Shown here: one piece after another, positions 1-64,000 of the stretch
Numbering within the stretch: position 1 is the stretch's first letter
Layout: each line of letters starts with the position of its first letter
Assembly: GCA_021798975.1 (NCBI GenBank)
Contig: JAJZBJ010000001.1
Location: forward strand, 161-64,160
Source of the DNA: Bacillota bacterium
Lineage (GTDB): Bacteria; Bacillota; Sulfobacillia; Sulfobacillales; Sulfobacillaceae
Length of the DNA stretch: 64,000 bases
Direction of reading: 5' to 3'
The notes under the pieces: generated by a model
What the model saw: only the letters and a program-made list of their open reading frames with translations
What the model was told of the DNA's origin: nothing
Databases searched by the model: none
Translations under genes and position numbers: made by a program

Positions 1-397
1 AGGGCATGAGGACAGCTGAGCCCATGGCCAGCACCAACCCTGCCATCGTCACCTGCGGGACCGTGCGGACCGCCACATCCCATGCCGCTCCCGCCAAAAT
101 TAAAGCCGCCAAGACTAACAGCGTGAGGCCCACGCGGCCCTCTGCCCGCGCATCGGCTGCCCGCGAGAGCCCCGTGTCAGGGCCTGCACCTACCTCGGCA
201 TACAGATGTCGAATGACCAGCCAGCCGGCGACCAGTTCCACCGCGCTGTCAGCCCCGAAGGCTGTCAGCGCCAACGAGTGCGCACGCAATCCGGCCAGGA
301 GTCCAACCACCCCTTCCACGACCATCCAGCAAAGACTGAACCACTCGACTCGGATCCCCCACGCCAGAAGACGCGGCGATCGCATGCCGTTCACCAT
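1..397 (-). CDS. CDF-like cation transporter, partial (runs off the left edge; absent from the ORF track)
   Basis: Manual minus-strand translation from ATG 397: MVNGMRSPRLLACGIRVEWFSLCWMVVEGVVGLLAGLRAHSLALTAFGADSAVELVAG...; the ExxxG...SxAL...DS pattern and TM helices resemble cation diffusion facilitators. Confidence 0.7.
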   Translation of the reverse strand, partial: MVNGMRSPRLLAWGIRVEWFSLCWMVVEGVVGLLAGLRAHSLALTAFGADSAVELVAGWLVIRHLYAEVGAGPDTGLSRAADARAEGRVGLTLLVLAALILAGAAWDVAVRTVPQVTMAGLVLAMGSAVLMP

Positions 398-605
398 TTC
401 GCCCACCCCCACGGCCATGATATGCGGCGAGTCCGCCGCCGCTCCGGGGGCGAATCCCGGTCTCACACGAAGAATTTTGCGAATTCAACCTGGCTCAATC
501 ACCTTTCGCATGCTGGCACCGTACGATGCCGTAGAAAGTGAGCCGAGGGCAAGTGTTTGGGCGTGCTCTAAAAAATTCTCCAATGTCAGGAAGAGGTGTT
601 CCTTC

Positions 606-1892
606 GTGAGCGCATTGCAAAAAGAGTCCCGCGCGGAACTGGCAGCCCGATCCGCACTCTCATCCCAGCGGACGGGGTTCCGTGCCCTGCTGCCTTTCTT
701 GGGGCCAGCGTTCATCGCTGCCGTCGCCTATATTGATCCCGGAAATTACGCCACAAACATTCAAAGCGGCTCGGAATTCGGATATAAGCTGTTGTGGGTC
801 GTCGTGTTGGCGAACCTCATGGCTATGCTCATACAAAACATGTCCGCCAAACTCGGCATCGCTACCGGCAAGAATCTGCCCGAGCTCTGCCGCCAAACGT
901 TCGCTCCCTGGGTTTCGATGATGCTGTGGATCGTGTCGGAAATTGCCGCCATGGCCACGGACATTGCGGAATTTCTCGGGGCGACCCTAGCACTGAACCT
1001 GCTCTTCGGAGTCCCGCTGTTGATTGCTACGGTCATTACCGGCGTGGTTACCTACATCATCTTGATGTTGGACCGATATGGATTCCGTCCGTTGGAGATT
1101 TTCATCAGCGCCCTCGTGCTCTTGATTGGCGGCTGTTATGGCACCGAAACGATGTTGTCGCGCCCCGCCTGGGGGCAAGTGCTATACCACAGCGTCGTCC
1201 CCTGGGTACATGGATCCAGCGCCATCCTGCTGGTTGTGGGTGTCATTGGCGCTACCGTCATGCCGCACGTGGTCTACCTCCACTCAGGGCTGACGCAGCG
1301 CCGCATTGTTCCGCGCAATGACGACGAGCGCAAGAAAATTTACGGGTTTAGCAAGAAGGAAGTCATCATTGCCATGTCGCTGGCAGGGCTGATTAACCTG
1401 GCCATGATGTACATGTCGGCCGCCGCATTTCATGCCACCGGCCACTCCCAAATCGCCACCATTCAATCCGCCTTTCGCACGCTGACCCCCATTCTCGGCC
1501 CAGCTGCCGCGGCGGTCTTCCTGACATCCTTGCTGGCGTCCGGTGTTTCCAGCTCCGCCGTTGGCACGATGGCCGGCCAGGTCATTATGCAGGGGTTTGT
1601 CGGATTCAAAATCCCGGTCTGGATCCGCCGGGTGGTCACCATGCTGCCGACCGTGATTATCGTGGCCCTGGGCATCAATCCGACAGAGACGCTAGTCTTA
1701 AGCCAAGTACTGTTGAGCTTGGTACTGCCGGTCCCTATCCTGACCTTAATTTACTTTGCCAGCAAACCCCACATCATGGGCGTTCTGGTCAACCGGCGCT
1801 ACGTGACCTGGACAGCAATCGCGTGCGCCGCAACCATTGTGGTCCTAAACCTCCTCCTGATTTACCAAACGCTGGGGGGCACGCTTCCCTAG
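606..1892 (+). CDS. mntH: NRAMP-family Mn2+/Fe2+ transporter
   Basis: AYIDPGN and GATVMPH NRAMP motifs; GTG at 606 preceded by AAGAGGTG RBS (the ORF-track start at 6 is an over-extension). Confidence 0.93.
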   Translation: MSALQKESRAELAARSALSSQRTGFRALLPFLGPAFIAAVAYIDPGNYATNIQSGSEFGYKLLWVVVLANLMAMLIQNMSAKLGIATGKNLPELCRQTFAPWVSMMLWIVSEIAAMATDIAEFLGATLALNLLFGVPLLIATVITGVVTYIILMLDRYGFRPLEIFISALVLLIGGCYGTETMLSRPAWGQVLYHSVVPWVHGSSAILLVVGVIGATVMPHVVYLHSGLTQRRIVPRNDDERKKIYGFSKKEVIIAMSLAGLINLAMMYMSAAAFHATGHSQIATIQSAFRTLTPILGPAAAAVFLTSLLASGVSSSAVGTMAGQVIMQGFVGFKIPVWIRRVVTMLPTVIIVALGINPTETLVLSQVLLSLVLPVPILTLIYFASKPHIMGVLVNRRYVTWTAIACAATIVVLNLLLIYQTLGGTLP

Positions 1893-1916
1893 AAATCCCT
1901 GCCCCAACCCGAGTTG

Positions 1917-1949
1917 AAAAACCCGCAGGGCCTGTGCCCTGCGGGTTTC
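1917..1949. terminator. Bidirectional intrinsic terminator between convergent mntH and gltX
   Basis: AAACCCGCAGGGC-ctgt-GCCCTGCGGGTTT perfect stem with A/T flanks. Confidence 0.85.
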
Positions 1950-1953
1950 CTGA

Positions 1954-3393
1954 TTATATGCTGCCGGCACGTATCCGGTCCGCTGCTTGACGCAACCGAT
2001 CCACGGTGGCTGTCGGACCCAGCAGCTCCACCAATTCGAACAAACCCGGACCCACCGTGCGTCCGCTGACCGCCAAACGCGTCGGGTGAATCAGTTCGGC
2101 GCGTTTCACCCCAAGCTCTTCACTCAGTTGGTCGTAGGTAGCCAACAAGGCATCGTGATTCCAATCCGCCTGCTGGGACAGTCGTTCCGCCAAGGCTTCG
2201 AGCCGCTCCACCGCCCCCGCGCCAAAGTGCTTGGCGACCCCTTTGGCCTCATAAGTCTCAGGCGCTTCATAGAAAAAGTGCATTTGCTCGGCGAGCTGTA
2301 CCAAAGTGAAGGCCCGCTCACGCGAGAGTCCTACCACGGACAAAAAGTCCGGCCCGTGGTCCGTGCTATATCTGATGAAGGGGCGAACCGCTTCCGCCAC
2401 TTGTTCCACCGGCAGCGCGATCATGTACTCGTGGCTCATCCATTCCAGTTTCTTTTGGTCATAGATGGCTGCGGTATGCTGGACGCGCTCCAAGGTAAAC
2501 TCCTGCGCCGCCTCATCGATCGTCAAAATTTCGCGCCCGTCCGGCGACGACCAACCCAACAGCAGCAAATAGTTTGCCAGCGCTCCCAGTACGATGCCTT
2601 GGTCCCGATACTCTTCCACGGATGTCGCTCCGTGGCGCTTAGAGAGCTTCGAGCGGTCCGGCGCCAAAATCATGGGAAGATGCGCGAACGCAGGTACCTC
2701 AAAACCTAAGGCCTCGAAAATGAAGATCTGCTTGGGGGTGTTGGGGAGGTGCTCCTCGCCGCGAATGACGTGGGTGATGCCCATATCGTGGTCGTCAATC
2801 ACCACCGCAAAATTGTAGACCGGGGTGTAGTCCGGCTTCATAATCACGAAGTCATCAAAGACCCGATTGTCAAACCGCACCTGGCCACGGATGATGTCAT
2901 GGACCACCGTGTCTCCCTCAACGGGAGCCTTAAAGCGCACCACGGACCGTTCTCCCGCCCGTGCCCGGACTTCGTCCTCGCTCAGTCCGCGGCAACGGCC
3001 GCTGTACCGCGGCGGCAGCCCCTGCGCCTGTAATTGCGCCCGGTCCTGCTCCAACTGCTCCGGCGTGCAGAAACACCGGTACGCCTTGTGCTCGGCCAAC
3101 AGTTGGTCCGCCATAGCCTGATGCCGATGAAGACGCTCCGACTGGCGGTAGGGGCCGTATCCGCCATCTTGGTCTGGGCCCTCGTCCCAGACAATGCCGA
3201 GACTGCGGAGCCCCCGCATCATGGCCTCTTCCGAACCCTCAATTTGGCGCGACTGGTCGGTATCTTCAACACGCAGAATAAAGCGTCCGCCCTCGTGCCG
3301 GGCGAACAAGTAATTGAACAGTGCGGTACGGGCACCCCCGATGTGCAGTGTTCCGGTGGGACTTGGCGCATAGCGCACCCTGACCACGCGCAT
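1954..3393 (-). CDS. gltX: Glutamate--tRNA ligase
   Basis: RYAPSPTG, HIGG (HIGH), LRVEDTD, IRGEEH, KLSKR (KMSKS). Confidence 0.97.
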   Translation of the reverse strand: MRVVRVRYAPSPTGTLHIGGARTALFNYLFARHEGGRFILRVEDTDQSRQIEGSEEAMMRGLRSLGIVWDEGPDQDGGYGPYRQSERLHRHQAMADQLLAEHKAYRCFCTPEQLEQDRAQLQAQGLPPRYSGRCRGLSEDEVRARAGERSVVRFKAPVEGDTVVHDIIRGQVRFDNRVFDDFVIMKPDYTPVYNFAVVIDDHDMGITHVIRGEEHLPNTPKQIFIFEALGFEVPAFAHLPMILAPDRSKLSKRHGATSVEEYRDQGIVLGALANYLLLLGWSSPDGREILTIDEAAQEFTLERVQHTAAIYDQKKLEWMSHEYMIALPVEQVAEAVRPFIRYSTDHGPDFLSVVGLSRERAFTLVQLAEQMHFFYEAPETYEAKGVAKHFGAGAVERLEALAERLSQQADWNHDALLATYDQLSEELGVKRAELIHPTRLAVSGRTVGPGLFELVELLGPTATVDRLRQAADRIRAGSI

Positions 3394-3454
3394 CCTCCTC
3401 TCGATACCTTATCTTTGCAAGTGTATCGAAGAGGTTGACGTGAATCAAGGCGTG

Positions 3455-3718
3455 TCACAACACCAGGACTTTGATGGCCAGCAACATCAGAAAGCCGGGG
3501 GCCCCTAACACGCCTACCGTGGCCCCCGTCACCGGGTTCAGGCCGATCGTCCACCCGTGGTGGACGAAGAGGTGGTTCCAAATGGCCAAGGCCACCAGCC
3601 CCAACGCCCCGTTGATGAAAACGCGCACTGCCCAGCGCACCGGAGACTGAAATACCCGGATTACGATGTACAGCAGCACGCCGCCAAAGACGATCGCAAG
3701 AAAATTGCGTGGATCCAT
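3455..3718 (-). CDS. bofA: Pro-sigmaK processing inhibitor BofA
   Basis: Small membrane protein with IGLNPVTGATVGVLGAPG signature, downstream of recR as in other spore-formers. Confidence 0.88.
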   Translation of the reverse strand: MDPRNFLAIVFGGVLLYIVIRVFQSPVRWAVRVFINGALGLVALAIWNHLFVHHGWTIGLNPVTGATVGVLGAPGFLMLLAIKVLVL

Positions 3719-3737
3719 CCCGTGTCCCCCCACTGTA

Positions 3738-3766
3738 ACCTTATGGACACGGGGACAACTCTAGAC
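3738..3766 (-). promoter_or_regulatory. Possible sigmaE-type promoter for bofA
   Basis: Minus strand GTCTAG-N15-CATAAGGT resembles a sigE -35/-10 (CATAnnnT); bofA is sigE-dependent in B. subtilis. Confidence 0.4.
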
Positions 3767-3958
3767 CCGTCCGCCCGGGTTTTTTACAGGCAAGTGTCGG
3801 CACCAGGCCCGTATTTCCGCCATCCGGTCGGCGAACGGGCGGCCGTCATGCCATAGTTGGTAGACTTGATGCCAGTGGTCCGGGTCCCAGCCCGGGGGTT
3901 CCCAACCGTCATCCGAGCGCACCCGCAGGCGGCTCGAAAACGGTCTAACGCGCTTCAC
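3761..3958 (-). CDS. Small hypothetical protein
   Basis: GTG start after a strong AAGGAGG RBS; overlaps the end of the upstream ORF. Confidence 0.55.
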   Translation of the reverse strand: MKRVRPFSSRLRVRSDDGWEPPGWDPDHWHQVYQLWHDGRPFADRMAEIRAWCRHLPVKNPGGRV

Positions 3959-4277
3959 GGTGATCCTCCTTTCCTTCAGCACGATTATGCCTATTCCCTC
4001 CGGCCAGCAGCGATTGCGCCATCTGGCGGTCTAGTTCGGTCAGGGGTCGTTTCCACTGCCGCGACAACTCAGCCAGGGCTTCTTCGGCAGATACACGGCC
4101 GGACGAGTCCAACGCGTACAAGACTTGCTGGAGGGTTTGCTGGCGATAATGCTCCCGCATCCACCACAGAGTGTCTGTCAAGAGAGCCCGCCGGCGATAC
4201 AGAATCGCCCCCAACACCACACCCATACCTGTTAGACCTAAATCCAGCCATTCTGCGAATACCAATAAAAAGTCCAT
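3945..4277 (-). CDS. Hypothetical membrane protein
   Basis: N-terminal hydrophobic segment; lies between recR and bofA in the same orientation. Confidence 0.55.
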   Translation of the reverse strand: MDFLLVFAEWLDLGLTGMGVVLGAILYRRRALLTDTLWWMREHYRQQTLQQVLYALDSSGRVSAEEALAELSRQWKRPLTELDRQMAQSLLAGGNRHNRAEGKEDHREAR

Positions 4278-4352
4278 CTGCCTCACCCCAATTACCAATC
4301 TATTCCGGTACCGCCTAAACCGGACCAGAGAGGCCCATAGAGCTCCGGACAT

Positions 4353-4376
4353 AAAAAAACCCCGGCATCGCCGGGG
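4353..4376 (-). terminator. Intrinsic terminator after recR
   Basis: CCCCGGC-gat-GCCGGGG followed by T7 on the minus strand. Confidence 0.85.
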
Positions 4377-4385
4377 GCATGATAT

Positions 4386-4982
4386 CTAGAGATCGTGGCG
4401 GCCTTCCAACGCTTTGGCCAGCGTCATCTCGTCGGTATAATCGAGGTCGCCGCCCATGGGCAGTCCCCGGGCAATACGGGTCACTTTAGCGCCCATCGGC
4501 TTCAGGAGCCGCGACAGGTACAGCGCGGTGGCCTCGCCTTCCAAACTGGAGCTGGTGGCCAGCACAATTTCCCGGGGGCTGGTCGATTCCAGCCGCAGCA
4601 GCAATTCACGAACCTTGAGGTCCTCCGGACCAACGCCCTCCATGGGCGAGATGGCCCCATGCAGGACATGGTACCGGCCTTTGAATTCCCGCGTCTTCTC
4701 CATCGCCACAACATCCTTGGGATGCTCGACCACCATAATCCACGCCGGATCCCGGGACGGATTCTTGCAAATCGAACAAGGATCGGCGTCGGTGAAGTTA
4801 AAGCACTCCGAACAGTAGCGAATCCGGCTCCGGGCATTCACAATGGCCTGTGCCAGCAGTTCAGCCTCGCCCTTCGGCATATTGAGCAAGAAAAAGGCCA
4901 GCCGCTGGGCTGTCTTGGGTCCGACCCCCGGTAGTTTGGCCAGTTCCTGCACTAAGTCTTGAATAGGCTCTGGATACAGCAT
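4386..4982 (-). CDS. recR: Recombination mediator RecR
   Basis: LPGVGPKTAQRLA HhH, C4 zinc finger, YHVLHGAISP, Toprim domain. Confidence 0.98.
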   Translation of the reverse strand: MLYPEPIQDLVQELAKLPGVGPKTAQRLAFFLLNMPKGEAELLAQAIVNARSRIRYCSECFNFTDADPCSICKNPSRDPAWIMVVEHPKDVVAMEKTREFKGRYHVLHGAISPMEGVGPEDLKVRELLLRLESTSPREIVLATSSSLEGEATALYLSRLLKPMGAKVTRIARGLPMGGDLDYTDEMTLAKALEGRHDL

Positions 4983-5312
4983 TTAGAACAATCCCGGCAT
5001 GCCCGGAATTCGCATATTGCCCGTCACACGGCCCATCCGCTCCTGCGCCAATTCCTGGGCCTTCGCTTGCCCTTCCCGTACGGCCGTCAAGATGAGATCC
5101 TGCAGCATGTCAACATCGTTGGGATCGACCGCCTCGGGGGCAATTTCAATGGATTGCATCTCGCCGTGCCCGTTAAACACTGCTTTCACGACGCCTCCGG
5201 ATGCCACGGTCACCGTCTCCTGCTTAAGCTCCTCCTGCACACGCACCATGTCTTCCTGCATCTTTTGCACTTGCTTCATCATCTTTTGCATGTTCTGCGG
5301 GTTCATCCCCAT
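4983..5312 (-). CDS. ybaB: Nucleoid-associated protein YbaB/EbfC
   Basis: NMQKMMKQVQKMQ...MLQDLI; conserved dnaX-ybaB-recR order. Confidence 0.95.
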   Translation of the reverse strand: MGMNPQNMQKMMKQVQKMQEDMVRVQEELKQETVTVASGGVVKAVFNGHGEMQSIEIAPEAVDPNDVDMLQDLILTAVREGQAKAQELAQERMGRVTGNMRIPGMPGLF

Positions 5313-5339
5313 GACGCCTCATCCTCCTCTGAGTGGTGT

Positions 5340-6932
5340 TCAAAAACCTTTAAGCTGGATGTCCGGTCCAAACCAATCCCGCACCGCATCCGCCAAGGGC
5401 GGTTGGGACGAGGACGCTATAGCGCGCGATTCGCCGGCCTCAGCGGCGGGTGTGGGTTTCCCCACCCCGTACTCGACCCGCATCCGAGACCCGAAAACCG
5501 CCTTCACAGCCCGTTCCACCACGTCCCGGTTGTGCGTCTGCTGAGCGATTTCGCGATGAGCCGGGAATTCAAACCAAATTCTTAAGACATCGGGCGACAG
5601 CACTTCACCTTCTGCCTTTTCCAACAACGCGTGGGTACTGGGACGATCGCGTTTAACCGCTTCCAAAACCGCCGCGAAACTTGGCCCATGCGACGCGGTC
5701 AGCGGCTCTGGAACCGGCGTTTTCTCTTCCGGTTCAGATGGGGATGGCGGCGCTGGAGCTGGGACTGGAGCACTGACGGGTGGCCCGGCGGCTAGCCGCT
5801 GGGGACCGCTATGCGCCTCCACGGGGCGTTCCGCGGCCGCCGGGTGCAGGAGCTGGTTTTGGACTTTTAGGATGGCAAGTTCCACCGCCAAGTCCGCGGG
5901 AAACCCGCCCTTCAGCCGAAACTCGGCTTCCGCCAGCTGATTAGCGGATTCAATCCACCAACTGGGCGCAATACCGTCCGGCATCTCTTGGTTCAGCGCC
6001 GCGATCCCATCCCGGCGATACGGCGGGAATAGGTCGGCACCAGCGGTCCGATATAGGAGGATGTCCCGGAATTGCCGGGCCAAATCGCGCAGGATGAGCT
6101 TTTCATCGATGCCGTCGTGGCGCAGTTCTGCCAGCACCTGGACGACAGGTTCAATCCCGGTCGCCAGCGCCTCGACCAATCGCTGCATCTGGCGATGCCC
6201 CACCAGACCCGCGACCCGAGCCACGCCGTCACTGGTGATGGCGCCGTCGCTGGCCACAACCTGGTCAAACAGGCTTAAGGCGTCGCGCAGCGCACCGTCG
6301 GCGGCTTCGGCCAACAGTTCCAGGCCCTCAGGCTGGCATTCGACGCCTTCCTGCTGCGCTACATAGCGGAGCCGCTCCTCAATGACGGACAGCGTCAGGC
6401 GCTTAAATTCATAGCGCTGGCAGCGGGAGAGCACCGTGACGGGCAGTTTATGGGCCTCCGTGGTGGCCAGCACGAACAGCACATGGGCCGGCGGCTCCTC
6501 CAACGTCTTCAGCAAGGCATTGAAGGCGTCCTGCGTCAACATGTGCACCTCGTCGATAATGTAGACCTTGAAGCGGCTCATGGCCGTTTGGTGGGTAATC
6601 CGTTCCTTGATGTCCCGAATCTCATCGATGCCGCGGTTGGAAGCGGCGTCAATTTCAATGACGTCCAGATGCTGGCCTGACTCAATGCTGCGGCACGAGG
6701 CGCACGTTAAACACGGATCGCCGTCGGCCTCCAAATTCTCGCAGTTCACGGCTTTGGCCAGAATGCGCGCCACACTGGTCTTCCCGGTGCCCCGGGGCCC
6801 GGAGAATAGATAGGCATGGGTCAGGCGGCCCTGGCGGACCGCTTCGCGGAGCGTAGTGATGGTGCGGGCCTGCCCCATGACTTCACTGAAACGGCGGGGA
6901 CGATAAACCCGGTATGAAGCCTGATGAGCCAC
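5340..6932 (-). CDS. dnaX: DNA polymerase III subunit gamma/tau
   Basis: HAYLFSGPRGTGKT, EIDAASN, IIDEVHML, AFNALLKTLEEPP, SRC motif. Confidence 0.97.
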   Translation of the reverse strand: MAHQASYRVYRPRRFSEVMGQARTITTLREAVRQGRLTHAYLFSGPRGTGKTSVARILAKAVNCENLEADGDPCLTCASCRSIESGQHLDVIEIDAASNRGIDEIRDIKERITHQTAMSRFKVYIIDEVHMLTQDAFNALLKTLEEPPAHVLFVLATTEAHKLPVTVLSRCQRYEFKRLTLSVIEERLRYVAQQEGVECQPEGLELLAEAADGALRDALSLFDQVVASDGAITSDGVARVAGLVGHRQMQRLVEALATGIEPVVQVLAELRHDGIDEKLILRDLARQFRDILLYRTAGADLFPPYRRDGIAALNQEMPDGIAPSWWIESANQLAEAEFRLKGGFPADLAVELAILKVQNQLLHPAAAERPVEAHSGPQRLAAGPPVSAPVPAPAPPSPSEPEEKTPVPEPLTASHGPSFAAVLEAVKRDRPSTHALLEKAEGEVLSPDVLRIWFEFPAHREIAQQTHNRDVVERAVKAVFGSRMRVEYGVGKPTPAAEAGESRAIASSSQPPLADAVRDWFGPDIQLKGF

Positions 6933-6981
6933 GGCGCACCTCCTGATGCCAACATTGTACCGTCTTCAGTCCAAAAAATTA

Positions 6982-7112
6982 AGCCATAGGGCTGCACCGA
7001 TCAGGCACTCCCGCGGCGCCACAACCATTCTGCTTACCGCTGCTCCCTTCCGGGCCTGACGGGGTTCACAGGAGTTGTCCGCGCGGGACCCAATCGATGC
7101 AGCTCCATGGCT
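6982..7112 (-). ncRNA. ffs: SRP RNA, short 4.5S-type
   Basis: Minus strand has the helix-8 consensus GTGAACCCCGTCAGGCCCGGAAGGGAGCAGC; the 5' and 3' ends pair; classic position upstream of dnaX. Confidence 0.93.
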
Positions 7113-7127
7113 CAATCAAAGAAAAAA

Positions 7128-7221
7128 TGGCGGAGGAGGAGGGATTCGAACCCTCGAGGCAGGATTTGGCCCACCAACACGCTTTCCAGGCGTGCGCCTT
7201 AAACCGCTCGGCCACCCCTCC
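7128..7221 (-). tRNA. tRNA-Ser (GGA)
   Basis: GGAGGGGTGGCCGAGCGG...CT-GGA-AA..., long variable arm, GGTTCGAATCC, encoded CCA. Confidence 0.96.
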
Positions 7222-7237
7222 AAGTATCAATCATCAA

Positions 7238-7331
7238 TGGCGGAGAGGGTGGGATTCGAACCCACGAGACGGGGTTAAGCCGCCTACCCGATTTCGAGTC
7301 GGGCTCCTTCGACCAGCTCAGACACCTCTCC
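7238..7331 (-). tRNA. tRNA-Ser (CGA)
   Basis: GGAGAGGTGTCTGAGCTGG...CT-CGA-AA..., long variable arm, encoded CCA. Confidence 0.96.
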
Positions 7332-7353
7332 GTAGAACAAGCTATTCAGTTGA

Positions 7354-7800
7354 CTAACGCCGAGCCCGAAAAAATTGCTTTAATTGTTCCGATGCCGTGT
7401 CGGCCATGATACCCGACACCACCTCGACCTGATGATTGAGCCGGCTGTTGTTGGTGAGCTGAAACACGCTCTCAACGGCACCAGCCTTCGGGTCCAAAGC
7501 TCCAATCACCAACCTCTGAACACGGGCCAATACGATGGCACCCGCACACATGGCACAAGGCTCCAGCGTCACGACCAGCGTGCTGCCTGCCAGCCGCCAC
7601 CCTCCCAGCCGTTCGGCGGCTTCGCGCAACACCAGAATCTCGGCGTGCGCGGTCGGATCGTGGTTGACTTCGCGGCGGTTGTGGTTATGTGCCAAAACCG
7701 CTCCATGCCCATCCAGTAATACGGCACCGACGGGCACGTCACCGCTTTGGGCGGCTAAGAAGGCCTCGTCAAGCGCCATCTGCATGCTGGCTTGATACAT
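7354..7800 (-). CDS. tadA: tRNA adenosine(34) deaminase
   Basis: VPVGAV, DPTAHAE, TLEPCAMCAGA, FFRARR. Confidence 0.96.
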   Translation of the reverse strand: MYQASMQMALDEAFLAAQSGDVPVGAVLLDGHGAVLAHNHNRREVNHDPTAHAEILVLREAAERLGGWRLAGSTLVVTLEPCAMCAGAIVLARVQRLVIGALDPKAGAVESVFQLTNNSRLNHQVEVVSGIMADTASEQLKQFFRARR

Positions 7801-7831
7801 CGTCGCCCAGCCCTAACCTGTCGAAAAGTAA

Positions 7832-7907
7832 TGGTGCGCCCGGGAGGACTCGAACCACCGACACAAGGTTTAGGAAACCTCTGCTCTATCCCCTGAGCTA
7901 CGGGCGC
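7832..7907 (-). tRNA. tRNA-Arg (CCT)
   Basis: GCGCCCGTAGCTCAGGGGATAGAGC...TT-CCT-AA...GGTTCGAGTCC...ACCA, 76 nt. Confidence 0.96.
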
Positions 7908-7998
7908 GTAACGGCTGCCATTGTTGTCAGGCGTGCATTTGCGCCTTACACAGGATATCAAATCCGTCACATCGGCGCAACGGTAAGTATCTCCGGTT

Positions 7999-8907
7999 TT
8001 AGCGTAATCCAGTGTTGGGCGAACACGATATTTTACCAGAATTCTTTGCTTGCGGCAAGCTCACAATAAATGTCGAACCTGCGCCCGGCGCGGATATGAC
8101 GCGAATGCGGCCGCCCGCGCGCTCAATCAAATATCGCGTGCGGTAGAGTCCCAAGCCATGGCCGGTGGGTTTGGTAGTAAAATATGGCGAAAAAATCTCG
8201 TCCAGCTGCTCAGAGCGAATACCGTCGCCGTGATCCCGCACAGACACACTGATCATTTCGTCGTCTGATGACACCTGAATGCTTATCGCACCACCCTCCG
8301 GCATCGCATCGCATGCATTTTGCAATAGATTTTGAAAAATCTCGGTCAAATCGGCCCGATCAACGGCGACCGGCGGGATGTTGCCCGGCCCGACCACCTC
8401 CACGTGGCAAGTGGTACGGCGCAGCAGCGTGGTCAGATGGTTGAGCGTTTCCCACACGTCGGCCCAGCCGCCATCGGCGGCCTCGTCCACCACAGCCGAT
8501 CGGCCTAAGCGCCGCACCAAATCCTCGGCTCGCTCCAACATCCACAGCGCCTCCGTCAACGAAGCCGGCACCGTTTCTTGGTCCTTCTGCAGCAATTCTA
8601 AATGTCCTTGGGCGACAGCCAGCATATTATTGATGTCATGGCCCAAACTCTGCATTTCCAGCCTTAGGTTCTCTTCCACCACGCGGTCCTCCCAAACCGC
8701 TACCACACCGGAAAACCCGGGCGATCCCATACGGAAGAGCTGCACCCACTGGTTGCTGCCCGGATAGAATTGCGCCTGCAGGCGATCGTCTTCGCACAAG
8801 CGTTTGGCTTCGTCGCACAGCCGCTCCACTATGTCTCGGTCCGCCCGCGCGCTCGAGGCCACGATGTCCCCCGATGGATCCAAAATCCACACTCCACGAC
8901 AACCCAT
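7999..8907 (-). CDS. Orphan cytoplasmic sensor histidine kinase
   Basis: H-box GHDINN, NLLQNACDAM, DHGDG, YFTTK, GHGLGL; no TM segments. Confidence 0.9.
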   Translation of the reverse strand: MGCRGVWILDPSGDIVASSARADRDIVERLCDEAKRLCEDDRLQAQFYPGSNQWVQLFRMGSPGFSGVVAVWEDRVVEENLRLEMQSLGHDINNMLAVAQGHLELLQKDQETVPASLTEALWMLERAEDLVRRLGRSAVVDEAADGGWADVWETLNHLTTLLRRTTCHVEVVGPGNIPPVAVDRADLTEIFQNLLQNACDAMPEGGAISIQVSSDDEMISVSVRDHGDGIRSEQLDEIFSPYFTTKPTGHGLGLYRTRYLIERAGGRIRVISAPGAGSTFIVSLPQAKNSGKISCSPNTGLR

Positions 8908-9181
8908 CGGATCCCACCTTCCCAAATTTTGGAATATACATTTTTAAGTCTAGCAAAGCCCTGAAGAGGGGCCAACCTTGGCTGGAACCCATGTGTCGAG
9001 GCGATCCGACAAATTGAGTCAAGAACTCCGCTCATTCCCCCTAAATCATTTTGATTCGGAGATCTTTGTCGTACGAAAGTTTTTTCCGCGTTATGCGCGC
9101 GTCTGGATGCGACTGAGGAGGGATTAGGCGACATAGCGTGTAATCATAGAGTATTGATATCCTTTGGGGAGGCGGAAACGG

Positions 9182-10342
9182 GTGAAATCCTACATGGCCG
9201 CGGTCATCGGGGCGGGACCGGCAGGGGCGACAGCGGCCCGCCGGTTAGCAGAGGCGGGCATCTCGGTCATTCTCCTCGAGAAGGCCCGCATGCCGCGCGT
9301 GAAACCCTGCGGCGGCGCCCTGACCCATCGAGCCCTGGGGCTCTTGCCCGACGGTTACCAGGCGCAGCTGAAATCCCATCCCACAGATTGGACCTTTCAA
9401 GGTCGTCGCGGCCAAGCCGTCACGGTGATCCGAACCGACCCGTATTGCCATGTGGTCGAACGGCAGTTCTTTGACTTATTCTTGAGCGAGGCTGCCGAGC
9501 GCGCCGGCGCGGCCGTACACGACCAGGAAGCGGTCGTGCGCTTGAGTGTCGGATCCGGCGCCGTGACGCTGGACACCGACCACGATCAGTACAACGTCCG
9601 GTATGTTGTCGCAGCGGACGGGGCTCACGGCATGGCTGCCCGCGCGGTGCGGTTTCCGCGCCCGCTTAACGGAGCCGCCATAGAGGCCGAGGTGCCGGTC
9701 GACCAGTCCTTGCGGGATCGCTACCGCCGACGGGTGGAGATTCACGTTGGCTCCTATCCCTGGGGATACGCGTGGGTCATCCCCCGGCACGATATCCTGA
9801 ACATCGGCGTCGGATCTTTCCGGCCGCACACCTTTCCCTTAAAGCGCCGGTTCTTCGAATTTGTTGAAGCGATTACAGGAACGGCCGACGTCCGGCCTTT
9901 GGCGTACCCTCTGCCATATCGGCTGCGATTCGTTGCGCCCGTCGCAGGACCGGTGCTCTTCGCCGGAGACGCGGCCGGCTACATGGATGCCTTCTCCGCT
10001 GAAGGCATTTATTCTGCCCTGCGGTCGGGCCATCTGGCAGCCCAGGCCATCACGGCCGCGGCGGAGTCGGGCCATCCCTTGAGCCAATACAGCAGCGCGC
10101 TCTATGAAGAGTTCTGGCCTTCCCTCAAATCGGCGATAAAAATGGGACTCCTGTTCTACCCGTTGGCGGGGTACTGGTCCGATGTGTTCACCCAAAGCCC
10201 GGATCTGTTGTCGGACTACCTGGACGTAGCCATGGGCGCCCTGCCATACAACGAATTGCGGCGCCACACGGAGATGCGCTTGCTCAAGAATCCGCAGCTC
10301 TTGACAGCGCACCGCCAACACCGCCGCGGTCCCGGCCAATAG
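9182..10342 (+). CDS. Geranylgeranyl reductase-family FAD oxidoreductase
   Basis: GAGPAG, KPCGG, GYAWVIP, GDAAG...EGI; GTG start with GGAGG RBS. Confidence 0.88.
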   Translation: MKSYMAAVIGAGPAGATAARRLAEAGISVILLEKARMPRVKPCGGALTHRALGLLPDGYQAQLKSHPTDWTFQGRRGQAVTVIRTDPYCHVVERQFFDLFLSEAAERAGAAVHDQEAVVRLSVGSGAVTLDTDHDQYNVRYVVAADGAHGMAARAVRFPRPLNGAAIEAEVPVDQSLRDRYRRRVEIHVGSYPWGYAWVIPRHDILNIGVGSFRPHTFPLKRRFFEFVEAITGTADVRPLAYPLPYRLRFVAPVAGPVLFAGDAAGYMDAFSAEGIYSALRSGHLAAQAITAAAESGHPLSQYSSALYEEFWPSLKSAIKMGLLFYPLAGYWSDVFTQSPDLLSDYLDVAMGALPYNELRRHTEMRLLKNPQLLTAHRQHRRGPGQ

Positions 10343-10560
10343 CTCCCCGACCGAAACACTCGGTCGGCGGCAGCCCATGGGGCATCCTGGCCGGTTTAGT
10401 CGCCATTCCGCTGCGTTCCGGCGCGATGGATGCCACCCGCACCTGTTATAATAGACATGCTCTCCGTCAATCGAAGGTCTAACTCATTACGGCATGCCCC
10501 GCTCCACTAGGTGAGGGGGGTCGAGAATTCTGGCGCGAAGCCGCCAAATTCTACTTTGTC

Positions 10561-11235
10561 ATGCCTTCAACTCTCGTGATAGAAGATGATGTGCGGATCG
10601 CTCGATTGCTTCTGCTCGAATTGGGGCGTGCCGGCTGGGAGACCGAATGGCGATCCACCGGTCGCGAAGGCTCTCAAGCGTGCGCGTCTCGAGCCTTTGA
10701 CATCGTGCTATTGGATTTAATGCTGCCGGACATCGACGGTATCGCCGTCTGCCACATGATTCGCCAAACCACGGATTCCCCGCTCTTAATGCTGACCGCG
10801 CGCGATGCCATCACAGATCGCGTCAAAGGATTGGACGCGGGCGCCGACGATTACTTGGTCAAGCCCTTCGCCGTAACCGAGTTGCTGGCCCGCATGCGGG
10901 CGTTGACTCGCCGCCGGCCGGTTTCTCCCGGAGATTGGCTCATCGTGGGCCGGCTCCGCGTTTCCGAAACGCGGCACGAAGTGTGGGTGCAGGATAGTCC
11001 CGTTGAACTGACGGGGCGGGAGTTCTCCCTCTTGTACTATCTCATGCAAAATGCCGGCGTCGTGGTGACACGGGACATGATCCTCGAACGCGTCTGGGGC
11101 TGGGGCTACGGCGGCTCAGCGGCAGTTGTCGATGTGTACGTTGGCTACCTGCGCCATAAGATAGACTGGCACCAAGCAGAGGTTTATCTGACGACGGTGC
11201 GCGGGGTTGGGTACACGTTGAGGATACGGGGCTGA
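10561..11235 (+). CDS. OmpR/PhoB-family response regulator
   Basis: IEDD, LLDLMLP, LTA, GADDYLVKPF, C-terminal TVRGVGY. Confidence 0.95.
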   Translation: MPSTLVIEDDVRIARLLLLELGRAGWETEWRSTGREGSQACASRAFDIVLLDLMLPDIDGIAVCHMIRQTTDSPLLMLTARDAITDRVKGLDAGADDYLVKPFAVTELLARMRALTRRRPVSPGDWLIVGRLRVSETRHEVWVQDSPVELTGREFSLLYYLMQNAGVVVTRDMILERVWGWGYGGSAAVVDVYVGYLRHKIDWHQAEVYLTTVRGVGYTLRIRG

Positions 11236-12599
11236 TGAGGGCGCGCGCCTCACTCAAAGTCCAGCTGGTGCGGCAGATTGTTGTGGTCATTACCATATTG
11301 CTCACGTCGTTTTCGACCTTGACATTGGCGGCCATCGCCGCCCACTTGTACCACGATGCCCGCCGCGATACCCATACCATTCTCAACAACCTGTCGTCGC
11401 AGCATCAGGAGGCGGTTGGAGAAGTCATCCAGGCTTATAATCGCCCTACCGATCCGCGCATTTGGATGCTGCGCCACGGCCACGTGATCGCCCGCTCGCC
11501 CAATACCCAACCCATGCTGAGAAAAAATCCCTACAGCGGCCTCCTATGGCGCCCTGCCGTCTATCAACTGGACGCCCAGGTACGGAGGAACCAATTCGTG
11601 ATTGACTGGCCCCTCGGTTCGGACTGGGCTTTGCTCCAAGAATTGTCGAGTGTCGTCCTGGTCGTAACCTTGCTGGGCGCCGCGGCGAGTCTAGTGGTGG
11701 CGCGATGGGCCACCCGCCGTACGTTGGGGCCAGTCAAGGCGATGACCGACGGCGTCCAGCACATGCTCAACACGGGGCGGATGCGTCCCATGCCTCTGCC
11801 GGACGGACGCGATGAATTTCATGACTTAGCGGGACTCTTAAACCGTCTCTTGTCCGACTTGGAAGAGCGACGGCAACACGACCAAGCGCTATTGGCCGAC
11901 GCCACTCATCATCTGCGCACGCCGCTAGCCGTCATCCGCGGAAACTTGGACATCGTACTACGAGGGGACCGTACTACCGGTTCACTGCATGACGAGTCCG
12001 TAACGGCGCTGTATCGAACTCTAGACGATATGGCCCGCCTGATCGAAGATCTACTGGCGATGGAGCACGCCGCCCATTTGCCGCATACCCTGCTCATCCC
12101 TATGTCTCTCGACGGGCTGGTTTCGGAAGTCGTCGATGACGTACGGGCGCTCACATCAGACCGCCCAACCCTGGTGTTGGATGCCTCCTCGCCGAGACAC
12201 GGTCTGCCCTCCGTCGCCGCCTACCCGGCCTTCGCGCGCCGGGCTTTGTGGGCAGTAATGGAAAACGCCCTTCAGTACTGTGCCCCGGACGCTGGGCAGG
12301 TGGCGGTGCGCGTTATCGAGGATCCGCACAGCGGATTTGCAGGCATCACCGTCGGAAACAACGGGTCCGGCATTGCCCCCGAGGAATTGCCCAACGTGTT
12401 GAGTCGCTTCTACCGTGGAGAAACGGGCCGGTCATTGGCTGCCGGGAGCGGCCTGGGGCTGTCGCTGGCCCAATCGTTGATGCGGGCCCAAGGCGGCACA
12501 ATAGGCATTGTCTCCAACGCGTCCTGGACGCAGGTAACCTTGTGGTTCCGGTCGGTGGGATCCCACTATGAGGCTCTTCACGAAAAGTTCCCGCAATGA
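11235..12599 (+). CDS. Membrane sensor histidine kinase with HAMP domain
   Basis: Two TM segments, HHLRTPL, ENALQY, FYRG, GSGLGL; coupled to the regulator. Confidence 0.93.
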   Translation: MRARASLKVQLVRQIVVVITILLTSFSTLTLAAIAAHLYHDARRDTHTILNNLSSQHQEAVGEVIQAYNRPTDPRIWMLRHGHVIARSPNTQPMLRKNPYSGLLWRPAVYQLDAQVRRNQFVIDWPLGSDWALLQELSSVVLVVTLLGAAASLVVARWATRRTLGPVKAMTDGVQHMLNTGRMRPMPLPDGRDEFHDLAGLLNRLLSDLEERRQHDQALLADATHHLRTPLAVIRGNLDIVLRGDRTTGSLHDESVTALYRTLDDMARLIEDLLAMEHAAHLPHTLLIPMSLDGLVSEVVDDVRALTSDRPTLVLDASSPRHGLPSVAAYPAFARRALWAVMENALQYCAPDAGQVAVRVIEDPHSGFAGITVGNNGSGIAPEELPNVLSRFYRGETGRSLAAGSGLGLSLAQSLMRAQGGTIGIVSNASWTQVTLWFRSVGSHYEALHEKFPQ

Positions 12600-12620
12600 T
12601 CCTCTAAACCTCACCGTTCC

Positions 12621-12653
12621 TTTAAGCCTTTCTTAGATGACGTGCGCCAAAAT
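12621..12653 (+). promoter_or_regulatory. Candidate OmpR-family direct-repeat box plus -10
   Basis: TTTAAG-N5-CTTAGA then 10 nt then CAAAAT; the same box recurs at 12999. Confidence 0.45.
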
Positions 12654-12954
12654 GGAACAAAGGAGCATGCCGCACCAAACTCAGGCGTTCTTGGCGGAGA
12701 GCACCCCAAAGCGTTTGAATCCAAAACGGCATCGAACGGCCAGTGCCGTCGTTCCCGCGGGAGCGGCGGCGTGGCCTACTGCGGGTTGATTCCGATTTGG
12801 CCAACAGACCCCGGCATGGACACCGCTGCAGCTTGTCCCCCGTATCGTCCCCCGGCTATTGCGACAACCGACACGTGAACAGTAATAGTTGAAGCCGTGT
12901 CCGGGATGCATCCGAATGGACCGAACACACATCCGTGACGCATCTCCGCGCCAC

Positions 12955-13030
12955 ATTAAGAAACGTTAACACAATCATCATCAGGGTTTGATGGGGTTCT
13001 TAAGGAACTCTTAGACCGTCTTTCTATGAT
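12955..13030 (+). promoter_or_regulatory. Candidate PhoP/OmpR-type repeats and -10 for the ABC operon
   Basis: TTAAGA-N4-TTAACA, then CTTAAG-N5-CTTAGA, then TATGAT. Confidence 0.5.
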
Positions 13031-13056
13031 GGCTCCAATCACGAAAGGAGCCAGCC

Positions 13057-14181
13057 ATGGGATCGATTAAACTTCACACCATCAGTAAAAAGTTCGGCCA
13101 ACGGCAGGTGTTGCACGACATCAACATGGAAATTCAGGACGGCGAATTTGTGGTTGTCGTGGGTCCGTCAGGCTGCGGTAAATCAACCCTTCTACGGATC
13201 GTGGCGGGACTGGAGTCCCCCTCGTCAGGTGACCTGGAGTTCGACGGACGCGCGGCCACCCATATGCCTGCGCATGCACGCAACATCGGGATGGTTTTCC
13301 AGAATTACGCCCTCTACCCTCACATGACGGTGTTCGATAACCTCGCCTTCGGGATGACCGCACGCAAGAGCTCCCGGCAAGAGATCCAGCAGCGTATTAG
13401 CGAAGTGGCGGATTTGCTGGAAATTGGATCGCTGCTCAAATCTAAGCCCGGCGCGCTGTCGGGTGGACAACGCCAGCGCGTAGCTGTGGGGCGCGCGTTG
13501 GTGAGGAACCCCTATATGTTTCTCATGGATGAGCCCCTATCGAATCTCGATGCCCTGTTGCGAGAGCGGATGCGGGTTGAGCTTCGGCGTCTCCACGACC
13601 GAGTGCGGATTCCCACCTTGTATGTCACCCACGACCAAACGGAGGCCATGACCATGGCCGACCGCATCGTTGTTATGAGAGATGGGCGAATCTTGCAGGT
13701 GGGCACGCCGGATGAGGTCTATAGCCGGCCTAATTCGGTGTTCGTGGCGCAATTTCTCGGATCACCGCCCATGAATCTGGTCCGGGTGGAGCGAAGGTCG
13801 GAGGCATCGCTGGTCCTGGAGGGGTCTGAGGGAACGGCCTTTCCCGCACCCGATGGCATCCGCCGCGCCACGGACAGCGCATGGTGGATGGGATTCCGTC
13901 CCGAACGCATCATACGCAGCCATGGCGGGGCGTCCGGATTGGCTATGACGGCATCGATACGCGCCATAGAGACTTTGGGTTCCCGTTACCATGTTCATGC
14001 CAACTGGGGTCGGTTCCCGATTACCTGGGTGACCCCAGAGGCACCGGGCTTGATGCCGGGGTCGCAAGTGGCTCTGACGGTGTCATGGAATCACGTGCAT
14101 TGGTTTCATCGCGACACTGAACAGCGTGTTCCGGAAGACGCAGCCCTCGACTTCCCGGTTGAAGCGGGTGGCATCCGATGA
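13057..14181 (+). CDS. CUT1 ABC ATPase (UgpC/MalK-like)
   Basis: GPSGCGKST, VFQNYALYPH, LSGGQRQR, MDEPLSNLD, YVTHDQ. Confidence 0.93.
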   Translation: MGSIKLHTISKKFGQRQVLHDINMEIQDGEFVVVVGPSGCGKSTLLRIVAGLESPSSGDLEFDGRAATHMPAHARNIGMVFQNYALYPHMTVFDNLAFGMTARKSSRQEIQQRISEVADLLEIGSLLKSKPGALSGGQRQRVAVGRALVRNPYMFLMDEPLSNLDALLRERMRVELRRLHDRVRIPTLYVTHDQTEAMTMADRIVVMRDGRILQVGTPDEVYSRPNSVFVAQFLGSPPMNLVRVERRSEASLVLEGSEGTAFPAPDGIRRATDSAWWMGFRPERIIRSHGGASGLAMTASIRAIETLGSRYHVHANWGRFPITWVTPEAPGLMPGSQVALTVSWNHVHWFHRDTEQRVPEDAALDFPVEAGGIR

Positions 14182-15158
14182 TGGATGGGGATCTTTCTGC
14201 GGGAGCTCCGCGTGGTACCGCGCGTCCCAACATCTTATCTCGCCTAGGCCGGCTGCAGCATTACGCCCTCACGGAGACGTTGGTCGGGTATGGGCTGATT
14301 CTGCCCAGCTTGCTGGTCTTTCTGGTTTTTTATTACGGACCGGCTATCTTTCTGCTGTATATCAGCTTCTTCCACTGGAACATCTTCGCCAATCGCAGCA
14401 CCTTCGTTGGAATTCACAACTTCCTCGTCCTAGCCAATCAACCGTTGTTTTGGCAATCTCTCCTCAATACGGGCTACTATGTGCTGCTCGTGGTCCCGGT
14501 AACGACCCTTTTAGCTCTGGGATTGGCCTTGCTGCTGCGAGAAGCTCGCAACATCCGGGGCGGAGGGTTATCGCAGGCCCTGGTGTTTTTACCGCACGTC
14601 ACCCCGGTTGTGGCCACCTCGATTATCTGGGCTTGGATTTTTGACCCCAACTTTGGTTTGGCCAACGCGGTCCTGCGGTGGCTTCACCTGCCCCAAATCG
14701 GGTGGCTGGCCAGCGCCCACTGGGCACTGCCGTCCGTGATGATTTACACCGTATGGCATTCCGTCGGGCTCTATACGGTCCTGTTCTTGGCCGGCCTATC
14801 CACGTTGCCCAAACAGGTATTAGAAGCGGCCCAGATGGATGGCGCCCGCGGATGGCTGGCTTTTCGCCGCATCGTTTTGCCGCTAATTAGCCCCATTACC
14901 TTCTTCGTTATCCTGCTCGCCACCATTACCACCATGCAGACGTTTTCGCAGATTTACACATTGACGGGCGGACCGCATGGCGGTGCGGGAGGTCCCGCGT
15001 TCTCCACGACCACCGATTCACTGCTCATTTACCAAACAGCTTTTCTGTACCTGCACTTTTCTCTAGCGTCGGCCATGAGTTTCGTGCTGTTTGTGCTGAT
15101 ACTGGCGGTCACGCTGGTGCAAAAGTTTATCGCTGACCGCATGGTCTTCTATCGATAG
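14178..15158 (+). CDS. CUT1 ABC permease (UgpA-like)
   Basis: EAAQMDGA EAA loop, six TM segments. Confidence 0.9.
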   Translation: MMDGDLSAGAPRGTARPNILSRLGRLQHYALTETLVGYGLILPSLLVFLVFYYGPAIFLLYISFFHWNIFANRSTFVGIHNFLVLANQPLFWQSLLNTGYYVLLVVPVTTLLALGLALLLREARNIRGGGLSQALVFLPHVTPVVATSIIWAWIFDPNFGLANAVLRWLHLPQIGWLASAHWALPSVMIYTVWHSVGLYTVLFLAGLSTLPKQVLEAAQMDGARGWLAFRRIVLPLISPITFFVILLATITTMQTFSQIYTLTGGPHGGAGGPAFSTTTDSLLIYQTAFLYLHFSLASAMSFVLFVLILAVTLVQKFIADRMVFYR

Positions 15159-15198
15159 CACGGCACGGCCTAGTTTTGATCCATAGGGGGGACAGTTG

Positions 15199-16011
15199 AT
15201 GGTGAAAGTCAGCAAGTACTTGCTTCGCGCTGTGGCCGCAGCACTCATGGCCTCGCCCATTTACTGGGTGTTCGTCATCGCCACCGGATACCACGGAGCC
15301 GCCTATGCGCTGCCGCCGGTGATGCGGCCGCTGTTCCATTGGCATCCGTTCCTGTACGTCTGGACCCACACCCATTGGGAGCGTTACGTGCTCAATAGTG
15401 TCTTTATCTCAAGCTCCACCATTATCTTGGTGGTGGTGACGAGCGCCTTTGCCGGATATGCACTGGCCGAGCTGAAGTTCCCCGGCAATTCCGCGTACTT
15501 CTATGCCAGCTTGGGTGTCATGATGCTGCCCCAGCAGGCGCTCTTGGTTCCTCAATATGTCGTCATGTTTCATCTGCACCTGCTGAACACTTACGCGGGG
15601 CTCATCTTGCCGTTCGCAGCCAGCACCTCGGGTATCTTCCTGTTCCGGCAGTTTTTCATGAAGCTTCCCGCCAGCTATCGGGAAATCGCGCGCTTGGAGG
15701 GCGTCAGTACACTGACCTACCTGCGCCGCGTCGCAGTGCCTCTGGCTCGGCCCGCCGTCGCCACTACGGTCCTGTTGACCTTCATCTCCTCCTGGAACCA
15801 ATTTCAATGGCCCTTGATTATGACCAATAGTCTTCGCCTGCAACCGATCGAGCTGGCGCTCAGCCACTACATGCAAACCTATCAGTCGAATTGGCGGGAA
15901 TTGACATCGGCAGCCCTCATTGCGCTATTGCCCATTCTGGTGGTCTTTGCCTTCACTCAGCGCCACATCGTGCGGGCCGTGGCCGGCGGTGAGACGCCGC
16001 AAAAGGAATAG
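15199..16011 (+). CDS. CUT1 ABC permease (UgpE-like)
   Basis: FLFRQFF, EIARLEG, FISSWNQFQWPL. Confidence 0.9.
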   Translation: MVKVSKYLLRAVAAALMASPIYWVFVIATGYHGAAYALPPVMRPLFHWHPFLYVWTHTHWERYVLNSVFISSSTIILVVVTSAFAGYALAELKFPGNSAYFYASLGVMMLPQQALLVPQYVVMFHLHLLNTYAGLILPFAASTSGIFLFRQFFMKLPASYREIARLEGVSTLTYLRRVAVPLARPAVATTVLLTFISSWNQFQWPLIMTNSLRLQPIELALSHYMQTYQSNWRELTSAALIALLPILVVFAFTQRHIVRAVAGGETPQKE

Positions 16012-16108
16012 GCCCTCCTGCCGGAAAGGATGTGATTCCTATGTAATGCTGGGTGATTGCTGACAGCGACCATACGAGACGTGCTCATCAAAAGGAGGAC
16101 AAAGGTTC

Positions 16109-17425
16109 ATGGAGAAACAGAATGTGTCGTTGCGCCGAACGGTCGGCTTGGTGTCGGCGCTGGCGATCGGCGCCATGGGGATTGCCGGATACGCCCAAGC
16201 TGCGTCTAAGTCGACCCCGGCGCCTGCGGTAAAGGTCAAGACGGTAGACGTTTCCTTTTGGCAGTCCCACTCCCCTAGCCGGCCGCCGGGTCACGCGCTG
16301 ACGTATTTAATTCGGGAGTTCAACCGGACTCACAAGACGATTCACGTCGACATGACCGTCACCAAGGCCAGCCACAAGGCGCTGGGAGCTTTAGCCGTAG
16401 GCGATGCGCCCGTCATGGCGTGGATCAGCCACTATGATGGGAACTTCTTGGCGGCACACGCCCTAATCTCGTGGAACAAATACTTTAGGCTGATCCCGGC
16501 CGCTGAGATACACTCCATTTTCCCGTCCGTTTGGCAGAACGGCGAGGTCAATGGCCAGCACTACCGCATCCAGGCCAACGCCAAGATTTCTGAGCTGGTG
16601 TACAACAAAGCGATCTTCGCGAAAGCCGGCATCACGGCTCCCCCGGCCACCTGGGCTCAGCTTGCTCAAGATGTGTCGATTATAAAACAAAAGGTTCCAG
16701 GCGTCATCCCGCTAGCCTGGAAGGACTCCTCGGCTCACATTTTGCCGCCCTTCTTGTCCAACGGAGGGCTGTTGTTCAAGCCCGGCAGTCACCAGAAGAA
16801 GGTCGACTTTTTGACCCCCGCGGCTGTCCAGACCTTCACCTATTTCCGTAACATGTACCAAAAGAAAGAAATGATTTTCTCTCACGGGAGCTCCATCGCA
16901 GCGGACTTCGGGGCCGGCAAAATCGCCATTGCGGATGGCACGTCGGCTGGCTACTTCCTCAAAGTAGATGCCGTAAATAACAAGTTCCCGGTGGGCGTCA
17001 TGCCCTATCCCAAGGGAACGACCGGCCACACAGCAAATTTGATTCAGGGACTCGGCTTCGTGCTGATGATTCACCACTCCCAAGCCCAAGACAAAGCTGC
17101 GGCCGAGTTCCTGTCGTGGTTCTTCAGCCCCAAAGTGCAAGCGTATTGGGGCACCCACTCGGGCTACCCCCCGGAAACGCGGTCTGGCCTGGCGATGATT
17201 TCCCAGAGCTTTTTGACCAAGAACCCAGGGGTAGCGGTCTCGGCCCAAACACTAGCCTCGCCGTACACCATCGCCCGTCCCACGAACACCGCCTACAAGG
17301 AAGTGCAGAGTGTTCTGGACACCGAATTCTACAACGCCGTAACCGGAACGCAGTCGGTTAAGGCGGCATTGCAACAGTTGCAACAGCAGGCGGATCAGTA
17401 CCTCAGCGGGCAAAGCGCGCTGTAA
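16109..17425 (+). CDS. ABC substrate-binding protein (UgpB-like)
   Basis: Signal peptide, YNKAIFAKAG...PPATW, FLSW...WGTHSGYPP. Confidence 0.88.
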   Translation: MEKQNVSLRRTVGLVSALAIGAMGIAGYAQAASKSTPAPAVKVKTVDVSFWQSHSPSRPPGHALTYLIREFNRTHKTIHVDMTVTKASHKALGALAVGDAPVMAWISHYDGNFLAAHALISWNKYFRLIPAAEIHSIFPSVWQNGEVNGQHYRIQANAKISELVYNKAIFAKAGITAPPATWAQLAQDVSIIKQKVPGVIPLAWKDSSAHILPPFLSNGGLLFKPGSHQKKVDFLTPAAVQTFTYFRNMYQKKEMIFSHGSSIAADFGAGKIAIADGTSAGYFLKVDAVNNKFPVGVMPYPKGTTGHTANLIQGLGFVLMIHHSQAQDKAAAEFLSWFFSPKVQAYWGTHSGYPPETRSGLAMISQSFLTKNPGVAVSAQTLASPYTIARPTNTAYKEVQSVLDTEFYNAVTGTQSVKAALQQLQQQADQYLSGQSAL

Positions 17426-17442
17426 TGGCGCGTCGGCGGTTC

Positions 17443-17475
17443 TCCCCCGGCAGCTGTTCTGCCGCCGGGGGGGGG
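17443..17475 (+). terminator. GC-rich hairpin after the ABC operon
   Basis: CCCCCGGCAGC...GCCGCCGGGGG imperfect stem; no U-tract. Confidence 0.35.
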
Positions 17476-17509
17476 CAGCCTGCCCCAAATAAGCGAAGGA
17501 GGGATAGAG

Positions 17510-18052
17510 GTGCCCATCGAGTTGCCGGTGGTCAGCGAACGTCTCAAGAGTCCTTTTGTCGTGGATATCTGGATAGCTGCGGTGAGCGGTCGAGTCGACC
17601 GTCTGGTCCTCGATCCCACCCAAGTCGCCGCGCCGGACTGGGCTTTGCTATTATGGCTGTCCAGGGCCTACCACCTGCCGGTCGAGCTGATGGTGAAGGA
17701 TTCCAGTCCGTCCGTGGCGGCGGGCGTCATCGACGAGGCGGGCAGTTGTCTCATGTGGGGAGCCAATTGGTGGGAAGTAGAGCACCATGGGGCGATGCTC
17801 CCCATCAGTCCCCGGATTTCGTGGGTGCTCCGCGCCCTGAGCACAGGTGCCCCAGATGCCCCGATGCAGTTGGACGACCTCAATCGGCGACTCGTCTTCT
17901 GGAATCAGCCCCCTGTACCGCCCAAGAATTTTCGTGGCATGATACGAGCGGCCCGCTTCCGGGTCCCCGGGCACATCGTCACGTCACGCCGGCGCGGCTA
18001 TGTCTGGCAGTCATGTCAAGCGCAAAACCAGTTGGGGACACTGTCCCCCTAA
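17510..18052 (+). CDS. Hypothetical protein with possible C-terminal winged helix
   Basis: GGAGG RBS; C-terminal IVTSRRRGYVW resembles an OmpR-type wing. Confidence 0.55.
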   Translation: MPIELPVVSERLKSPFVVDIWIAAVSGRVDRLVLDPTQVAAPDWALLLWLSRAYHLPVELMVKDSSPSVAAGVIDEAGSCLMWGANWWEVEHHGAMLPISPRISWVLRALSTGAPDAPMQLDDLNRRLVFWNQPPVPPKNFRGMIRAARFRVPGHIVTSRRRGYVWQSCQAQNQLGTLSP

Positions 18053-18067
18053 AGGAGTCTGTCGATC

Positions 18068-18691
18068 ATGTTAGTAGAAGAAGCAATACGTACACGACCA
18101 AGCATCAAAGTGTTTTCGGGCGAGGCGGTTGTCGACTCCCTGGTCGCCGCTCTGTTGGATGCTGCCGTATGGGCCCCCAATCATCATTTAACCGAACCCT
18201 GGCACTTTTCTATCGTATCCGGCGCGGACCGGGAGGCTTTTGCCCGTGTTGTCCGCACTGAGATGCTGGCGCACGCGTCCGGGATTGATGCGGCAATCGT
18301 GCAAGCGAAAGCTTTAAAGGAACGCCAAAAGCTCTTGAGTGCTCCTGTTATCGTGGCCATATATTCCGACGCTGGCCCGGACGATCGTGCAACCCGCGAA
18401 AACTTCGCTGCCAGCGCGGCCGCGGCCCAAAACGTGTTGCTGTTGGCACACAGCACTGGCTTGGCGGGGATATGGCGAACGAGCGCCATCTACGAGCTGC
18501 CCGGCGTTCGAAGCGCGCTTCGCGCCCGGCCCGGAGCGATTTTTGTCGGCGCCTTATGTCTGGGATACCCGATGCAACGAAACGTGCGCCGGCGCCGTAC
18601 GCCAGCCGTCGAAAAAACCTACTGGTTTAAATCGGAAGATCTGGAGCCGCATCTCCCGGATGCCATGGACAGCCCCGTAAGCGGTGGTTAA
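18068..18691 (+). CDS. Nitroreductase family protein
   Basis: AIRTRPSIK, APNHHLTEPWHF, AAQNVLLLAH. Confidence 0.9.
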   Translation: MLVEEAIRTRPSIKVFSGEAVVDSLVAALLDAAVWAPNHHLTEPWHFSIVSGADREAFARVVRTEMLAHASGIDAAIVQAKALKERQKLLSAPVIVAIYSDAGPDDRATRENFAASAAAAQNVLLLAHSTGLAGIWRTSAIYELPGVRSALRARPGAIFVGALCLGYPMQRNVRRRRTPAVEKTYWFKSEDLEPHLPDAMDSPVSGG

Positions 18692-18770
18692 CCAGCCATC
18701 CCAGGGCGTTGTGCGTGCAGGCAGTCCCGTCCCTCTGCACGGATCTCCGGAAATGGGGACCCGACCCGTG

Positions 18771-19886
18771 CTACACGAAGCGGCGCGGGGAGAATGCGGT
18801 CGGCACCGCCTCCCCGTCAAGCATCGCTGCGATCACCAGATGGGCCGAATAGGGACCGCAGAGAAGCCCTCCGGCCCCATGGCCGGTAATCACCCATAAG
18901 TCCTCGACCCCCGGAACGGCTCCCAAAATGGGAAGTCCATCCGTCGACGCAGGCCGAAGGCCCACCCGCCACTCACGCACTTCAGCGGGTCGAAGACCCG
19001 GCGCCACGCGGAACGCTTCGTCCAGTACTTGGTGCTGCCCTTCGGCGGTGAAAAACGGCGCATCGCCCGTATCCGTTTCCCGTGTGGCACCGGCCACGAC
19101 GCGGCCGTCTGGCCAGGACAGAATGTAGTGTCCCCGCAGTCCCTCCAAGATGGGCCACTGTCCCGCACCGGCGACGGACGTGCGCAGGTGCACAATCTGT
19201 CCGCGGTGAGGGGTGAGGCCTAAGTCTATGCCAAAAGGCGCCACGAGAGCCCGCGACCAAAATCCTGCGGCCACGATCACGCGTTCGCCTGGACGAAACT
19301 CCCCGTCTACCGTCTCGATGCCCGCGATACGGCCCGACTCACGAATAATCCTTCCGACCAACGCGTCTGCCCAAAGGGCCCCATGGGCTTCACTGTCCCA
19401 GCGAAGCGCCTCGACCAGTTTCCGCCCGTCCACACGGGCAGCTTCCGGGTAATACAACGCCTCCGCCACGTCGCCCAACAACGGATGCTGCTCTCTTAAC
19501 CACGCCGGGTCGACGGCGCTCACCGCGTGGCGGGTAGGAAAGGCGCCGCTGTTCTGCCGGGCGTATAAGATATCTCGGGACCGATTAAAGGCCCCCGGCT
19601 CCTCGCCGGCCATCCGCACCTTAGCAATAGCCGTGCGGCCGAAGCCAATATCGTAGCCGGACAACGCATCCACCAATCCGGGATAGTACCGGCCGGCGGC
19701 CATGGCCAACGCCACATAATCGGGGTCGGTGACCGCGCTAATCTCAGGACAGATGATGCCAGCCCCCGCCCAAGTGGCGTTGCCGGGCTGCTTCACATCC
19801 AAGATCTCGACCACTTCCCCGCGTCGCGCCAAAAGGTGGGCCGCTGTCGCCCCCATCAGCCCTCCGCCGACAATGATTGTGCGCAT
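18771..19886 (-). CDS. FAD-dependent oxidoreductase (D-amino acid/glycine oxidase family)
   Basis: GGGLMG, AGAGII, RGQ, VGLRP...DGLPILG, TGHG. Confidence 0.88.
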   Translation of the reverse strand: MRTIIVGGGLMGATAAHLLARRGEVVEILDVKQPGNATWAGAGIICPEISAVTDPDYVALAMAAGRYYPGLVDALSGYDIGFGRTAIAKVRMAGEEPGAFNRSRDILYARQNSGAFPTRHAVSAVDPAWLREQHPLLGDVAEALYYPEAARVDGRKLVEALRWDSEAHGALWADALVGRIIRESGRIAGIETVDGEFRPGERVIVAAGFWSRALVAPFGIDLGLTPHRGQIVHLRTSVAGAGQWPILEGLRGHYILSWPDGRVVAGATRETDTGDAPFFTAEGQHQVLDEAFRVAPGLRPAEVREWRVGLRPASTDGLPILGAVPGVEDLWVITGHGAGGLLCGPYSAHLVIAAMLDGEAVPTAFSPRRFV

Positions 19887-19971
19887 AATCCGCCCCCTTT
19901 CGCGCCATTGGACTTCGCCCTCCCGGGTGGATTATCCTTTACAGGAACCAACCTCTCGGGAGGGTTGCGAT

Positions 19972-20727
19972 GTGTTGCCATTGCGCTCCATCCAATTTAC
20001 CTGGCCCACCCCGCGACCGCGTCAGTTTCCCTGGACGGTCCCGGCGTTTCACGGGCTGGAGTCGCTGGACCTTCACAGTCCCGTTACGTTCTTGGTGGGG
20101 GACAACGGCAGCGGCAAGTCCACGTTGCTCGAGTCTCTGGCAGAGGCTGCCGGTTTTAATCCCGAAGGAGGCAGTCAGCACGCCAACTATGCGGCATCGC
20201 ATACGAATACAGCCCTGCACGGTGCCATGCGGCTCATTTGGAATCGCAAGACCCGGAACGGCTTCTTCTTTCGAGCCGAAAGCTTCTTTTCCTATGCTGG
20301 CTATGTGGACGACCTGGGGCCGGGCGGCACAGATCCGTATGGTGGACAATCGCTCCATGCATGGTCCCATGGCGAATCATTTTTAGCCTTGTTTAAGCAT
20401 CGGCTGCGCGGGAAAGAACGCCGGGGACCGGAATCGGCGCTATACCTCTTTGATGAACCCGAAGCCGCGCTCTCGACAACCGGTCAACTGGCCTTTTTGC
20501 GTCTACTAAAGGAGTGGGCCGATTCCCGGCGGATACAGGTTATCGCCGCCACCCATTCGCCCATTCTGCTAGCCCTTCCTGGCGCTTCCCTCTATTCGTT
20601 CGACTCATCGCCGCTCCAGCCCATCACCTACCGCGAGTCCGCACCCTACCAACTGACCCGGGCCTTTCTCGAGAGTCCCGATCGCTTTCTACGGGAAATT
20701 TTCCAAGATGACGAGCCGCCCCTATAG
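19972..20727 (+). CDS. Stand-alone ABC/AAA-type ATPase
   Basis: GDNGSGKST, GFNPEGG, SHGESF, DEPEAALS, ATHSPIL. Confidence 0.88.
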   Translation: MLPLRSIQFTWPTPRPRQFPWTVPAFHGLESLDLHSPVTFLVGDNGSGKSTLLESLAEAAGFNPEGGSQHANYAASHTNTALHGAMRLIWNRKTRNGFFFRAESFFSYAGYVDDLGPGGTDPYGGQSLHAWSHGESFLALFKHRLRGKERRGPESALYLFDEPEAALSTTGQLAFLRLLKEWADSRRIQVIAATHSPILLALPGASLYSFDSSPLQPITYRESAPYQLTRAFLESPDRFLREIFQDDEPPL

Positions 20728-22704
20728 CGCCGGATTCTGTTTGTTGACAATCCAATAGACGGTCATGTCGCGATTGTGGAAGTACACTGGCAGGGGCCCG
20801 TACCGGTGTTGCCAGGCGCCCACCCATTGCTTCAAATCCTGGTACTGGCGGCGATCCTGCGCCAGCAGTTGCGCCCGCCCAGGCACCTCCGGCACCCTCA
20901 CACGGCTGGGCACAAACAAGAAAATGTAGCGCTGTGAGAAGGGATAGGGTTTTTGGCCTGCCGTCTGGAAGTGAGGCCACTTGGCGTCGGGACTCACGTG
21001 CTGTGCCCAGAAGCTGGGGTTGTATTGATACCCGTCATTGACCGCCAAGGCATAGCCATTGTTGGCTACGGCGACCCAACTGAAATTCGGAAAGGTTCGT
21101 TCCAACCGAATGAACGTGTTCACAAAGGTATCGCTGTTCATCGTATAGGCGGTCATGGGGCGGGGAAAGGCCGTTTTCAGGCGATAACCCGTCGCCGCCA
21201 CCAATACCGCCAAGGCCCCCATGGCGGCCCCGGTTCGATGAACGCCGACCCGCTCCACCGCCTCTTGAATGCCAGCCGCCCCCATGCCTAGGGCGAGGGC
21301 CTCCGCCAGGGCGAGAAACTCCCCCGACCGGGCCACTAGGGGAGCAAAGGCAATGCCAAAGTGGGGCAGTTTGACCACCACTTCAGCGAAGAGCAGCAGG
21401 AGGAATCCCACCGCCGGGAGCCCCATTTCCCAGAGGTCGTCGTACCACAGCAGCTTCGTGACAAAGAGAGCTCCAATGCCCCCGAGCGACGCCCACACGA
21501 GTCCCCCGACATGTATGGCCTCGGGCCCGGCACTCGCCACCGGCACCCCTACGCTGGCAGCGTTCTCTGTCGCGAAACTTACACCGGAGGCCAAGAGAGG
21601 TTTCCCTAGCGCGTAGGCGATCCCCAACGGCAGCACATCGATTGCGGCCGCCAGAGGCACCATCCACAAATATTGTTTTAAAACCTTCCCGGAGATACCG
21701 GATACTGCCCAACCGCCCACTGTAGCGGCCAAGGCGGCCAGGACCGCATTCAACAGGGCAATGGGATGCGTCAGGCCCACCACCGCCAGTGCAGCCGAGG
21801 CCCCGATCGTGTATCCGCGTTTGCGCGTCACCCAGGACTGAAAGACCAGCCACGCGATGGGCAGGACAAACAAGTTGCCGAACTCCTGGCCCTCGGCGGC
21901 GATTTGGCGCATCGCTTGGTCAGGCAGGAAATGCGGAAACAATCCATAGGCGGCTCCCGCCAGCAGGGCGGGCACCGCGCGGCCGGTAAAGCGGTACGTG
22001 GACCACATGACCGAAGCGGTGAGCAGGGTGCCGATGAAAGCGCCCCAGAATTTTACGAACGCGATCACATTGGCATGCGTCAGCGTTTGCACGAACGCTT
22101 CGGCCAAATAGAACCCTTGGGGATAGATGCCGTTGGGAAACAACGTTCCGACGTCGATGCCTTTGACCCATGCCACAGTCTCATAGGCGTCGGAATAGAA
22201 CAGCCCCGCATGCTGCCAATTGCCGGCAAACCGCAGCCAGGCGCTAAATGCCAGGACTCCTAGAGCACACAAAAGAAATACATACGACGAAAACTTCCGC
22301 GGAACCCAGCCCCAGCCCACCTTGCGAGCAGCCATCCAAGCAGCGAGGGCGGCCCGCCATTGGGGTTGTTGGGCCAGCGCATCATAGACGGCGGCACTCA
22401 GTTGGTTCCCCGAGGTCAGCACATAGCGGCTCCGGACCCGGCGGTGAAGAAACCAGGCGGTCAGCAGCAATAGTACCACTGCGACGGGAGCGCTGAACAC
22501 GTGCGCCCACGCCATAAGATATCCGAAACCCATGACCCACAGCACCATCAGAGCGCCCCGCACCATGGCCAAATCTTCGGGATCCACCGCGAGTCGGGGG
22601 AACACGAAGGCGGGAGCCAACCAAAAGACAGTGGCACTGCCGATAACCACAGACGCAATGGAGACGATCATGAGCCATTCTGGCATGGAAACCGCTAGGT
22701 TCAT
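20722..22704 (-). CDS. Polytopic membrane protein, putative GT-C-type glycosyltransferase (paralog 1)
   Basis: Many TM segments plus a soluble C-terminal domain; loop motifs SDAYE, FPNGIYPQG, EGQEFG and HPIALLNA shared with 29511..31415. Confidence 0.6.
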   Translation of the reverse strand: MNLAVSMPEWLMIVSIASVVIGSATVFWLAPAFVFPRLAVDPEDLAMVRGALMVLWVMGFGYLMAWAHVFSAPVAVVLLLLTAWFLHRRVRSRYVLTSGNQLSAAVYDALAQQPQWRAALAAWMAARKVGWGWVPRKFSSYVFLLCALGVLAFSAWLRFAGNWQHAGLFYSDAYETVAWVKGIDVGTLFPNGIYPQGFYLAEAFVQTLTHANVIAFVKFWGAFIGTLLTASVMWSTYRFTGRAVPALLAGAAYGLFPHFLPDQAMRQIAAEGQEFGNLFVLPIAWLVFQSWVTRKRGYTIGASAALAVVGLTHPIALLNAVLAALAATVGGWAVSGISGKVLKQYLWMVPLAAAIDVLPLGIAYALGKPLLASGVSFATENAASVGVPVASAGPEAIHVGGLVWASLGGIGALFVTKLLWYDDLWEMGLPAVGFLLLLFAEVVVKLPHFGIAFAPLVARSGEFLALAEALALGMGAAGIQEAVERVGVHRTGAAMGALAVLVAATGYRLKTAFPRPMTAYTMNSDTFVNTFIRLERTFPNFSWVAVANNGYALAVNDGYQYNPSFWAQHVSPDAKWPHFQTAGQKPYPFSQRYIFLFVPSRVRVPEVPGRAQLLAQDRRQYQDLKQWVGAWQHRYGPLPVYFHNRDMTVYWIVNKQNPAL

Positions 22705-22723
22705 GTTCTCGCCTCCCAACCGT

Positions 22724-23692
22724 TCAATGCGCCACCCCAACCAACAATGCGCCTAGGGCCGCCGCCGATGCCAAGAGGGTCAGGGTGCGACCGGTCGAAG
22801 CAACCGCTGCCGTGGTCCATGGACCTGGCATGCGCACCCGCTGCCCGCCATACCACAGCAGTCCGAGGACTAAGACAGCAAACAGCAAGGGGCCCAGCAG
22901 CGGGTGGATGATGGTAAAAGCCCAATACCGTCCCCACACATGCGCCGCCCCAAAAATCGCGGCGATGCGGAGCAAATTGCCGACATAGGCCAGTACACAG
23001 CCCACCAGAATCAGTACGATCTTCTGAAGGCGGGACATGTCGAAAATGAGCAGCGTCACTGGGAACACGACCAGCAGGGCTAAAATGCTGTCTGAACCGC
23101 TGCAGGCGGCCGTAATACTGACGGCGAGCCCCCTGCCGGCGTGCAAGATGAGATATGCTCCGCGATAGTGCGGATCCGGTGTCAGCCAGGCCGTGTGCCG
23201 GGCTGCCGCGTCAAATACGCGGTAGGCGGAGTGCTCAAGTGCGGGATTTATCTGATGGATAATCCAGATATAGAGGGGCGCCCATACGAGATAGAGATAC
23301 AGCAGAGGGCCTCGCACTAGCCGCACCGCCGCCGGGCCATACAGTACCCAGACCACCAAGCCGAGCCACGTGGGCCAGAGAAGAAGGGGCCAACTGGGGA
23401 AGCGCCCGGGCTCGTGGCCCGCCAGCAGCCCGGCCAGGATAAGGCCCATCGCCACAACGATCGCCATGGTCGGCAAACCGTCCCGCCCCGAAGCTGGGGA
23501 GTCCGGCAGCGCTCGCTGTCTGAGTTCCCAACCAATCCAAAAGAACGCGACCAGAGGAACCCACGCCAGGTAGGCCTCGGGTACATCAGAAAGGGAATCG
23601 CGAACTAACTTTCCCGCAAACCACAAAAAGGGCAACGTCGCCGCGACAAGGCCCCACACATCACGCGTCCAACGGCTGGCGCTGCCCTTCAT
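22724..23692 (-). CDS. Exosortase/archaeosortase family protein
   Basis: About 8 TM segments with the Cys-Arg-His triad in canonical contexts: ITAACSG, NLLRI, IIHPLLG. Confidence 0.88.
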   Translation of the reverse strand: MKGSASRWTRDVWGLVAATLPFLWFAGKLVRDSLSDVPEAYLAWVPLVAFFWIGWELRQRALPDSPASGRDGLPTMAIVVAMGLILAGLLAGHEPGRFPSWPLLLWPTWLGLVVWVLYGPAAVRLVRGPLLYLYLVWAPLYIWIIHQINPALEHSAYRVFDAAARHTAWLTPDPHYRGAYLILHAGRGLAVSITAACSGSDSILALLVVFPVTLLIFDMSRLQKIVLILVGCVLAYVGNLLRIAAIFGAAHVWGRYWAFTIIHPLLGPLLFAVLVLGLLWYGGQRVRMPGPWTTAAVASTGRTLTLLASAAALGALLVGVAH

Positions 23693-23839
23693 AGAACCTT
23701 CCTTGTCGGACGTTGGGTCTCCCGGCACGTCACAGCCATCCCCGTTTCCGCCATAGGGGTAATCCCCCCATTCAATACGCTGCCGCCATCCGTGCTCTCA
23801 CCGCCGCGCTTGACGACGGTTCAAGCCATAGCCGGGTGG

Positions 23840-24220
23840 TTACGACCAGACGGCAGCCCGACGCTTGCGATACACCCACAGGGCACCGCCCGCTATGGCA
23901 ATTGGAAATAGCGCCGCATACGGCGTCTCGGGCGTCGGAGTCGGGTTGGCGCCGCTGCCGGACCCGCCCTGATTTCCTTGGTTGCCGCCCTGATTTCCTT
24001 GGTTGCCACCCTGATTTCCTTGGTTGCCACCCTGACTTCCCTGGTTGCCACCCTGACTTCCCTGGTCGCCACCGCCACTGTGGCTGCCATGGTGGCCCCC
24101 GTCCGCGAGTACCACATGCGACCCGGCTGAAGCAGCGTTGGCCGCACCCATGGGCACAAGTGCCAGTACCAAGCCAAGGCCTACGCTGACCCACCCGAAC
24201 CGACGTACAAAATTGAACAC
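23840..24220 (-). CDS. Small secreted G/N/Q-rich protein with a PEP-CTERM-like sorting signal
   Basis: GTG start with AAGGAAAGGTGG RBS; signal peptide ending AANA; GGNQGNQ repeats; PTPTPETPYAALFPIAIAGGALWVYRKRR tail. Confidence 0.85.
   Translation of the reverse strand: MFNFVRRFGWVSVGLGLVLALVPMGAANAASAGSHVVLADGGHHGSHSGGGDQGSQGGNQGSQGGNQGNQGGNQGNQGGNQGNQGGSGSGANPTPTPETPYAALFPIAIAGGALWVYRKRRAAVWS
23967..24071. repeat. Five tandem 21-bp coding repeats
   Basis: Unit CCCTGAyTTCCyTGGTyGCCr x5, encoding GG(N/D)QG(N/S)Q on the minus strand. Confidence 0.95.
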
Positions 24221-24296
24221 GATTTTTCGTCCACCTTTCCTTGGGCACCAGAAGTATAAGGTTTGGATATCCATTATTCAAACATATAAAGTGTTT

Positions 24297-25082
24297 TTAT
24301 TCGTAACGTTGTCGGTAGGCCTCGCTGTCGTAGGGAAGAAGCTGGGTCGGCCAGGCCTGCCGTTCCACCGGGCGGTCTCGCCGTACCCGATCCCACGCCC
24401 GCACGGCTGCCAGGGCGTTGTTGAATCCGTGCCGAACCTTGGCCCCCGCTCGATATCGCGCTACATGAATGGGCACATCATTAGATACCCGCCATCCGCG
24501 GCGCGACACAATCACAGACATCTCTTGCGCACACCCATACGATACGGGATTGAAATAGGGAAGGAAGTCCGCCATGACCCGGACTGACATGGACCGGAAT
24601 CCGCATTCCACGTCCTGGTATCGAAACCCGCTCCAGAGCGTTGCCCACCGTGTCAGAAACCAGTTGCCTGCCCGCTTGACCATCGGATAGGCTTCAAAGG
24701 ACCGTTTGCCCACGACCATGTCCACCCGGCCCTGGGAAATGGGCTCCGTCAGTTTGAGGATATCAACGGCATCATGTTGTCCGTCGGAATCCATCGTGAC
24801 CACCAGGTCATCGCGCTCCAACCGTCCCCGTTGGCGTGCCTCATCTAAGATCAAGAAGCCAGTCAACAAGGCCCCCGACATGCCGCGGTTGGTCTGATGG
24901 CTGACAAAAAACAGTTTGGGATGTGCAGCCGCATAGGCGTGCAACAGGTCTTGGGTCCGGTCGGTGGACCCATCGTCGACCACTAAAATCTGATCCACGA
25001 ATGGCTCGGACTTGTCCAAAACCTCCAGGATGGTGTCCGACTCGTTGTAGACCGGCAACAACAAGACGATGCGCTGAGCCAT
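24297..25082 (-). CDS. GT2 glycosyltransferase, DPM1-like (polyprenyl-phosphate sugar synthase)
   Basis: LPVYNE, VVDDGSTD, NRG, TMDSDGQH, DVECGFR. Confidence 0.9.
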   Translation of the reverse strand: MAQRIVLLLPVYNESDTILEVLDKSEPFVDQILVVDDGSTDRTQDLLHAYAAAHPKLFFVSHQTNRGMSGALLTGFLILDEARQRGRLERDDLVVTMDSDGQHDAVDILKLTEPISQGRVDMVVGKRSFEAYPMVKRAGNWFLTRWATLWSGFRYQDVECGFRSMSVRVMADFLPYFNPVSYGCAQEMSVIVSRRGWRVSNDVPIHVARYRAGAKVRHGFNNALAAVRAWDRVRRDRPVERQAWPTQLLPYDSEAYRQRYE

Positions 25083-25180
25083 AGTATCCTCTCTTCCGCT
25101 ACCGAAGCCTTGCCCCCGTCTCCATGCTAATCACCATGGCTCGCGCACCGATCATATTAGGGGTAAATTAACCGTGGAGG

Positions 25181-25984
25181 TTAATTAGGTTTGGCACTGA
25201 CAACGCGCCCATCACGGAGCCGGATGCCGGCCGCGTAGTCAGTGGGGGCCGCGTAGGAGAGGAAGCCATAGCGGTCGGCATCCTCGGAGAATCGCAGCAG
25301 ACGTTGAGCCACGGAGAGAGCTGTTCCGGTGATATGGGTGAGCATAAAGTTGACCCATCCCTGTTCCTGATGGGCGCGGCCCAGGTACTCCAATACGGCC
25401 TGAGCCCAAGGCTGCCGGAGTGTGTCCGGCGTCAAATCACCTTCCCAGCACACGCCGTCAATGTACGGGGCGATTAAGGGAACGAGTTGGAAGAGCCCGT
25501 TGTTGACCACCAGAGGCCGTTCAGGAAACCGCACACGCAGGTGGCGCACCAAGTCGGCCATGGCGGGCACCAGCCATCCCGCCTGACCCGCCAAGTGCTC
25601 GTCTTCCACGTCGCCCAGGGTATCGACAAAGAGCCCGTCCCATCCTTGCCGGTACAAAAATTCCACCCGCCGCTCCAAGTATTCGCGCCACCGGGGCGAA
25701 TCCGGCCGGGCCAACCAGTTGCCGAAGGGCTCCTTGACCCAGCGTTGCCCACCGACGTGAACCAAATCGCCCGGCAGGAGTCCCGTTTGTTCGAACCGCC
25801 AGGGCGGCACCTCGAAAGCGCTCAGGTAGGCCAAGGTGTTGACATGCGCGGCTTTCAACTGGCGATGCATGGGCGTCGTCCACCCGTCGGGCTCTAAGAT
25901 GGCGATGTCGTACGACTCAATGCCCGGCAGGGGGCCGCGTCCGTAATAGACCACGAAAGAACGTCCCGGGATGCGCATCTTCAT
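25181..25984 (-). CDS. PelA-type endo-alpha-1,4-polygalactosaminidase (GH114/GH166-like)
   Basis: VVYYG, LAYLSAFE, WDGLFVDT, VVNNG, GVCWE; no signal peptide. Confidence 0.8.
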   Translation of the reverse strand: MKMRIPGRSFVVYYGRGPLPGIESYDIAILEPDGWTTPMHRQLKAAHVNTLAYLSAFEVPPWRFEQTGLLPGDLVHVGGQRWVKEPFGNWLARPDSPRWREYLERRVEFLYRQGWDGLFVDTLGDVEDEHLAGQAGWLVPAMADLVRHLRVRFPERPLVVNNGLFQLVPLIAPYIDGVCWEGDLTPDTLRQPWAQAVLEYLGRAHQEQGWVNFMLTHITGTALSVAQRLLRFSEDADRYGFLSYAAPTDYAAGIRLRDGRVVSAKPN

Positions 25985-27531
25985 GCCGGCGCACCCGGCA
26001 CGACGCCTGCCTCCGCGTATACCCTCATCAACAGCTCTACCACCTCGGGATCCAACTGGCCTCCTGCTAGATGCCGTACGTCATACAAGGCGCGTTCCAC
26101 ACTGAGCCCCTGGCGGTAGCTGCGATTAGAGATGCGCGCCACAAACTGTTCCGCACAAGCTAAGACGCGGCCTTCCTCACTGAGCTCTGTGCCGCGCAGT
26201 CCATGCGGGTACCCCTGTCCATCCCAGCGCTCATGGTGCTCGCGGACCGATCGGACTACAATCGGGGGCAGTAACGTCTCCGGCAACCCAGCCAAAAGCT
26301 CGGCGCCGACCGTAGGATGCTGTTGGATAATTTCCCGAGCCTGTTCCGCCAAATTTCCACGCTGAGTCGTCACTTCCAGCGCCACTCCCACCATACCGAT
26401 ATCATGCAGACGGCCTGCGGTTTCCACCGCGCGAACCCGGGATTCCGGCCAACCGGCCTTCAGCGCCAAGCGCGCTGCCAACTGGGCCACCTGGCGATGG
26501 TGATTCTTGTTGAAGGGATCGGCCTCATCCAATAGCAAAGCCGCCGTGAACAGCGAATCTAAATAATTCTCGGCCATGGTCATCGATGCGCCGCGGCTGG
26601 CCAGCGAGTTCCCGAGGCTTGTGGCCAAGAAACCCAGACTGTCCGCCAAACTTCGTGAGGGTTTCAGCGTCTCCGCCACCGCAAACACAAGTACGCCGGC
26701 CGAGGCATCGCCGCCCTCCAGCGGCAGTGCCATCAGCGTGTGAAAGCCCATATCTTGTATCACCGCGGGCAGTTTCGCTCCGTCCCAGACGGCAAACCGG
26801 TGCGGACGGGCGGACCGATACAGGTGGCGCGGCGAAAGACGTTCGGCCAGTTGGCGGCCTAGGCCCGATTCCCAGATGAGATCCGATGCCGACGATTCGT
26901 CGTGCCATAATGCCAGATATCCATCGGTGCCTTTCACGACACTAGTCCCCAGTTGGGAGAGCATCCCCATCAAGTGCGGGATCTGCAGCAACAAATCTTG
27001 CCTGGACCGACGCACGTCAGGCGAGAGGCGCGTTTCCGACGCCACGGTGCGGTGCTCAGCCATGCTGACCAAATCCAATACGGCTTCAAGCGGCTTCAGC
27101 CAACTGTGTATCCGCGCCCGATCGGCTTCCGTAAAGCGGGCCTTCGGGTCCACCGCCAGGCGAAACGCCGCCCGGGGGCCGAACCCGATTTCCAACACGC
27201 CATCAGCGCCAACCTCAAAACTCCAAGAGTCGCGCAGCGGGATAATCTCCAACGGCACCGTACGAAGGCCTGCCCCCAGCACCAATCCGGCATAATTGGG
27301 ACCGACCGTGGCGATGCCTGTTGCCGCGCGGGTGACCTTGAGGGTCAAATGGGTGCCATCCCCATCGGACGCATAGGCGTAATAACCCTCGGCGGGAATA
27401 GCTTCCGACAGCTGGTCGAGTACGGCCAACAGCATGTCCTTTTGCGAATACGGAGTCGTCAACTTCGACAAAATCTGCCCGATGCCGCCTAACGGCGCGG
27501 CACTAGGCGACTTCCGGTTGAGAAGTCCCAT
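25981..27531 (-). CDS. GAF-like + HD-GYP domain protein
   Basis: LHDIG, HHERWDGQGYP, RSYR; AAGGAGGA RBS before ATG 27531. Confidence 0.88.
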   Translation of the reverse strand: MGLLNRKSPSAAPLGGIGQILSKLTTPYSQKDMLLAVLDQLSEAIPAEGYYAYASDGDGTHLTLKVTRAATGIATVGPNYAGLVLGAGLRTVPLEIIPLRDSWSFEVGADGVLEIGFGPRAAFRLAVDPKARFTEADRARIHSWLKPLEAVLDLVSMAEHRTVASETRLSPDVRRSRQDLLLQIPHLMGMLSQLGTSVVKGTDGYLALWHDESSASDLIWESGLGRQLAERLSPRHLYRSARPHRFAVWDGAKLPAVIQDMGFHTLMALPLEGGDASAGVLVFAVAETLKPSRSLADSLGFLATSLGNSLASRGASMTMAENYLDSLFTAALLLDEADPFNKNHHRQVAQLAARLALKAGWPESRVRAVETAGRLHDIGMVGVALEVTTQRGNLAEQAREIIQQHPTVGAELLAGLPETLLPPIVVRSVREHHERWDGQGYPHGLRGTELSEEGRVLACAEQFVARISNRSYRQGLSVERALYDVRHLAGGQLDPEVVELLMRVYAEAGVVPGAPA

Positions 27532-27606
27532 GCATCCTCCTTCGCATACGTTGGCGGCAGCGCCAGATGTCATACTTCCAGGCTGATTGATGTTGCACGA
27601 AGGTCG

Positions 27607-29511
27607 TTATTGTCGAATCCATAATACCATGAGGTTTTTGTCCCGGGCATAAATCGTACTGCTGTGGGGATGGGAGCGATGGTACGCGACAACCCAGTAA
27701 TAGGCCCGGGATTCGATCGCCTGCAACGAGCGCCCGCTGTACACATTAGGCCCCGAAGCCATCGGGAGCTGCGCCGCAGCGGGGCTGACCCGCTGGTTGT
27801 CCGGATACAAGCGAGGCTCGACGAAGATGAACACGTCAGGCGACAAAATGGGGTTGCGGCTGTCGGTCCTCAGCAAATAATGCGGATTCATGGCATCTTG
27901 GATGCTATAGGTTGTGACAAAGCTCGCCAACTCCTCATGCCAGCCGCGCCCCAGGATTTCACTGTACTGCTCGGTCGGCGATACAATCGTCCATTGGTAC
28001 GGCGGCAAGGTCTGCTCAATCTGGAGCGTCACGTGCCCCGCCAACGGCGGGTCGAACCGCATCAGCGTCACCGAATTAGCTGGGCGCAGGGCCCCGACGA
28101 CCGCCACCGCAATTAGTACCACATTCACGCCCAAACGGTATTGGGGGCGGGTTACGGCCGGCACTAGAAGCAAATCGAGGCCTAACAACAAAACCATGAG
28201 ACCTAAGGCATCGCTCCAAAGCATCGTGGACGCTACGGTATTGATGTGGCCCAGCAGCGCCGCCGCGAGCGCCATCGCCCCGGTCAACCAGGACAGGCGC
28301 TTGCGTACCGGATCGGTTGACCGCAGCACATTCAACGCGGCAATGCCCAGTCCGAGCCAGACAGACGCATAGGCGCTGAGACCCGGAGTGACCCATATGT
28401 GGCTGAGCCGCGCAAACGGAACCACCAGCCACCCCTCCGGATTCCAGGCATGACCCGTCACCAGTCCAACCGCCACCGGAACCACGCCCAAAATCACGGC
28501 GCTAAACCCGCCGGTCACAACACGCACGACCTGGCCTTCCCGCCCCCACACAATCCCGGCGGCCACCACCGCCCCCAGCAACCCTTCCGGGGGGCTAATC
28601 AAAGACGCCCCCAGCAACGTGAATCCGACAAGAATCGCATGGTGATTCTCCGGGCTTTGAGACCAAGCTACAGCTTCCGCCCACGCGATGAGGACCAGCA
28701 CCATCGCCCACCGCATGGCGAGCGGACTTTGAAAGTTGTCCGGAAAGCCCAGGTGGGCAATGGACGACACACTAGCCAAAAACATAATCAGCGCCGTCAT
28801 GCGGCCCGAACGCGTCAACTGATGGGCCAATGCCCCGACGGCAATCACCGTAAACACACCCGCCAAGGGGTACAAAAATCGCAACACTTCCATCGATGGC
28901 AGGAAGAATGCGGTCGAGATCGCAGCCCCCAGGGCCGGCAGGCCGACCGGCGCCGCGCCGCCAGGGTATACGCCCGTGTTCGCGGTAAAGCTGGCAATGC
29001 GAAGCAGGTTGGCATAGCCTTGCGGCGTACCGGGATCCGCTTGATGGAGCCAGGGCCATGACCCATAGACGAGCGCCCACAGCATGGCCGCCCCAGCCAA
29101 CACCATGCCAACCGTCCCGTAATCACTGTGCATCGCCCGCCAAGCCTGTTTCCACGACTCCCGCAAGCGTACCATCTGGTTATCCAGCGCTTGACGGGGC
29201 CGTTCAAAAACATCCCAGACCCGGCCGCCCGGCTCAGCCGGCGCTTCAACTGGAGCACGGGCGCCGACGCGCCAAGCAGCCACGAACGCCAGCAAGACGG
29301 TCACGAATAGTACCGAATATCGGAGTGAGTTCACGTAGGCCAGGACGGTAACCGCCACAATCCAAAAGGAAAACCCGGCTGCCAGAGTCGACGCACCGGT
29401 GCCGGCCTTTTTCCGCACGCGGGACAGGGCCCACCAAGGAAGAATCACAAACATCAGAGCCGCCGCCAGCAGCACATGGATTTCGCCCACAATGGATGCT
29501 GTCAGGCCCAC
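27607..29511 (-). CDS. Polytopic membrane protein, divergent paralog 3
   Basis: Same layout as the other two (GVYPGG, WTIVS...Y, FIFVEP), but the acidic motifs are lost. Confidence 0.6.
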   Translation of the reverse strand: MGLTASIVGEIHVLLAAALMFVILPWWALSRVRKKAGTGASTLAAGFSFWIVAVTVLAYVNSLRYSVLFVTVLLAFVAAWRVGARAPVEAPAEPGGRVWDVFERPRQALDNQMVRLRESWKQAWRAMHSDYGTVGMVLAGAAMLWALVYGSWPWLHQADPGTPQGYANLLRIASFTANTGVYPGGAAPVGLPALGAAISTAFFLPSMEVLRFLYPLAGVFTVIAVGALAHQLTRSGRMTALIMFLASVSSIAHLGFPDNFQSPLAMRWAMVLVLIAWAEAVAWSQSPENHHAILVGFTLLGASLISPPEGLLGAVVAAGIVWGREGQVVRVVTGGFSAVILGVVPVAVGLVTGHAWNPEGWLVVPFARLSHIWVTPGLSAYASVWLGLGIAALNVLRSTDPVRKRLSWLTGAMALAAALLGHINTVASTMLWSDALGLMVLLLGLDLLLVPAVTRPQYRLGVNVVLIAVAVVGALRPANSVTLMRFDPPLAGHVTLQIEQTLPPYQWTIVSPTEQYSEILGRGWHEELASFVTTYSIQDAMNPHYLLRTDSRNPILSPDVFIFVEPRLYPDNQRVSPAAAQLPMASGPNVYSGRSLQAIESRAYYWVVAYHRSHPHSSTIYARDKNLMVLWIRQ

Positions 29512-31415
29512 TACTCCTCACCTCCAGACGGATTTACGAGTTCATACACGACCAGTTGGCGGTTGGCAAAATAGACTGGCAAGGGCCCGTGCCGTGCTTG
29601 CCAATGACGGACCCAACCCCGCTCGTCGGCAAGCTGGCGTTGGTCGGGAATCTGCCATTGGGCAAACATCTCCCCGTACATCAAGGACAGCCGGCGCGGC
29701 ACAAAAATGAACACGCGGTGCTGATAGATAGGCGCGGCCCGGTGCGGGGTGTAGCGATACACCGGCCAGCGCGCGCGTGCGGGCACGTGTTTGACCCAGA
29801 CTGAGGGATTGATCTGATAGCCTTGATTGGCGGCTAACGCATAGTCGTCAGCCGACACCACCAGCCAGCTGTTTCTGGGAAAGGTGCGCACAATATGCTC
29901 AAACTCGGCCACGGTGACGTCGGGGTCCATGGTATAGGAAGCCAGCGGGGCGGGGGGCTCCCCCCACCCCAGAGCCAATCCGGCCAAGGAGACCGCCGCT
30001 GCCATGGCCGCACTGCGGACCCGCTCCGCTACCCCCAGCCCAGCCATACTGTCTTCCAGAGCGGCTGCTCCCAAGCCGGCGGCAAGAGCCAGCGCCAAGG
30101 CCACCAGCTCGCCGCTCCGCACCGACAGCGCCAGCGACCGGACACCGATCGAGGGCAGTTCCTGAACTCCGACAGCTCCCAAGAGCAGTCCGGCGGCCGT
30201 CATCGCCAGTCCCGCCTTGACCGCATCACGGCGCAGCGCCGCCACGAGCCAATAGGCAGCCGCGGCAGCCCAGCCCAGCCAGTCCTCCACAGGCAGGCCG
30301 GACGCCCCGGACACCCCTGAGGACGCGGTCAGAAAGGGAATCGTCGTGGCTAGAAACGGGATCCCCGCCAATAGTCCCATGGCATAGGGAGCCACCGTCG
30401 CCAGCGCTGCCACGGAGACGGCCGGCACAAACCGGCGAAAAACGGGAAGCGTGGCTTGGCGGGTCAGCAGCGCCGCCACCGTGGCCGCCACCGCCGCAAT
30501 CGCGGCGTTCAAGAGAGCAATCGGATGGATGAGTCCGACGGCCGCCAATAGCAATCCCGAAACGGTTACGTAGCCCATACGGCGGACCGTCCACGCTTGA
30601 TAGACAAAATAGGCGGTCGGCAACACCAGCATATTGCCAAACTCCTGGGCTTCCGTCGCAATTTGGCGGGCCTCGGTATAGGGCAGGAAATGCCCAAACA
30701 CGCCATATAAGAGACCGGCCGCCAGTCCCGCCGCCTTTCGCCCGGTGAACCGCCAGCTCGTCCACATAACCGACGCGACCATGGCCAAGCCCACGGTCGA
30801 CCCAAAGAACTTATCGAACGGAATCGCGCTGGTCCGGGTGACCCGGTGCAGGATCGCCATCACAAGGTACTCGCCTTGTGGGTACAGGCCATTGGGAAAC
30901 AGCATGCCGTGCTCGATGCTCTTCATCCACGACAATGTTTCATAGGCGTCGGAAAACGGGAGGGCGGCATGCGTCCAGTTGAAATCAAACCGGATCCAGG
31001 CCGATAGGCCCAATACCGCCGCGGTCAGCAGCATCCCCACGGTGGGGCGCCACGACCCGCTTCGGCTGCGTCCGGCCCATGCGCGCAGTTGATGCCCAAT
31101 CCGCTCCACGGTACTGTACAGATCTTCCGCCACCCACAGCATGTGGGTGTCTTGTCGCTCGCGGCGGTAAAAGAACCATCGAATTCCCCAGAGAACTGCG
31201 GTCAACACCGCTAAATTCAGAACCCGGGCGGCGGCCAGTACATAGCCCGCCATCATCAGCACCGTCAACATGGAAAGCGCTTGGGCCACCGCCTGGTCCT
31301 CCGCCTCCACATCAAAACGGGGCAAAAACCAGCGGGCGGCCACCCCAAACACCAACCCAATCCCCAGCGCCAACTGCACAACCGTCAAGAGCAGCAATCC
31401 CTGCGGCAGTGCCAT
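29511..31415 (-). CDS. Polytopic membrane protein, putative GT-C-type glycosyltransferase (paralog 2)
   Basis: SDAYE, FPNGLYPQG, EAQEFG, HPIALLNA; start overlaps the pelG-like stop codon. Confidence 0.6.
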   Translation of the reverse strand: MALPQGLLLLTVVQLALGIGLVFGVAARWFLPRFDVEAEDQAVAQALSMLTVLMMAGYVLAAARVLNLAVLTAVLWGIRWFFYRRERQDTHMLWVAEDLYSTVERIGHQLRAWAGRSRSGSWRPTVGMLLTAAVLGLSAWIRFDFNWTHAALPFSDAYETLSWMKSIEHGMLFPNGLYPQGEYLVMAILHRVTRTSAIPFDKFFGSTVGLAMVASVMWTSWRFTGRKAAGLAAGLLYGVFGHFLPYTEARQIATEAQEFGNMLVLPTAYFVYQAWTVRRMGYVTVSGLLLAAVGLIHPIALLNAAIAAVAATVAALLTRQATLPVFRRFVPAVSVAALATVAPYAMGLLAGIPFLATTIPFLTASSGVSGASGLPVEDWLGWAAAAAYWLVAALRRDAVKAGLAMTAAGLLLGAVGVQELPSIGVRSLALSVRSGELVALALALAAGLGAAALEDSMAGLGVAERVRSAAMAAAVSLAGLALGWGEPPAPLASYTMDPDVTVAEFEHIVRTFPRNSWLVVSADDYALAANQGYQINPSVWVKHVPARARWPVYRYTPHRAAPIYQHRVFIFVPRRLSLMYGEMFAQWQIPDQRQLADERGWVRHWQARHGPLPVYFANRQLVVYELVNPSGGEE

Positions 31416-33004
31416 CACGTCAACCTGTACAAGAAATAGTCCATCTGCGGCAACAGTCTGAGCACCACTTGGGTGCTGTAGGCAGCCAGAAATACGGCGC
31501 TGCCTACCAATCCCATGACTGCAAACTGATAGCCATTCAGGAATTGGGTGGCCAGCACCCCGATTACCAAGTCCCCGATAATGCCGTAGCCCAGCACCCG
31601 CAACGCGGGACGGGGATGCGACAGGGTGAACAGTAACAGAATGTTGAAGATGCCAACCGACAACAACACGTACGCCCAGCTGGACCAAGCAAAAACAAAC
31701 GGCTCAACGCCCCGTACCGGGACGCTGGTTCGGAATAGGGGCAGGGGCGCCACAAATTTGACCAAAAGTTGGGTCAAGAGCACGCCCAGCACCGACACGG
31801 CCACGAAGATGCCGAGTCGAATGAAATAGACCTGGCGCAGTTCGGCCACCATCTCCTCGCGACTGCGGAGCCGCAAGCGGTGTTCCATGGCCTCCAGCCT
31901 TCGCATCACGCTCGAAATCAGCACCTCGGCCACGCTGAGCGGCAAGAACAGCGCCATCAAAGACCAGTCCATGCCGAGCTCATACTGCCCCCGAAACCAA
32001 ATATTGTACGGCAGATATGTGGTTTGCGAGGACCAGGCGACCAGACGGTCGATATAAATGTAGACAAAGTACAACAAGCCGTAGATGAAATAAGGACTGG
32101 CTCCATGTGCCAGTTGGGCCAGTCGGGTCTTGAAGACCCCGGTGAGCGCCTGAAACCCGCGGGTGCGGCGCCGAAACAAAACCAGAGAGGTGCCCAGCCC
32201 GAGAAGCGACGCCAATCCCATAGCGACCGCCTGGGCCCATTCCACCGGTAAACCGCGGCGATGCAGGAAGTAGGCGACGGCGATCGCAGCCGCCGTGATG
32301 AAGGTCAAGAAGTATTCCCGGCGCAGGATATACAAACCCGTAAACGCGAGCCACATCATGGACAAGAGCACCATGTACAGAATCATGAGGATAACGAGAC
32401 TCTCGGGCATGATAGGGAATACAAAATCGCCGACCACAACCAGTGCCGCAAACGCGAACGTCACGCCCATGGCCCAGCGCATGACCAAGAAGACGGTGGC
32501 TTCGATTTCCTGCACCTTCTGCATGCCGCTTAAGACGTAATAGATGTTGGTCATCGCTTGGGTAAATCCACCCGTCGTGAGAAAGCTCAGAAAGGTGGCG
32601 AGCGCGATCGCCGTCGCATTGGCTACCGAAAAGAACTGATACGAGGCAAACGAAATATGCAAGGTAATCATGGCAGCCACCGAAACAATCATCGGCAGCG
32701 TAAAGGTCAGCCCATGCCCGATATCGCGGATCACGGACAAGAGCAAGGCCCGAGCTGTAATGGTCACCTTAATGGGCAGCGGGGACTGTTCCAAATTCCT
32801 GCGAATGTCGTTGTACAAGTCCTCCGCGGCATGGAAAATATCCGGATACCCGAAGGACTCTTCCACGCGGCGGTCCGTCCAGCCCAGCGATTCTAGGATC
32901 GCGGCCACATCGAGAGGATCCTGGACGTCGGGGTTGGTTTCTTGCACTTGGGTGCGAAGCCGGCTCCAATTCACTTCGCGAAAGGCGCTTTGCGACACGC
33001 CCAC
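31415..33004 (-). CDS. pelG: PelG-like polysaccharide exporter with N-terminal extension
   Basis: About 12 TM segments, SFLTTGGFTQ, YIDRLVAW, YELGMD; adjacent to pelF; GTG start with GGAGG RBS. Confidence 0.7.
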   Translation of the reverse strand: MGVSQSAFREVNWSRLRTQVQETNPDVQDPLDVAAILESLGWTDRRVEESFGYPDIFHAAEDLYNDIRRNLEQSPLPIKVTITARALLLSVIRDIGHGLTFTLPMIVSVAAMITLHISFASYQFFSVANATAIALATFLSFLTTGGFTQAMTNIYYVLSGMQKVQEIEATVFLVMRWAMGVTFAFAALVVVGDFVFPIMPESLVILMILYMVLLSMMWLAFTGLYILRREYFLTFITAAAIAVAYFLHRRGLPVEWAQAVAMGLASLLGLGTSLVLFRRRTRGFQALTGVFKTRLAQLAHGASPYFIYGLLYFVYIYIDRLVAWSSQTTYLPYNIWFRGQYELGMDWSLMALFLPLSVAEVLISSVMRRLEAMEHRLRLRSREEMVAELRQVYFIRLGIFVAVSVLGVLLTQLLVKFVAPLPLFRTSVPVRGVEPFVFAWSSWAYVLLSVGIFNILLLFTLSHPRPALRVLGYGIIGDLVIGVLATQFLNGYQFAVMGLVGSAVFLAAYSTQVVLRLLPQMDYFLYRLT

Positions 33005-33124
33005 AGCCAAACCTCCCCAAGATCCTACAATAATGGACAATTCATGCATATTCATCATAAACTGATCCCTGATTCAAGTAAATTTGCATGGGACAACACA
33101 ACGTGACGGAAAGGAGGGCCTAAA

Positions 33125-34873
33125 GTGGCGAGGCCGCACGTGCTCTTGGCAACCGAAGGGACCTACCCCTTTCATCAGGGCGGTGTGAGCACGTGGTGCG
33201 ACGCCTTGGTGCACCGCTTGTCCGATGTGGATTTCACCATCTTTGCAATTGCCATGAATCCCTACGTATCCGTGCAGTTCGACCTCCCATCCAACGTCGA
33301 CCGAATCGTGGCGGTGCCCTTGTGGGGCATGCAGGATCCCTCCGAGCATCGTGACGAATTGGCCTATTCGGAAATCTTTCTGCAAAAGCAGCGGACCACG
33401 TCACACGAAGTGCATACCTTGTTTCTTCCGTCTTTTCAACAATTTTTGGATGGCATCGCCGGCGCCGAGCCCGGCGGACTCGGCGAATCGTTAGCCAGCA
33501 TGTACCGGTTCTTTCGCACCTTTGACTATCACACCACGTTCAAAGCCCAAGCGGTCTGGGACTTGTACAAAGCCTGGGTGCTGGGAGCATCCCGCCGCGG
33601 CTTATGGCACGAGCCCAGCATTTTTGAATCGGTGCAGGGCCTTGGCTGGATTTACCACTTTTTAACCGTACTAAATACGGCCATCCCATCGGCGGATGTT
33701 GTGCATTCCTCCGCCGCGGCCTTTTGCGGCATGGTGGGCATGGTGGCCAAAATCGAATTCGGCACCCCTTATATCCTGACGGAGCACGGGGTATACCTGC
33801 GCGAACAATACCTGGCCATCGGCCGCAGCAACATGACCCCGTTTTCGAAGCGCTTCCTGATTGCCCTCGTCAAAGCCATCAGTCGAGAGAACTTCTATTT
33901 TGCTGATGAACTAGCCCCGGTGTGCGCTTTCAACGGCCGCTGGGAGCGCGTCTTGGGGGCGGACGGCGATAAGATCCGGGTCATCTACAACGGGGTTAGC
34001 CAAGATGTGTTCTATCCGCACCCAACCCCCCGGCCCGCAGCGCGAAGCGAAACCTCCCCGATAGAAATTCTGTCGGTAGCCCGTATCGATCCCAACAAAG
34101 ACTTGGAAACGCTGCTGCGGGCCGTGCATTTGGTGCAGTCCTTTAAGATCCCGGTACATGTGCGAGTGCTGGGCTCTGTGTCGGTGCCCGACTACCACGA
34201 GCGGATCATCGCTTTGCGGCGGGAGTTGGGTCTGGAAGACATCGTGGAACTGGCGGGCCATTCCGAAGACATCAGCAGCGCTTATCGCGATGCCGATCTG
34301 GCGGTGCAGTCGAGCGTCACCGAAGCCTTCCCGTACTCCGTGCTCGAATCGATGATGTCCGGCACTCCCATGGTCGCCACCGATGTCGGAGGAACTCGGG
34401 AAGCCTTGGGATCCGCGGGAATCTTGGTGCCTTCGCGGGATCCAGGCAAGCTGGCCATGGGCATTGCGCTCTTGGCACAGGATGAGGATCTGCGGCGCAA
34501 ACTGGGCCGGTCGGCCCGTGAGCGGGCCTTGCAGTATTTCGAGATCTCCCAAACCATGCAGTCTTTCTTTGACTTATACCGGTACTGGCAGGGGACATTG
34601 CCCGCCGAGACCTCGCCCGGCACCGCGCCCGCTCCCCTCATCCATGTCACGCGGGCTCTCCTCCTCAAACAGATGGGAGAGATCCGCATGGCCCACGCGG
34701 AATTGGAGTCCGCGATTAGAGAGCTGGGCAACCATGCGGCCGCCGTGCCCCTGCTCGTCGAACTGGCAGCGCTGGAAATGCGGGAGGGCCAGCCCGCGTC
34801 AGCCCATGAGCACCTGCTGAAATCCCGCCTTCTCGAAGAGTGGTTCCGCACCAGTCTGCCAAAGGCCAACTAG
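33125..34873 (+). CDS. pelF: PelF-like GT4 glycosyltransferase (DUF3492 + GT4) with helical C-terminal tail
   Basis: TEGTYPFHQGGVSTW, LTEHGVYLRE, ARIDPNKD, EAFPYSVLE, VATDVGG. Confidence 0.9.
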   Translation: MARPHVLLATEGTYPFHQGGVSTWCDALVHRLSDVDFTIFAIAMNPYVSVQFDLPSNVDRIVAVPLWGMQDPSEHRDELAYSEIFLQKQRTTSHEVHTLFLPSFQQFLDGIAGAEPGGLGESLASMYRFFRTFDYHTTFKAQAVWDLYKAWVLGASRRGLWHEPSIFESVQGLGWIYHFLTVLNTAIPSADVVHSSAAAFCGMVGMVAKIEFGTPYILTEHGVYLREQYLAIGRSNMTPFSKRFLIALVKAISRENFYFADELAPVCAFNGRWERVLGADGDKIRVIYNGVSQDVFYPHPTPRPAARSETSPIEILSVARIDPNKDLETLLRAVHLVQSFKIPVHVRVLGSVSVPDYHERIIALRRELGLEDIVELAGHSEDISSAYRDADLAVQSSVTEAFPYSVLESMMSGTPMVATDVGGTREALGSAGILVPSRDPGKLAMGIALLAQDEDLRRKLGRSARERALQYFEISQTMQSFFDLYRYWQGTLPAETSPGTAPAPLIHVTRALLLKQMGEIRMAHAELESAIRELGNHAAAVPLLVELAALEMREGQPASAHEHLLKSRLLEEWFRTSLPKAN

Positions 34874-34956
34874 GACCTTGTGGTTTCCCGGGGCGGCGTT
34901 TACTATGAAGAATAACCAAACTTTGGCCAAGCTTTGCCATGGAAAGGAGGATGCCG

Positions 34957-35469
34957 ATGTTGCGGCCCATGCGTCGAGCCTTGTGGGGATACCGCAGGCG
35001 AGATGCCGACCAGTATATCGCGGCCCTGAACACCGCCCTGCAGCAGCGTCGGCAGGAGCGTGAAGCCCGCCTGGCGGAGTTGCGCGCATCTCTCCAATCT
35101 TCGGAAGAAGGGATCCATGACAAAGAGGCCCAACTGAAATCGTTGGAGGCCGAGTATTTCCGCTTGAGCGGCGAGTTGAACACGCTGGCCGCCCGCTCGC
35201 AGGAACAGTTGGAGCGATCCCAGCAGGAACTCAGAGACCGGGAAACCGCGTTGTGGACCGATGTCGAGACAGATCGGCACTACGCCCAGAACCTCAATAC
35301 CACCATTCAACAGATTCCGGATCAAATCCGCTCGATTATTGAATCGATTGCTGCCTCCATTGTGCATGCCGCGCCCCGCTCCGAGTCGCGCTTTCCCCGC
35401 GGGACGATGAGCCGGGAGCGAGACCCAAACCCCGGTTCCCCCGAGGCTGGAGGCAGGTCCCGTGGATGA
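34957..35469 (+). CDS. DivIVA-like coiled-coil protein
   Basis: RRALWGYRRRDADQYI followed by a coiled coil; AAGGAGG RBS. Confidence 0.65.
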   Translation: MLRPMRRALWGYRRRDADQYIAALNTALQQRRQEREARLAELRASLQSSEEGIHDKEAQLKSLEAEYFRLSGELNTLAARSQEQLERSQQELRDRETALWTDVETDRHYAQNLNTTIQQIPDQIRSIIESIAASIVHAAPRSESRFPRGTMSRERDPNPGSPEAGGRSRG

Positions 35470-37300
35470 ATTTCCCGCGATAGTCGACGATGCCGCCGAC
35501 ACTCTTCCGCGGGGCCTGTTTGGCTATCGCATGCGGACACTCGAACACTATATCCGCCAACTTCAGCGCAGTGAGGACGCCGAGAGCCGCTCCTGGTCCA
35601 ATGAAGTTCAGCGGCTCACCATTGAAACCGCGCGCAACACGGAACGTCAAAAAACCTTAGAGGACTTGGCGAGCCACATGCGTCTGGAGTGTGAGCGTCT
35701 GAAGCTCCAGCTTGAGCGGGAAAAAATCAATTCCCGGCTGGCCGAACACGGAGTGCGTGAAGAACTCCACCGTCTGGAATCGGAATACCGCGACCGGATG
35801 ACTGTCATACAATCCACACAGTCCCGTGTCCAAGCGGAGGCAGAAGCTTACGAGAAGCAGCTGTGGCAGTTGTCCGAAAGCTTAACCCGTGTTCTCCAGG
35901 ACTCGCAAACGGTCGCCATGAAACAGTTGTCCAACGAAACCCCCGATGGCGTGTGGCAGGACTTTTGCCATACAGTCTTGGGACACTCCGCACCCTCCGA
36001 GCCGGTGGAGTCGCTGGCCCACGGGCTCTTAATCCGGTACGCGGTGCCACAACGAACCATCCGCATATCGGCACGGCAGGGAGAGGACCTGGGCTTCTTG
36101 AGTGCCCTCTTGATAGGAACCGTGCCGATGGGCATTGTCGGCTATGTGGTCGAGGGGCTTGGGGTCATCCCGTCCGATGATGTAAGGGTTTTGCGTCCCC
36201 ACCACATCATGGTGCAATCGCAGTATGAACTGGTGCCAGAAGACCTCGTGGTGGACTCGTATGCGGGAATGCCATTCGATCCGGACAGTGAGCCGCCCGC
36301 TCCCCATGATCCCAGCCGCAATTCCAATGGGCCGCGTGTTGGCATGCGCGATGAGCTTCCCTCTGAGCCGGCCTCAGCCTCCCACCCAGAATCTCTCCCT
36401 GCCGCTGAGGACGCCAGCCCGGACATCGTGATGGAGCCCGCCCCGGTGGAGCACGAACGCCAAGGGGCCCGGGCGGTGCCCGAGCCCTCCGGGGCGCGCC
36501 CAGCCGACGACACCCGAACCGCCGATGCAGAAACAAGGTCCGCACCCTCCAACGAGGAACCGGACAGACCGGTGGCCCAAATCCCATTGGAACCCACCGC
36601 CGAAGCGGCCCTTGCCATACCCGCATCCGTCGATGTTCCCACCGTCCCGTTAATCGGAGCGGTCCCGCTGCGCAGTCCGTCTCCAGAAACTACCCCGCCC
36701 CCTACCCAGACGCCTCCGCTATCCCGGGGGGAGGCGGAAGTCAGCTTGACGCCCGAGAGCGTAGATGTCCCGGACTTGGCGATTGAAGACGCAGAAGAGA
36801 TGTTGGATACTCCGAGTTGGCATCATCAATTGGCCGATCCCCATCGTGAGGACACGGCGCTGACGCTGCCAGGGATTGCCGAAGCGCGGCCCCCGCACCT
36901 CGATCCCGTGCGCCGTGTACCGCGGGCACAGGCGGCGGTCGAAGATGACCCGCTTCCGGGCATTGTCGATTCGGTGGAGGTCTTGCCGTCCCCGAGTTGG
37001 GCGGACGAGGCGCCGGTCGGGTCCCGGAGCTCCGAAACGTTCATGCCGCCTGCGCCTGTCGAGCGTCCCCCGGCGCGAACTCCGGAGATACGCGAGTCAC
37101 CGGCCCAATCGCCCTCCCTCGAGGAATCGGGCGCCTTGGACGTTCGCACCTTTCTCTATGGCAAACGGGTTGGCCAAGATATTGTCGATGCCCATGGCAA
37201 AACTATCGCGCGGGCCGGGGATGTGATCACCCCAGACATGGTTGAGCGCATCGAGCAGGCCGGCTATCTGCCCGACCTGATTGTGCACATGATTTTCTAG
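35462..37300 (+). CDS. DivIVA-like/coiled-coil protein with PRC-barrel-like domain and long Pro/Glu-rich linker
   Basis: RGLFGYRMRTLEHYI; GEDLG...IVGYVV; disordered P/E/S region; C-terminal FLYGKRVGQDIVDAHG...GDVIT. Confidence 0.6.
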   Translation: MDEFPAIVDDAADTLPRGLFGYRMRTLEHYIRQLQRSEDAESRSWSNEVQRLTIETARNTERQKTLEDLASHMRLECERLKLQLEREKINSRLAEHGVREELHRLESEYRDRMTVIQSTQSRVQAEAEAYEKQLWQLSESLTRVLQDSQTVAMKQLSNETPDGVWQDFCHTVLGHSAPSEPVESLAHGLLIRYAVPQRTIRISARQGEDLGFLSALLIGTVPMGIVGYVVEGLGVIPSDDVRVLRPHHIMVQSQYELVPEDLVVDSYAGMPFDPDSEPPAPHDPSRNSNGPRVGMRDELPSEPASASHPESLPAAEDASPDIVMEPAPVEHERQGARAVPEPSGARPADDTRTADAETRSAPSNEEPDRPVAQIPLEPTAEAALAIPASVDVPTVPLIGAVPLRSPSPETTPPPTQTPPLSRGEAEVSLTPESVDVPDLAIEDAEEMLDTPSWHHQLADPHREDTALTLPGIAEARPPHLDPVRRVPRAQAAVEDDPLPGIVDSVEVLPSPSWADEAPVGSRSSETFMPPAPVERPPARTPEIRESPAQSPSLEESGALDVRTFLYGKRVGQDIVDAHGKTIARAGDVITPDMVERIEQAGYLPDLIVHMIF

Positions 37301-37998
37301 CGGAAATTCCACTGATCTCCCGCTTGGCCTGACCAGACGGCGAAGTGTTGCCTGCCCTCCGCGGTAAGCCGGGTCACGGTTCCTGTACCCCAAATGGCGG
37401 CCGTCTGGAGGGTCAAGTTCACTTCCACGGCCGTATCCTCGTCAATCCCCACCCCCACCAGCCCGGGTCTCTCCATGAGGGCGCGAACCAGACGCGGAAA
37501 CCGGCCCCGCTGGCTAAAATGCTGGTCGACCACGGTATCGGGCCACAACCCCAATCCGCGGCCCCACTGAATCACCTGCGGACGATTCCAGGGCGTGGCC
37601 CCTTCGCCCGCAGCAATCATGTGCTCGGACATCGCGGCCGCGCCGGCCGAGGTCCCCGCCACCACTAACGTATCCGCTAGGCGCGAAACCATCAGGGGCA
37701 GAATGCCGGCGGCATGTACGTAGTTAGCCAGTATAGCCTGGTCGCCACCCGTCATGAATACCGCACGCGCTCGCATGACGAGCGCCTCCCAGTCCCCCGG
37801 GTGCCGAAGGTCCAAGTGGGCGGTGTCCACATGCGGCTCCAACACCGCCTGGTACCGCCGGTAACTCTCGTCGGGGTCGGCGGACGCGGCGGTTATGATG
37901 GCGGTCAATCCGCCCCCAGCCAGGGCAAGAAACCGCTCCAGCACTGGTCCTGCAGCCGACTTGTCCTCGGCCCCGCCTATGACATACAGAACGCCCAT
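37297..37998 (-). CDS. Cyanophycinase-like peptidase S51
   Basis: IGGAEDK, TGGDQ, GTSAGA, DQHFSQRGR, GIDEDT. Confidence 0.88.
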   Translation of the reverse strand: MGVLYVIGGAEDKSAAGPVLERFLALAGGGLTAIITAASADPDESYRRYQAVLEPHVDTAHLDLRHPGDWEALVMRARAVFMTGGDQAILANYVHAAGILPLMVSRLADTLVVAGTSAGAAAMSEHMIAAGEGATPWNRPQVIQWGRGLGLWPDTVVDQHFSQRGRFPRLVRALMERPGLVGVGIDEDTAVEVNLTLQTAAIWGTGTVTRLTAEGRQHFAVWSGQAGDQWNFR

Positions 37999-38163
37999 GA
38001 CACATCACCTAATGAAAAATTCGGGACTGAGCGGCGAACTCCTTTGTGCGCCAAACATTCCCATCCTTCAAATTTGCCGACCCTAAAAGCAGGAAATTGT
38101 GGCGTCGAGCGAGAAATTTCTTAATCTCGTAACAGCGGCTCAATTAAGGGAATGGAGGCGCTC

Positions 38164-39168
38164 ATGGACCATAACCCTGAAGACGTGCTGCAGGTCTTTC
38201 TACACCGAAGCCGTGAGGTCATTCAACAACCCAGCCTGCGCGAAAAACTGCGCGCCATCGCCGAGGCGGTGGTGGAGGCTGGGCTTTTTCGGCGAGTCGC
38301 GGTCCAGCTCTACTCGGACCAGTACGGCGAGAAACTGTTCGGCTGCGCCGGGCTCAGCGCCGATGAGGAACGGTGGATGGCGGAACATGACACGCTGAGT
38401 GCCTCCGAATACGATCGCGTCCGCGAATTCGGCGTGGACTTGGGCAACCTCTACTTTGTTCCCCACGACCAGCTCATCAACGTCGTGGAGGATTATGATT
38501 CGTATCTGCTCTCATCTCAAGCGGCGTGGAACGGGCCCGGGTTCTGGCACCCCGACGACATGCTATTTGCGCCTTTGCTGGCCGCAGGCGGCACACCACT
38601 TGGCAACCTGACCGCTGATGAGCCGTTTAACGGGCGCATTCCGACCGAAGCCACCGCCGCGTTGATGACGCCGTTCCTGGCCATCGCCTCACTGTTAGTG
38701 GAGCAAGCCTTGGAACGCCGCCGCGACACGCTCACGTCTTGCTTCAACGGGCCGTTCTTCCGTGATGAGCTGGCGCAATTGGCCTCGTCGAACCAATTGT
38801 CCGGCCTTTTGTTCTTGGATATGGACAACCTCAAGCAGATTAACGACCAGAATGGCCATGCGGCGGGGGATCGCCTCATTCAAGAAACCGCGCAGGGGCT
38901 TGAGGAAATGGTGCGAACGGTGCTGGGGCGCCATGGCACGGTGTTCCGCCTGCATGGCGACGAGTTTGTAGTCCTGATTCGCCGCGGAGCCGCCCCCATT
39001 TCGCAGCTGCGTCAGATACTCCGCGAAGAGCGGGACCGCAAGGTTCCCAACCTGAGCTTGGGAGCCGCACCGTACGAACCAGGACGTCCGCTGTGGGAAT
39101 TGCTGTTCTTCGCTGAGCAAGCCATGTACCAGGACAAATGGGCACGAAAGGGCAGGGTTACAACATGA
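38164..39168 (+). CDS. GAF-like + GGDEF domain protein (HGDEF variant)
   Basis: DTLT, DMDNLKQINDQNGHAAGD, FRLHGDEF, AEQAMY. Confidence 0.88.
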   Translation: MDHNPEDVLQVFLHRSREVIQQPSLREKLRAIAEAVVEAGLFRRVAVQLYSDQYGEKLFGCAGLSADEERWMAEHDTLSASEYDRVREFGVDLGNLYFVPHDQLINVVEDYDSYLLSSQAAWNGPGFWHPDDMLFAPLLAAGGTPLGNLTADEPFNGRIPTEATAALMTPFLAIASLLVEQALERRRDTLTSCFNGPFFRDELAQLASSNQLSGLLFLDMDNLKQINDQNGHAAGDRLIQETAQGLEEMVRTVLGRHGTVFRLHGDEFVVLIRRGAAPISQLRQILREERDRKVPNLSLGAAPYEPGRPLWELLFFAEQAMYQDKWARKGRVTT

Positions 39169-39542
39169 CTCCCACCGGTGTCGATCATGTCGTCTTGGAA
39201 GTCCATGACGTGGAACGCAGTTTAGCCTTTTATTGCGGCATCTTGGGTCTCACCCCGGAACGGGCTGACTTATTCCGTGAGGGCCGAGTCCCCTTCGCCT
39301 CCGCCCGTGCGGGCGGAGCGCTGATCGACCTCTTTCCGGCTGAAAATCCCAGTGACGGCCCGCCCCACTTCTGCCTCGCGTTTTTAGAGCCCATCGACGC
39401 TATTGTGCAGGCACTTGCCGCACGCGGCCTGCAAGTCGAGCCCCCGGAATCCCGTTATGGAGCCCAAGGAGCCGGGGACAGCGTCTATGTGCAAGATCCC
39501 GATGGACATGTGGTTGAAATTCGCAGCTACACCTCAAAATAG
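39165..39542 (+). CDS. VOC/glyoxalase family protein
   Basis: DHVVL...SLAFY, HFCL, YVQDPDGHVVE. Confidence 0.9.
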   Translation: MTPTGVDHVVLEVHDVERSLAFYCGILGLTPERADLFREGRVPFASARAGGALIDLFPAENPSDGPPHFCLAFLEPIDAIVQALAARGLQVEPPESRYGAQGAGDSVYVQDPDGHVVEIRSYTSK

Positions 39543-39609
39543 CGGTCAAATGTTGCCTCCCTCGCCCACAGTTCCCTAATCTGGGAGTACCTTGAAGGGA
39601 GGATCCGAG

Positions 39610-39867
39610 ATGATATTGCTGACGGTCGGCGCCGCGTTCCTGGTCAGCTTAGTCTTCTTCCGGCTGATGCGGAAGTTGTTTTGGATCCTGGCCGCGGCCG
39701 CCGTGGCCCTGGTCGTGGTGGGAAAAATTCCGCTCCACAATCCCAGCCTGCAATCCTTTCAACTGCTATTAGGCCTATTCGGGCATCTCACCTGGACGTC
39801 ATTACAGCAGGGCATGCACCAGTACCAACACTGGGGGCAAGCCCTGCTGCATCGCCATCTACCTTAA
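39610..39867 (+). CDS. Small membrane protein
   Basis: GGAGGA RBS, two hydrophobic segments. Confidence 0.55.
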   Translation: MILLTVGAAFLVSLVFFRLMRKLFWILAAAAVALVVVGKIPLHNPSLQSFQLLLGLFGHLTWTSLQQGMHQYQHWGQALLHRHLP

Positions 39868-40054
39868 AGATAGGCATCCTCTGTTAACGTGAACCCCCAC
39901 ACGTCATGGCCCTGACAGGTCGGGCAGGAGGCATCCGCCGTCGTGCAGCAAACGCACCAGAACATCCGGCACGCGCGGCAAAAGAATGCGTCCATCATGG
40001 GAGTCGAATGGGCTTCACAACCGCAATGCATGCAGCGAGGCATGGTGCTCCTCC

Positions 40055-41326
40055 TTATGACCGCTGGAACTGCGCCTCTTCCGTAGAGCCGGTCAGCGCA
40101 GTTGTCGACGATTGGCCGCTACTAATAGTCAAGGACACCGCATCGAAGTACCCAGCCCCCACCTCTTGTTGATGGCGGACCGCGGTGTAGCCGTCCCGCT
40201 CTCCCTGGAACTCCGCCTGCTGCAGTTTCGAGTAGGCTTGCATGCCCGTCTCCCGGTAGCTCCGGGCCAGTTCGAACATGGACCAATTCAGGGCATGGAA
40301 GCCGGCCAACGTGATGAATTGGAACTTGTAGCCCATCATCCCTAATTGGTCTTGGAAAGTCGCCAAATCGTGCTCCGTGAGCTTGTTTTGCCAGTTGAAG
40401 GAGGGCGAGCAGTTGTACGCCAGCCATTTCCCGGGAAATTGGGCATGAATCGCTTCGGCAAACTCCCGGGCTTCCCCGAGGTCGGGTGTGGATGTCTCGC
40501 ACCAAATCAAGTCTGCGTACGGGGCGTACGCCAACGCCCGGTGGATGGCCGACTCCAGCCCGGCACGTATGCGGAAGAAGCCCTCCGGCGTCCGCTGGCC
40601 GGTCAGGAAAGCCGCATCGCGGACATCAATGTCGGACGTCAGCAAGGTGGCGGCCTGTGCATCGGTTCGGGCGATGAGCAGTGTCGGCACCCCCATGACA
40701 TCCATGGCCAACCGCGCCGCCACCAAGTTTCGGACCGCTTGGCTGGTCGGAATGAGCACCTTGCCGCCCATGTGGCCGCACTTCTTCTCGGAGGATAGTT
40801 GGTCTTCAAGGTGCACCCCCGCGGCACCCGCTTCGATAAGGGCCTTGACCAGCTCAAATACATTCAGCGGTCCCCCAAATCCCGCCTCGGCGTCAGCTAC
40901 GATAGGGACAAACCAGTCGATGGGGTTGTCATGTTCCAGCCGGTCGATCTGGTCGGCCCGCATCAGGGCGCGGTTGATGCGCCGTACCATCTGCGGAACA
41001 CTATTCACGGGATAGAGAGATTGGTCCGGATACGTTTCCAACGATGCATTGCCATCCGCCGCCACTTGCCATCCGCTGAGATAGATGGCTTCCAGCCCGG
41101 CCTTGACTTCTTGAACCGCTTGATTCCCGGTGATGGCCCCCAGCGTGCGGACATAGGGCCGTTCGGACAAGAGTCCATACAGCCTCTCCGCCCCATGCCG
41201 CGCCAACGTATGCTCAACCACCAGAGAGCCTTGCAGCCGGTCCACATCTTCAGGACTGTACGGTCGGTGTATCCCGTGCCAACGGGGGTTTGTCTGCCAA
41301 TCCTCATGAATTCGGCGCTTATCCAT
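40055..41326 (-). CDS. aceA: Isocitrate lyase
   Basis: [19 protein letters not shown]...[18 protein letters not shown]. Confidence 0.98.
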
Positions 41327-42926
41327 TCATCTGCCTCCCTTGTGGTGTCGATATCACGGAACGATCGATCAGCGCCCGGTACGCGGGCTCGGTGATAAAC
41401 TCGAGGAACTGGTCATCTAAGATGGCGGCCCGCAAAATGTCCCGGGCCACAGCCGCCTCGCGTGATCCGGCGAGGTCCTGCGCGGCCGCATCCAGCCACT
41501 GGTCCAACAGCGGCCCCGTCACTAAGCGGCCATCGGTTAAGGTGACCCGGTGGTACCGCCATTGATAGAGCTGGGCCCGGGCGATTTCCGCCGTGGCAGC
41601 ATCCTCCATCAAGTTATACAGACCCACTGCGCCTTGCCCTTTTAGCCACGCGGTCAGGTATTGCAAGCTGACCGCCAAATTGTTGCGGACGCCCGCTTCG
41701 GTGACGGCTCCGCCGGGAACCTCGAAACGAAGCAACGCGGCGGCTTGGGGAGGGGTCGTGCGATTGCGCCGATGTTTTTGATGGGGGTTGGGCCCCAAGA
41801 CGTCATCGAACGCGGCTTGAGCGGTTTCCACCAAGTCAGGATGGGCGACCCAGGTTCCGTCAAATCCCTGCTCCGCCTCCCGGCGCTTGTCATCCCGAAC
41901 CCGGCTGAGCGCCAGTCGATTGACCTCCGGGTCCCGACGGCTGGGAATGAACGCGGCCATTCCGCCAATGGCGTGGGCCCCGCGTTTGTGACAGGTGTCC
42001 ACCAGCAGCTCGGCATAGGCGCGCATAAAAGGGACCTCCATGGTCACCTGGGCGCGATCCGGCAAAACAGCGTCAGGATGCTCCCGAAACCGCTTAATAA
42101 TGCTGAACAGATAGTCCCACCGCCCCGCGTTGAGACCCACGATATGGCGACGCAGCACGTAGAGAATCTCCTCCATCTGCAGGGCGGCCGTTATGGTCTC
42201 AATGAGGACCGTGGCCTTGATGGTGCCCGGCTCCATGCCCAACGCCTGTTCGGCGTAATCGAAGACCGCATTCCAGAGGTGCGCCTCCGCGTAGGATTCC
42301 AACTTGGGCAAGTAGAAATAGGGTCCCGTACCATGCCGCTGCAGGCGGGCATGGTTGTGAAATAGGTACATGCCGAAGTCAAACAAAGCCCCCGCGAGCG
42401 GTCGGCTGTCTACCAACACGTGCGCTTCAGGAAGGTGCCAGCCCCGCGGCCGCACCACCAGCACGGCCCGGTTGGGCTTCAACTGGTATTCCTTGCCTGC
42501 GTCGGTCGTATAGTGCAGCGTCCCGTCGATGGCTTGCGCCAAGTTGGCCTGCCCCTCCAACAAGTTCTCCCATGTGGGACTTGAGGCATCCTCGAAATCG
42601 GCCATAAACACACGGGCTCCCGAGTTGAGGGCGTTGATGACCATTTTGGCGTCGGTTGGGCCGGTAATCTCCACGCGTCGGTCCATCAAATCTTCGGGAA
42701 TCGGATCGACCTGCCACGTCCCGTCATGCCGGACGCTTTCGGTTTCCGGTAAAAAGTTTAGGGATCCGCCCCTGTTCAAGCGAAGCTGTGTCTCCTGTCT
42801 TCTGGTCAGGAGATGCTGTCTTTGGGCATCAAACTGTTGATGCAAGGCCTCCAAAAAAGCCAACGCCTTGCCAGACACAAGCCACTGCTGTCGGTCCGTG
42901 ACGGGGCCGAGCACCTTCACTGCCAT
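41319..42926 (-). CDS. aceB: Malate synthase A
   Basis: [41 protein letters not shown]. Confidence 0.97.
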
Positions 42927-43145
42927 GGAATCCGCCTCCTTCGATGACCATCACGCGACTATATGCTCATGATATCGAGGGCCAAAGGCACCCGAACAAG
43001 ATTCCCGGCGAATAGTCGGATTTAGGCGCCGAATAGGAAGCGCGCTTGGTTCAACGGTCGGATGATTGTCCGTCGACTTGATGCCAGGCTCGATTGGAGA
43101 GACAATAACTGGGAATCCACGATCGCAACGGGAGGTGAATGAACC

Positions 43146-43928
43146 GTGGAGAAAACCCCTTTACTCAGCGTGAGCCCAGAACCGGTGACGCTGTGGTACG
43201 AAGGCCCCACCTTTCTGGTGGCTGAGAAACCGCCAGGACTTGCGGTGCATCCGGATAGCCTGGAAGGCCCGGACAGCTTGGTCAACCGGTTATTGCAAGC
43301 GAACCGGTGGCTGGCGGAAATGGAGACGAGCCACACCCCAGGCGTGGTTCACACACTCGAGCAGGAAGACCGCGGCTTGGTCCTCGTCGCCAAATCGGAC
43401 GAAATGGCTGAGACTCTTCGCGCACAATACCGTGCGGGCCGCCTCACCTTTTCCTATCGCGTCCGCCTGCCGGATTCCGTTTCACCCCGGCAGCGGGATG
43501 ATGTCCAGATCCTGGACCATCAAACGGCCGACAACTGGGCTCTCTTTGACATTGACAGTGCCGTTGGGGATACCGGCGTGTTGCGGAGCGAGTGGCTGGG
43601 GGGCGCCGAAGACGCGTTTTTTGTCCTCTATCGGATGCGTATCCAAACCCCGGCCAAGACGCTGGAAGTCGGCCTCGCCGATCGCGTATGGCTTCCCTCC
43701 ATCGACCTGTACACGGTTCCGCCGTGAAGCGTGTGCAATGGGACGAAAGAGTTTCTTTCGGAAAATGGGTTCATCTATCGAGACCACACGTTAAGCGAGC
43801 CCGAGAATGTCGAAACCATGCGGAAATTGCGGGGTGACGAGCGCGGCATTCCGGTCATTCTGATGAATGGGCAGGTCGCCGTCGGATTTGACCGCCATCG
43901 GTTAAAGCAGAGTCTCGGCATTTACTAA
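43146..43928 (+). CDS. Probable selenoprotein: degenerate RluA-like domain fused to a glutaredoxin/NrdH domain (U-S-V-C)
   Basis: ORFs 43146..43727 and 43731..43928 are in frame; TGA 43725-43727 sits at the first Cys of a Grx CxxC (LYTVPP-U-SVC-NGTKEFL...GIPVI...GFD). Confidence 0.78.
43744..43760 (+). promoter_or_regulatory. Candidate bacterial SECIS hairpin
   Basis: CGAAAGA-GTT-TCTTTCG perfect stem; loop G lies 24 nt after the UGA. Confidence 0.6.
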
Positions 43929-43965
43929 AGCCCGCCATGCTGGGCATCATCAGGGAGGCGACACC

Positions 43966-44286
43966 ATGGCAGATTGGTCCGGCACGCTGACACTTCAGCC
44001 TGAACAAGTCGACGCGTTGGAAGCCTTTATTCGTGAACCCGACACGCGCAGGAGCGACATCTTCGACCAGGGCAGCCTGGGCCGCGACGGGGCTGTACGG
44101 GTGGACTGGATTATCAAGCACGACCTCTATGAAGGCGTGGTCGTGCATTGGAGCTTAATGTCGGCGGACGGCAACACCTTTCTATGCGGAGCGGAAAAGA
44201 GCCTCCGGGAAGCTCGCGAACTATTCGACCGCTTCACGTTGAGCCACGACGGACGCAGTTACGACATCACCGTTCGCCGCGGTTGA
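43966..44286 (+). CDS. Hypothetical protein
   Basis: GGGAGG RBS, 106-aa globular-looking ORF. Confidence 0.65.
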   Translation: MADWSGTLTLQPEQVDALEAFIREPDTRRSDIFDQGSLGRDGAVRVDWIIKHDLYEGVVVHWSLMSADGNTFLCGAEKSLREARELFDRFTLSHDGRSYDITVRRG

Positions 44287-44855
44287 TGGGTTAAGGCCAG
44301 AGGGCGGACCACCGTCATCTGCCCCTGCATGTACCCAGGGCGGGCCATCGCTCCACCCCATCCGCCCGCCCCGGATCCGCAGGGGGCCGCGCAATACCAA
44401 GCAAATTGGCCCAACCGGTTCACCCGCACCCAGGCCGTTACGATGACAGCCCCGTGCGGCGGGGCGGCCGGAATGGGCAAATTGAGGTGCAAATCGGGAA
44501 CCGTCAGGGTGTGGCTTAGGTGGTCGGCGGACACGCCCACCACCTTTTTGTCGTTCACCCATTCCACGTCATGCACCGTTCCCACCACACGGATGTCTTG
44601 GGACTGCGCCGGGAGCGGCGACACCCCGTCGTCGCGATTAACAATGGTAATCCGAACCGACTGGCCTGCCGGCATGACCCAGTTGCCGGGAAAGAAGTAG
44701 GGGCCGGGGTGGCCCTGGAGCGGCCCGGCGTGAATACTCAGCGTAATGCCAGGCCCGCTGGCAGGGAATCCTTCTGCTCCCGCCGCGCCTCCCCAAGCTG
44801 CCACAACCGCTATCGTCACCAGTCCCTTAGCCCAGGCGCCCTTGCCCACTGTCAT
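44259..44855 (-). CDS. Secreted cupredoxin-like protein
   Basis: Signal peptide; SHTLTVP...WYCAAPCG...GGAM...GYM candidate copper ligands. Confidence 0.7.
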   Translation of the reverse strand: MTVGKGAWAKGLVTIAVVAAWGGAAGAEGFPASGPGITLSIHAGPLQGHPGPYFFPGNWVMPAGQSVRITIVNRDDGVSPLPAQSQDIRVVGTVHDVEWVNDKKVVGVSADHLSHTLTVPDLHLNLPIPAAPPHGAVIVTAWVRVNRLGQFAWYCAAPCGSGAGGWGGAMARPGYMQGQMTVVRPLALTHQPRRTVMS

Positions 44856-44931
44856 TCGCCGAACCCTCCCGCGTTGTTGAGGCTAGCATGCCCAAATCTC
44901 GGCAAATTTGTGAGAACTACACCGCCTCAAA

Positions 44932-44963
44932 AAGCAGAGACCCGCGTGGGCGGGTCTCTGCTT
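44932..44963 (-). terminator. Terminator after qoxD
   Basis: AAGCAGAGACCCGC-gtgg-GCGGGTCTCTGCTT, T-run on the minus strand. Confidence 0.85.
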
Positions 44964-44987
44964 CGCTTCGCTTGGTTTGGCGCAGTC

Positions 44988-45368
44988 CTACGACACCCCG
45001 GACTTGAAGAGCATAATCCAAATCGACATGCCGACCATGCCAATGGCGATTAAGAAGACCAAGTACAGCGGAATCAACTGCCAGGCCAAGCCCCGGCCTT
45101 CCTTCAAATGCATGAACACACCCAGCTGCAGCCCGGCCTGAATGACCGCGAGAGTCAGAATGACCGACAACAGCGCCACCGGGGGCAGTACGTGGTTCAT
45201 CACCAGCAGATAGGCGGCAAAGGTGAGTACGAGCGAGCCAATGTATCCCCAGATTTGAACGGTCGGAAACTTCTCCTCATGGAATTGCGGTTTGAGGAAT
45301 CCCAGGGCGCTGTCATTATCTTCTTGATAGGCTTGTTCAGCCGTCAAGGCTTGATTGGTCTCAGACAT
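44988..45368 (-). CDS. qoxD: Quinol oxidase subunit IV
   Basis: GYIGSLVLT, QLGVFMH, SIWIM. Confidence 0.92.
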   Translation of the reverse strand: MSETNQALTAEQAYQEDNDSALGFLKPQFHEEKFPTVQIWGYIGSLVLTFAAYLLVMNHVLPPVALLSVILTLAVIQAGLQLGVFMHLKEGRGLAWQLIPLYLVFLIAIGMVGMSIWIMLFKSGVS

Positions 45369-45389
45369 GAAATCTCCCCCCTCCCGAGA

Positions 45390-46007
45390 TCATCCAATGC
45401 GGCCGTTCAAGTACACGAAGGTGTAAATGAAGATCCACACAATGTCTAGAAAGTGCCAGTACAGTGAGAACGTAAACACCTTCCGAGCCGTCTGCGCTGT
45501 GATACCCCGCTTTTTCAGCTGAAAGAGCAGCGTGACAGCCCAGAAAATCCCGAACGTTACGTGCGCTCCGTGGGTGCCGACCAAAATGTCAAAGGCCGAG
45601 AGGAATGCACTGGTGTGCCACGTCGCATGAATGGCGGCGAAGCTCACGAAGTCGTGAATCTCCGTAAACACGAAGCCCGCACCCAGCAAGATGGTCAGAA
45701 GAATCCAGTAGATGAGAGCACGGGCTTGGCCCTTGCGCATCGCGTAGATGCCAAGCCCTATCGTGAAGCTACTGGTGAGAAGCAGCAAGGTTTCCAGCAT
45801 CACAGGGCCCATCTGGAACAACTGCTGCGAGCTGGGTCCCATGGCCACCGCGTTGTGCATCACCGCGTAGGTCGAGAACAGACTCGCGAAGATGAGAATG
45901 TCGGTCACTAGGAACATCCAAAATCCTGTGATCTTGATGCTTTCCTTCTCGTTAGCAAACTCGATAGGCAGATGCTGAACGTGTTCGTCGGCCGCTGGCA
46001 TGCTCAT
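45390..46007 (-). CDS. qoxC: Quinol oxidase subunit III
   Basis: GFWMFL, LLTSS, GTHGAHV, YWHFLDIVW. Confidence 0.95.
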   Translation of the reverse strand: MSMPAADEHVQHLPIEFANEKESIKITGFWMFLVTDILIFASLFSTYAVMHNAVAMGPSSQQLFQMGPVMLETLLLLTSSFTIGLGIYAMRKGQARALIYWILLTILLGAGFVFTEIHDFVSFAAIHATWHTSAFLSAFDILVGTHGAHVTFGIFWAVTLLFQLKKRGITAQTARKVFTFSLYWHFLDIVWIFIYTFVYLNGRIG

Positions 46008-47974
46008 CCTTGCAACCTCCCTAGCGATGCCTCACTCTGCCGCACGGTATCCGCCTGCAGGTGATGATGGTCGTCGTAGTCAAAACCCGTAAACAAGAGG
46101 CACAGCACAATCCCGAGGCCGCCCACAATGACGATGGGCCACCACTTGAACGTCATTCCGAAGCCCACAACGAAGAAGGCGACGCCCAGCAGGAAGGGAA
46201 TCGGACTGTTCTTCGGCATCTCAATGTCGTGGACGTCCTCAGGCCGCAAGGCTGCCAGGCTCTGTCCCTTTTGCTTCATGTCCCACCAGGCATCGCGGCT
46301 GTGAACCACCGGGATGCGGGCGAAATTGTATTCCGGGACCGGCGAAGGCAATGACCATTCCAACGTGCGGCCATCCCACGGGTCCCCGGTGAGATCCCGC
46401 TCCCCGTATACGTAGCTCCAAACCAAGTTGAAGACCAACACCACGAATCCGGCTCCCATGATAAGAGCTCCGACAGTGGAAATGACGTTCAAATTGTGCC
46501 AGCCCAACCCGCTGGGATAGGTGTAAATACGCCGCGTCATGCCCTTCAGCCCGAGCAGGTACTGCGGCGTAAAGGTCACCCAAAAGCCGATAAAGAACAG
46601 CCAAAACGCCCATTTGCCTTGCTGCTCGTTGAGCTTCATGCCGAACATCTTGGGCCACCAGTAGTACAGCGCTGACAGGAGGCCGAACAACGTCCCGCCG
46701 ATAATGACGTTGTGGAAGTGGGCAATCAGGAAGTAGCTGTTGTGGAACTGGTAGTCTGCCGGCACGACGGCCAACAACACCCCCGTTGCACCGCCGATGA
46801 CGAAGGTCGGAATGAAAGCCAGCTGGTACAGCATCGCCACCGTATATTGCACCCGTCCACCCCACATCGTGAAGATCCAGTTGAAAATCTTCACCCCGGT
46901 GGGGATGGCGATTAGCATCGTGGATAGACCGAAGAAGACGTTGACGCCCGGTCCCGCACCCATCGTGAAGAAGTGGTGCACCCATGTGCCATAAGAGAGA
47001 AACATGATCGCTAAAATCGACACGACCATGATGGGGTAACCAAAAAGCTGCTTCTTGGAGAAGGTGGCCACAACCTCAGAGAACACCCCAAACAGCGGAA
47101 TGACGAGAATGTACACCTCGGGGTGACCGAATAGCCAGAAGAGGTTGACATACATCATGGGCATGCCGCCGTGGGCTAAGGTAAAGAACGAGGACCCAAA
47201 GACCCGGTCAAACAAACTCATGGCCAGCGCCACCGTCAACGGCGGGAAGGCGAACAGCACCAGGGCCGACGTGACCATCGCCGACCAGATGAAGAGCGGC
47301 ATGCGCATCAAGGTCATACCCGGCGCCCGCATCCGGACGATGGTGACCAAAAAGTTGATGCCCGTCATGGTCGTTCCCATACCGGCAATTAACAGCGACA
47401 GAAAGTAATAGTTTTCGCCTGGCCCGGGGTTGAACAGCAACTCGGAATAGGGCGGATACCCGGTCCAACCGGCATTCGGCGACCCCCCAATAATGAAGGA
47501 GAGGTTGAACAAAATCGCGCCGGCTGCGAATAGCCAGTAACTCATCGCGTTCAAGCGCGGGAAAGCGACGTCGCGGGCTCCGATCATCAGCGGTACCACA
47601 GCATTGAAGAGGGCGAAGATAAACGGCATGGCCATGAAGAAAATCATGATGGTACCGTGCGTGGTGAATACCTCATCGTACTGGGAAGCCGGCATAAAGT
47701 GAGCACCGGGTGCTGCCAACTGAGCTCTCAACATCTCCGCGTCGATACCGCCGCGAAGCAACATGACTAATGCGGCGATCATGTACATTACGGCGATTTT
47801 CTTGTGATCAACCGTGGTAAGCCATTCACGCCACAACCAACCCCAGCGGCGTGTCTTGGTCAACAGCCCCAGAATTCCCAGTCCCGCCAAGACTAAGCCC
47901 ACATCGATGAGCAAGATGTCGGGAAGCCGCACAGAGGGCGGAAACAGGGTGTGAGCTAAATGGGAAAACGACAT
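46004..47974 (-). CDS. qoxB: aa3-type quinol oxidase subunit I
   Basis: TVDHKKI, FTTHGTIM, GHPEVY, WVHH, AHFH. Confidence 0.96.
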   Translation of the reverse strand: MSFSHLAHTLFPPSVRLPDILLIDVGLVLAGLGILGLLTKTRRWGWLWREWLTTVDHKKIAVMYMIAALVMLLRGGIDAEMLRAQLAAPGAHFMPASQYDEVFTTHGTIMIFFMAMPFIFALFNAVVPLMIGARDVAFPRLNAMSYWLFAAGAILFNLSFIIGGSPNAGWTGYPPYSELLFNPGPGENYYFLSLLIAGMGTTMTGINFLVTIVRMRAPGMTLMRMPLFIWSAMVTSALVLFAFPPLTVALAMSLFDRVFGSSFFTLAHGGMPMMYVNLFWLFGHPEVYILVIPLFGVFSEVVATFSKKQLFGYPIMVVSILAIMFLSYGTWVHHFFTMGAGPGVNVFFGLSTMLIAIPTGVKIFNWIFTMWGGRVQYTVAMLYQLAFIPTFVIGGATGVLLAVVPADYQFHNSYFLIAHFHNVIIGGTLFGLLSALYYWWPKMFGMKLNEQQGKWAFWLFFIGFWVTFTPQYLLGLKGMTRRIYTYPSGLGWHNLNVISTVGALIMGAGFVVLVFNLVWSYVYGERDLTGDPWDGRTLEWSLPSPVPEYNFARIPVVHSRDAWWDMKQKGQSLAALRPEDVHDIEMPKNSPIPFLLGVAFFVVGFGMTFKWWPIVIVGGLGIVLCLLFTGFDYDDHHHLQADTVRQSEASLGRLQG

Positions 47975-48014
47975 ACTGATCCACCTTTCAGTGTCTATGA
48001 CTCAAGGCCACAAA

Positions 48015-48938
48015 TCAGGGCTTGGCGCTCATGGGCATGTAAGTAATGCTGTTCTTGTTCCGCATCGTCATGTACATGCCGGTTCCGTTGAGCGTGAACC
48101 CGCTCGCAATAGTCGGGAACGTATCCAACGGATAGTTGCTGTACGTTGCCGTACCGACGGTGTTGAACTTCAGCAGCTGGTTATAGTCGTACATACTCAT
48201 GGGGCGCGCCGTGCTGTGGGTCTCATGGGCCCACGTCTGAAAGGCCTGAGGCGACACCGCCTTGATGTTAAAGGTCATCTTTTCAAATCCGGTACCCGAA
48301 TACTGGCCGCTGCGTCCCGCATAGATACCTGATTTGCTGGCTTCCAGCCACAACGGCAAGACGCGGTTCGGCATCGTGTACTCCATGCCGCCCAGTTGGG
48401 GTACCCAGAAGGCATTCATAGGCGAGTCGGCGGTCAACTCAAAGAGCACCGGCACGCCGGTTGGAATAACCGCGTAGTTGACCGTGGCGACCTGCTGTCC
48501 GGGATACTGGAAAAGCCACTTCCAGGTCAAGGAGGTCACATCGATGACCACGGGCTTTTGCTTGCTCTTCGGAAGACGGTCCAAGGCGTACGTCGTCTTC
48601 ACGGTCGGAATGGCGATGACCGTTAGCAACACGGCCGGCAACACCCACCACAGAATCTCCAGCCACTTATGGCTGTGCCAGTCCGGGCGGTAGGGCGCCG
48701 TGTTGCCCGGTTTGTCACGAAAACGAATGATGGCATAAAAGAACAAAACAAAGACCACCGCAATCACAATCGCCATCGCAACCGAGGCCAAAATCATTAA
48801 GTGCAATTCCTTCTGACCCACTGGACCGGCTGGGTTCAGCATCACGTACTGCTGTCCGCAGCCTGCACTCAACAGACCGGCCACCATGGCGACGAGCATC
48901 AGTTTGCGATAGGGTTTCTTGAATCGCATCGGCAACAT
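48015..48938 (-). CDS. qoxA: Quinol oxidase subunit II (lipoprotein, no CuA)
   Basis: Lipobox LSAGC, WKWLFQYP, FWVPQLGG, SGQYSG in place of the CuA cysteines. Confidence 0.93.
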   Translation of the reverse strand: MLPMRFKKPYRKLMLVAMVAGLLSAGCGQQYVMLNPAGPVGQKELHLMILASVAMAIVIAVVFVLFFYAIIRFRDKPGNTAPYRPDWHSHKWLEILWWVLPAVLLTVIAIPTVKTTYALDRLPKSKQKPVVIDVTSLTWKWLFQYPGQQVATVNYAVIPTGVPVLFELTADSPMNAFWVPQLGGMEYTMPNRVLPLWLEASKSGIYAGRSGQYSGTGFEKMTFNIKAVSPQAFQTWAHETHSTARPMSMYDYNQLLKFNTVGTATYSNYPLDTFPTIASGFTLNGTGMYMTMRNKNSITYMPMSAKP

Positions 48939-49149
48939 AAAAACCACCTCTATGAAGATTCTGCGATGCTGACGGCTCGCCCGACACTCTCTCCATTGTC
49001 GGAATATACCGACGCTACGGAAAAGTTATTTAATACTTGGTAACTTTTACGGCCAAGTAATCGTTAGATCACTTAACCTGGAGTATAACAATGTTGAATC
49101 CTTGAATCAATTGAATCCACGCAAAGAGGAAGGGCCTCTTGCGAGGCCC

Positions 49150-49443
49150 CTAACCAATTCTTGGCTTCCGTCCGTTTTTTGTGAGGGCGGATCCTTTACC
49201 GCGGGTTCTGGCCTGGCCATCCCGACCCGACTGAATCCAATGTCGCCTCCACTTCCGCCGACTCCACCGTCCCGGGAACACCAACACTGTGGGAGAGAGA
49301 CGTCGAATGCGGGAGCATGTCGTGGACTCTTGACGCCGTTCCACAAGCCATACCGCCAACGCCAAAGCCCCCACGACCGCCCAAGCGGCAGCGACCAGCC
49401 ACCAAACGGACAACCCTGCTGCGTGATGCACTGCCTGCGGCAT
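49150..49443 (-). CDS. Small basic membrane protein
   Basis: Strong GGAGGAGGTGA RBS, one TM segment, Arg-rich tail. Confidence 0.55.
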   Translation of the reverse strand: MPQAVHHAAGLSVWWLVAAAWAVVGALALAVWLVERRQESTTCSRIRRLSPTVLVFPGRWSRRKWRRHWIQSGRDGQARTRGKGSALTKNGRKPRIG

Positions 49444-49579
49444 CGGCTCACCTCCTCCCTTACCCATACGATACGAACGCCACGAGCAAAGCGGCACTAC
49501 ATTAAATGAATGCCATGATTTTGCTTGTTGACAAACCTTTCTGTAAAGTGCAACAACCAGGATCAAAGGAGGGACACTG

Positions 49580-51142
49580 ATGAACTTTGCCCATTTGGTC
49601 GACGGCATCGCCGAAGCGGCGCCCGACCGCCAGGCGCTTTTCGTAGTTCACGCAGACGGAACCGAGGAGAAAATCCCCTACCGTCAGCTCCGCGAAGAGT
49701 CTAACCAGCTGGCGCACGGATTTCGCGATTTGGGAGTAGCGGCCGGTTCCCGTGTTCTAGTGCTGTTGGGCCGGGGTTCGTGGCCCTACCGGGTCTATCT
49801 GGCCTTGCTTAAATGCGGGGCTGTGATTATGCCCGGGTCTGACCTTCTCCGTGCGTCCGATATTTTATATCGCGCCCAGCATGGCGAAGCGCGCGTGATT
49901 ATTGCCGATCCCGCGTTGCAACCGATTGTCGATGAAGTGCGGCCCAAGCTTCCGCACGTCGCCCACTACGTCGCAGCCGGCGCCCATCCGTCCGAGACCT
50001 GGATTTCTCTCACGCAGCTCATGACGGCCGGCAGCACTCGGCCAATCTCCGTCGATGTCCGGCCCGACGACATGGCGTTTCTGTCCTACACCAGCGGAAC
50101 GACCGGCGGGCCCAAAGGGGTCATTCATACCTATCGGTGGCCTTTTGAACACCTAAAGTCGGCCGGCACCCATTGGTTTGACGCGGAACCGCGCGATTTG
50201 GCCTGGGCGACCGCCGGGCCGGGCTGGGCCAAGTGGGTATGGAGTCCATTCGTATCCGTGCTGGGCAACGGCGCGACCGGGTTTGTCTACACGGGCCGTT
50301 TCGATCCCGAAGTCTATCTCCGCTTGATGCAGGATTACCGGGTCAGCCTGCTGTGCGCCACGCCGACGGAATATCGCCTCATGGCCAAGGTGCCCAGTCT
50401 CAGCCAATACCGGCTGGCGCTGCGGTCCGCCGCGTCGGCGGGGGAACCGTTAAACCGGGAAGTAATCGAGACATTTCGCCGGCAATTCGGCGTCACCGTG
50501 CGGGATGGTTACGGACAGACGGAAAGCACCCTCTTGGCCGGTACGCTCAAAAACATGCCGGCCCGACCCGGCTCGATGGGAAAGCCCTTTCCCGGCGCCC
50601 CCGTCACCGTCATCACACCGGATGGCCGCCCGGCCGCCCCAGGGCTTGTCGGCGACATTGCCGTGCACAAGAACCATCCCGCCCTCTTTCATGGGTACCT
50701 CAACGATCCCGAACGCACCCGGGCCTCCTTCCGCGGCGATTGGTACGTGACAGGCGACCAGGGGCGTCTCGATGATGACGGTTATATCTGGTTCGAAGGG
50801 CGTGCCGACGACATCATTATCTCGGCTGGATACACCATTGGGCCGTTCGAGGTCGAAGACGCGCTCGTCAAGCACCCCAAGGTGGCCGAATGTGCGGCGG
50901 TGGCCAGTCCAGACCCGGAGCGCGGCCATATCGTCAAGGCCTTCGTCATTCTCCGCAATCCCAGCGATGCAGAGGACCCGCAGTTGACTCACGAACTGCA
51001 AGAATTCGTAAAGCGCACCACGGCGCCGTACAAATATCCACGGGCCATCGAATACGTGACGAGCTTGCCGAAAACCGCCAGCGGCAAGATTCGGCGGGTG
51101 GAATTGCGAAACCGGGAGACGTCAGGACCCGGCGCCCGATAA
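49580..51142 (+). CDS. Short/medium-chain acyl-CoA synthetase
   Basis: YTSGTTGGPKG, GEPLN, YGQTE, TGD, LPKTASGKI. Confidence 0.92.
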   Translation: MNFAHLVDGIAEAAPDRQALFVVHADGTEEKIPYRQLREESNQLAHGFRDLGVAAGSRVLVLLGRGSWPYRVYLALLKCGAVIMPGSDLLRASDILYRAQHGEARVIIADPALQPIVDEVRPKLPHVAHYVAAGAHPSETWISLTQLMTAGSTRPISVDVRPDDMAFLSYTSGTTGGPKGVIHTYRWPFEHLKSAGTHWFDAEPRDLAWATAGPGWAKWVWSPFVSVLGNGATGFVYTGRFDPEVYLRLMQDYRVSLLCATPTEYRLMAKVPSLSQYRLALRSAASAGEPLNREVIETFRRQFGVTVRDGYGQTESTLLAGTLKNMPARPGSMGKPFPGAPVTVITPDGRPAAPGLVGDIAVHKNHPALFHGYLNDPERTRASFRGDWYVTGDQGRLDDDGYIWFEGRADDIIISAGYTIGPFEVEDALVKHPKVAECAAVASPDPERGHIVKAFVILRNPSDAEDPQLTHELQEFVKRTTAPYKYPRAIEYVTSLPKTASGKIRRVELRNRETSGPGAR

Positions 51143-52363
51143 CGGCGTCTGGGCAGACTGGGTGGAGCCCCGCCCAAACCGCCAGATCAAGATCCCCGTC
51201 ATAGCCAACAGGATGCCAAGAAACCCCCATCCCCAGTTAAAATGATGGGTGGTATCCACGAAGGCGCCAAAAAGCGGGGGAAAGATGGCCGATCCCAAAA
51301 AAGCTGCCGTACCGACACTGCTCATAGCAAAGCCCGAATGTTCGGGCGGGACGGATTCGCCAGCCCAAGTCATGGTCAGGGCGTTCCAGCCAACCGCGCC
51401 GGCGCCGAAGAAGAACCAGATCACCGCCAACAGAAGGATGGGAACGGACACGGGCAGGGCGGCGACCACCCAGGACATCACGGCACCGGTGGCCGCACAC
51501 CCGACAAGGACCAGCGTCTTGCTCCCGCCCAGCCGGTCACTAATCGTCCCGGTCAGAATGCGGCCGACCCCGCCCCCCAACTGGGCCGCCGCCACAACCA
51601 ATCCAGCGTCCGCCAGACCCACATGATGAACCTGGTGCAAGTCGCTGAGGCTAAACCCCAGCAATAGATATTGGCCGGACACCAGCAGCACCGCGATCAG
51701 GGCAGGACGCCAGATTCCTTCCAGGACGCTCCAATTCCTCCCCCGGTGGGCCGGCAGGGTCTGGGGCAGACGAAGATGGGGGCGCATGACGGCGCTGAAG
51801 GTCCAACCGACAACCAACAGTTCAACAAAAAAGACCCAAAATACGGTGTGAAATCCAAAGCCCCGCACCAACCGCGGCAACAGGCTGGCCGCCAGCAACG
51901 CCCCGAGTGGCACGCCCGTTTGGCGAATGCCCATAACCAATCCGCGGGGGCGGTCCTGAAAGGCGGTAAAGACGGCTTTGGTTCCGGAGGCCGGCGCGAC
52001 CGCCAATGCGGCGCCCAGCGCATACAGCAGGATTAACAGTGCCACAAAGCCGGAGACCTTAAGCAGGCCCAAACTGAGCAGGGCCATGATCCCTGTGCCG
52101 AAGAACAGGAGCCGGCGAGGCCCGATGCGGTCGGCGACCGCACCCATGACCACCATCGAGGTGGTAACGCCCAGCGAAAGGGCGGTGGTGACTAAACCCA
52201 TTTGGGCCAACGTCAGGTTATACAACTGGGCAAAGAAGACCCCCATCACCACGATCCCCTGCTGGACAAAGGACATCCCGGTTTGGGACAGCGTCGCCGC
52301 TCCGAGAAACGGGATCGGCCCAACCCGCGCGCGAAATCCTTGCCTCTCAAACGTCTTAGCCAT
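51122..52363 (-). CDS. MFS transporter
   Basis: 12 TM segments, GAVADRIGPRR, GTISDRLG. Confidence 0.92.
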   Translation of the reverse strand: MAKTFERQGFRARVGPIPFLGAATLSQTGMSFVQQGIVVMGVFFAQLYNLTLAQMGLVTTALSLGVTTSMVVMGAVADRIGPRRLLFFGTGIMALLSLGLLKVSGFVALLILLYALGAALAVAPASGTKAVFTAFQDRPRGLVMGIRQTGVPLGALLAASLLPRLVRGFGFHTVFWVFFVELLVVGWTFSAVMRPHLRLPQTLPAHRGRNWSVLEGIWRPALIAVLLVSGQYLLLGFSLSDLHQVHHVGLADAGLVVAAAQLGGGVGRILTGTISDRLGGSKTLVLVGCAATGAVMSWVVAALPVSVPILLLAVIWFFFGAGAVGWNALTMTWAGESVPPEHSGFAMSSVGTAAFLGSAIFPPLFGAFVDTTHHFNWGWGFLGILLAMTGILIWRFGRGSTQSAQTPLSGAGS

Positions 52364-52366
52364 GGA

Positions 52367-53842
52367 TTAGCGCGGCAGGCCGTCAAGCAGAGACGCCAGA
52401 GCCTCCGGTCCCTCCTTGGCGGCCGCCTTGAGCTGTTCCACGTCCATTAAATTCATCATGCCGGTTTGATATGGCTCGCCAGCCGCCCCTTGCTCCGCCA
52501 GGTGCTGGACTTCCCGTCGAAGGCTCAATTCGTCACTGGCGACAACCACCACCTGCCCGTCGTCTTCCAACATCACCATCCACAATATGGCCTGCGAGGT
52601 CGCCACGTCATAGGGTTTGAGGTAATCGGCCGCGTTGCCCGAGGCAAAGGCCAGCACCCCGTCATGGAGCTGTTCTGACGTCTCGGGCAAAAGCTCCGCC
52701 AAGGACTCCAAGTCGTACACCGGCAATACCGCAAAGTACCGCGGGTGCATGGTCAAGTACTGGTCCAAATCGGCATCGGGCAGCGGGCGTTCCGACGTCA
52801 CATCCCAGCGCCGGATCCGCCAATGGCTGTCGGCATCCCGCGCAGTCTCCACCGCCATCACGCGGTCCCATATCGCGCCGTCGCGGAGATACCATCCGTA
52901 CAGCGTCATCCGGGCAGCCCGGTCCTCATCAATATTGGGTTCCACATCCAGTCGCCACAGCCGGCCAAGCTCCGGACGGCGCGCCATTTGCTCGTCAATA
53001 TAATCCAAGACATCGGCGGGCCGCAGCGACGGATCCAATAAGTCGTACGCCAGCAACAAGTCCCCGGCGCTCAGGGCGTTGCCTTCGGCCAGGACTGTTT
53101 CCCGGGCTGTGGTCCCATCGTGTTCCAATGCGTAGGCTGCATCAATCCAGGGGATGACCTCCCGTCCGCCGGCCAGCACCATCCACAGGCCGACCCCCGT
53201 CATCCCGTCGAAGGGAAACCGATTGTTGACCGCCGACTGCACCATGCCTGCCGCAGTGATGAGACCCAACGCGTGGTCGAGATCGATGATCTGCCAAGCC
53301 GACTCATCATAGCCGGATGAGCTGGCTTCCTCAGTCACAAAATAGACCTCGCCCACGTCGCCAATGGCATAGGAAATGTGCCAGATGGCCTCAATGCCCT
53401 GGTACTCCCCACCCCACCGCATACGCAGGGTGACATGCGAATCATGCAGGCGATGCCGGGAAACTAAGATTTCCTCAATCTGATCTTTAGGCGGATACCA
53501 TGAATAGGGGGACAAATACTGCACAGCCTTGGGGCCCGCTGCGCGGGCCCGCTCCATGACCGCTTGCCCCAACGCCTCACGGTCGGGATGCTCGCTTAAG
53601 GTCACCAAAATTCGGCCAATGAGCGCCATCATCTCCGGATCGTCGGGCAACTCATCCATTAACCGCACCAAATCTTCGCCGGAAAAACTCCGCACCACGA
53701 TGTCGGCCAACTGGTCGACCCCGCCGGGTACCCAGACAGCCTCTTTCATGGCTCCTAAAAACGCATCGCCGGGCAAGCCCAACATATCGCGAAGCGCAGT
53801 CAAAATTCGGGGTCTTTTGCTGTCATCTCTATCCTTCGGCAT
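52367..53842 (-). CDS. Acidic hypothetical protein
   Basis: 491-aa ORF with AGGAGG RBS; no family recognised. Confidence 0.7.
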   Translation of the reverse strand: MPKDRDDSKRPRILTALRDMLGLPGDAFLGAMKEAVWVPGGVDQLADIVVRSFSGEDLVRLMDELPDDPEMMALIGRILVTLSEHPDREALGQAVMERARAAGPKAVQYLSPYSWYPPKDQIEEILVSRHRLHDSHVTLRMRWGGEYQGIEAIWHISYAIGDVGEVYFVTEEASSSGYDESAWQIIDLDHALGLITAAGMVQSAVNNRFPFDGMTGVGLWMVLAGGREVIPWIDAAYALEHDGTTARETVLAEGNALSAGDLLLAYDLLDPSLRPADVLDYIDEQMARRPELGRLWRLDVEPNIDEDRAARMTLYGWYLRDGAIWDRVMAVETARDADSHWRIRRWDVTSERPLPDADLDQYLTMHPRYFAVLPVYDLESLAELLPETSEQLHDGVLAFASGNAADYLKPYDVATSQAILWMVMLEDDGQVVVVASDELSLRREVQHLAEQGAAGEPYQTGMMNLMDVEQLKAAAKEGPEALASLLDGLPR

Positions 53843-53968
53843 ACGCGGCCTCCTGTCTTTCCCATCCTACCACAGCCCAGACGGGAGACCGCGCTCTTCA
53901 CCATGACTCCTACACCGGGGTCCTCAACGCCGCGTAGAAGCTGCGAGCCGCAGGGATTGTCTCACGGC

Positions 53969-54958
53969 TTACGTCTGATGTCCCCAACTGAGCGCACTCC
54001 GGCTGAGTCGACGCCAGGTCCAGCGCCATAGGAACCATAACGGCACGCCGAACACCAGTGCCGCGATATCGAGACGGCCTTGCGAACCGACATTCGGAAT
54101 GGCGAGGGCTGCCACGAACATCCCTGACAGGATGGCGAGAAACGCATACCAGAAGTTCCATAGTTGTGGATAGTAGAAGGGGTCGTGAAACCGTTCCATG
54201 GGAGTCCGCTCCCACCATACGAGCGCCCGCCAGCCCAAAAACACGGCCCAGGCGGCGAAGTAGGCGGCATACAACACCGCTGCCCAGCCCGCCGGGTGCC
54301 CATCCGTCGCCACCGAGAACCAATGGATATCTGTGAGCGTCGTTTGCCACCGCTCGGCCGTTGCCAGGGGCAGCCGGCGGCCGGATCCCAAGGTTAGTTG
54401 AAAGGCCACCGACTCCACAATACGCGGCAACGTCACCCATAGCACCGATGCCAGGGCAGTGAAAAACGCACTGCCCATGGCCGCTCCGAAGGCTACCGCG
54501 GCCACATACAACGCGACTGCCGACGAGACCGACCATACCCCGGCGATCACTAGCGGCCCAATAAATCCTGCATGGCCTATGCCCACCGCAACGAGTGCCA
54601 GAATCACGAAGAGAAGCACCCAAACCGCGGTGATTGTGAGAATTCCCCATCGCATTTTGGCCATCAGCAGAGCACGGCGCGACACCGGCCCTTCCAAAGC
54701 GCCATCCAATCCGCCCCGGCTGCGATCGTTCCAAAACACGCCCAAAGCCAACAGTCCTCCTAACACGGTAATCCAGCCGTTCGTGGGACCGAGGCCCGCG
54801 TTGTCCCCGATGACGGCCCGTAGTTCAATTAGTTCGCCGCCAGGGCCTCCGATACTGGTCAATAACATGAGGACCCACGGAAACAACATCACGGCGGCCG
54901 CCGCAATATAGAGGGATCGGTTGACGCGCCATTCGCGAAAGCTCACCGCATCCCGCAT
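53969..54958 (-). CDS. ABC exporter permease
   Basis: Multi-TM, PVSRRALLMAK motif, downstream of the ATPase. Confidence 0.8.
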   Translation of the reverse strand: MRDAVSFREWRVNRSLYIAAAAVMLFPWVLMLLTSIGGPGGELIELRAVIGDNAGLGPTNGWITVLGGLLALGVFWNDRSRGGLDGALEGPVSRRALLMAKMRWGILTITAVWVLLFVILALVAVGIGHAGFIGPLVIAGVWSVSSAVALYVAAVAFGAAMGSAFFTALASVLWVTLPRIVESVAFQLTLGSGRRLPLATAERWQTTLTDIHWFSVATDGHPAGWAAVLYAAYFAAWAVFLGWRALVWWERTPMERFHDPFYYPQLWNFWYAFLAILSGMFVAALAIPNVGSQGRLDIAALVFGVPLWFLWRWTWRRLSRSALSWGHQT

Positions 54959-54968
54959 CCACTGCCCC

Positions 54969-55886
54969 TTAGGCATCCCAAGCCACGGCTTCACGCGAAT
55001 AGCCCTCCTTCTCCAACACTAGGCGGAAGATTTCAGCCAAATCGATGTCAATGGGCTCCACCAGCAACGCGCCAGCTGCGCGAAAGTGCGCCATCAGGGG
55101 CTCGGCAGGTCCTTCGACGGTCACCAAGGCAACTTGTCCGCGGTTCTCGACGTGAGCAATTTGCGGATTGTCGAAAAGGGTATCCGACCACCGGGAACCT
55201 GTGACCACCTGCAACCGGTGCATATGGGTCTTGAGGCTGTCCACGCTGCCGTCCAATACAAACCGCCCCCGGTAAAGAATAGACAAGCTGTCGGCTAGGC
55301 GCTCCACGTCCTCAATATTGTGGGTGGCCAGCACCATGGTGGTGCCCTCAGCCGCGGCCATGTCCATCATGAGTTGCAGCACCTGGCGCTTGACCACCAA
55401 ATCCATGCCGTTGGTCGGCTCGTCCAACAACAGCAACTCGGGCCGCGCCGCGATAGCACCGGCCAACTGCAAGCTAGCCTGCTGACCGGAGGACAAGGAC
55501 CGAATCAGGGCCTTCACATCCATTTCCATAGCACCCAGCAAGCGCTTGGCGCGCTCCGCGTCCCATCGTTTATAAAGGCGCTCCATGTAGTGAAGCCATT
55601 CGCCGACCCGAAAATGAACCGGCAAGGGGCGCCCTGTGGCCACATAGTGAACTTTTTGGCGAAGGGCTGCATTTTCGATGCCAAGCTGTTGGCCCAAGAC
55701 CTCGATGCGCCCTCGATCGGGCCACAGCGTGCCGAGCGCCAGGCGCAGCAAGGTGGTCTTGCCAGCCCCGTTGGCGCCAATCAATCCGTGTATGCTGCCC
55801 GCCTGGACCTGCCAGTCGACGTGGTCCAATGCGATCTTGCCACCGTATACCTTCGTGACACCTGACATGGCGATTGCCGGACTCAT
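54969..55886 (-). CDS. ABC ATPase (YtrB-like)
   Basis: GANGAGKTT, LSSGQ, LLDEPT, ATH. Confidence 0.92.
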   Translation of the reverse strand: MSPAIAMSGVTKVYGGKIALDHVDWQVQAGSIHGLIGANGAGKTTLLRLALGTLWPDRGRIEVLGQQLGIENAALRQKVHYVATGRPLPVHFRVGEWLHYMERLYKRWDAERAKRLLGAMEMDVKALIRSLSSGQQASLQLAGAIAARPELLLLDEPTNGMDLVVKRQVLQLMMDMAAAEGTTMVLATHNIEDVERLADSLSILYRGRFVLDGSVDSLKTHMHRLQVVTGSRWSDTLFDNPQIAHVENRGQVALVTVEGPAEPLMAHFRAAGALLVEPIDIDLAEIFRLVLEKEGYSREAVAWDA

Positions 55887-56284
55887 GACTCCTCCTGTCC
55901 CCTCTCCTGGTCCCACTCCAGGACCGCATCCTGCATCATCGTCATCAGGTCTTGGCTCGTTATCTGAAGGTGGTGAGCCTCAACCCATAATTGCTTCATA
56001 ATGTCCTTCATGCGTACGATGCGCTCGGCTCGATCAGGCCTGGAACCTGGCGCCGCGACAAAGGTGCCCCGGCCGCGCACCACGTCAATGACGCGCTCCC
56101 GCTCCAATTCTTGATAGGCCTTAGCGACCGTGTTGTGATTCAGCGTCATCAGGCCGGCCAACTCCCGCACCGACGGCAGCCGTTCACCGCCTTGCAGGAT
56201 GTTTTTGGCCACCGCCTCTTTAACCCCGTCCACGATCTGCTGATAAATCGGCGTGGGAGAGCGGGGATCGATGGGAAACCACAT
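55883..56284 (-). CDS. GntR-family regulator, YtrA subfamily
   Basis: PIYQQI, LPSVRELA, NTVAKAYQELE, RGRGTFV, short C-terminus. Confidence 0.93.
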   Translation of the reverse strand: MWFPIDPRSPTPIYQQIVDGVKEAVAKNILQGGERLPSVRELAGLMTLNHNTVAKAYQELERERVIDVVRGRGTFVAAPGSRPDRAERIVRMKDIMKQLWVEAHHLQITSQDLMTMMQDAVLEWDQERGQEES

Positions 56285-56305
56285 AGCAAACCTCCAGCGT
56301 GTCCG

Positions 56306-56362
56306 TGTGTACTATTACAAGCGGTACACCAAGACCGTACACCGCTCGAAGAGCGGTGTCAA
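56306..56362 (-). promoter_or_regulatory. YtrA-type operator and sigmaA promoter
   Basis: TGTGTA-N13-TACACC (56306-56330) matches the YtrA AGTGTA-N13-TACACT pattern; minus-strand TTGACA-N17-TACGGT with TG extension upstream. Confidence 0.75.
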
Positions 56363-56371
56363 GCCAGGAGA

Positions 56372-57409
56372 TTACGGAATGAGGAGTATTTTCAATGCTT
56401 GGCGATCCGCAAACAATTGATAGCCGCGCGGGCCTTCCGAGAGCGGCAGTCGGTGGGTGAAGAGGCGTTCCGGATGCAGGCGCCCATGTTTCAACAATTC
56501 CATAACACGGGGCGCCACGGCCGGGATGTTGGCTTTGCCCGCCCGGAACGTCAAGTCCTTGGCAAAAACGCGGGCCATCGAGACAGGGATGGCCCGCTCG
56601 GTGTACACGCCCGCCGATGACACACTCCCAAACCCTCGCACCACCTGCAGGGCCAGAGCGAGGCCAGCTTCGCTGCCGACCGCCTCGACGACGGCATCAG
56701 CCCCGCGCCCTTCAGTCACATCCCGGATCGCACGCACCGCCGATGCGTCAGCCATCACCGGAATCGCTCCCCGTTCTTGGGCCCCTTGGAGCCGTTCCGG
56801 CACCACATCCAGAGCCGCCACCTGGGCCGCACCCATGAGGAAGAAAATTTCCACGGCCAGCAGTCCGACCGGCCCCAAACCCACAACCGCTGCCGTATCC
56901 CCAGGTTTAACCCCGCTTCGCTCCACGGCAAAGTACGCGGTGGACAGCACATCTCCCACCAGGATGGCGGCCTCGTCGCTGACGCCCTCCGGAATCCGGA
57001 GAAGCGTGTGGTCCGCATGTGGAATGCGGGCATACTCGGCTTGCGTGCCCGCCAGGTCGCCAAGGTCGGGACCAAACCCGAACATGGCCGAGTCCGCGCA
57101 TTGCGGGAACAAACCGTGCTGACACGCCCAGCACCGTCCACACACCGTGAAGAAGGAGCCGGTGACGCGGTCCCCGGCCTTGAATCGGCGAACCTCAGGC
57201 CCCGCCTCGGTTACGACCCCCACATACTCGTGGCCAATGGGGATGCCCGGGGAAATGTTCGCGATGCGCCCCCGATAGGCGTGTAAGTCGGACCCGCAAA
57301 TGGCCGAAGCGGATACTTTGATGATGGCATCGTGAGGGCTCACGAGCGCTGGTTCGACAACGGCTTCCACCCGCACTTCCCCCACCGTGGGCAACGTCAA
57401 CGCTTGCAT
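56372..57409 (-). CDS. Zn-dependent alcohol dehydrogenase (MDR family)
   Basis: ICGSDLH, GHE, CGRCWAC...C, GLGPVG. Confidence 0.92.
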   Translation of the reverse strand: MQALTLPTVGEVRVEAVVEPALVSPHDAIIKVSASAICGSDLHAYRGRIANISPGIPIGHEYVGVVTEAGPEVRRFKAGDRVTGSFFTVCGRCWACQHGLFPQCADSAMFGFGPDLGDLAGTQAEYARIPHADHTLLRIPEGVSDEAAILVGDVLSTAYFAVERSGVKPGDTAAVVGLGPVGLLAVEIFFLMGAAQVAALDVVPERLQGAQERGAIPVMADASAVRAIRDVTEGRGADAVVEAVGSEAGLALALQVVRGFGSVSSAGVYTERAIPVSMARVFAKDLTFRAGKANIPAVAPRVMELLKHGRLHPERLFTHRLPLSEGPRGYQLFADRQALKILLIP

Positions 57410-58602
57410 GGGTTATCCCCCTTCGTCCGACTAAACCGCCGCGGGCTGAGCGGTGCCAACCAGTCTTCATCGCCTGCCATGGCGCGCATCAGATGCTCGG
57501 CGGCCATATAGGTATTCGTACTGCCATGCCCGTTGAATCCCGCCAGCACCAACTGGCGGGCGGTCCATGGCCCCACAAGGGGCAGACGGTCCGGCGTGAA
57601 TCCCATGATGCCTGCCCATCGGTAGTCGACAGCCACGGGTCTGCCGACGATCCGCTCCGCGAGCCACCGGCTAAGCTCTTCTTGGATGCGGGGGTTCAGC
57701 GCTAATTCATCCGACCCCTCGCCGTCGATGTCCAAGTTTCGAAATCCTCCCAAGGCAATGCGTCCATCCGGGCGCTGGTGCCAGTATAGGTAGCCCCAAT
57801 CAGCACTGACAGCCCAGGTGTAGGGCAGTGGATCGACCGGCTCCGAGACCAGCATCTGTCCGCGCGTGGGGACGACCGCGTCTGCCAGCGCAGGAACGAG
57901 CCGCCCCAGGGACGCATTGACCGCCAGCACCGCATAGTCGGCGGCAACTTGGCCTTGATCGGTGCGCACCTCCACCCCTCCGGACTCCTCCTGGATGCTC
58001 CGGACAGCGGTACGTCCATAAATTTCACCGCCGCGGCTTTGGATGGCGCGCACCAGCCACTGTACCAACTTCATGGGCTGCCAGCTGCCATCCGTCGGGT
58101 AGACCAGGCCCCCGGGCCAATAATTTTTTAGACTCTGGGGTAGGTCCTGGCCGGAAACGATACCGCCCGGAAATCCATGCCGTGCCAACCAAGCGGCGCT
58201 CTCCTTCAGCTTCTGCCATTCCGTCTCATCAGCTGGCAGAACCAAACACCCATCCTGCTTGAAGTCGCTGACCCCCATCGCCTGTGCGGCTGCCTCTTGA
58301 ATCGCCTGCTGAGCGCGCACAACGCGGTGGTAAAGATTCAGGGCCAAGGCTTCCCCCCACTGCTGTACCGCATCGCTGGGGGACAGGGCCAATCCGCCCG
58401 TCATCAGGCCGCCGTTTCGTCCGCTGGCACCATAACCGGGGGCTTCAGCATCCAACACCACTACCCGGATACCGCGCCGAGACGCCATGTGGGCAAACCA
58501 CAGCCCGGCAAACCCTGCCCCAATCACCGCCACGTCAGCCGTGATCCGGCCTGGGAGCCGGTGTGGGACGAACAGCGTCTTGGCATGCCAGTAGCTGCGC
58601 AT
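57397..58602 (-). CDS. FAD-dependent oxidoreductase, PuuB/DadA-like
   Basis: SYW, GAGFAG, GASGRNGG, WAGIMGFTPD, GFNGHG. Confidence 0.85.
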   Translation of the reverse strand: MRSYWHAKTLFVPHRLPGRITADVAVIGAGFAGLWFAHMASRRGIRVVVLDAEAPGYGASGRNGGLMTGGLALSPSDAVQQWGEALALNLYHRVVRAQQAIQEAAAQAMGVSDFKQDGCLVLPADETEWQKLKESAAWLARHGFPGGIVSGQDLPQSLKNYWPGGLVYPTDGSWQPMKLVQWLVRAIQSRGGEIYGRTAVRSIQEESGGVEVRTDQGQVAADYAVLAVNASLGRLVPALADAVVPTRGQMLVSEPVDPLPYTWAVSADWGYLYWHQRPDGRIALGGFRNLDIDGEGSDELALNPRIQEELSRWLAERIVGRPVAVDYRWAGIMGFTPDRLPLVGPWTARQLVLAGFNGHGSTNTYMAAEHLMRAMAGDEDWLAPLSPRRFSRTKGDNPCKR

Positions 58603-58791
58603 AGTCGGGCCACTCCTTAGAAGTTGCGATGCCTCTTGCTTCGACGACCTCTCGGCGCTTTCCTCCCCGCGCAAGAACCAGCGCCCAGAGAGCCCCGCTA
58701 ACGAAAACTGCTTGACAACGAGGCCTCGAGGCCCAATATTGGATCGACAGGATTGGTTCGAAAATTCACACGGGATAGGACGTGAATTATC

Positions 58792-60171
58792 ATAAGCCAG
58801 CTTGACCCGTCCTCAGAGCGTCTTTCATTAGAATCCTCCGATTTCGACCATGTATGGCATCCCTTAACCCAGCATCAAGGAGCGCGACCGCTCATCATTG
58901 CCCGCGGCAATAAGTCCTGGGTATACGATGTGGATGGACGCCCCTTCCTCGATGCGGCCGCCGGTCTGTGGTGCGTGAATGTGGGCTACGGACGCCAAGA
59001 GTTGATTGACGCCGGCGCCCGCCAACTCAGCGAACTGGCGTATTATCCCTTGACCCAAAGCCATCCGGCCGCTATTCAATTGGGAGAACGTCTGGGCGAC
59101 CTCCTGCCCCACACACCCCACTTCTATTTTTCGAATTCGGGTTCCGAGGCTAATGAAGTCGCCTTTAAACTGGTACGTCAGTACTGGCGGCAGCAAGGGC
59201 GGCCCGACAAAGTGAAAATTTTATCCCGCCATCGCGCCTATCACGGCTCAACCCTCGGGGCTTTGTCTGCCACGGGACAAGGCGAGCGTCGACGCGATTA
59301 CGGTCCGCTCGCCCCAGGGTTCATCCAGGTAGCGGCCGCCTACTGCTATCGCTGCCCGTTTGATGAAAGCGCCCCCCAGGCTCCACACCAATGCGCCCTC
59401 GATTTCGAGCGGCGTATCCGCATGGAAGACCCCGACACGGTCGCAGCCATTATTGTGGAGCCGGTCGTGGCCGGAGGCGGGGTGCTGGTGGCGCCCGACG
59501 ACTACCTGGCGCAGGTGGCCGGCATCGCCCGGAAATACGACGTCAAGTTAATCGTGGACGAGGTGGTGACCGGATTCGGCCGGACCGGCGATATGTTTGC
59601 GCATGTCGGCTACGGCATCAAGCCCGATATCGTGACCATGGCCAAAGGGTTGGCCAGCGGTTACATGCCGATTGGGGCCACAGCGGTCAGCGAGGACATC
59701 TTCCAAGCCTTTATGGGCGACCCCGACAGCGGACGTCACTTCCGGCACGTCAACACCTTCGGCGGACACCCGGTTGCCGCCGCTGTATCTCTCGCAAACA
59801 TTGACGTGATTGAACAGGAAGAACTGGTGGGAAGGAGCCGTGAGCAGGGCGGCATCCTCTTGCGCCAACTCAAGGAAGCGCTGTCCGGCCTGCCATGGGT
59901 CGGGGACATTCGGGGGCGCGGACTCTTAGTCGGCATCGAACTCGTCCGCGACCGGAGCACTAAGGAGCCCGTGTCCAATCCATTCATGCGCTCTATGGCG
60001 CGTTTCTTAATCGACCATGGCATCCTAGCCGGGAAAGCCACCGATGTGGAGGCTTCCCACAATAATGTTCTCATGTTCGCCCCGCCCCTTATCATCAATG
60101 ACGACGAATGCGAGATCTTGGTGGATACAGTAGCCCGGGGGATTGCTGAAATCGGCGCCCAGGCGCTTTAA
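58792..60171 (+). CDS. Class III PLP aminotransferase (omega-amine/putrescine type); start codon uncertain, apparently non-canonical
   Basis: HVWHPLTQH, AGLWCVNVGYG, SGSEANE, YHG, DEVVTGFGRTG, TMAKG. Confidence 0.88.
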   Translation: MSQLDPSSERLSLESSDFDHVWHPLTQHQGARPLIIARGNKSWVYDVDGRPFLDAAAGLWCVNVGYGRQELIDAGARQLSELAYYPLTQSHPAAIQLGERLGDLLPHTPHFYFSNSGSEANEVAFKLVRQYWRQQGRPDKVKILSRHRAYHGSTLGALSATGQGERRRDYGPLAPGFIQVAAAYCYRCPFDESAPQAPHQCALDFERRIRMEDPDTVAAIIVEPVVAGGGVLVAPDDYLAQVAGIARKYDVKLIVDEVVTGFGRTGDMFAHVGYGIKPDIVTMAKGLASGYMPIGATAVSEDIFQAFMGDPDSGRHFRHVNTFGGHPVAAAVSLANIDVIEQEELVGRSREQGGILLRQLKEALSGLPWVGDIRGRGLLVGIELVRDRSTKEPVSNPFMRSMARFLIDHGILAGKATDVEASHNNVLMFAPPLIINDDECEILVDTVARGIAEIGAQAL

Positions 60172-60461
60172 GGCAACTTTGACAACGGGATGAAGTGGTT
60201 GACAAGCCCTAGGACCCTGACATGGTATCCTAGGGCGTTCGTGCGATAGATGCTAAATAGAAGATAGTTGTCGCGGACTGTGCTGGACGCCACGGCGGAG
60301 GCCAGACTGCCCGGAAAGACGGACGACAAGGCTCCCAGCACACCGGAAGCATGGGCCTGGATTTCTTGAACGGCCCACGCGGTATAGAGCGGCATGGGCG
60401 GATTAGTGACAGCCAATACCACCAACGCAGCTGCCAAGAGCAGCCATTTAATTTGGCGCAC
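60168..60461 (-). CDS. Small exported protein (DUF4359-like)
   Basis: LAVTNP...Y, RDNYLLFSIY, LGLVNHFIP. Confidence 0.65.
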   Translation of the reverse strand: MRQIKWLLLAAALVVLAVTNPPMPLYTAWAVQEIQAHASGVLGALSSVFPGSLASAVASSTVRDNYLLFSIYRTNALGYHVRVLGLVNHFIPLSKLP

Positions 60462-60663
60462 ACGTATCCACCTCCATATTCTGCACTTAGTATGCCCATG
60501 GTTTGGAAATTCTCAGCAAACCTTTAGGATCCGTCAGGAGATCTTCAATTTCGCGGCTCTTGTCCCATGTTACGATGACCATGACGAGCTTCCCGCGGCA
60601 GTCTCGAGCGTCTTTGCTTTGGGCATTTGGATCGCGGAACACACTCCAGAGAGGGGTTTTTGC

Positions 60664-61578
60664 GTGACTCAGCCGAACTTCCTGATTCTTGGAGCGCCGC
60701 GCTCTGCCACGACCTTCCTGTATCGTGCAGTCAATGAACATCCGCAAATCTTCATGAGCTCTTTCAAAGAACCGGGATTTTTTACCCACGACCAGCGTAC
60801 GCCCGATTGGATATCGCCCATGGGGGTGTCGAATCACATCCGATCGTGGGATGAGTATTTGCACTTGTTCGACGGCAGCGAAGATTATGCCCTGCGCGGC
60901 GAGGCGTCGACCACCTATCTCGCTGACGGCCATGCCGCCCAGCGCATTAAAGAACGCTTGACCGAACCTCCGCGCATGGTGGCCATTTTGCGAAATCCGG
61001 TGGATCGCGCCTATTCCCACTACATATATCACCGTATGCTGAATACCGAACCCGCGGAGCGTTTCGAAGATGCCTTGGCAGATGAGGCCAACCGGTCGCG
61101 GAACAACTGGAATATCCAATGGAGGTACCGGGAAGCAGGACTCTACAGCAGACAACTGGCCCGTTACTTTGAGTTGTTTGGCAAAGAACAGCTGCTCATC
61201 CTGTTGACCGAGGATTTCCGGGACCAGACGAAAGTGCTGGAGCGTGTATTCGATTTTTTGGGATTGGACAACTCGGTCCCAGTGGCATTAGAAGGTAAGG
61301 TGAACCAATCGGGCGTCTCCAAGGGCTCCATGGCTTCTTGGATCCTGCAGAGCCGCAATCCGTTGAAGCTTATTGCACGACGCATCTTACCCGCCCCCAT
61401 GCGTTCGCGCCTTCGCAGCCAACTCACCGACAAGCCGCCGGAGATGCGGGCCCAAACCCGTCGGGAATTGGAATGTTTTTACCACGATGACATTTTGCGC
61501 ACGCAGGATCTCATTGGCCGCGACCTGGGCGAATGGCTCCAAGCTTCCTTGGACAACGTTGTAAGCCGCACTTCGTGA
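60664..61578 (+). CDS. PAPS-dependent sulfotransferase
   Basis: PNFLILGAPRSATT (5'-PSB), KEPGFF, GEAST, LRNPVDRAYS (3'-PB). Confidence 0.9.
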   Translation: MTQPNFLILGAPRSATTFLYRAVNEHPQIFMSSFKEPGFFTHDQRTPDWISPMGVSNHIRSWDEYLHLFDGSEDYALRGEASTTYLADGHAAQRIKERLTEPPRMVAILRNPVDRAYSHYIYHRMLNTEPAERFEDALADEANRSRNNWNIQWRYREAGLYSRQLARYFELFGKEQLLILLTEDFRDQTKVLERVFDFLGLDNSVPVALEGKVNQSGVSKGSMASWILQSRNPLKLIARRILPAPMRSRLRSQLTDKPPEMRAQTRRELECFYHDDILRTQDLIGRDLGEWLQASLDNVVSRTS

Positions 61579-61683
61579 CATCCCTGCCGCCTGGTGTTCT
61601 CCCGGCAAACCCAGAATTTGGATCCCACACTTCAGGCGTCCCTCAGGCAGGGACGCTAAAATGCGTAATGGGGTGAATCATCG

Positions 61684-62805
61684 ATGGCCAAGACGAACGG
61701 ACGCACCTATGTATATCCCTTAGACTTCGTACGAGCCCTCACCATCGTGGGCGTCGTCGCCGTGCACGCGGTTCGATTTGGCTTGGTTCCCGCGCATCCG
61801 GCAACGGGCGGCCTCACCCAGCTATTCTTTCAATGGGGCCGCATCTCATTCATGATTGTCACCGGCTTCATCGTAGCCTATCAATATCGTGACCGAAGTC
61901 CTCGTTGGTGGTCGTTCTTTGGCCGCCGCGCGCGGAGTGCCGGAGCCCCATATGTGCTGTGGCTGGCCATCTTCCTGCTAGAGACAGTATCCCTATGGCC
62001 GCTCGGCCCCTATTTGAGTCAATATCTTCACGTCCTGCCGAACGGCAACGGCCACTTGTACTACATGATTATTACCTTTCAAATGTACCTATTGACCCCG
62101 CTCCTCATCTGGACCCTGCGCAAGACCAAGCAGCACATGCGCTGGATTGTACTGGCAGCCGTCATGTGGCAGATCGTGTCGTGGGTGATGATGGGATACT
62201 TTGGTCAGCCATGGGCTCCCCCGCTGTGGGTAACCACGTACATTGGATATTTCATTGTCGGCGGGTATTTGGGATACAACTGGCCGGTTTGGCGTGAGCG
62301 ACTGGCCGCCCGTCGCGCGCTTTTTCGCAACCTGCTCATCCCAGCCATGCTGATGGTGGCTGCAGCCTTTTTCGTCGATGACCGATTCCTGGGCGGACTC
62401 GGGTTGTCCACGACTATGTTCCAGCCTTCCAGTGTCATTTTCGGCTTATTCATCACGCTGACCCTCTTGGCAGGCGGAACCTGGTTCGAGGAGGTCCGCC
62501 CGGAGCGGCCTAGACTGGCTTGGGGGATTGGAATCGTGGCCGATGCATCGTTTGGGATATATCTGGTCCATCCCCTCTTCGTCCATGGATGGCTCGACCT
62601 CGCGCGGGACATGCACTGGGGCATCAATCCCATTCTCAACACCGGGATTACCGTGGTGGCGGGCGTTGTGCTCAGCGTGGCGGTGGTTTGGATTATCCGA
62701 TTGCTCCCATTCTCGGAATATATCATTGGCACCAAGCGCCGCCGCAGTCCGCGCGTCGGTGTTGCATCGCACCGGTCCCCAAGAAAGCCGACCGCCGCTT
62801 CTTAG
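61684..62805 (+). CDS. Acyltransferase family 3 membrane protein
   Basis: LDFVRAL...VVAVH, HLYYM...QMY, SFGIYLVHP. Confidence 0.9.
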   Translation: MAKTNGRTYVYPLDFVRALTIVGVVAVHAVRFGLVPAHPATGGLTQLFFQWGRISFMIVTGFIVAYQYRDRSPRWWSFFGRRARSAGAPYVLWLAIFLLETVSLWPLGPYLSQYLHVLPNGNGHLYYMIITFQMYLLTPLLIWTLRKTKQHMRWIVLAAVMWQIVSWVMMGYFGQPWAPPLWVTTYIGYFIVGGYLGYNWPVWRERLAARRALFRNLLIPAMLMVAAAFFVDDRFLGGLGLSTTMFQPSSVIFGLFITLTLLAGGTWFEEVRPERPRLAWGIGIVADASFGIYLVHPLFVHGWLDLARDMHWGINPILNTGITVVAGVVLSVAVVWIIRLLPFSEYIIGTKRRRSPRVGVASHRSPRKPTAAS

Positions 62806-62838
62806 CAAATTGCCTGCAGAGAGCCCCCCGGGCGATGG

Positions 62839-62884
62839 TACACAGAAACCCCCCGGCCCAGAATGGGTCGGGGGTTTCTGTGTA
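62839..62884. terminator. Bidirectional terminator
   Basis: TACACAGAAACCCC...GGGGTTTCTGTGTA long stem between convergent genes. Confidence 0.85.
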
Positions 62885-62897
62885 GTGCGGGATTAGG

Positions 62898-64000
62898 CTA
62901 CTTGCCAATCCACCAGTACTGCCACAGCGGGTAGCCGGTAACCGGGTTCAGGGTCGCCTGGTTGACGCCGTGAACGTTCTTGGCCACCGCTTCGATGGTA
63001 CCGGGGTTGTTAATGAACAACACCGGCAACTGCTTTGCCGTGTAGGACTCGAACTGGAAGAAGGTCCTCAAGTTAGCCGCAGCGTTGGCCGCAGGCTGGG
63101 TGGTCTTAGTGATGAGGGCGTTCTCAGTCGGGTCGTTGTACCCGAAGAAGTCGAGTCCGCCGCCGTTCTTGAACACCTCTTCACCAGAGGGGTAGGAGCC
63201 GCCGTAGGTGATGCCGATACCCGACACGGCGTCCCACTTGCCTTCGTCAGCCGGGTTGGTGATGATACCCACCATGCTAGCAAACGGTTGCGGGTCAAGC
63301 GTGACCTTCACGCCGATTTGGGCGAAGTCACTCTGGATTAAGGCCATCTCGTCGGTGGTCGCCTGGCTGCCGGAGGAGTACATGATGGTGAACGCCAGCT
63401 TCTGGCCGTTCTTGGTCATGACGCCGCCGGTTTCCTTCCAACCATTCGAGGTCAAGAGCTTCTTGGCCTTGGCCAAGTTGTACGGATACGTCGGCTTCTG
63501 CAACGCCGGGTCGAGGAACGAAGTCGCCGGCTTGGACGGAATCGGCCCATATTGCGGCGGCGCATATCCAAAGTAAATGGACTTGTCGATGGCCGGCTGC
63601 GGAATAGCCATTTCCAGAGCCTGCCGGACGTACAGTTGCTGGAAGACCGGACCCATCCCGCCTTCAGCGTTGCTGTTCAAGTTCAACGATAGGAACTGGT
63701 AACCGAAATTGTAACCGGCCCACAGGTTGTCAACGCTCTTCAGCTCGCCGCGGGCACCAAATTCAGACAGGTCCACATATCCAACCTGCACACTTCCCGT
63801 CTTCAGAGCCGCGAACTCCGAGGAGTTCGACCCTTGGTACGCCAGGATGATGTTGGACAGCGCGTGCGGGCCGCTGTACGCGTTGTTCGGAACCAATTTC
63901 CACGACTGGCTGGACACGGCGCTGGCCAACTTGTACGGGCCGTCTACGACCGTGTCGAATTTGGGATTGGTCGCCTGCTTGCCCAAGTACACGATTTCCT
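62898..64000 (-). CDS. Peptide/nickel ABC substrate-binding protein (family 5), partial
   Basis: VVDGPYKL, VRQAL, YPYNLAKAKKLLTSNGW; start lies outside the window. Confidence 0.88.
   Translation of the reverse strand, partial: EIVYLGKQATNPKFDTVVDGPYKLASAVSSQSWKLVPNNAYSGPHALSNIILAYQGSNSSEFAALKTGSVQVGYVDLSEFGARGELKSVDNLWAGYNFGYQFLSLNLNSNAEGGMGPVFQQLYVRQALEMAIPQPAIDKSIYFGYAPPQYGPIPSKPATSFLDPALQKPTYPYNLAKAKKLLTSNGWKETGGVMTKNGQKLAFTIMYSSGSQATTDEMALIQSDFAQIGVKVTLDPQPFASMVGIITNPADEGKWDAVSGIGITYGGSYPSGEEVFKNGGGLDFFGYNDPTENALITKTTQPAANAAANLRTFFQFESYTAKQLPVLFINNPGTIEAVAKNVHGVNQATLNPVTGYPLWQYWWIGK

Follow-up and report, generated by a model that had tools for sequence, protein, structure and literature searches.

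How is a reading frame with a single internal TGA to be understood: as two neighbouring genes, as one damaged gene, or as one gene in which UGA specifies selenocysteine (Sec)? The question arises from a locus in a 64,000-nucleotide stretch of contig JAJZBJ010000001.1 (Bacillota bacterium, Sulfobacillaceae; assembly GCA_021798975.1), which is called the window in the following. At this locus, gene calling gives a short "pseudouridine synthase" and leaves a fragment behind. The initial annotation, which was made from the nucleotide sequence, had proposed one 260-residue Sec-containing protein that standard callers split in two. The frame is delimited by the following features.

43146..43928, + strand: complete gene of 260 codons according to translation, with a GTG start, predicted Sec at codon 194, and then TAA at 43926-43928
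43130..43137, + strand: Shine-Dalgarno-like GGGAGGTG, read from the sequence; the GTG start lies 8 nt further on
43725..43727, + strand: putative Sec codon UGA, residue 194; the corresponding alignment column contains TGA or Cys

Positions 43146-43928 of the forward strand constitute a single frame, and its sole in-frame TGA is located at 43725-43727. The surroundings of this codon read IDLYTVPP-TGA-SVC-NGTKEFL, so that it takes the place of U in a U-S-V-C redox motif; 66 further sense codons follow before TAA is reached. The initial annotation had assigned the TGA to the site of the first Cys in a glutaredoxin (Grx) CxxC motif, had noted that the frame stays open for 66 Grx-like codons, and had placed the first Grx beta-strand ahead of the TGA. 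All three statements were borne out. The first agrees with the translation and with an alignment column that contains Cys, the second with the translation and with a match of the Pfam Glutaredoxin profile to residues 188-244, and the third with the extension of this match across the TGA and with a strand assigned by DSSP to residues 186-190 of the structural model.

Forty related genomes were searched in six frames, and about 20 of them contain full-length orthologues (residues 1-260). These match the window protein over residues 1-260, and their alignments start at residue 1-2 of the product that begins at GTG 43146. Among 20 full-length orthologues, codon 194 is TGA in 16 cases and Cys in four, embedded in the motif DLYT-x-P-x-[U/C]-S-[VI]-C-x-G-x-K. 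In 24 named records, which overlap with this set, TGA occurs 17 times and Cys seven times; the records come from Sulfobacillus and from related metagenome-assembled genomes (MAGs) of acid-mine Bacillota, and the isolate Sulfobacillus thermotolerans Kr1 carries the Cys form. Furthermore, three distant full-length relatives with 33-38% identity were found in Bacillales, namely in one MAG, in Terrihalobacillus insolitus and in Bacillus pinisoli. All three possess TGA at the same codon (Y-x-A-P-P-U-S-S-C). The objection foreseen in the initial annotation, that relatives might have TGC or TGT at this position, does not apply, as TGA is present in these three copies and in the 16 orthologues, with Cys elsewhere. 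When 400 evenly sampled genomes from the phylum were examined, the full-length architecture occurred only in the family of the window gene.

A collection of 5.8 billion proteins contains the family as Cys forms of approximately 261-269 aa and as entries of approximately 193-202 aa, which cover 74-75% of the query; the names given there are 'pseudouridine synthase', 'glutaredoxin' or 'hypothetical'. In RefSeq, the copies of T. insolitus and B. pinisoli are both named 'pseudouridine synthase' and comprise 202 and 173 aa, respectively. When 1.84 billion representatives were searched exhaustively with a profile, only 12 matched at E <= 1e-30, and eight of these stop at profile position 194. Positions 197-261 are matched by separate 'proteins' of 65 aa, and at lower scores ordinary synthases were detected that match only positions ~10-115. 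Entries that end at the Sec codon and 65-aa orphan ORFs that match the tail support the proposal of a single protein split by gene callers. The databases thus hold exactly the two products expected if there were two genes as annotated, that is, a 193-aa pseudouridine-synthase-like protein and an independent 65-aa peptide translated from GTG 43731. However, such a peptide would be devoid of two elements of the Grx fold, namely beta-strand 1 and the first redox residue. GTG 43731 has no Shine-Dalgarno sequence and is not conserved (locus L029 has ATT), and the Cys forms are continuous proteins of 261-269 aa. A pair of genes is therefore extremely unlikely. Almost certainly, the short "pseudouridine synthase" call and the leftover fragment are one 260-residue protein with Sec at the Grx active site.

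The coding function of the frame downstream of TGA is also evident from the pattern of substitutions. At first, second and third codon positions, differences amount to 0.31, 0.24 and 0.58 after the TGA, versus 0.38, 0.28 and 0.63 before it. The pattern after TGA matches that upstream, which indicates that the downstream frame is translated and that purifying selection continues. In a maximum-likelihood tree with a midpoint root, Sec is found in each of the two deep clades, and Cys forms are nested in two to three places within Sulfobacillia. The Sec state would be ancestral on the basis of this midpoint rooting of a tree that contains no outgroup. A recent nonsense mutation or a sequencing error in a Cys codon would be a simple event, since a single base separates TGA from TGC or TGT. 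Against such an origin stands the retention of TGA in more than 19 genomes, even at a protein identity as low as 33%, and the persistence of purifying selection past this codon. Moreover, the same base was found in contigs of three independent metagenome studies, where a read-level check confirmed that the TGA is unchanged. We regard the probability of a pseudogene or an error as vanishingly small.

The genome assembly (2.9 Mb, 87% complete) was searched for the machinery of Sec incorporation. SelA was identified at E 3e-141, the wing domain of SelB was found in a 642-aa ORF, and a tRNA-Sec with anticodon tca is present. SelD carries a Sec codon of its own at the classic G-U-G-C-K site, which is followed by a strong hairpin. 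The initial annotation had linked its proposal to selA, selB, selC and selD; all four were found, and a lack of Sec machinery cannot be held against it. Another Sec gene of the same genome encodes a stand-alone U-G-A-C redoxin and displays a GUG triloop at the identical offset of +27. Within the window, TGA terminates 12 of 36 long open frames. It thus normally serves as a stop, the genetic code is not reassigned, and recoding must be site-specific.

The TGA forms of the Bacillales allow for a prediction, namely that Sec machinery should accompany them. This prediction held: SelA was found in three of the three genomes, and in both isolates tRNA-Sec and selA are located on one contig. SelA is also kept in genomes that contain Cys forms, so that the latter are site-specific replacements and do not reflect loss of the trait. 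On these grounds we consider the window gene, with high confidence, a genuine selenoprotein gene with predicted insertion of Sec. If so, the family would exemplify the use of Sec by aerobic Sulfobacillia of acid mines and by a small number of Bacillaceae, a group in which the trait is seldom found.

Site-specific recoding in Bacteria involves a SECIS element, and the initial annotation had pointed to a candidate.

43744..43760, + strand: putative SECIS hairpin with a 7-bp stem (43744-50 / 43754-60) and a GUU loop (43751-53)

The letters CGAAAGA (43744-43750), GTT (43751-43753) and TCTTTCG (43754-43760) form a perfect hairpin, exactly as had been described; the loop G follows the A of TGA at a distance of 24 nt, and the spacing to UGA is 23 nt. 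Published criteria for bacterial SECIS elements are an apical loop of 3-9 nt, a stem of 4-16 bp, a G at loop position one or two, mostly with G or U after it, a distance of 16-37 nt from UGA, and a minimum free energy of -7.5 kcal/mol or lower (PMC13188914). The window hairpin lies within these ranges with respect to loop, stem, position of the G and spacing, and is marginal only with respect to energy: by itself it has -6.8 kcal/mol on a 33-nt segment, slightly short of -7.5 kcal/mol. The hairpins of the other Sec forms have energies of -6.7 to -13.0 kcal/mol, most of them at -7.5 kcal/mol or lower. The fold of the 66 nt after UGA has an energy of -13.1 kcal/mol, with z = 0.01 versus shuffled sequences. 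Single-sequence folding was discarded as proof of a SECIS element, as a hairpin alone that folds no better than shuffles proves nothing; its significance follows from comparative data only. In one X5 contig, a T>C change was seen at 43758 inside the stem; as it stems from a single contig with a depth of 2.2, it was treated as unreliable.

Every Sec form contains a hairpin of 7-9 bp that is closed by a G(U/G)U triloop and keeps a constant offset from UGA, whereas the Cys forms retain at most 3-4 bp. For example, the loci L018 (Sec) and L021 (Cys) share the peptide T-K-A-L-L-S, and only the codons of L018 pair (-12.4 kcal/mol). Such sister genes, which encode the same peptide with a hairpin (UGA) and without one (UGC), represent a natural SECIS experiment. 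In L020 and L030, the peptide is a different one (V-K-S-F-L-T), and the hairpin is still formed, shifted by one base. Counting of pairs in the stem showed that 89-95% of the cells are paired, compared to 38-65% in slid controls. Two independent double compensatory changes were observed, from A-U to C-G in L018 and L019 and from A-U to G-C in Bacillales. Synonymous diversity in the hairpin codons 200-205 is 0.15 versus a gene mean of 0.61, which is the minimum of 88 six-codon windows. The conserved peptide TKEFLS could in part account for the nucleotide conservation over the hairpin. Taken together, covariation, suppression of synonymous changes and decay in the Cys forms support the interpretation as a SECIS-like element that the initial annotation had given.

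These findings also bear on the question of whether UGA194 might be read through by means other than Sec, that is, by a near-cognate Cys- or Trp-tRNA or a suppressor, with a hairpin that merely slows down termination. We consider this very unlikely: in every lineage tested, including Bacillales, the TGA is accompanied by Sec machinery, the hairpin fits the SelB-type consensus of a G followed by U or G in a small loop at 16-37 nt (PMC13188914), and the codon occupies the position of the catalytic Cys of CxxC, which is a classic Sec site.

Which fold surrounds the predicted Sec? The C-terminal part of the protein comprises three features.

43701..43925, + strand: C-terminal glutaredoxin/NrdH-like domain of the thioredoxin fold, residues 186-260, according to PF00462, Foldseek and profile matches
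43725..43736, + strand: redox motif U194-S-V-C197, located where helix alpha-1 begins; [U/C]-S-x-C shows no variation among 25 sequences
43848..43853, + strand: I235-P236 ahead of strand beta-3, invariant in 25 sequences, at the position of the cis-Pro of thioredoxin folds

The Pfam profile PF00462 matches residues 188-244 across the TGA with 27.6 bits for the domain and 24.7 bits for the whole protein, compared to a threshold of 22.9. An AF2 model based on an alignment of 21 sequences predicts the whole chain to be one compact unit (pLDDT 93.7, pTM 0.91). The order of elements in this model is strand 186-190, U194-S-V-C197, helix 195-206, I235-P236 and strand 237-240; the I235-P236 bond presumably adopts the cis conformation. 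Foldseek ranked cGrx1 first for the Grx domain (7c10; TM 0.86, rmsd 1.6 A); BC3987 and NrdH came next, and the TM values of the three are 0.79-0.86. Profile matches led to the same chains (cGrx1, BC3987, NrdH), with cGrx1 at E 4e-10. The domain scores below every specific redoxin cut-off of NCBIfam, for example with 42.9 versus 88.55 bits for YruB (TIGR02196), 26 versus 85.75 for NrdH (TIGR02194) and 43.3 versus 66 for NF041212, and the Bacillales copies are likewise under the specific cut-offs of the NCBIfam small-redoxin models. Fold and motif make it plausible that the C-terminal domain acts as a thiol-disulfide oxidoreductase.

The N-terminal part accounts for the name "pseudouridine synthase". 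Its features are as follows.

43146..43700, + strand: catalytically degenerate, acidic N-terminal RluA-fold domain, residues ~1-185, according to PF00849, Foldseek and charge
43350..43376, + strand: degenerate synthase motif II, H-T-L-E-Q-E-D-R-G where H-R-L-D-K-D-T-S-G is expected
43302..43331, + strand: loop specific to the family, N53-R-W-L-A-E-M-E-T-S62, with hardly any variation between Sulfobacillia and Bacillales

Pfam PF00849 (PseudoU_synth_2) matches residues 23-113 with 36.1 bits versus a threshold of 26.8, and the match covers only profile positions 2-84 of 152. Foldseek assigned residues ~10-185 to RluA (2i82, E 2.9e-9), RluD and RluC with E-values of 3e-9 to 1e-7. In a profile alignment to RluD, the catalytic Asp falls on a variable column, which is occupied by E, A, M, R or H and never by D in the 20 orthologues; the three Bacillales copies contain D in one case and E and H in the others. 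In comparison, all nine genuine synthases sampled from the phylum have kept HR[LI]DKDT[ST]G. The domain reaches 37.8 bits with TIGR00005 (rluA_subfam) and fails the cut-off of 192.7. Furthermore, its net charge is -10 in the window copy and -9 in the median of the family (pI 4.5-6.1), compared to -6 to +11 for the genuine synthases (n=9), which are mostly neutral to basic (most +3 to +11, pI 7-9.4); bulk charge is only a proxy for the binding surface. In the NRWLAEMETS loop, eight of ten residues are invariant in 25 aligned sequences despite an overall identity of ~35%. A feature search of the ESM Atlas with the natural Cys homologue P0010 returned only generic synthase clusters with scores below 0.8.

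Judged by these sequence features, the N-domain has an RluA fold that is predicted to be catalytically dead, and it does not appear to be a pseudouridine synthase. Most likely, it serves as a non-catalytic module to which a partner or substrate of the redox centre would be bound; the target that it binds is probably not RNA.

A two-domain protein with an internal UGA might also give rise to two functional products. UGA194 would then mostly act as a stop, which results in a 193-aa acidic pseudo-synthase, and the 260-aa Sec form would be made only when selenium is plentiful, so that selenium supply sets the ratio. Sec recoding has been reported to compete with RF2-mediated termination and to depend on the selenium supply (abstract of PMC4513850), and the window hairpin is only moderately stable. 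On the other hand, N-domain and Grx domain are predicted to form one packed unit (pTM 0.91), the Cys forms yield the full-length protein only, and the search found no stand-alone gene for the N-domain that ends without TGA at the position of codon 194. A dual output of this kind is unlikely.

What might deliver electrons to the Sec centre? The gene neighbourhood was inspected for candidates.

43966..44286, + strand: 106-aa ORF that starts 37 nt past the end of the gene on the same strand

In the genus of the window organism, this ORF is found directly 3' of the gene, in eight of 20 orthologous loci; it also occurs there in four of the named loci; it has no family match in Pfam or NCBIfam. No terminator-like site is located between the two, and they are possibly co-transcribed. 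A scan of the locus for promoters and terminators gave nothing informative. Across the family as a whole, the gene neighbourhood is not conserved, and no arrangement is common to the Sulfobacillia and Bacillales loci. For GC-rich loci, raw ORF lists were left aside on account of their noise. Malate synthase and isocitrate lyase, which are encoded upstream, were discarded as a functional clue due to their divergent orientation and merely local conservation; an ECF sigma factor upstream in T. insolitus was not seen in the other two Bacillales loci.

In the well-supported clade of L018, L019, L021-L023 and L025, a gene for a flavoprotein of the CoA-disulfide reductase (CoADR) family is located directly upstream on the same strand. 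The flavoprotein consists of Pyr_redox_2 and a dimerisation domain, has a single active-site Cys in S-Y-S-A-C-S-I-P-Y, and reaches 434 bits with TIGR03385, which is under the equivalog cut-off. The database protein P0054 joins the CoADR-like gene and the selenoprotein gene. The adjacency is confined to one clade and counts as one evolutionary event, and the CoADR-like gene is not adjacent in the window genome. For these reasons, the flavoprotein is regarded as a candidate reductant of the Sec centre, and its role as electron donor as a hypothesis.

It is thus very probable that the locus is one gene with a SECIS-recoded UGA194, which encodes a Sec-Grx redox domain fused to a non-catalytic RluA-fold module. 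During translation, the hairpin at 43744-43760, with its GUU loop and a spacing of 23 nt from UGA194, would act as a bacterial SECIS element and recruit SelB-GTP-Sec-tRNA(Sec), so that UGA194 would be decoded as selenocysteine and not as a stop. The product would be a selenoprotein of 260 residues with two tightly packed domains. In the C-terminal Grx fold of NrdH/YruB type, the U194-S-V-C197 centre would alternate between selenol/thiol and selenylsulfide, and the N-terminal RluA fold, which no longer has the catalytic Asp or the basic character of genuine synthases, may hold a partner or substrate in place for it. A more far-reaching proposal is possible, which we put forward tentatively and with considerable doubt: an uncatalogued Sec family would predate the split between Sulfobacillia and Bacillales, the dead, acidified synthase fold would be the specificity module of the Sec-Grx, and both would form, together with the CoADR flavoprotein, a new NAD(P)H-driven system for the reduction of disulfides or persulfides, whose target is probably not RNA.

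The recoding mechanism is a standard one; it is the architecture that is new. In a review of 2026, the table of prokaryotic selenoprotein families includes Grx (PF00462, UxxC) and has no entry with a pseudouridine-synthase domain; our literature searches for a pseudouridine-synthase/glutaredoxin selenoprotein found none, and no NCBIfam model reached its cut-off for the window protein or for the Bacillales copies. Family and architecture therefore appear to be uncatalogued as a selenoprotein and mis-annotated in public databases. The fusion of a pseudo-enzyme fold to a Sec-Grx adds an architecture that is missing from the 2026 catalogue. The whole small family is mis-called, including the RefSeq entries of the cultured T. 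insolitus and B. pinisoli, in which a protein that is very probably neither truncated nor a pseudouridine synthase is listed as a shortened "pseudouridine synthase". As carriers are in culture, direct tests are possible both of Sec insertion and of what the dead synthase domain does.

How does this protein compare to known systems? With RluA-family synthases (E. coli RluA 2i82, RluD 1prz/1qyu, RluC 1xpi), it shares the fold of residues ~10-185 and motif I K-P-x-G with the surrounding strands. In contrast to these enzymes, the domain has no catalytic Asp of H-R-L-D (20 of 20 in the lineage; one Bacillales copy has Asp), is shorter, acidic instead of basic, and contains the additional NRWLAEMETS loop. 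As far as the bSECISearch model of Zhang and Gladyshev is summarised in PMC13188914 (Fig. 2), the hairpin agrees with it in being a stem-loop inside the coding sequence just 3' of the UGA, with a 3-nt loop, a stem of 7-9 bp, G followed by U or G at the start of the loop, and a spacing of 23 nt. It differs from the summarised model in its energy (-6.8 versus -7.5 kcal/mol) and in that it has no conserved bulged U or extended lower stem.

The YruB/NrdH/BC3987 redoxins of Bacillota resemble the C-terminal domain in size, fold and the C-terminal G-F-D-R-x-x-L-K helix region, and BC3987 (3zij) and NrdH (1r7h, 4fiw, 1h75) are matched by profile and fold; in the window protein, however, the domain is part of a fusion, and Sec is predicted where these redoxins have their first Cys. 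Among curated selenoprotein models, those that score highest with the Grx domain are the Uxx-star families NF041212, NF041211 and NF041114 and the HUGP/GUXX-star fusion NF045501, with 43, 37, 24 and 28 bits versus cut-offs of 66, 100, 72 and 325, respectively. They are likewise Grx-like selenoproteins of Bacillota and in part fusions, whereas the window protein has no C-terminal U-x-x-stop (it ends LGIY-TAA) and another fusion partner.

The closest structural match to residues ~186-260 is cGrx1 of Clostridium (Alkaliphilus) oremlandii OhILAs (PDB 7c10, PMC7642778), with TM 0.86, rmsd 1.6 A and 30% identity. cGrx1 is natively a selenoprotein, in which Sec was swapped for Cys for crystallography (PMC7642778). 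It has the same small thioredoxin fold with Sec as the first residue of U-x-x-C, and is decoded through a bacterial SECIS element (Kim et al. 2011, as cited in PMC13188914). However, cGrx1 is a stand-alone protein of ~84 aa with a U-P-x-C motif and MsrA as its partner, whereas the window protein has a predicted U-S-V-C motif and carries a 185-residue pseudo-synthase domain at its N-terminus.

The selenophosphate synthetase SelD of the window's own genome contains a UGA within the motif S-G-U-G-C-K, and a strong hairpin lies directly 3' of this codon. This SelD is a selenoprotein in its own right. In the same genome, an in-frame TGA occupies the first position of U-x-x-C in three stand-alone glutaredoxin-like ORFs of approximately 80 aa (motifs UPHC, UHAC, and UGAC). 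The pattern is common to many related genomes, and the three ORFs are probably further unannotated selenoproteins. The positions are as follows (L, locus; C, contig of the own genome):

L036:230, contig C15: Sec site of SelD
L035:347, contig C32, + strand: glutaredoxin-like ORF with in-frame TGA
L041:1525, contig C79, + strand: glutaredoxin-like ORF with in-frame TGA
L042:1525, counted on the reverse complement, contig C67, reverse strand: glutaredoxin-like ORF with in-frame TGA

Two sub-threshold matches of the tRNA-Sec model in the window are ordinary, tandem tRNA-Ser genes:

7128-7221, - strand, and 7238-7331, - strand: tRNA-Ser, anticodons gga and cga

The selenoprotein gene is flanked by the following genes, listed together with those preceding its distant relative in Terrihalobacillus insolitus (L065):

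Window 40055-42926, - strand: glyoxylate-shunt genes for isocitrate lyase and malate synthase, divergent, upstream
Window 43966-44286, + strand: 106-aa ORF, 37 nt 3' of the gene
L065:1216-2921, + strand: ECF-type sigma factor (173 aa) and overlapping 395-aa protein

The divergent arrangement is common only to close relatives. The 106-aa ORF, which has no Pfam or NCBIfam family, keeps its position in eight of the 20 orthologous loci. In T. insolitus, the sigma factor and the 395-aa protein, the latter without assigned family, are located directly upstream on the same strand; the pair was not seen at the other two Bacillales loci.

In one sister clade, a CoA-disulfide-reductase-like (CoADR-like) flavoprotein gene directly precedes the selenoprotein gene. 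Two loci are relevant:

L021 ~309-1366 / L048 ~1812-2869: apparently broken upstream CoADR-like reductase, one Cys-form genome
L080, contig C187:27272-28624: CoADR-like homologue, own genome

In the Cys-form genome the reductase looks broken, because it matches only as several pieces in different frames. The top homologue of the CoADR-like neighbour in the own genome lies within a 607-aa open frame containing one in-frame TGA. PMC13188914 lists a known CoADR-like family with Sec, of which this homologue may be a member.

Follow-up and report, generated by a model that had tools for sequence, protein, structure and literature searches.

We identified a single gene at 43146-43928 (+) in a 64,000-nucleotide stretch of a Sulfobacillaceae genome (contig JAJZBJ010000001.1; hereafter the window). 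Its product is a 260-residue selenoprotein, in which a pseudouridine-synthase fold of the RluA/RluD type is followed by a glutaredoxin (Grx)-like domain with a selenocysteine (Sec)/Cys pair. The architecture combines two known kinds of protein, namely the pseudouridine-synthase pseudoenzymes and the Sec-containing Grx-like redoxins; it is unnamed, and it is almost confined to Sulfobacillus relatives. In our preferred reading, to which we give a probability of about 0.55, the protein would be a (seleno)thiol-disulfide oxidoreductase that has turned a former pseudouridine-synthase domain into a specificity module for a target other than RNA.

The gene, its UGA codon and the glutaredoxin-like domain

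The gene opens with a GTG start codon, and a Shine-Dalgarno-like GGGAGGTG was read from the sequence 8 nt 5' of it (43130-43137, +). The open reading frame that begins at this start (43146-43727, +) encodes 193 amino acids and ends at a TGA (43725-43727), while the frame itself stays open past that codon as far as a TAA (43926-43928), which gives 260 residues in the read-through translation. The coding part is therefore 43146-43925, with 260 codons including UGA194 for Sec, and the feature extends over the whole gene rather than over the interval 43146-43700 to which a previous sequence-only reading had assigned it. Pfam detected PF00849 on residues 23-113 and PF00462 in the same frame, across the TGA at 43725-43727. 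Homologues with Cys in place of Sec (259-263 aa) are uninterrupted and align over the full length (100%) of the 260-residue query. The AF2 model of the 260-residue protein, built on 31 homologues, had a pLDDT of 91.7 and a pTM of 0.89, and this high pTM suggests that the RluA-like and Grx domains are held in a fixed mutual arrangement.

We compared codon 194 across 30 homologous loci and found TGA in 21 of them and TGC in the other 9. The surrounding motif reads U/C-S-[V/I/S]-C in all 30 loci; in the window it is U194-S-V-C197 (43725-43736, +), and the UGA (43725-43727) aligns with the Cys of the nine TGC loci. Exactly one TGA was present in 20 out of 28 full-length genome matches. A SECIS hairpin, CGAAAGA-GUU-UCUUUCG, was located at 43744-43760 (+) from the regional fold, with the loop beginning 23 nt past the UGA. 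This hairpin, formed by a 7-bp stem and a GUU (or GGU) loop, was found in every one of the 21 TGA loci and in none of the 9 Cys loci. Among 18 distinct sequences, 96.8% of the cells were paired and three pairs of the stem showed compensatory changes (A-U to G-C, A-U to C-G); the observed covariation was attained in 0 of 500 shuffles. Folding the 66 nt 3' of the UGA as a whole gave no structural signal (z = 0.01); the signal emerged only on cross-locus comparison of the conserved 17-nt hairpin. At one locus (L021:5583-5630) the hairpin is GUCAAGA-GUU-UCUUGAC and is displaced one nucleotide 5'; it encodes V-K-S-F-L-T instead of T-K-E-F-L-S, the stem having been rebuilt from different codons.

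The Sec machinery was recovered from the source genome (2.9 Mb, 192 contigs, 87% complete): selA (553 bits), selB (339 bits) and selD (364 bits) all scored above their cut-offs, and a tRNA-Sec (tca) is located on contig C174. The selD gene (G000 contig C15:2899-3828, locus L007) has one in-frame TGA of its own, and its product is probably a Sec-containing selenophosphate synthetase.

The glutaredoxin/NrdH-like domain was delimited with Pfam and VIA to residues 184-260 (77 residues; 43695-43925, +). PF00462 scored 28 bits (cut-off 22.9), and VIA aligned these residues with BC3987, cGrx1 and NrdH at Z 12-12.7 and rmsd 1.3-1.8 Å. According to the secondary structure of the AF2 model, strand beta1 is formed by I186-T190, which are encoded 5' of the UGA. 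The redox pair U194/C197, invariant as C/U...C, is placed by the model at the N-terminus of helix alpha1, and the invariant I235-P236 would correspond to the cis-Pro position of the fold. None of the named redoxin subfamilies of NCBIfam (NrdH, YruB, Grx3, Uxx-star) reached its cut-off (Uxx_star, 43-47 vs 66 bits; YruB, 43-47 vs 88.5 bits; NrdH, 26 vs 85.8 bits). A redox switch is one possible reading of this domain.

Gene callers split the gene at the TGA, leaving about 30 database entries of 193-201 aa, and a 65-aa ORF opens at GTG 43731. These observations would fit a pair of genes, with UGA194 as a true stop between a 193-aa RluA-like protein and a separate, truncated redoxin of 65 aa. We consider such an arrangement highly improbable: with strand beta1 lying upstream of the UGA, it would decapitate the redoxin, which would lose this strand together with the first redox residue. 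Furthermore, the gene is continuous in the nine loci that carry Cys at codon 194, the hairpin tracks TGA perfectly and with compensatory changes, the genome encodes the Sec machinery, and the frame 3' of the TGA is under purifying selection, with a pairwise dN/dS of 0.03-0.15 in the Grx domain. Judged from these comparisons of sequence, UGA194 is to be read as a selenocysteine codon. The fusion to a Se/thiol redoxin that had been proposed earlier is thus upheld by the in-frame PF00462, by the distribution of the SECIS hairpin over the TGA and Cys loci and by the Sec machinery.

The RluA/RluD-fold domain and the loss of its canonical motifs

Residues 1-183 (43146-43694, +) are confidently predicted to form a compact RluA/RluD pseudouridine-synthase fold, on the basis of Pfam, PDB profile, VIA and hhalign comparisons. 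PF00849 (PseudoU_synth_2) scored 36.1 bits against a cut-off of 26.8, over the first half of the model only (positions 2-84 of 152), and the NCBIfam model TIGR00005 scored 37.8 bits against a cut-off of 192.7. The PDB profile search retrieved RluD at E values of 1e-14 to 1e-17, and hhalign against 40 canonical RluD-like proteins gave a probability of 99.8%. With the AF2 model, VIA matched RluD (2ist; Z 16.2, rmsd 3.0 Å, 176 residues), RluA (2i82; Z 14.2, rmsd 3.4 Å, 162 residues) and RluC (1v9k; Z 13.6, rmsd 3.3 Å, 171 residues), as well as the kinetoplastid assembly factors 7aoi_XP (Z 12.0) and 6yxx_EC. Foldseek matched 11wx with an E value of 8e-10, while the ESM Atlas feature search returned generic PF00849 clusters only. 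The RluA-like fold recognised in the sequence-only reading therefore recurs in the 2ist and Foldseek matches, and the hhalign probability and the Z score to RluD lie well beyond what chance would give.

We then compared the family profile with the RluD chains of the PDB and with the 40 canonical RluD-like proteins. Motif I, E-K-P-P-G (43224-43238, +), aligns to canonical NKPaG with K28 and P29 invariant; the motif is indeed kept, and all the peptides quoted earlier lie in frame +1 of 43146-43727. The family-specific segment N53-R-W-L-A-E-M-E60 (43302-43325, +) is invariant in 31 out of 31 members, Bacillales at 33-39% identity included, and stands where canonical RluD has a variable segment that is shorter by 3 residues. 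Motif II is degenerate and reads H69-T-L-E72-Q-E-D75-R-G77 (43350-43376, +), with Thr for the canonical Arg and Glu for the canonical Asp. Both D144 and T147 are invariant in the canonical set (40/40), and so is the Arg of HRLD (R142) in the canonical enzymes; in the family, the R142 column is variable and the Asp column (E72; 43359-43361) is occupied by E, A, M, R, D, N or H among the 31 homologues. The two substitutions reported earlier for motif II hold for the window, but the change of Asp to Glu is not a feature of the family: by alignment, the Glu of the window is one state of an unconstrained column. Three residues past that column, D75 (43368-43370) is invariant in all 31 homologues and aligns with T147, the Thr of TSG.

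The active-site Tyr of the canonical enzymes (Y176, invariant) aligns with Y104 (43455-43457, +), a position held by Tyr in 29 of the 31 members and by Phe in 2. Motif III had been described as not recognisable; hhalign places G141-D-T-G-V-L-R147 (43566-43586, +) on G-R-T-H-Q-I-R. Within this degenerate motif the Gly is invariant and the Thr nearly so, while the equivalents of R238, H240 and Q241 are lost and that of R243 is retained in only about 70% of the members, R147 being replaced by Ser or Ala in the other 30% or so. According to hhalign, the family lacks two stretches of the canonical proteins, of 13 and 12 residues and situated around PIGR, as well as the segment GHPxxGDxxYG that follows motif III. 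Taken together, the alignments indicate that the canonical catalytic set of pseudouridine synthases is gone from the N-terminal domain, and the catalytic degeneracy noted earlier stands.

The N-terminal domain is acidic in all 31 members (pI 4.5-6.1, median 5.1; net charge -2 to -15, median -8), and in the window it has a pI of 4.8 and a net charge of -10. The 89 canonical relatives, in contrast, have a median pI of 9.4-9.5 and a net charge of +9 to +11. The same genome also encodes a canonical RluD-like protein (HRLD...TSG, GRTHQIR; pI 9.8) and an RsuA/RluB-like protein (GRLD; pI 10.3), with net charges of +7 and +15 for these two canonical paralogues; thus, the acidity of the N-terminal domain is not an effect of the organism. 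No S4 domain was found in the 260-residue protein, and no genes related to RNA, ribosome or tRNA were found among the neighbours of the family loci.

These data bear on the proposal of the sequence-only reading that the N-terminal domain is an RNA-binding pseudoenzyme, a scaffold or chaperone whose hold on RNA would depend on whether the Sec/Cys pair fused to it is oxidised or reduced. The RluA-like fold and a domain that is conserved in the absence of the catalytic Asp are both compatible with it, and RNA-acting pseudouridine-synthase pseudoenzymes or scaffolds are documented: human RPUSD3 lacks the catalytic Asp (PMC12710931), and the function of T. brucei mt-LAF3 is independent of it (bioRxiv 10.1101/2023.02.23.529727). 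Kinetoplastid assembly factors were, moreover, among the structural matches (7aoi_XP). However, all 31 N-terminal domains are acidic where the canonical relatives and the paralogues of the genome are positive, the S4 domain is absent, the column of the HRLD Arg is variable, the two canonical loop segments and the segment after motif III are missing, and the gene neighbours are unrelated to RNA, ribosome or tRNA. The N-terminal domain is therefore unlikely to bind RNA, and we regard a redox-gated RNA binder as unlikely too; charge summed over the whole domain is a rough indicator, and RNA might yet be bound at a local basic patch.

A different role for the old cleft would draw on the residues that are kept. 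With Y104, G141, T143 and mostly R147 in place and an invariant Asp three residues off, some nucleotide-directed chemistry is possible. The protein could then be an enzyme acting on a uridine-like nucleotide, either as a pseudouridine synthase or in a new reaction, in which D75 would replace the lost Asp and the Sec/Cys pair would assist or regulate. D75 shares a loop with the canonical Asp position, only 3 residues away, and its invariance (31/31) includes the Bacillales at 33% identity; L146 of the old active site is also kept. The charged residues E19, K28, R54, E58, E60 and K83 are invariant as well, and so many invariant charges suggest a catalytic or ligand site over a mere scaffold. On the other side, D75 supplants a Thr that is invariant in 40 out of 40 canonical enzymes, about 30% of the members have Ser or Ala at the invariant Arg of motif III, the equivalents of H240 and Q241 are lost, the surface is acidic, and the RNA-gripping loops are missing. 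We know of no pseudouridine synthase with a relocated Asp, and we consider this enzymatic role quite doubtful.

Selection, distribution and gene neighbourhoods

Pairwise dN/dS in the N-terminal domain was 0.09-0.16, and 24 columns of this domain are invariant from Sulfobacillaceae to Bacillales, at 31-36% identity, those of the segment N53-E60 among them. These values argue that the N-terminal domain is under strong purifying selection and is conserved rather than decaying, in line with the pseudoenzyme inferred earlier. The word-indexed search returned 55 clusters: about half of them correspond to full-length Cys forms (259-295 aa), several of which already carry PF00849 and PF00462, and the other half to entries of 193-201 aa cut at the TGA. 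An exhaustive profile search of 1.84 billion proteins with the N-terminal domain alone recovered only 13 representatives at E < 1e-30, each of which carries the fusion or breaks off at the TGA or a contig end. The next-best profile matches were canonical RluD proteins at about 85 bits, over the first 115 positions only. From these searches, the fusion of the RluA-like and Grx domains appears to be obligate in the family.

We set aside three further candidates. P0054, which could have passed for a natural fusion of a CoA-disulfide reductase (CoADR) and an RluA-like domain, is a contig-end fragment whose linker resembles read-through intergenic sequence. P0063 (488 aa) and P0066 (506 aa) are canonical RluD proteins with duplicated segments and not family members; in both, the region from S4 to motif II is exactly duplicated internally, probably as an assembly artefact.

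Among the reference genomes, the family was present in 22 out of 35 of the taxonomic family of the window, in 1 out of 8 of the sister family and in 1 other genome of the class. Outside these, it was found in three Bacillales (Terrihalobacillus insolitus, Bacillus pinisoli and one MAG). Some genomes have two paralogues, the genome of the window has one, and Cys forms occur in cultivated strains (S. thermotolerans Kr1). In databases the protein goes under 'pseudouridine synthase', 'glutaredoxin' or 'hypothetical', and no NCBIfam model reaches its cut-off for it, in agreement with the earlier remark that the architecture was unfamiliar. Likewise, we found no paper on a selenoprotein combining a pseudouridine-synthase fold with a glutaredoxin. 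Since gene callers systematically truncate the protein at 193-201 aa and it is annotated as 'pseudouridine synthase' or 'hypothetical', selenoproteome counts of acid-mine Sulfobacillaceae and of some Bacillales miss the family.

The gene lies in three types of neighbourhood in Sulfobacillaceae, A, B and C. Type A comprises 9 loci, of Sec form as well as of Cys form, which make up one paralogous clade. Directly upstream of the family gene, on the same strand and at a distance of 67-158 nt, these loci carry a CoADR-like gene (L041:3547-4893, with equivalents in L017-L020, L022-L024 and L026). The encoded flavoprotein belongs to the CoADR/Nox family, scored 425 bits with TIGR03385, below the cut-off of 579, and has the single-Cys motif SYSAC44SIPYY. 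This adjacency suggests a reductase-redoxin pair, and type A is the only neighbourhood that hints at a mechanism; the CoADR-like neighbour occurs in that one clade, and the locus of the window does not have it. In L041, another Pyr_redox_2 gene lies nearby, together with genes for an HMA protein and a stand-alone Grx.

Type B is the neighbourhood of the window, and consists of malate synthase/isocitrate lyase (-), the fusion gene (+), a gene for a 106-aa protein (+) and terminal-oxidase genes (-). The malate synthase gene (41319-42926, -) is divergently upstream, and isocitrate lyase adjoins it in related loci (L012); together they make up the glyoxylate-shunt pair, which is conserved in the clade of the window. 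The 106-aa protein (43966-44286, +, in the window) matched no Pfam or NCBIfam family. Its gene lies 38-100 nt 3' of the fusion gene in 8 loci of the same clade, and 28 columns of the protein are invariant, a DW-I-KHD block among them. Complex prediction between a Cys-form orthologue and this 106-aa neighbour gave a score of 0.00, which counts neither way.

In type C, the fusion gene is divergent from ctaA. Other contexts were MFS/ArsR genes in S. thermotolerans and, in the Bacillales, one locus with an ECF sigma gene and one of yusE-like type. In Bacillus pinisoli (L038:3111-4976) the gene follows a block resembling yusI-gcvH-yusG-yusF-yusE of B. subtilis, which encodes an ArsC/Spx-family protein, GcvH, a DUF2553 protein, a Toprim protein and a thioredoxin-like protein. 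We did not retain a shared neighbourhood as a general guide to function, because the context differs between clades (CoADR-like gene, qox/cta oxidase genes, ctaA and others).

Proposed function and comparison with known systems

In the oxidoreductase reading that we prefer, the Sec/Cys pair of the Grx domain would perform the chemistry. The former RNA-modifying domain would pack rigidly on the Grx domain as a specificity module, and the remnant of its old cleft would hold a non-RNA ligand or a partner protein. For one paralogous clade, the CoADR-like flavoprotein encoded just upstream would be the probable source of reducing equivalents. To our knowledge, every described role of a pseudouridine-synthase fold is that of an enzyme or a scaffold acting on RNA; a fold that is kept under selection after losing the Asp and the positive charge, and that is fused to a Sec centre, points to a reuse outside RNA biology. 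The Sec/Cys pairs, the small size of the protein and the Cys forms in cultivated strains make the family directly testable.

A more specific version, which we put forward as a long shot, is a redoxin dedicated to nucleotide-bearing thiols. The old cleft would bind CoA, or a thiol or persulfide of similar kind, by its nucleotide moiety. Mixed disulfides of CoA (in protein de-CoAlation) or CoA persulfide would be reduced by the Sec/Cys pair, which the CoADR-like neighbour would recycle. If this were so, a pseudouridine-synthase fold would here have been put to catalytic use outside RNA for the first time, and the system would be to CoA what glutaredoxin is to glutathione. Known pairs of CoADR/Nox (TIGR03385) and redoxin offer a parallel, and the 9 family loci with a single-Cys CoADR-like gene upstream suggest such a pair; the pairing is, however, absent from the locus of the window, and the reductase scores under the equivalog cut-off. 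In the literature, we found no paper pairing a CoADR with a protein of pseudouridine-synthase fold.

Compared with the RluA family (E. coli RluD, RluA and RluC; PF00849, TIGR00005), the family described here shares the fold, the KPxG of motif I, the active-site Tyr, the spacing from motif II to the AK strand, and the Gly and Thr of motif III. It lacks the fixed Asp, the Arg of HRLD, the Arg, His and Gln of GRTHQIR, two loops, the segment GHPxxGDxxYG and the S4 domain. The RluA family is basic, whereas the family here is acidic and fused to a redoxin. RPUSD3 and mt-LAF3 resemble it in being RluA-family folds that act without pseudouridine-synthase catalysis; these are eukaryotic, organellar, bound to RNA or ribosomes and free of any redox fusion, whereas the present proteins are bacterial and acidic, carry a Sec/Cys redoxin and give no hint of an association with RNA.

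The C-terminal domain has its counterparts in the small Grx-like redoxins, namely NrdH-redoxin, B. cereus BC3987, clostridial cGrx1, YruB (TIGR02196) and Uxx-star, with which it shares a thioredoxin fold of about 75 residues. Both have their redox pair at the start of helix alpha1, and both have a cis-Pro loop. The motif of the family is U/C-S-[VIS]-C, where Sec occupies the first Cys position of CxxC, and not a C-terminal UXX-stop. Finally, in contrast to the small redoxins, the domain is never free-standing and always follows an RluA-like domain.
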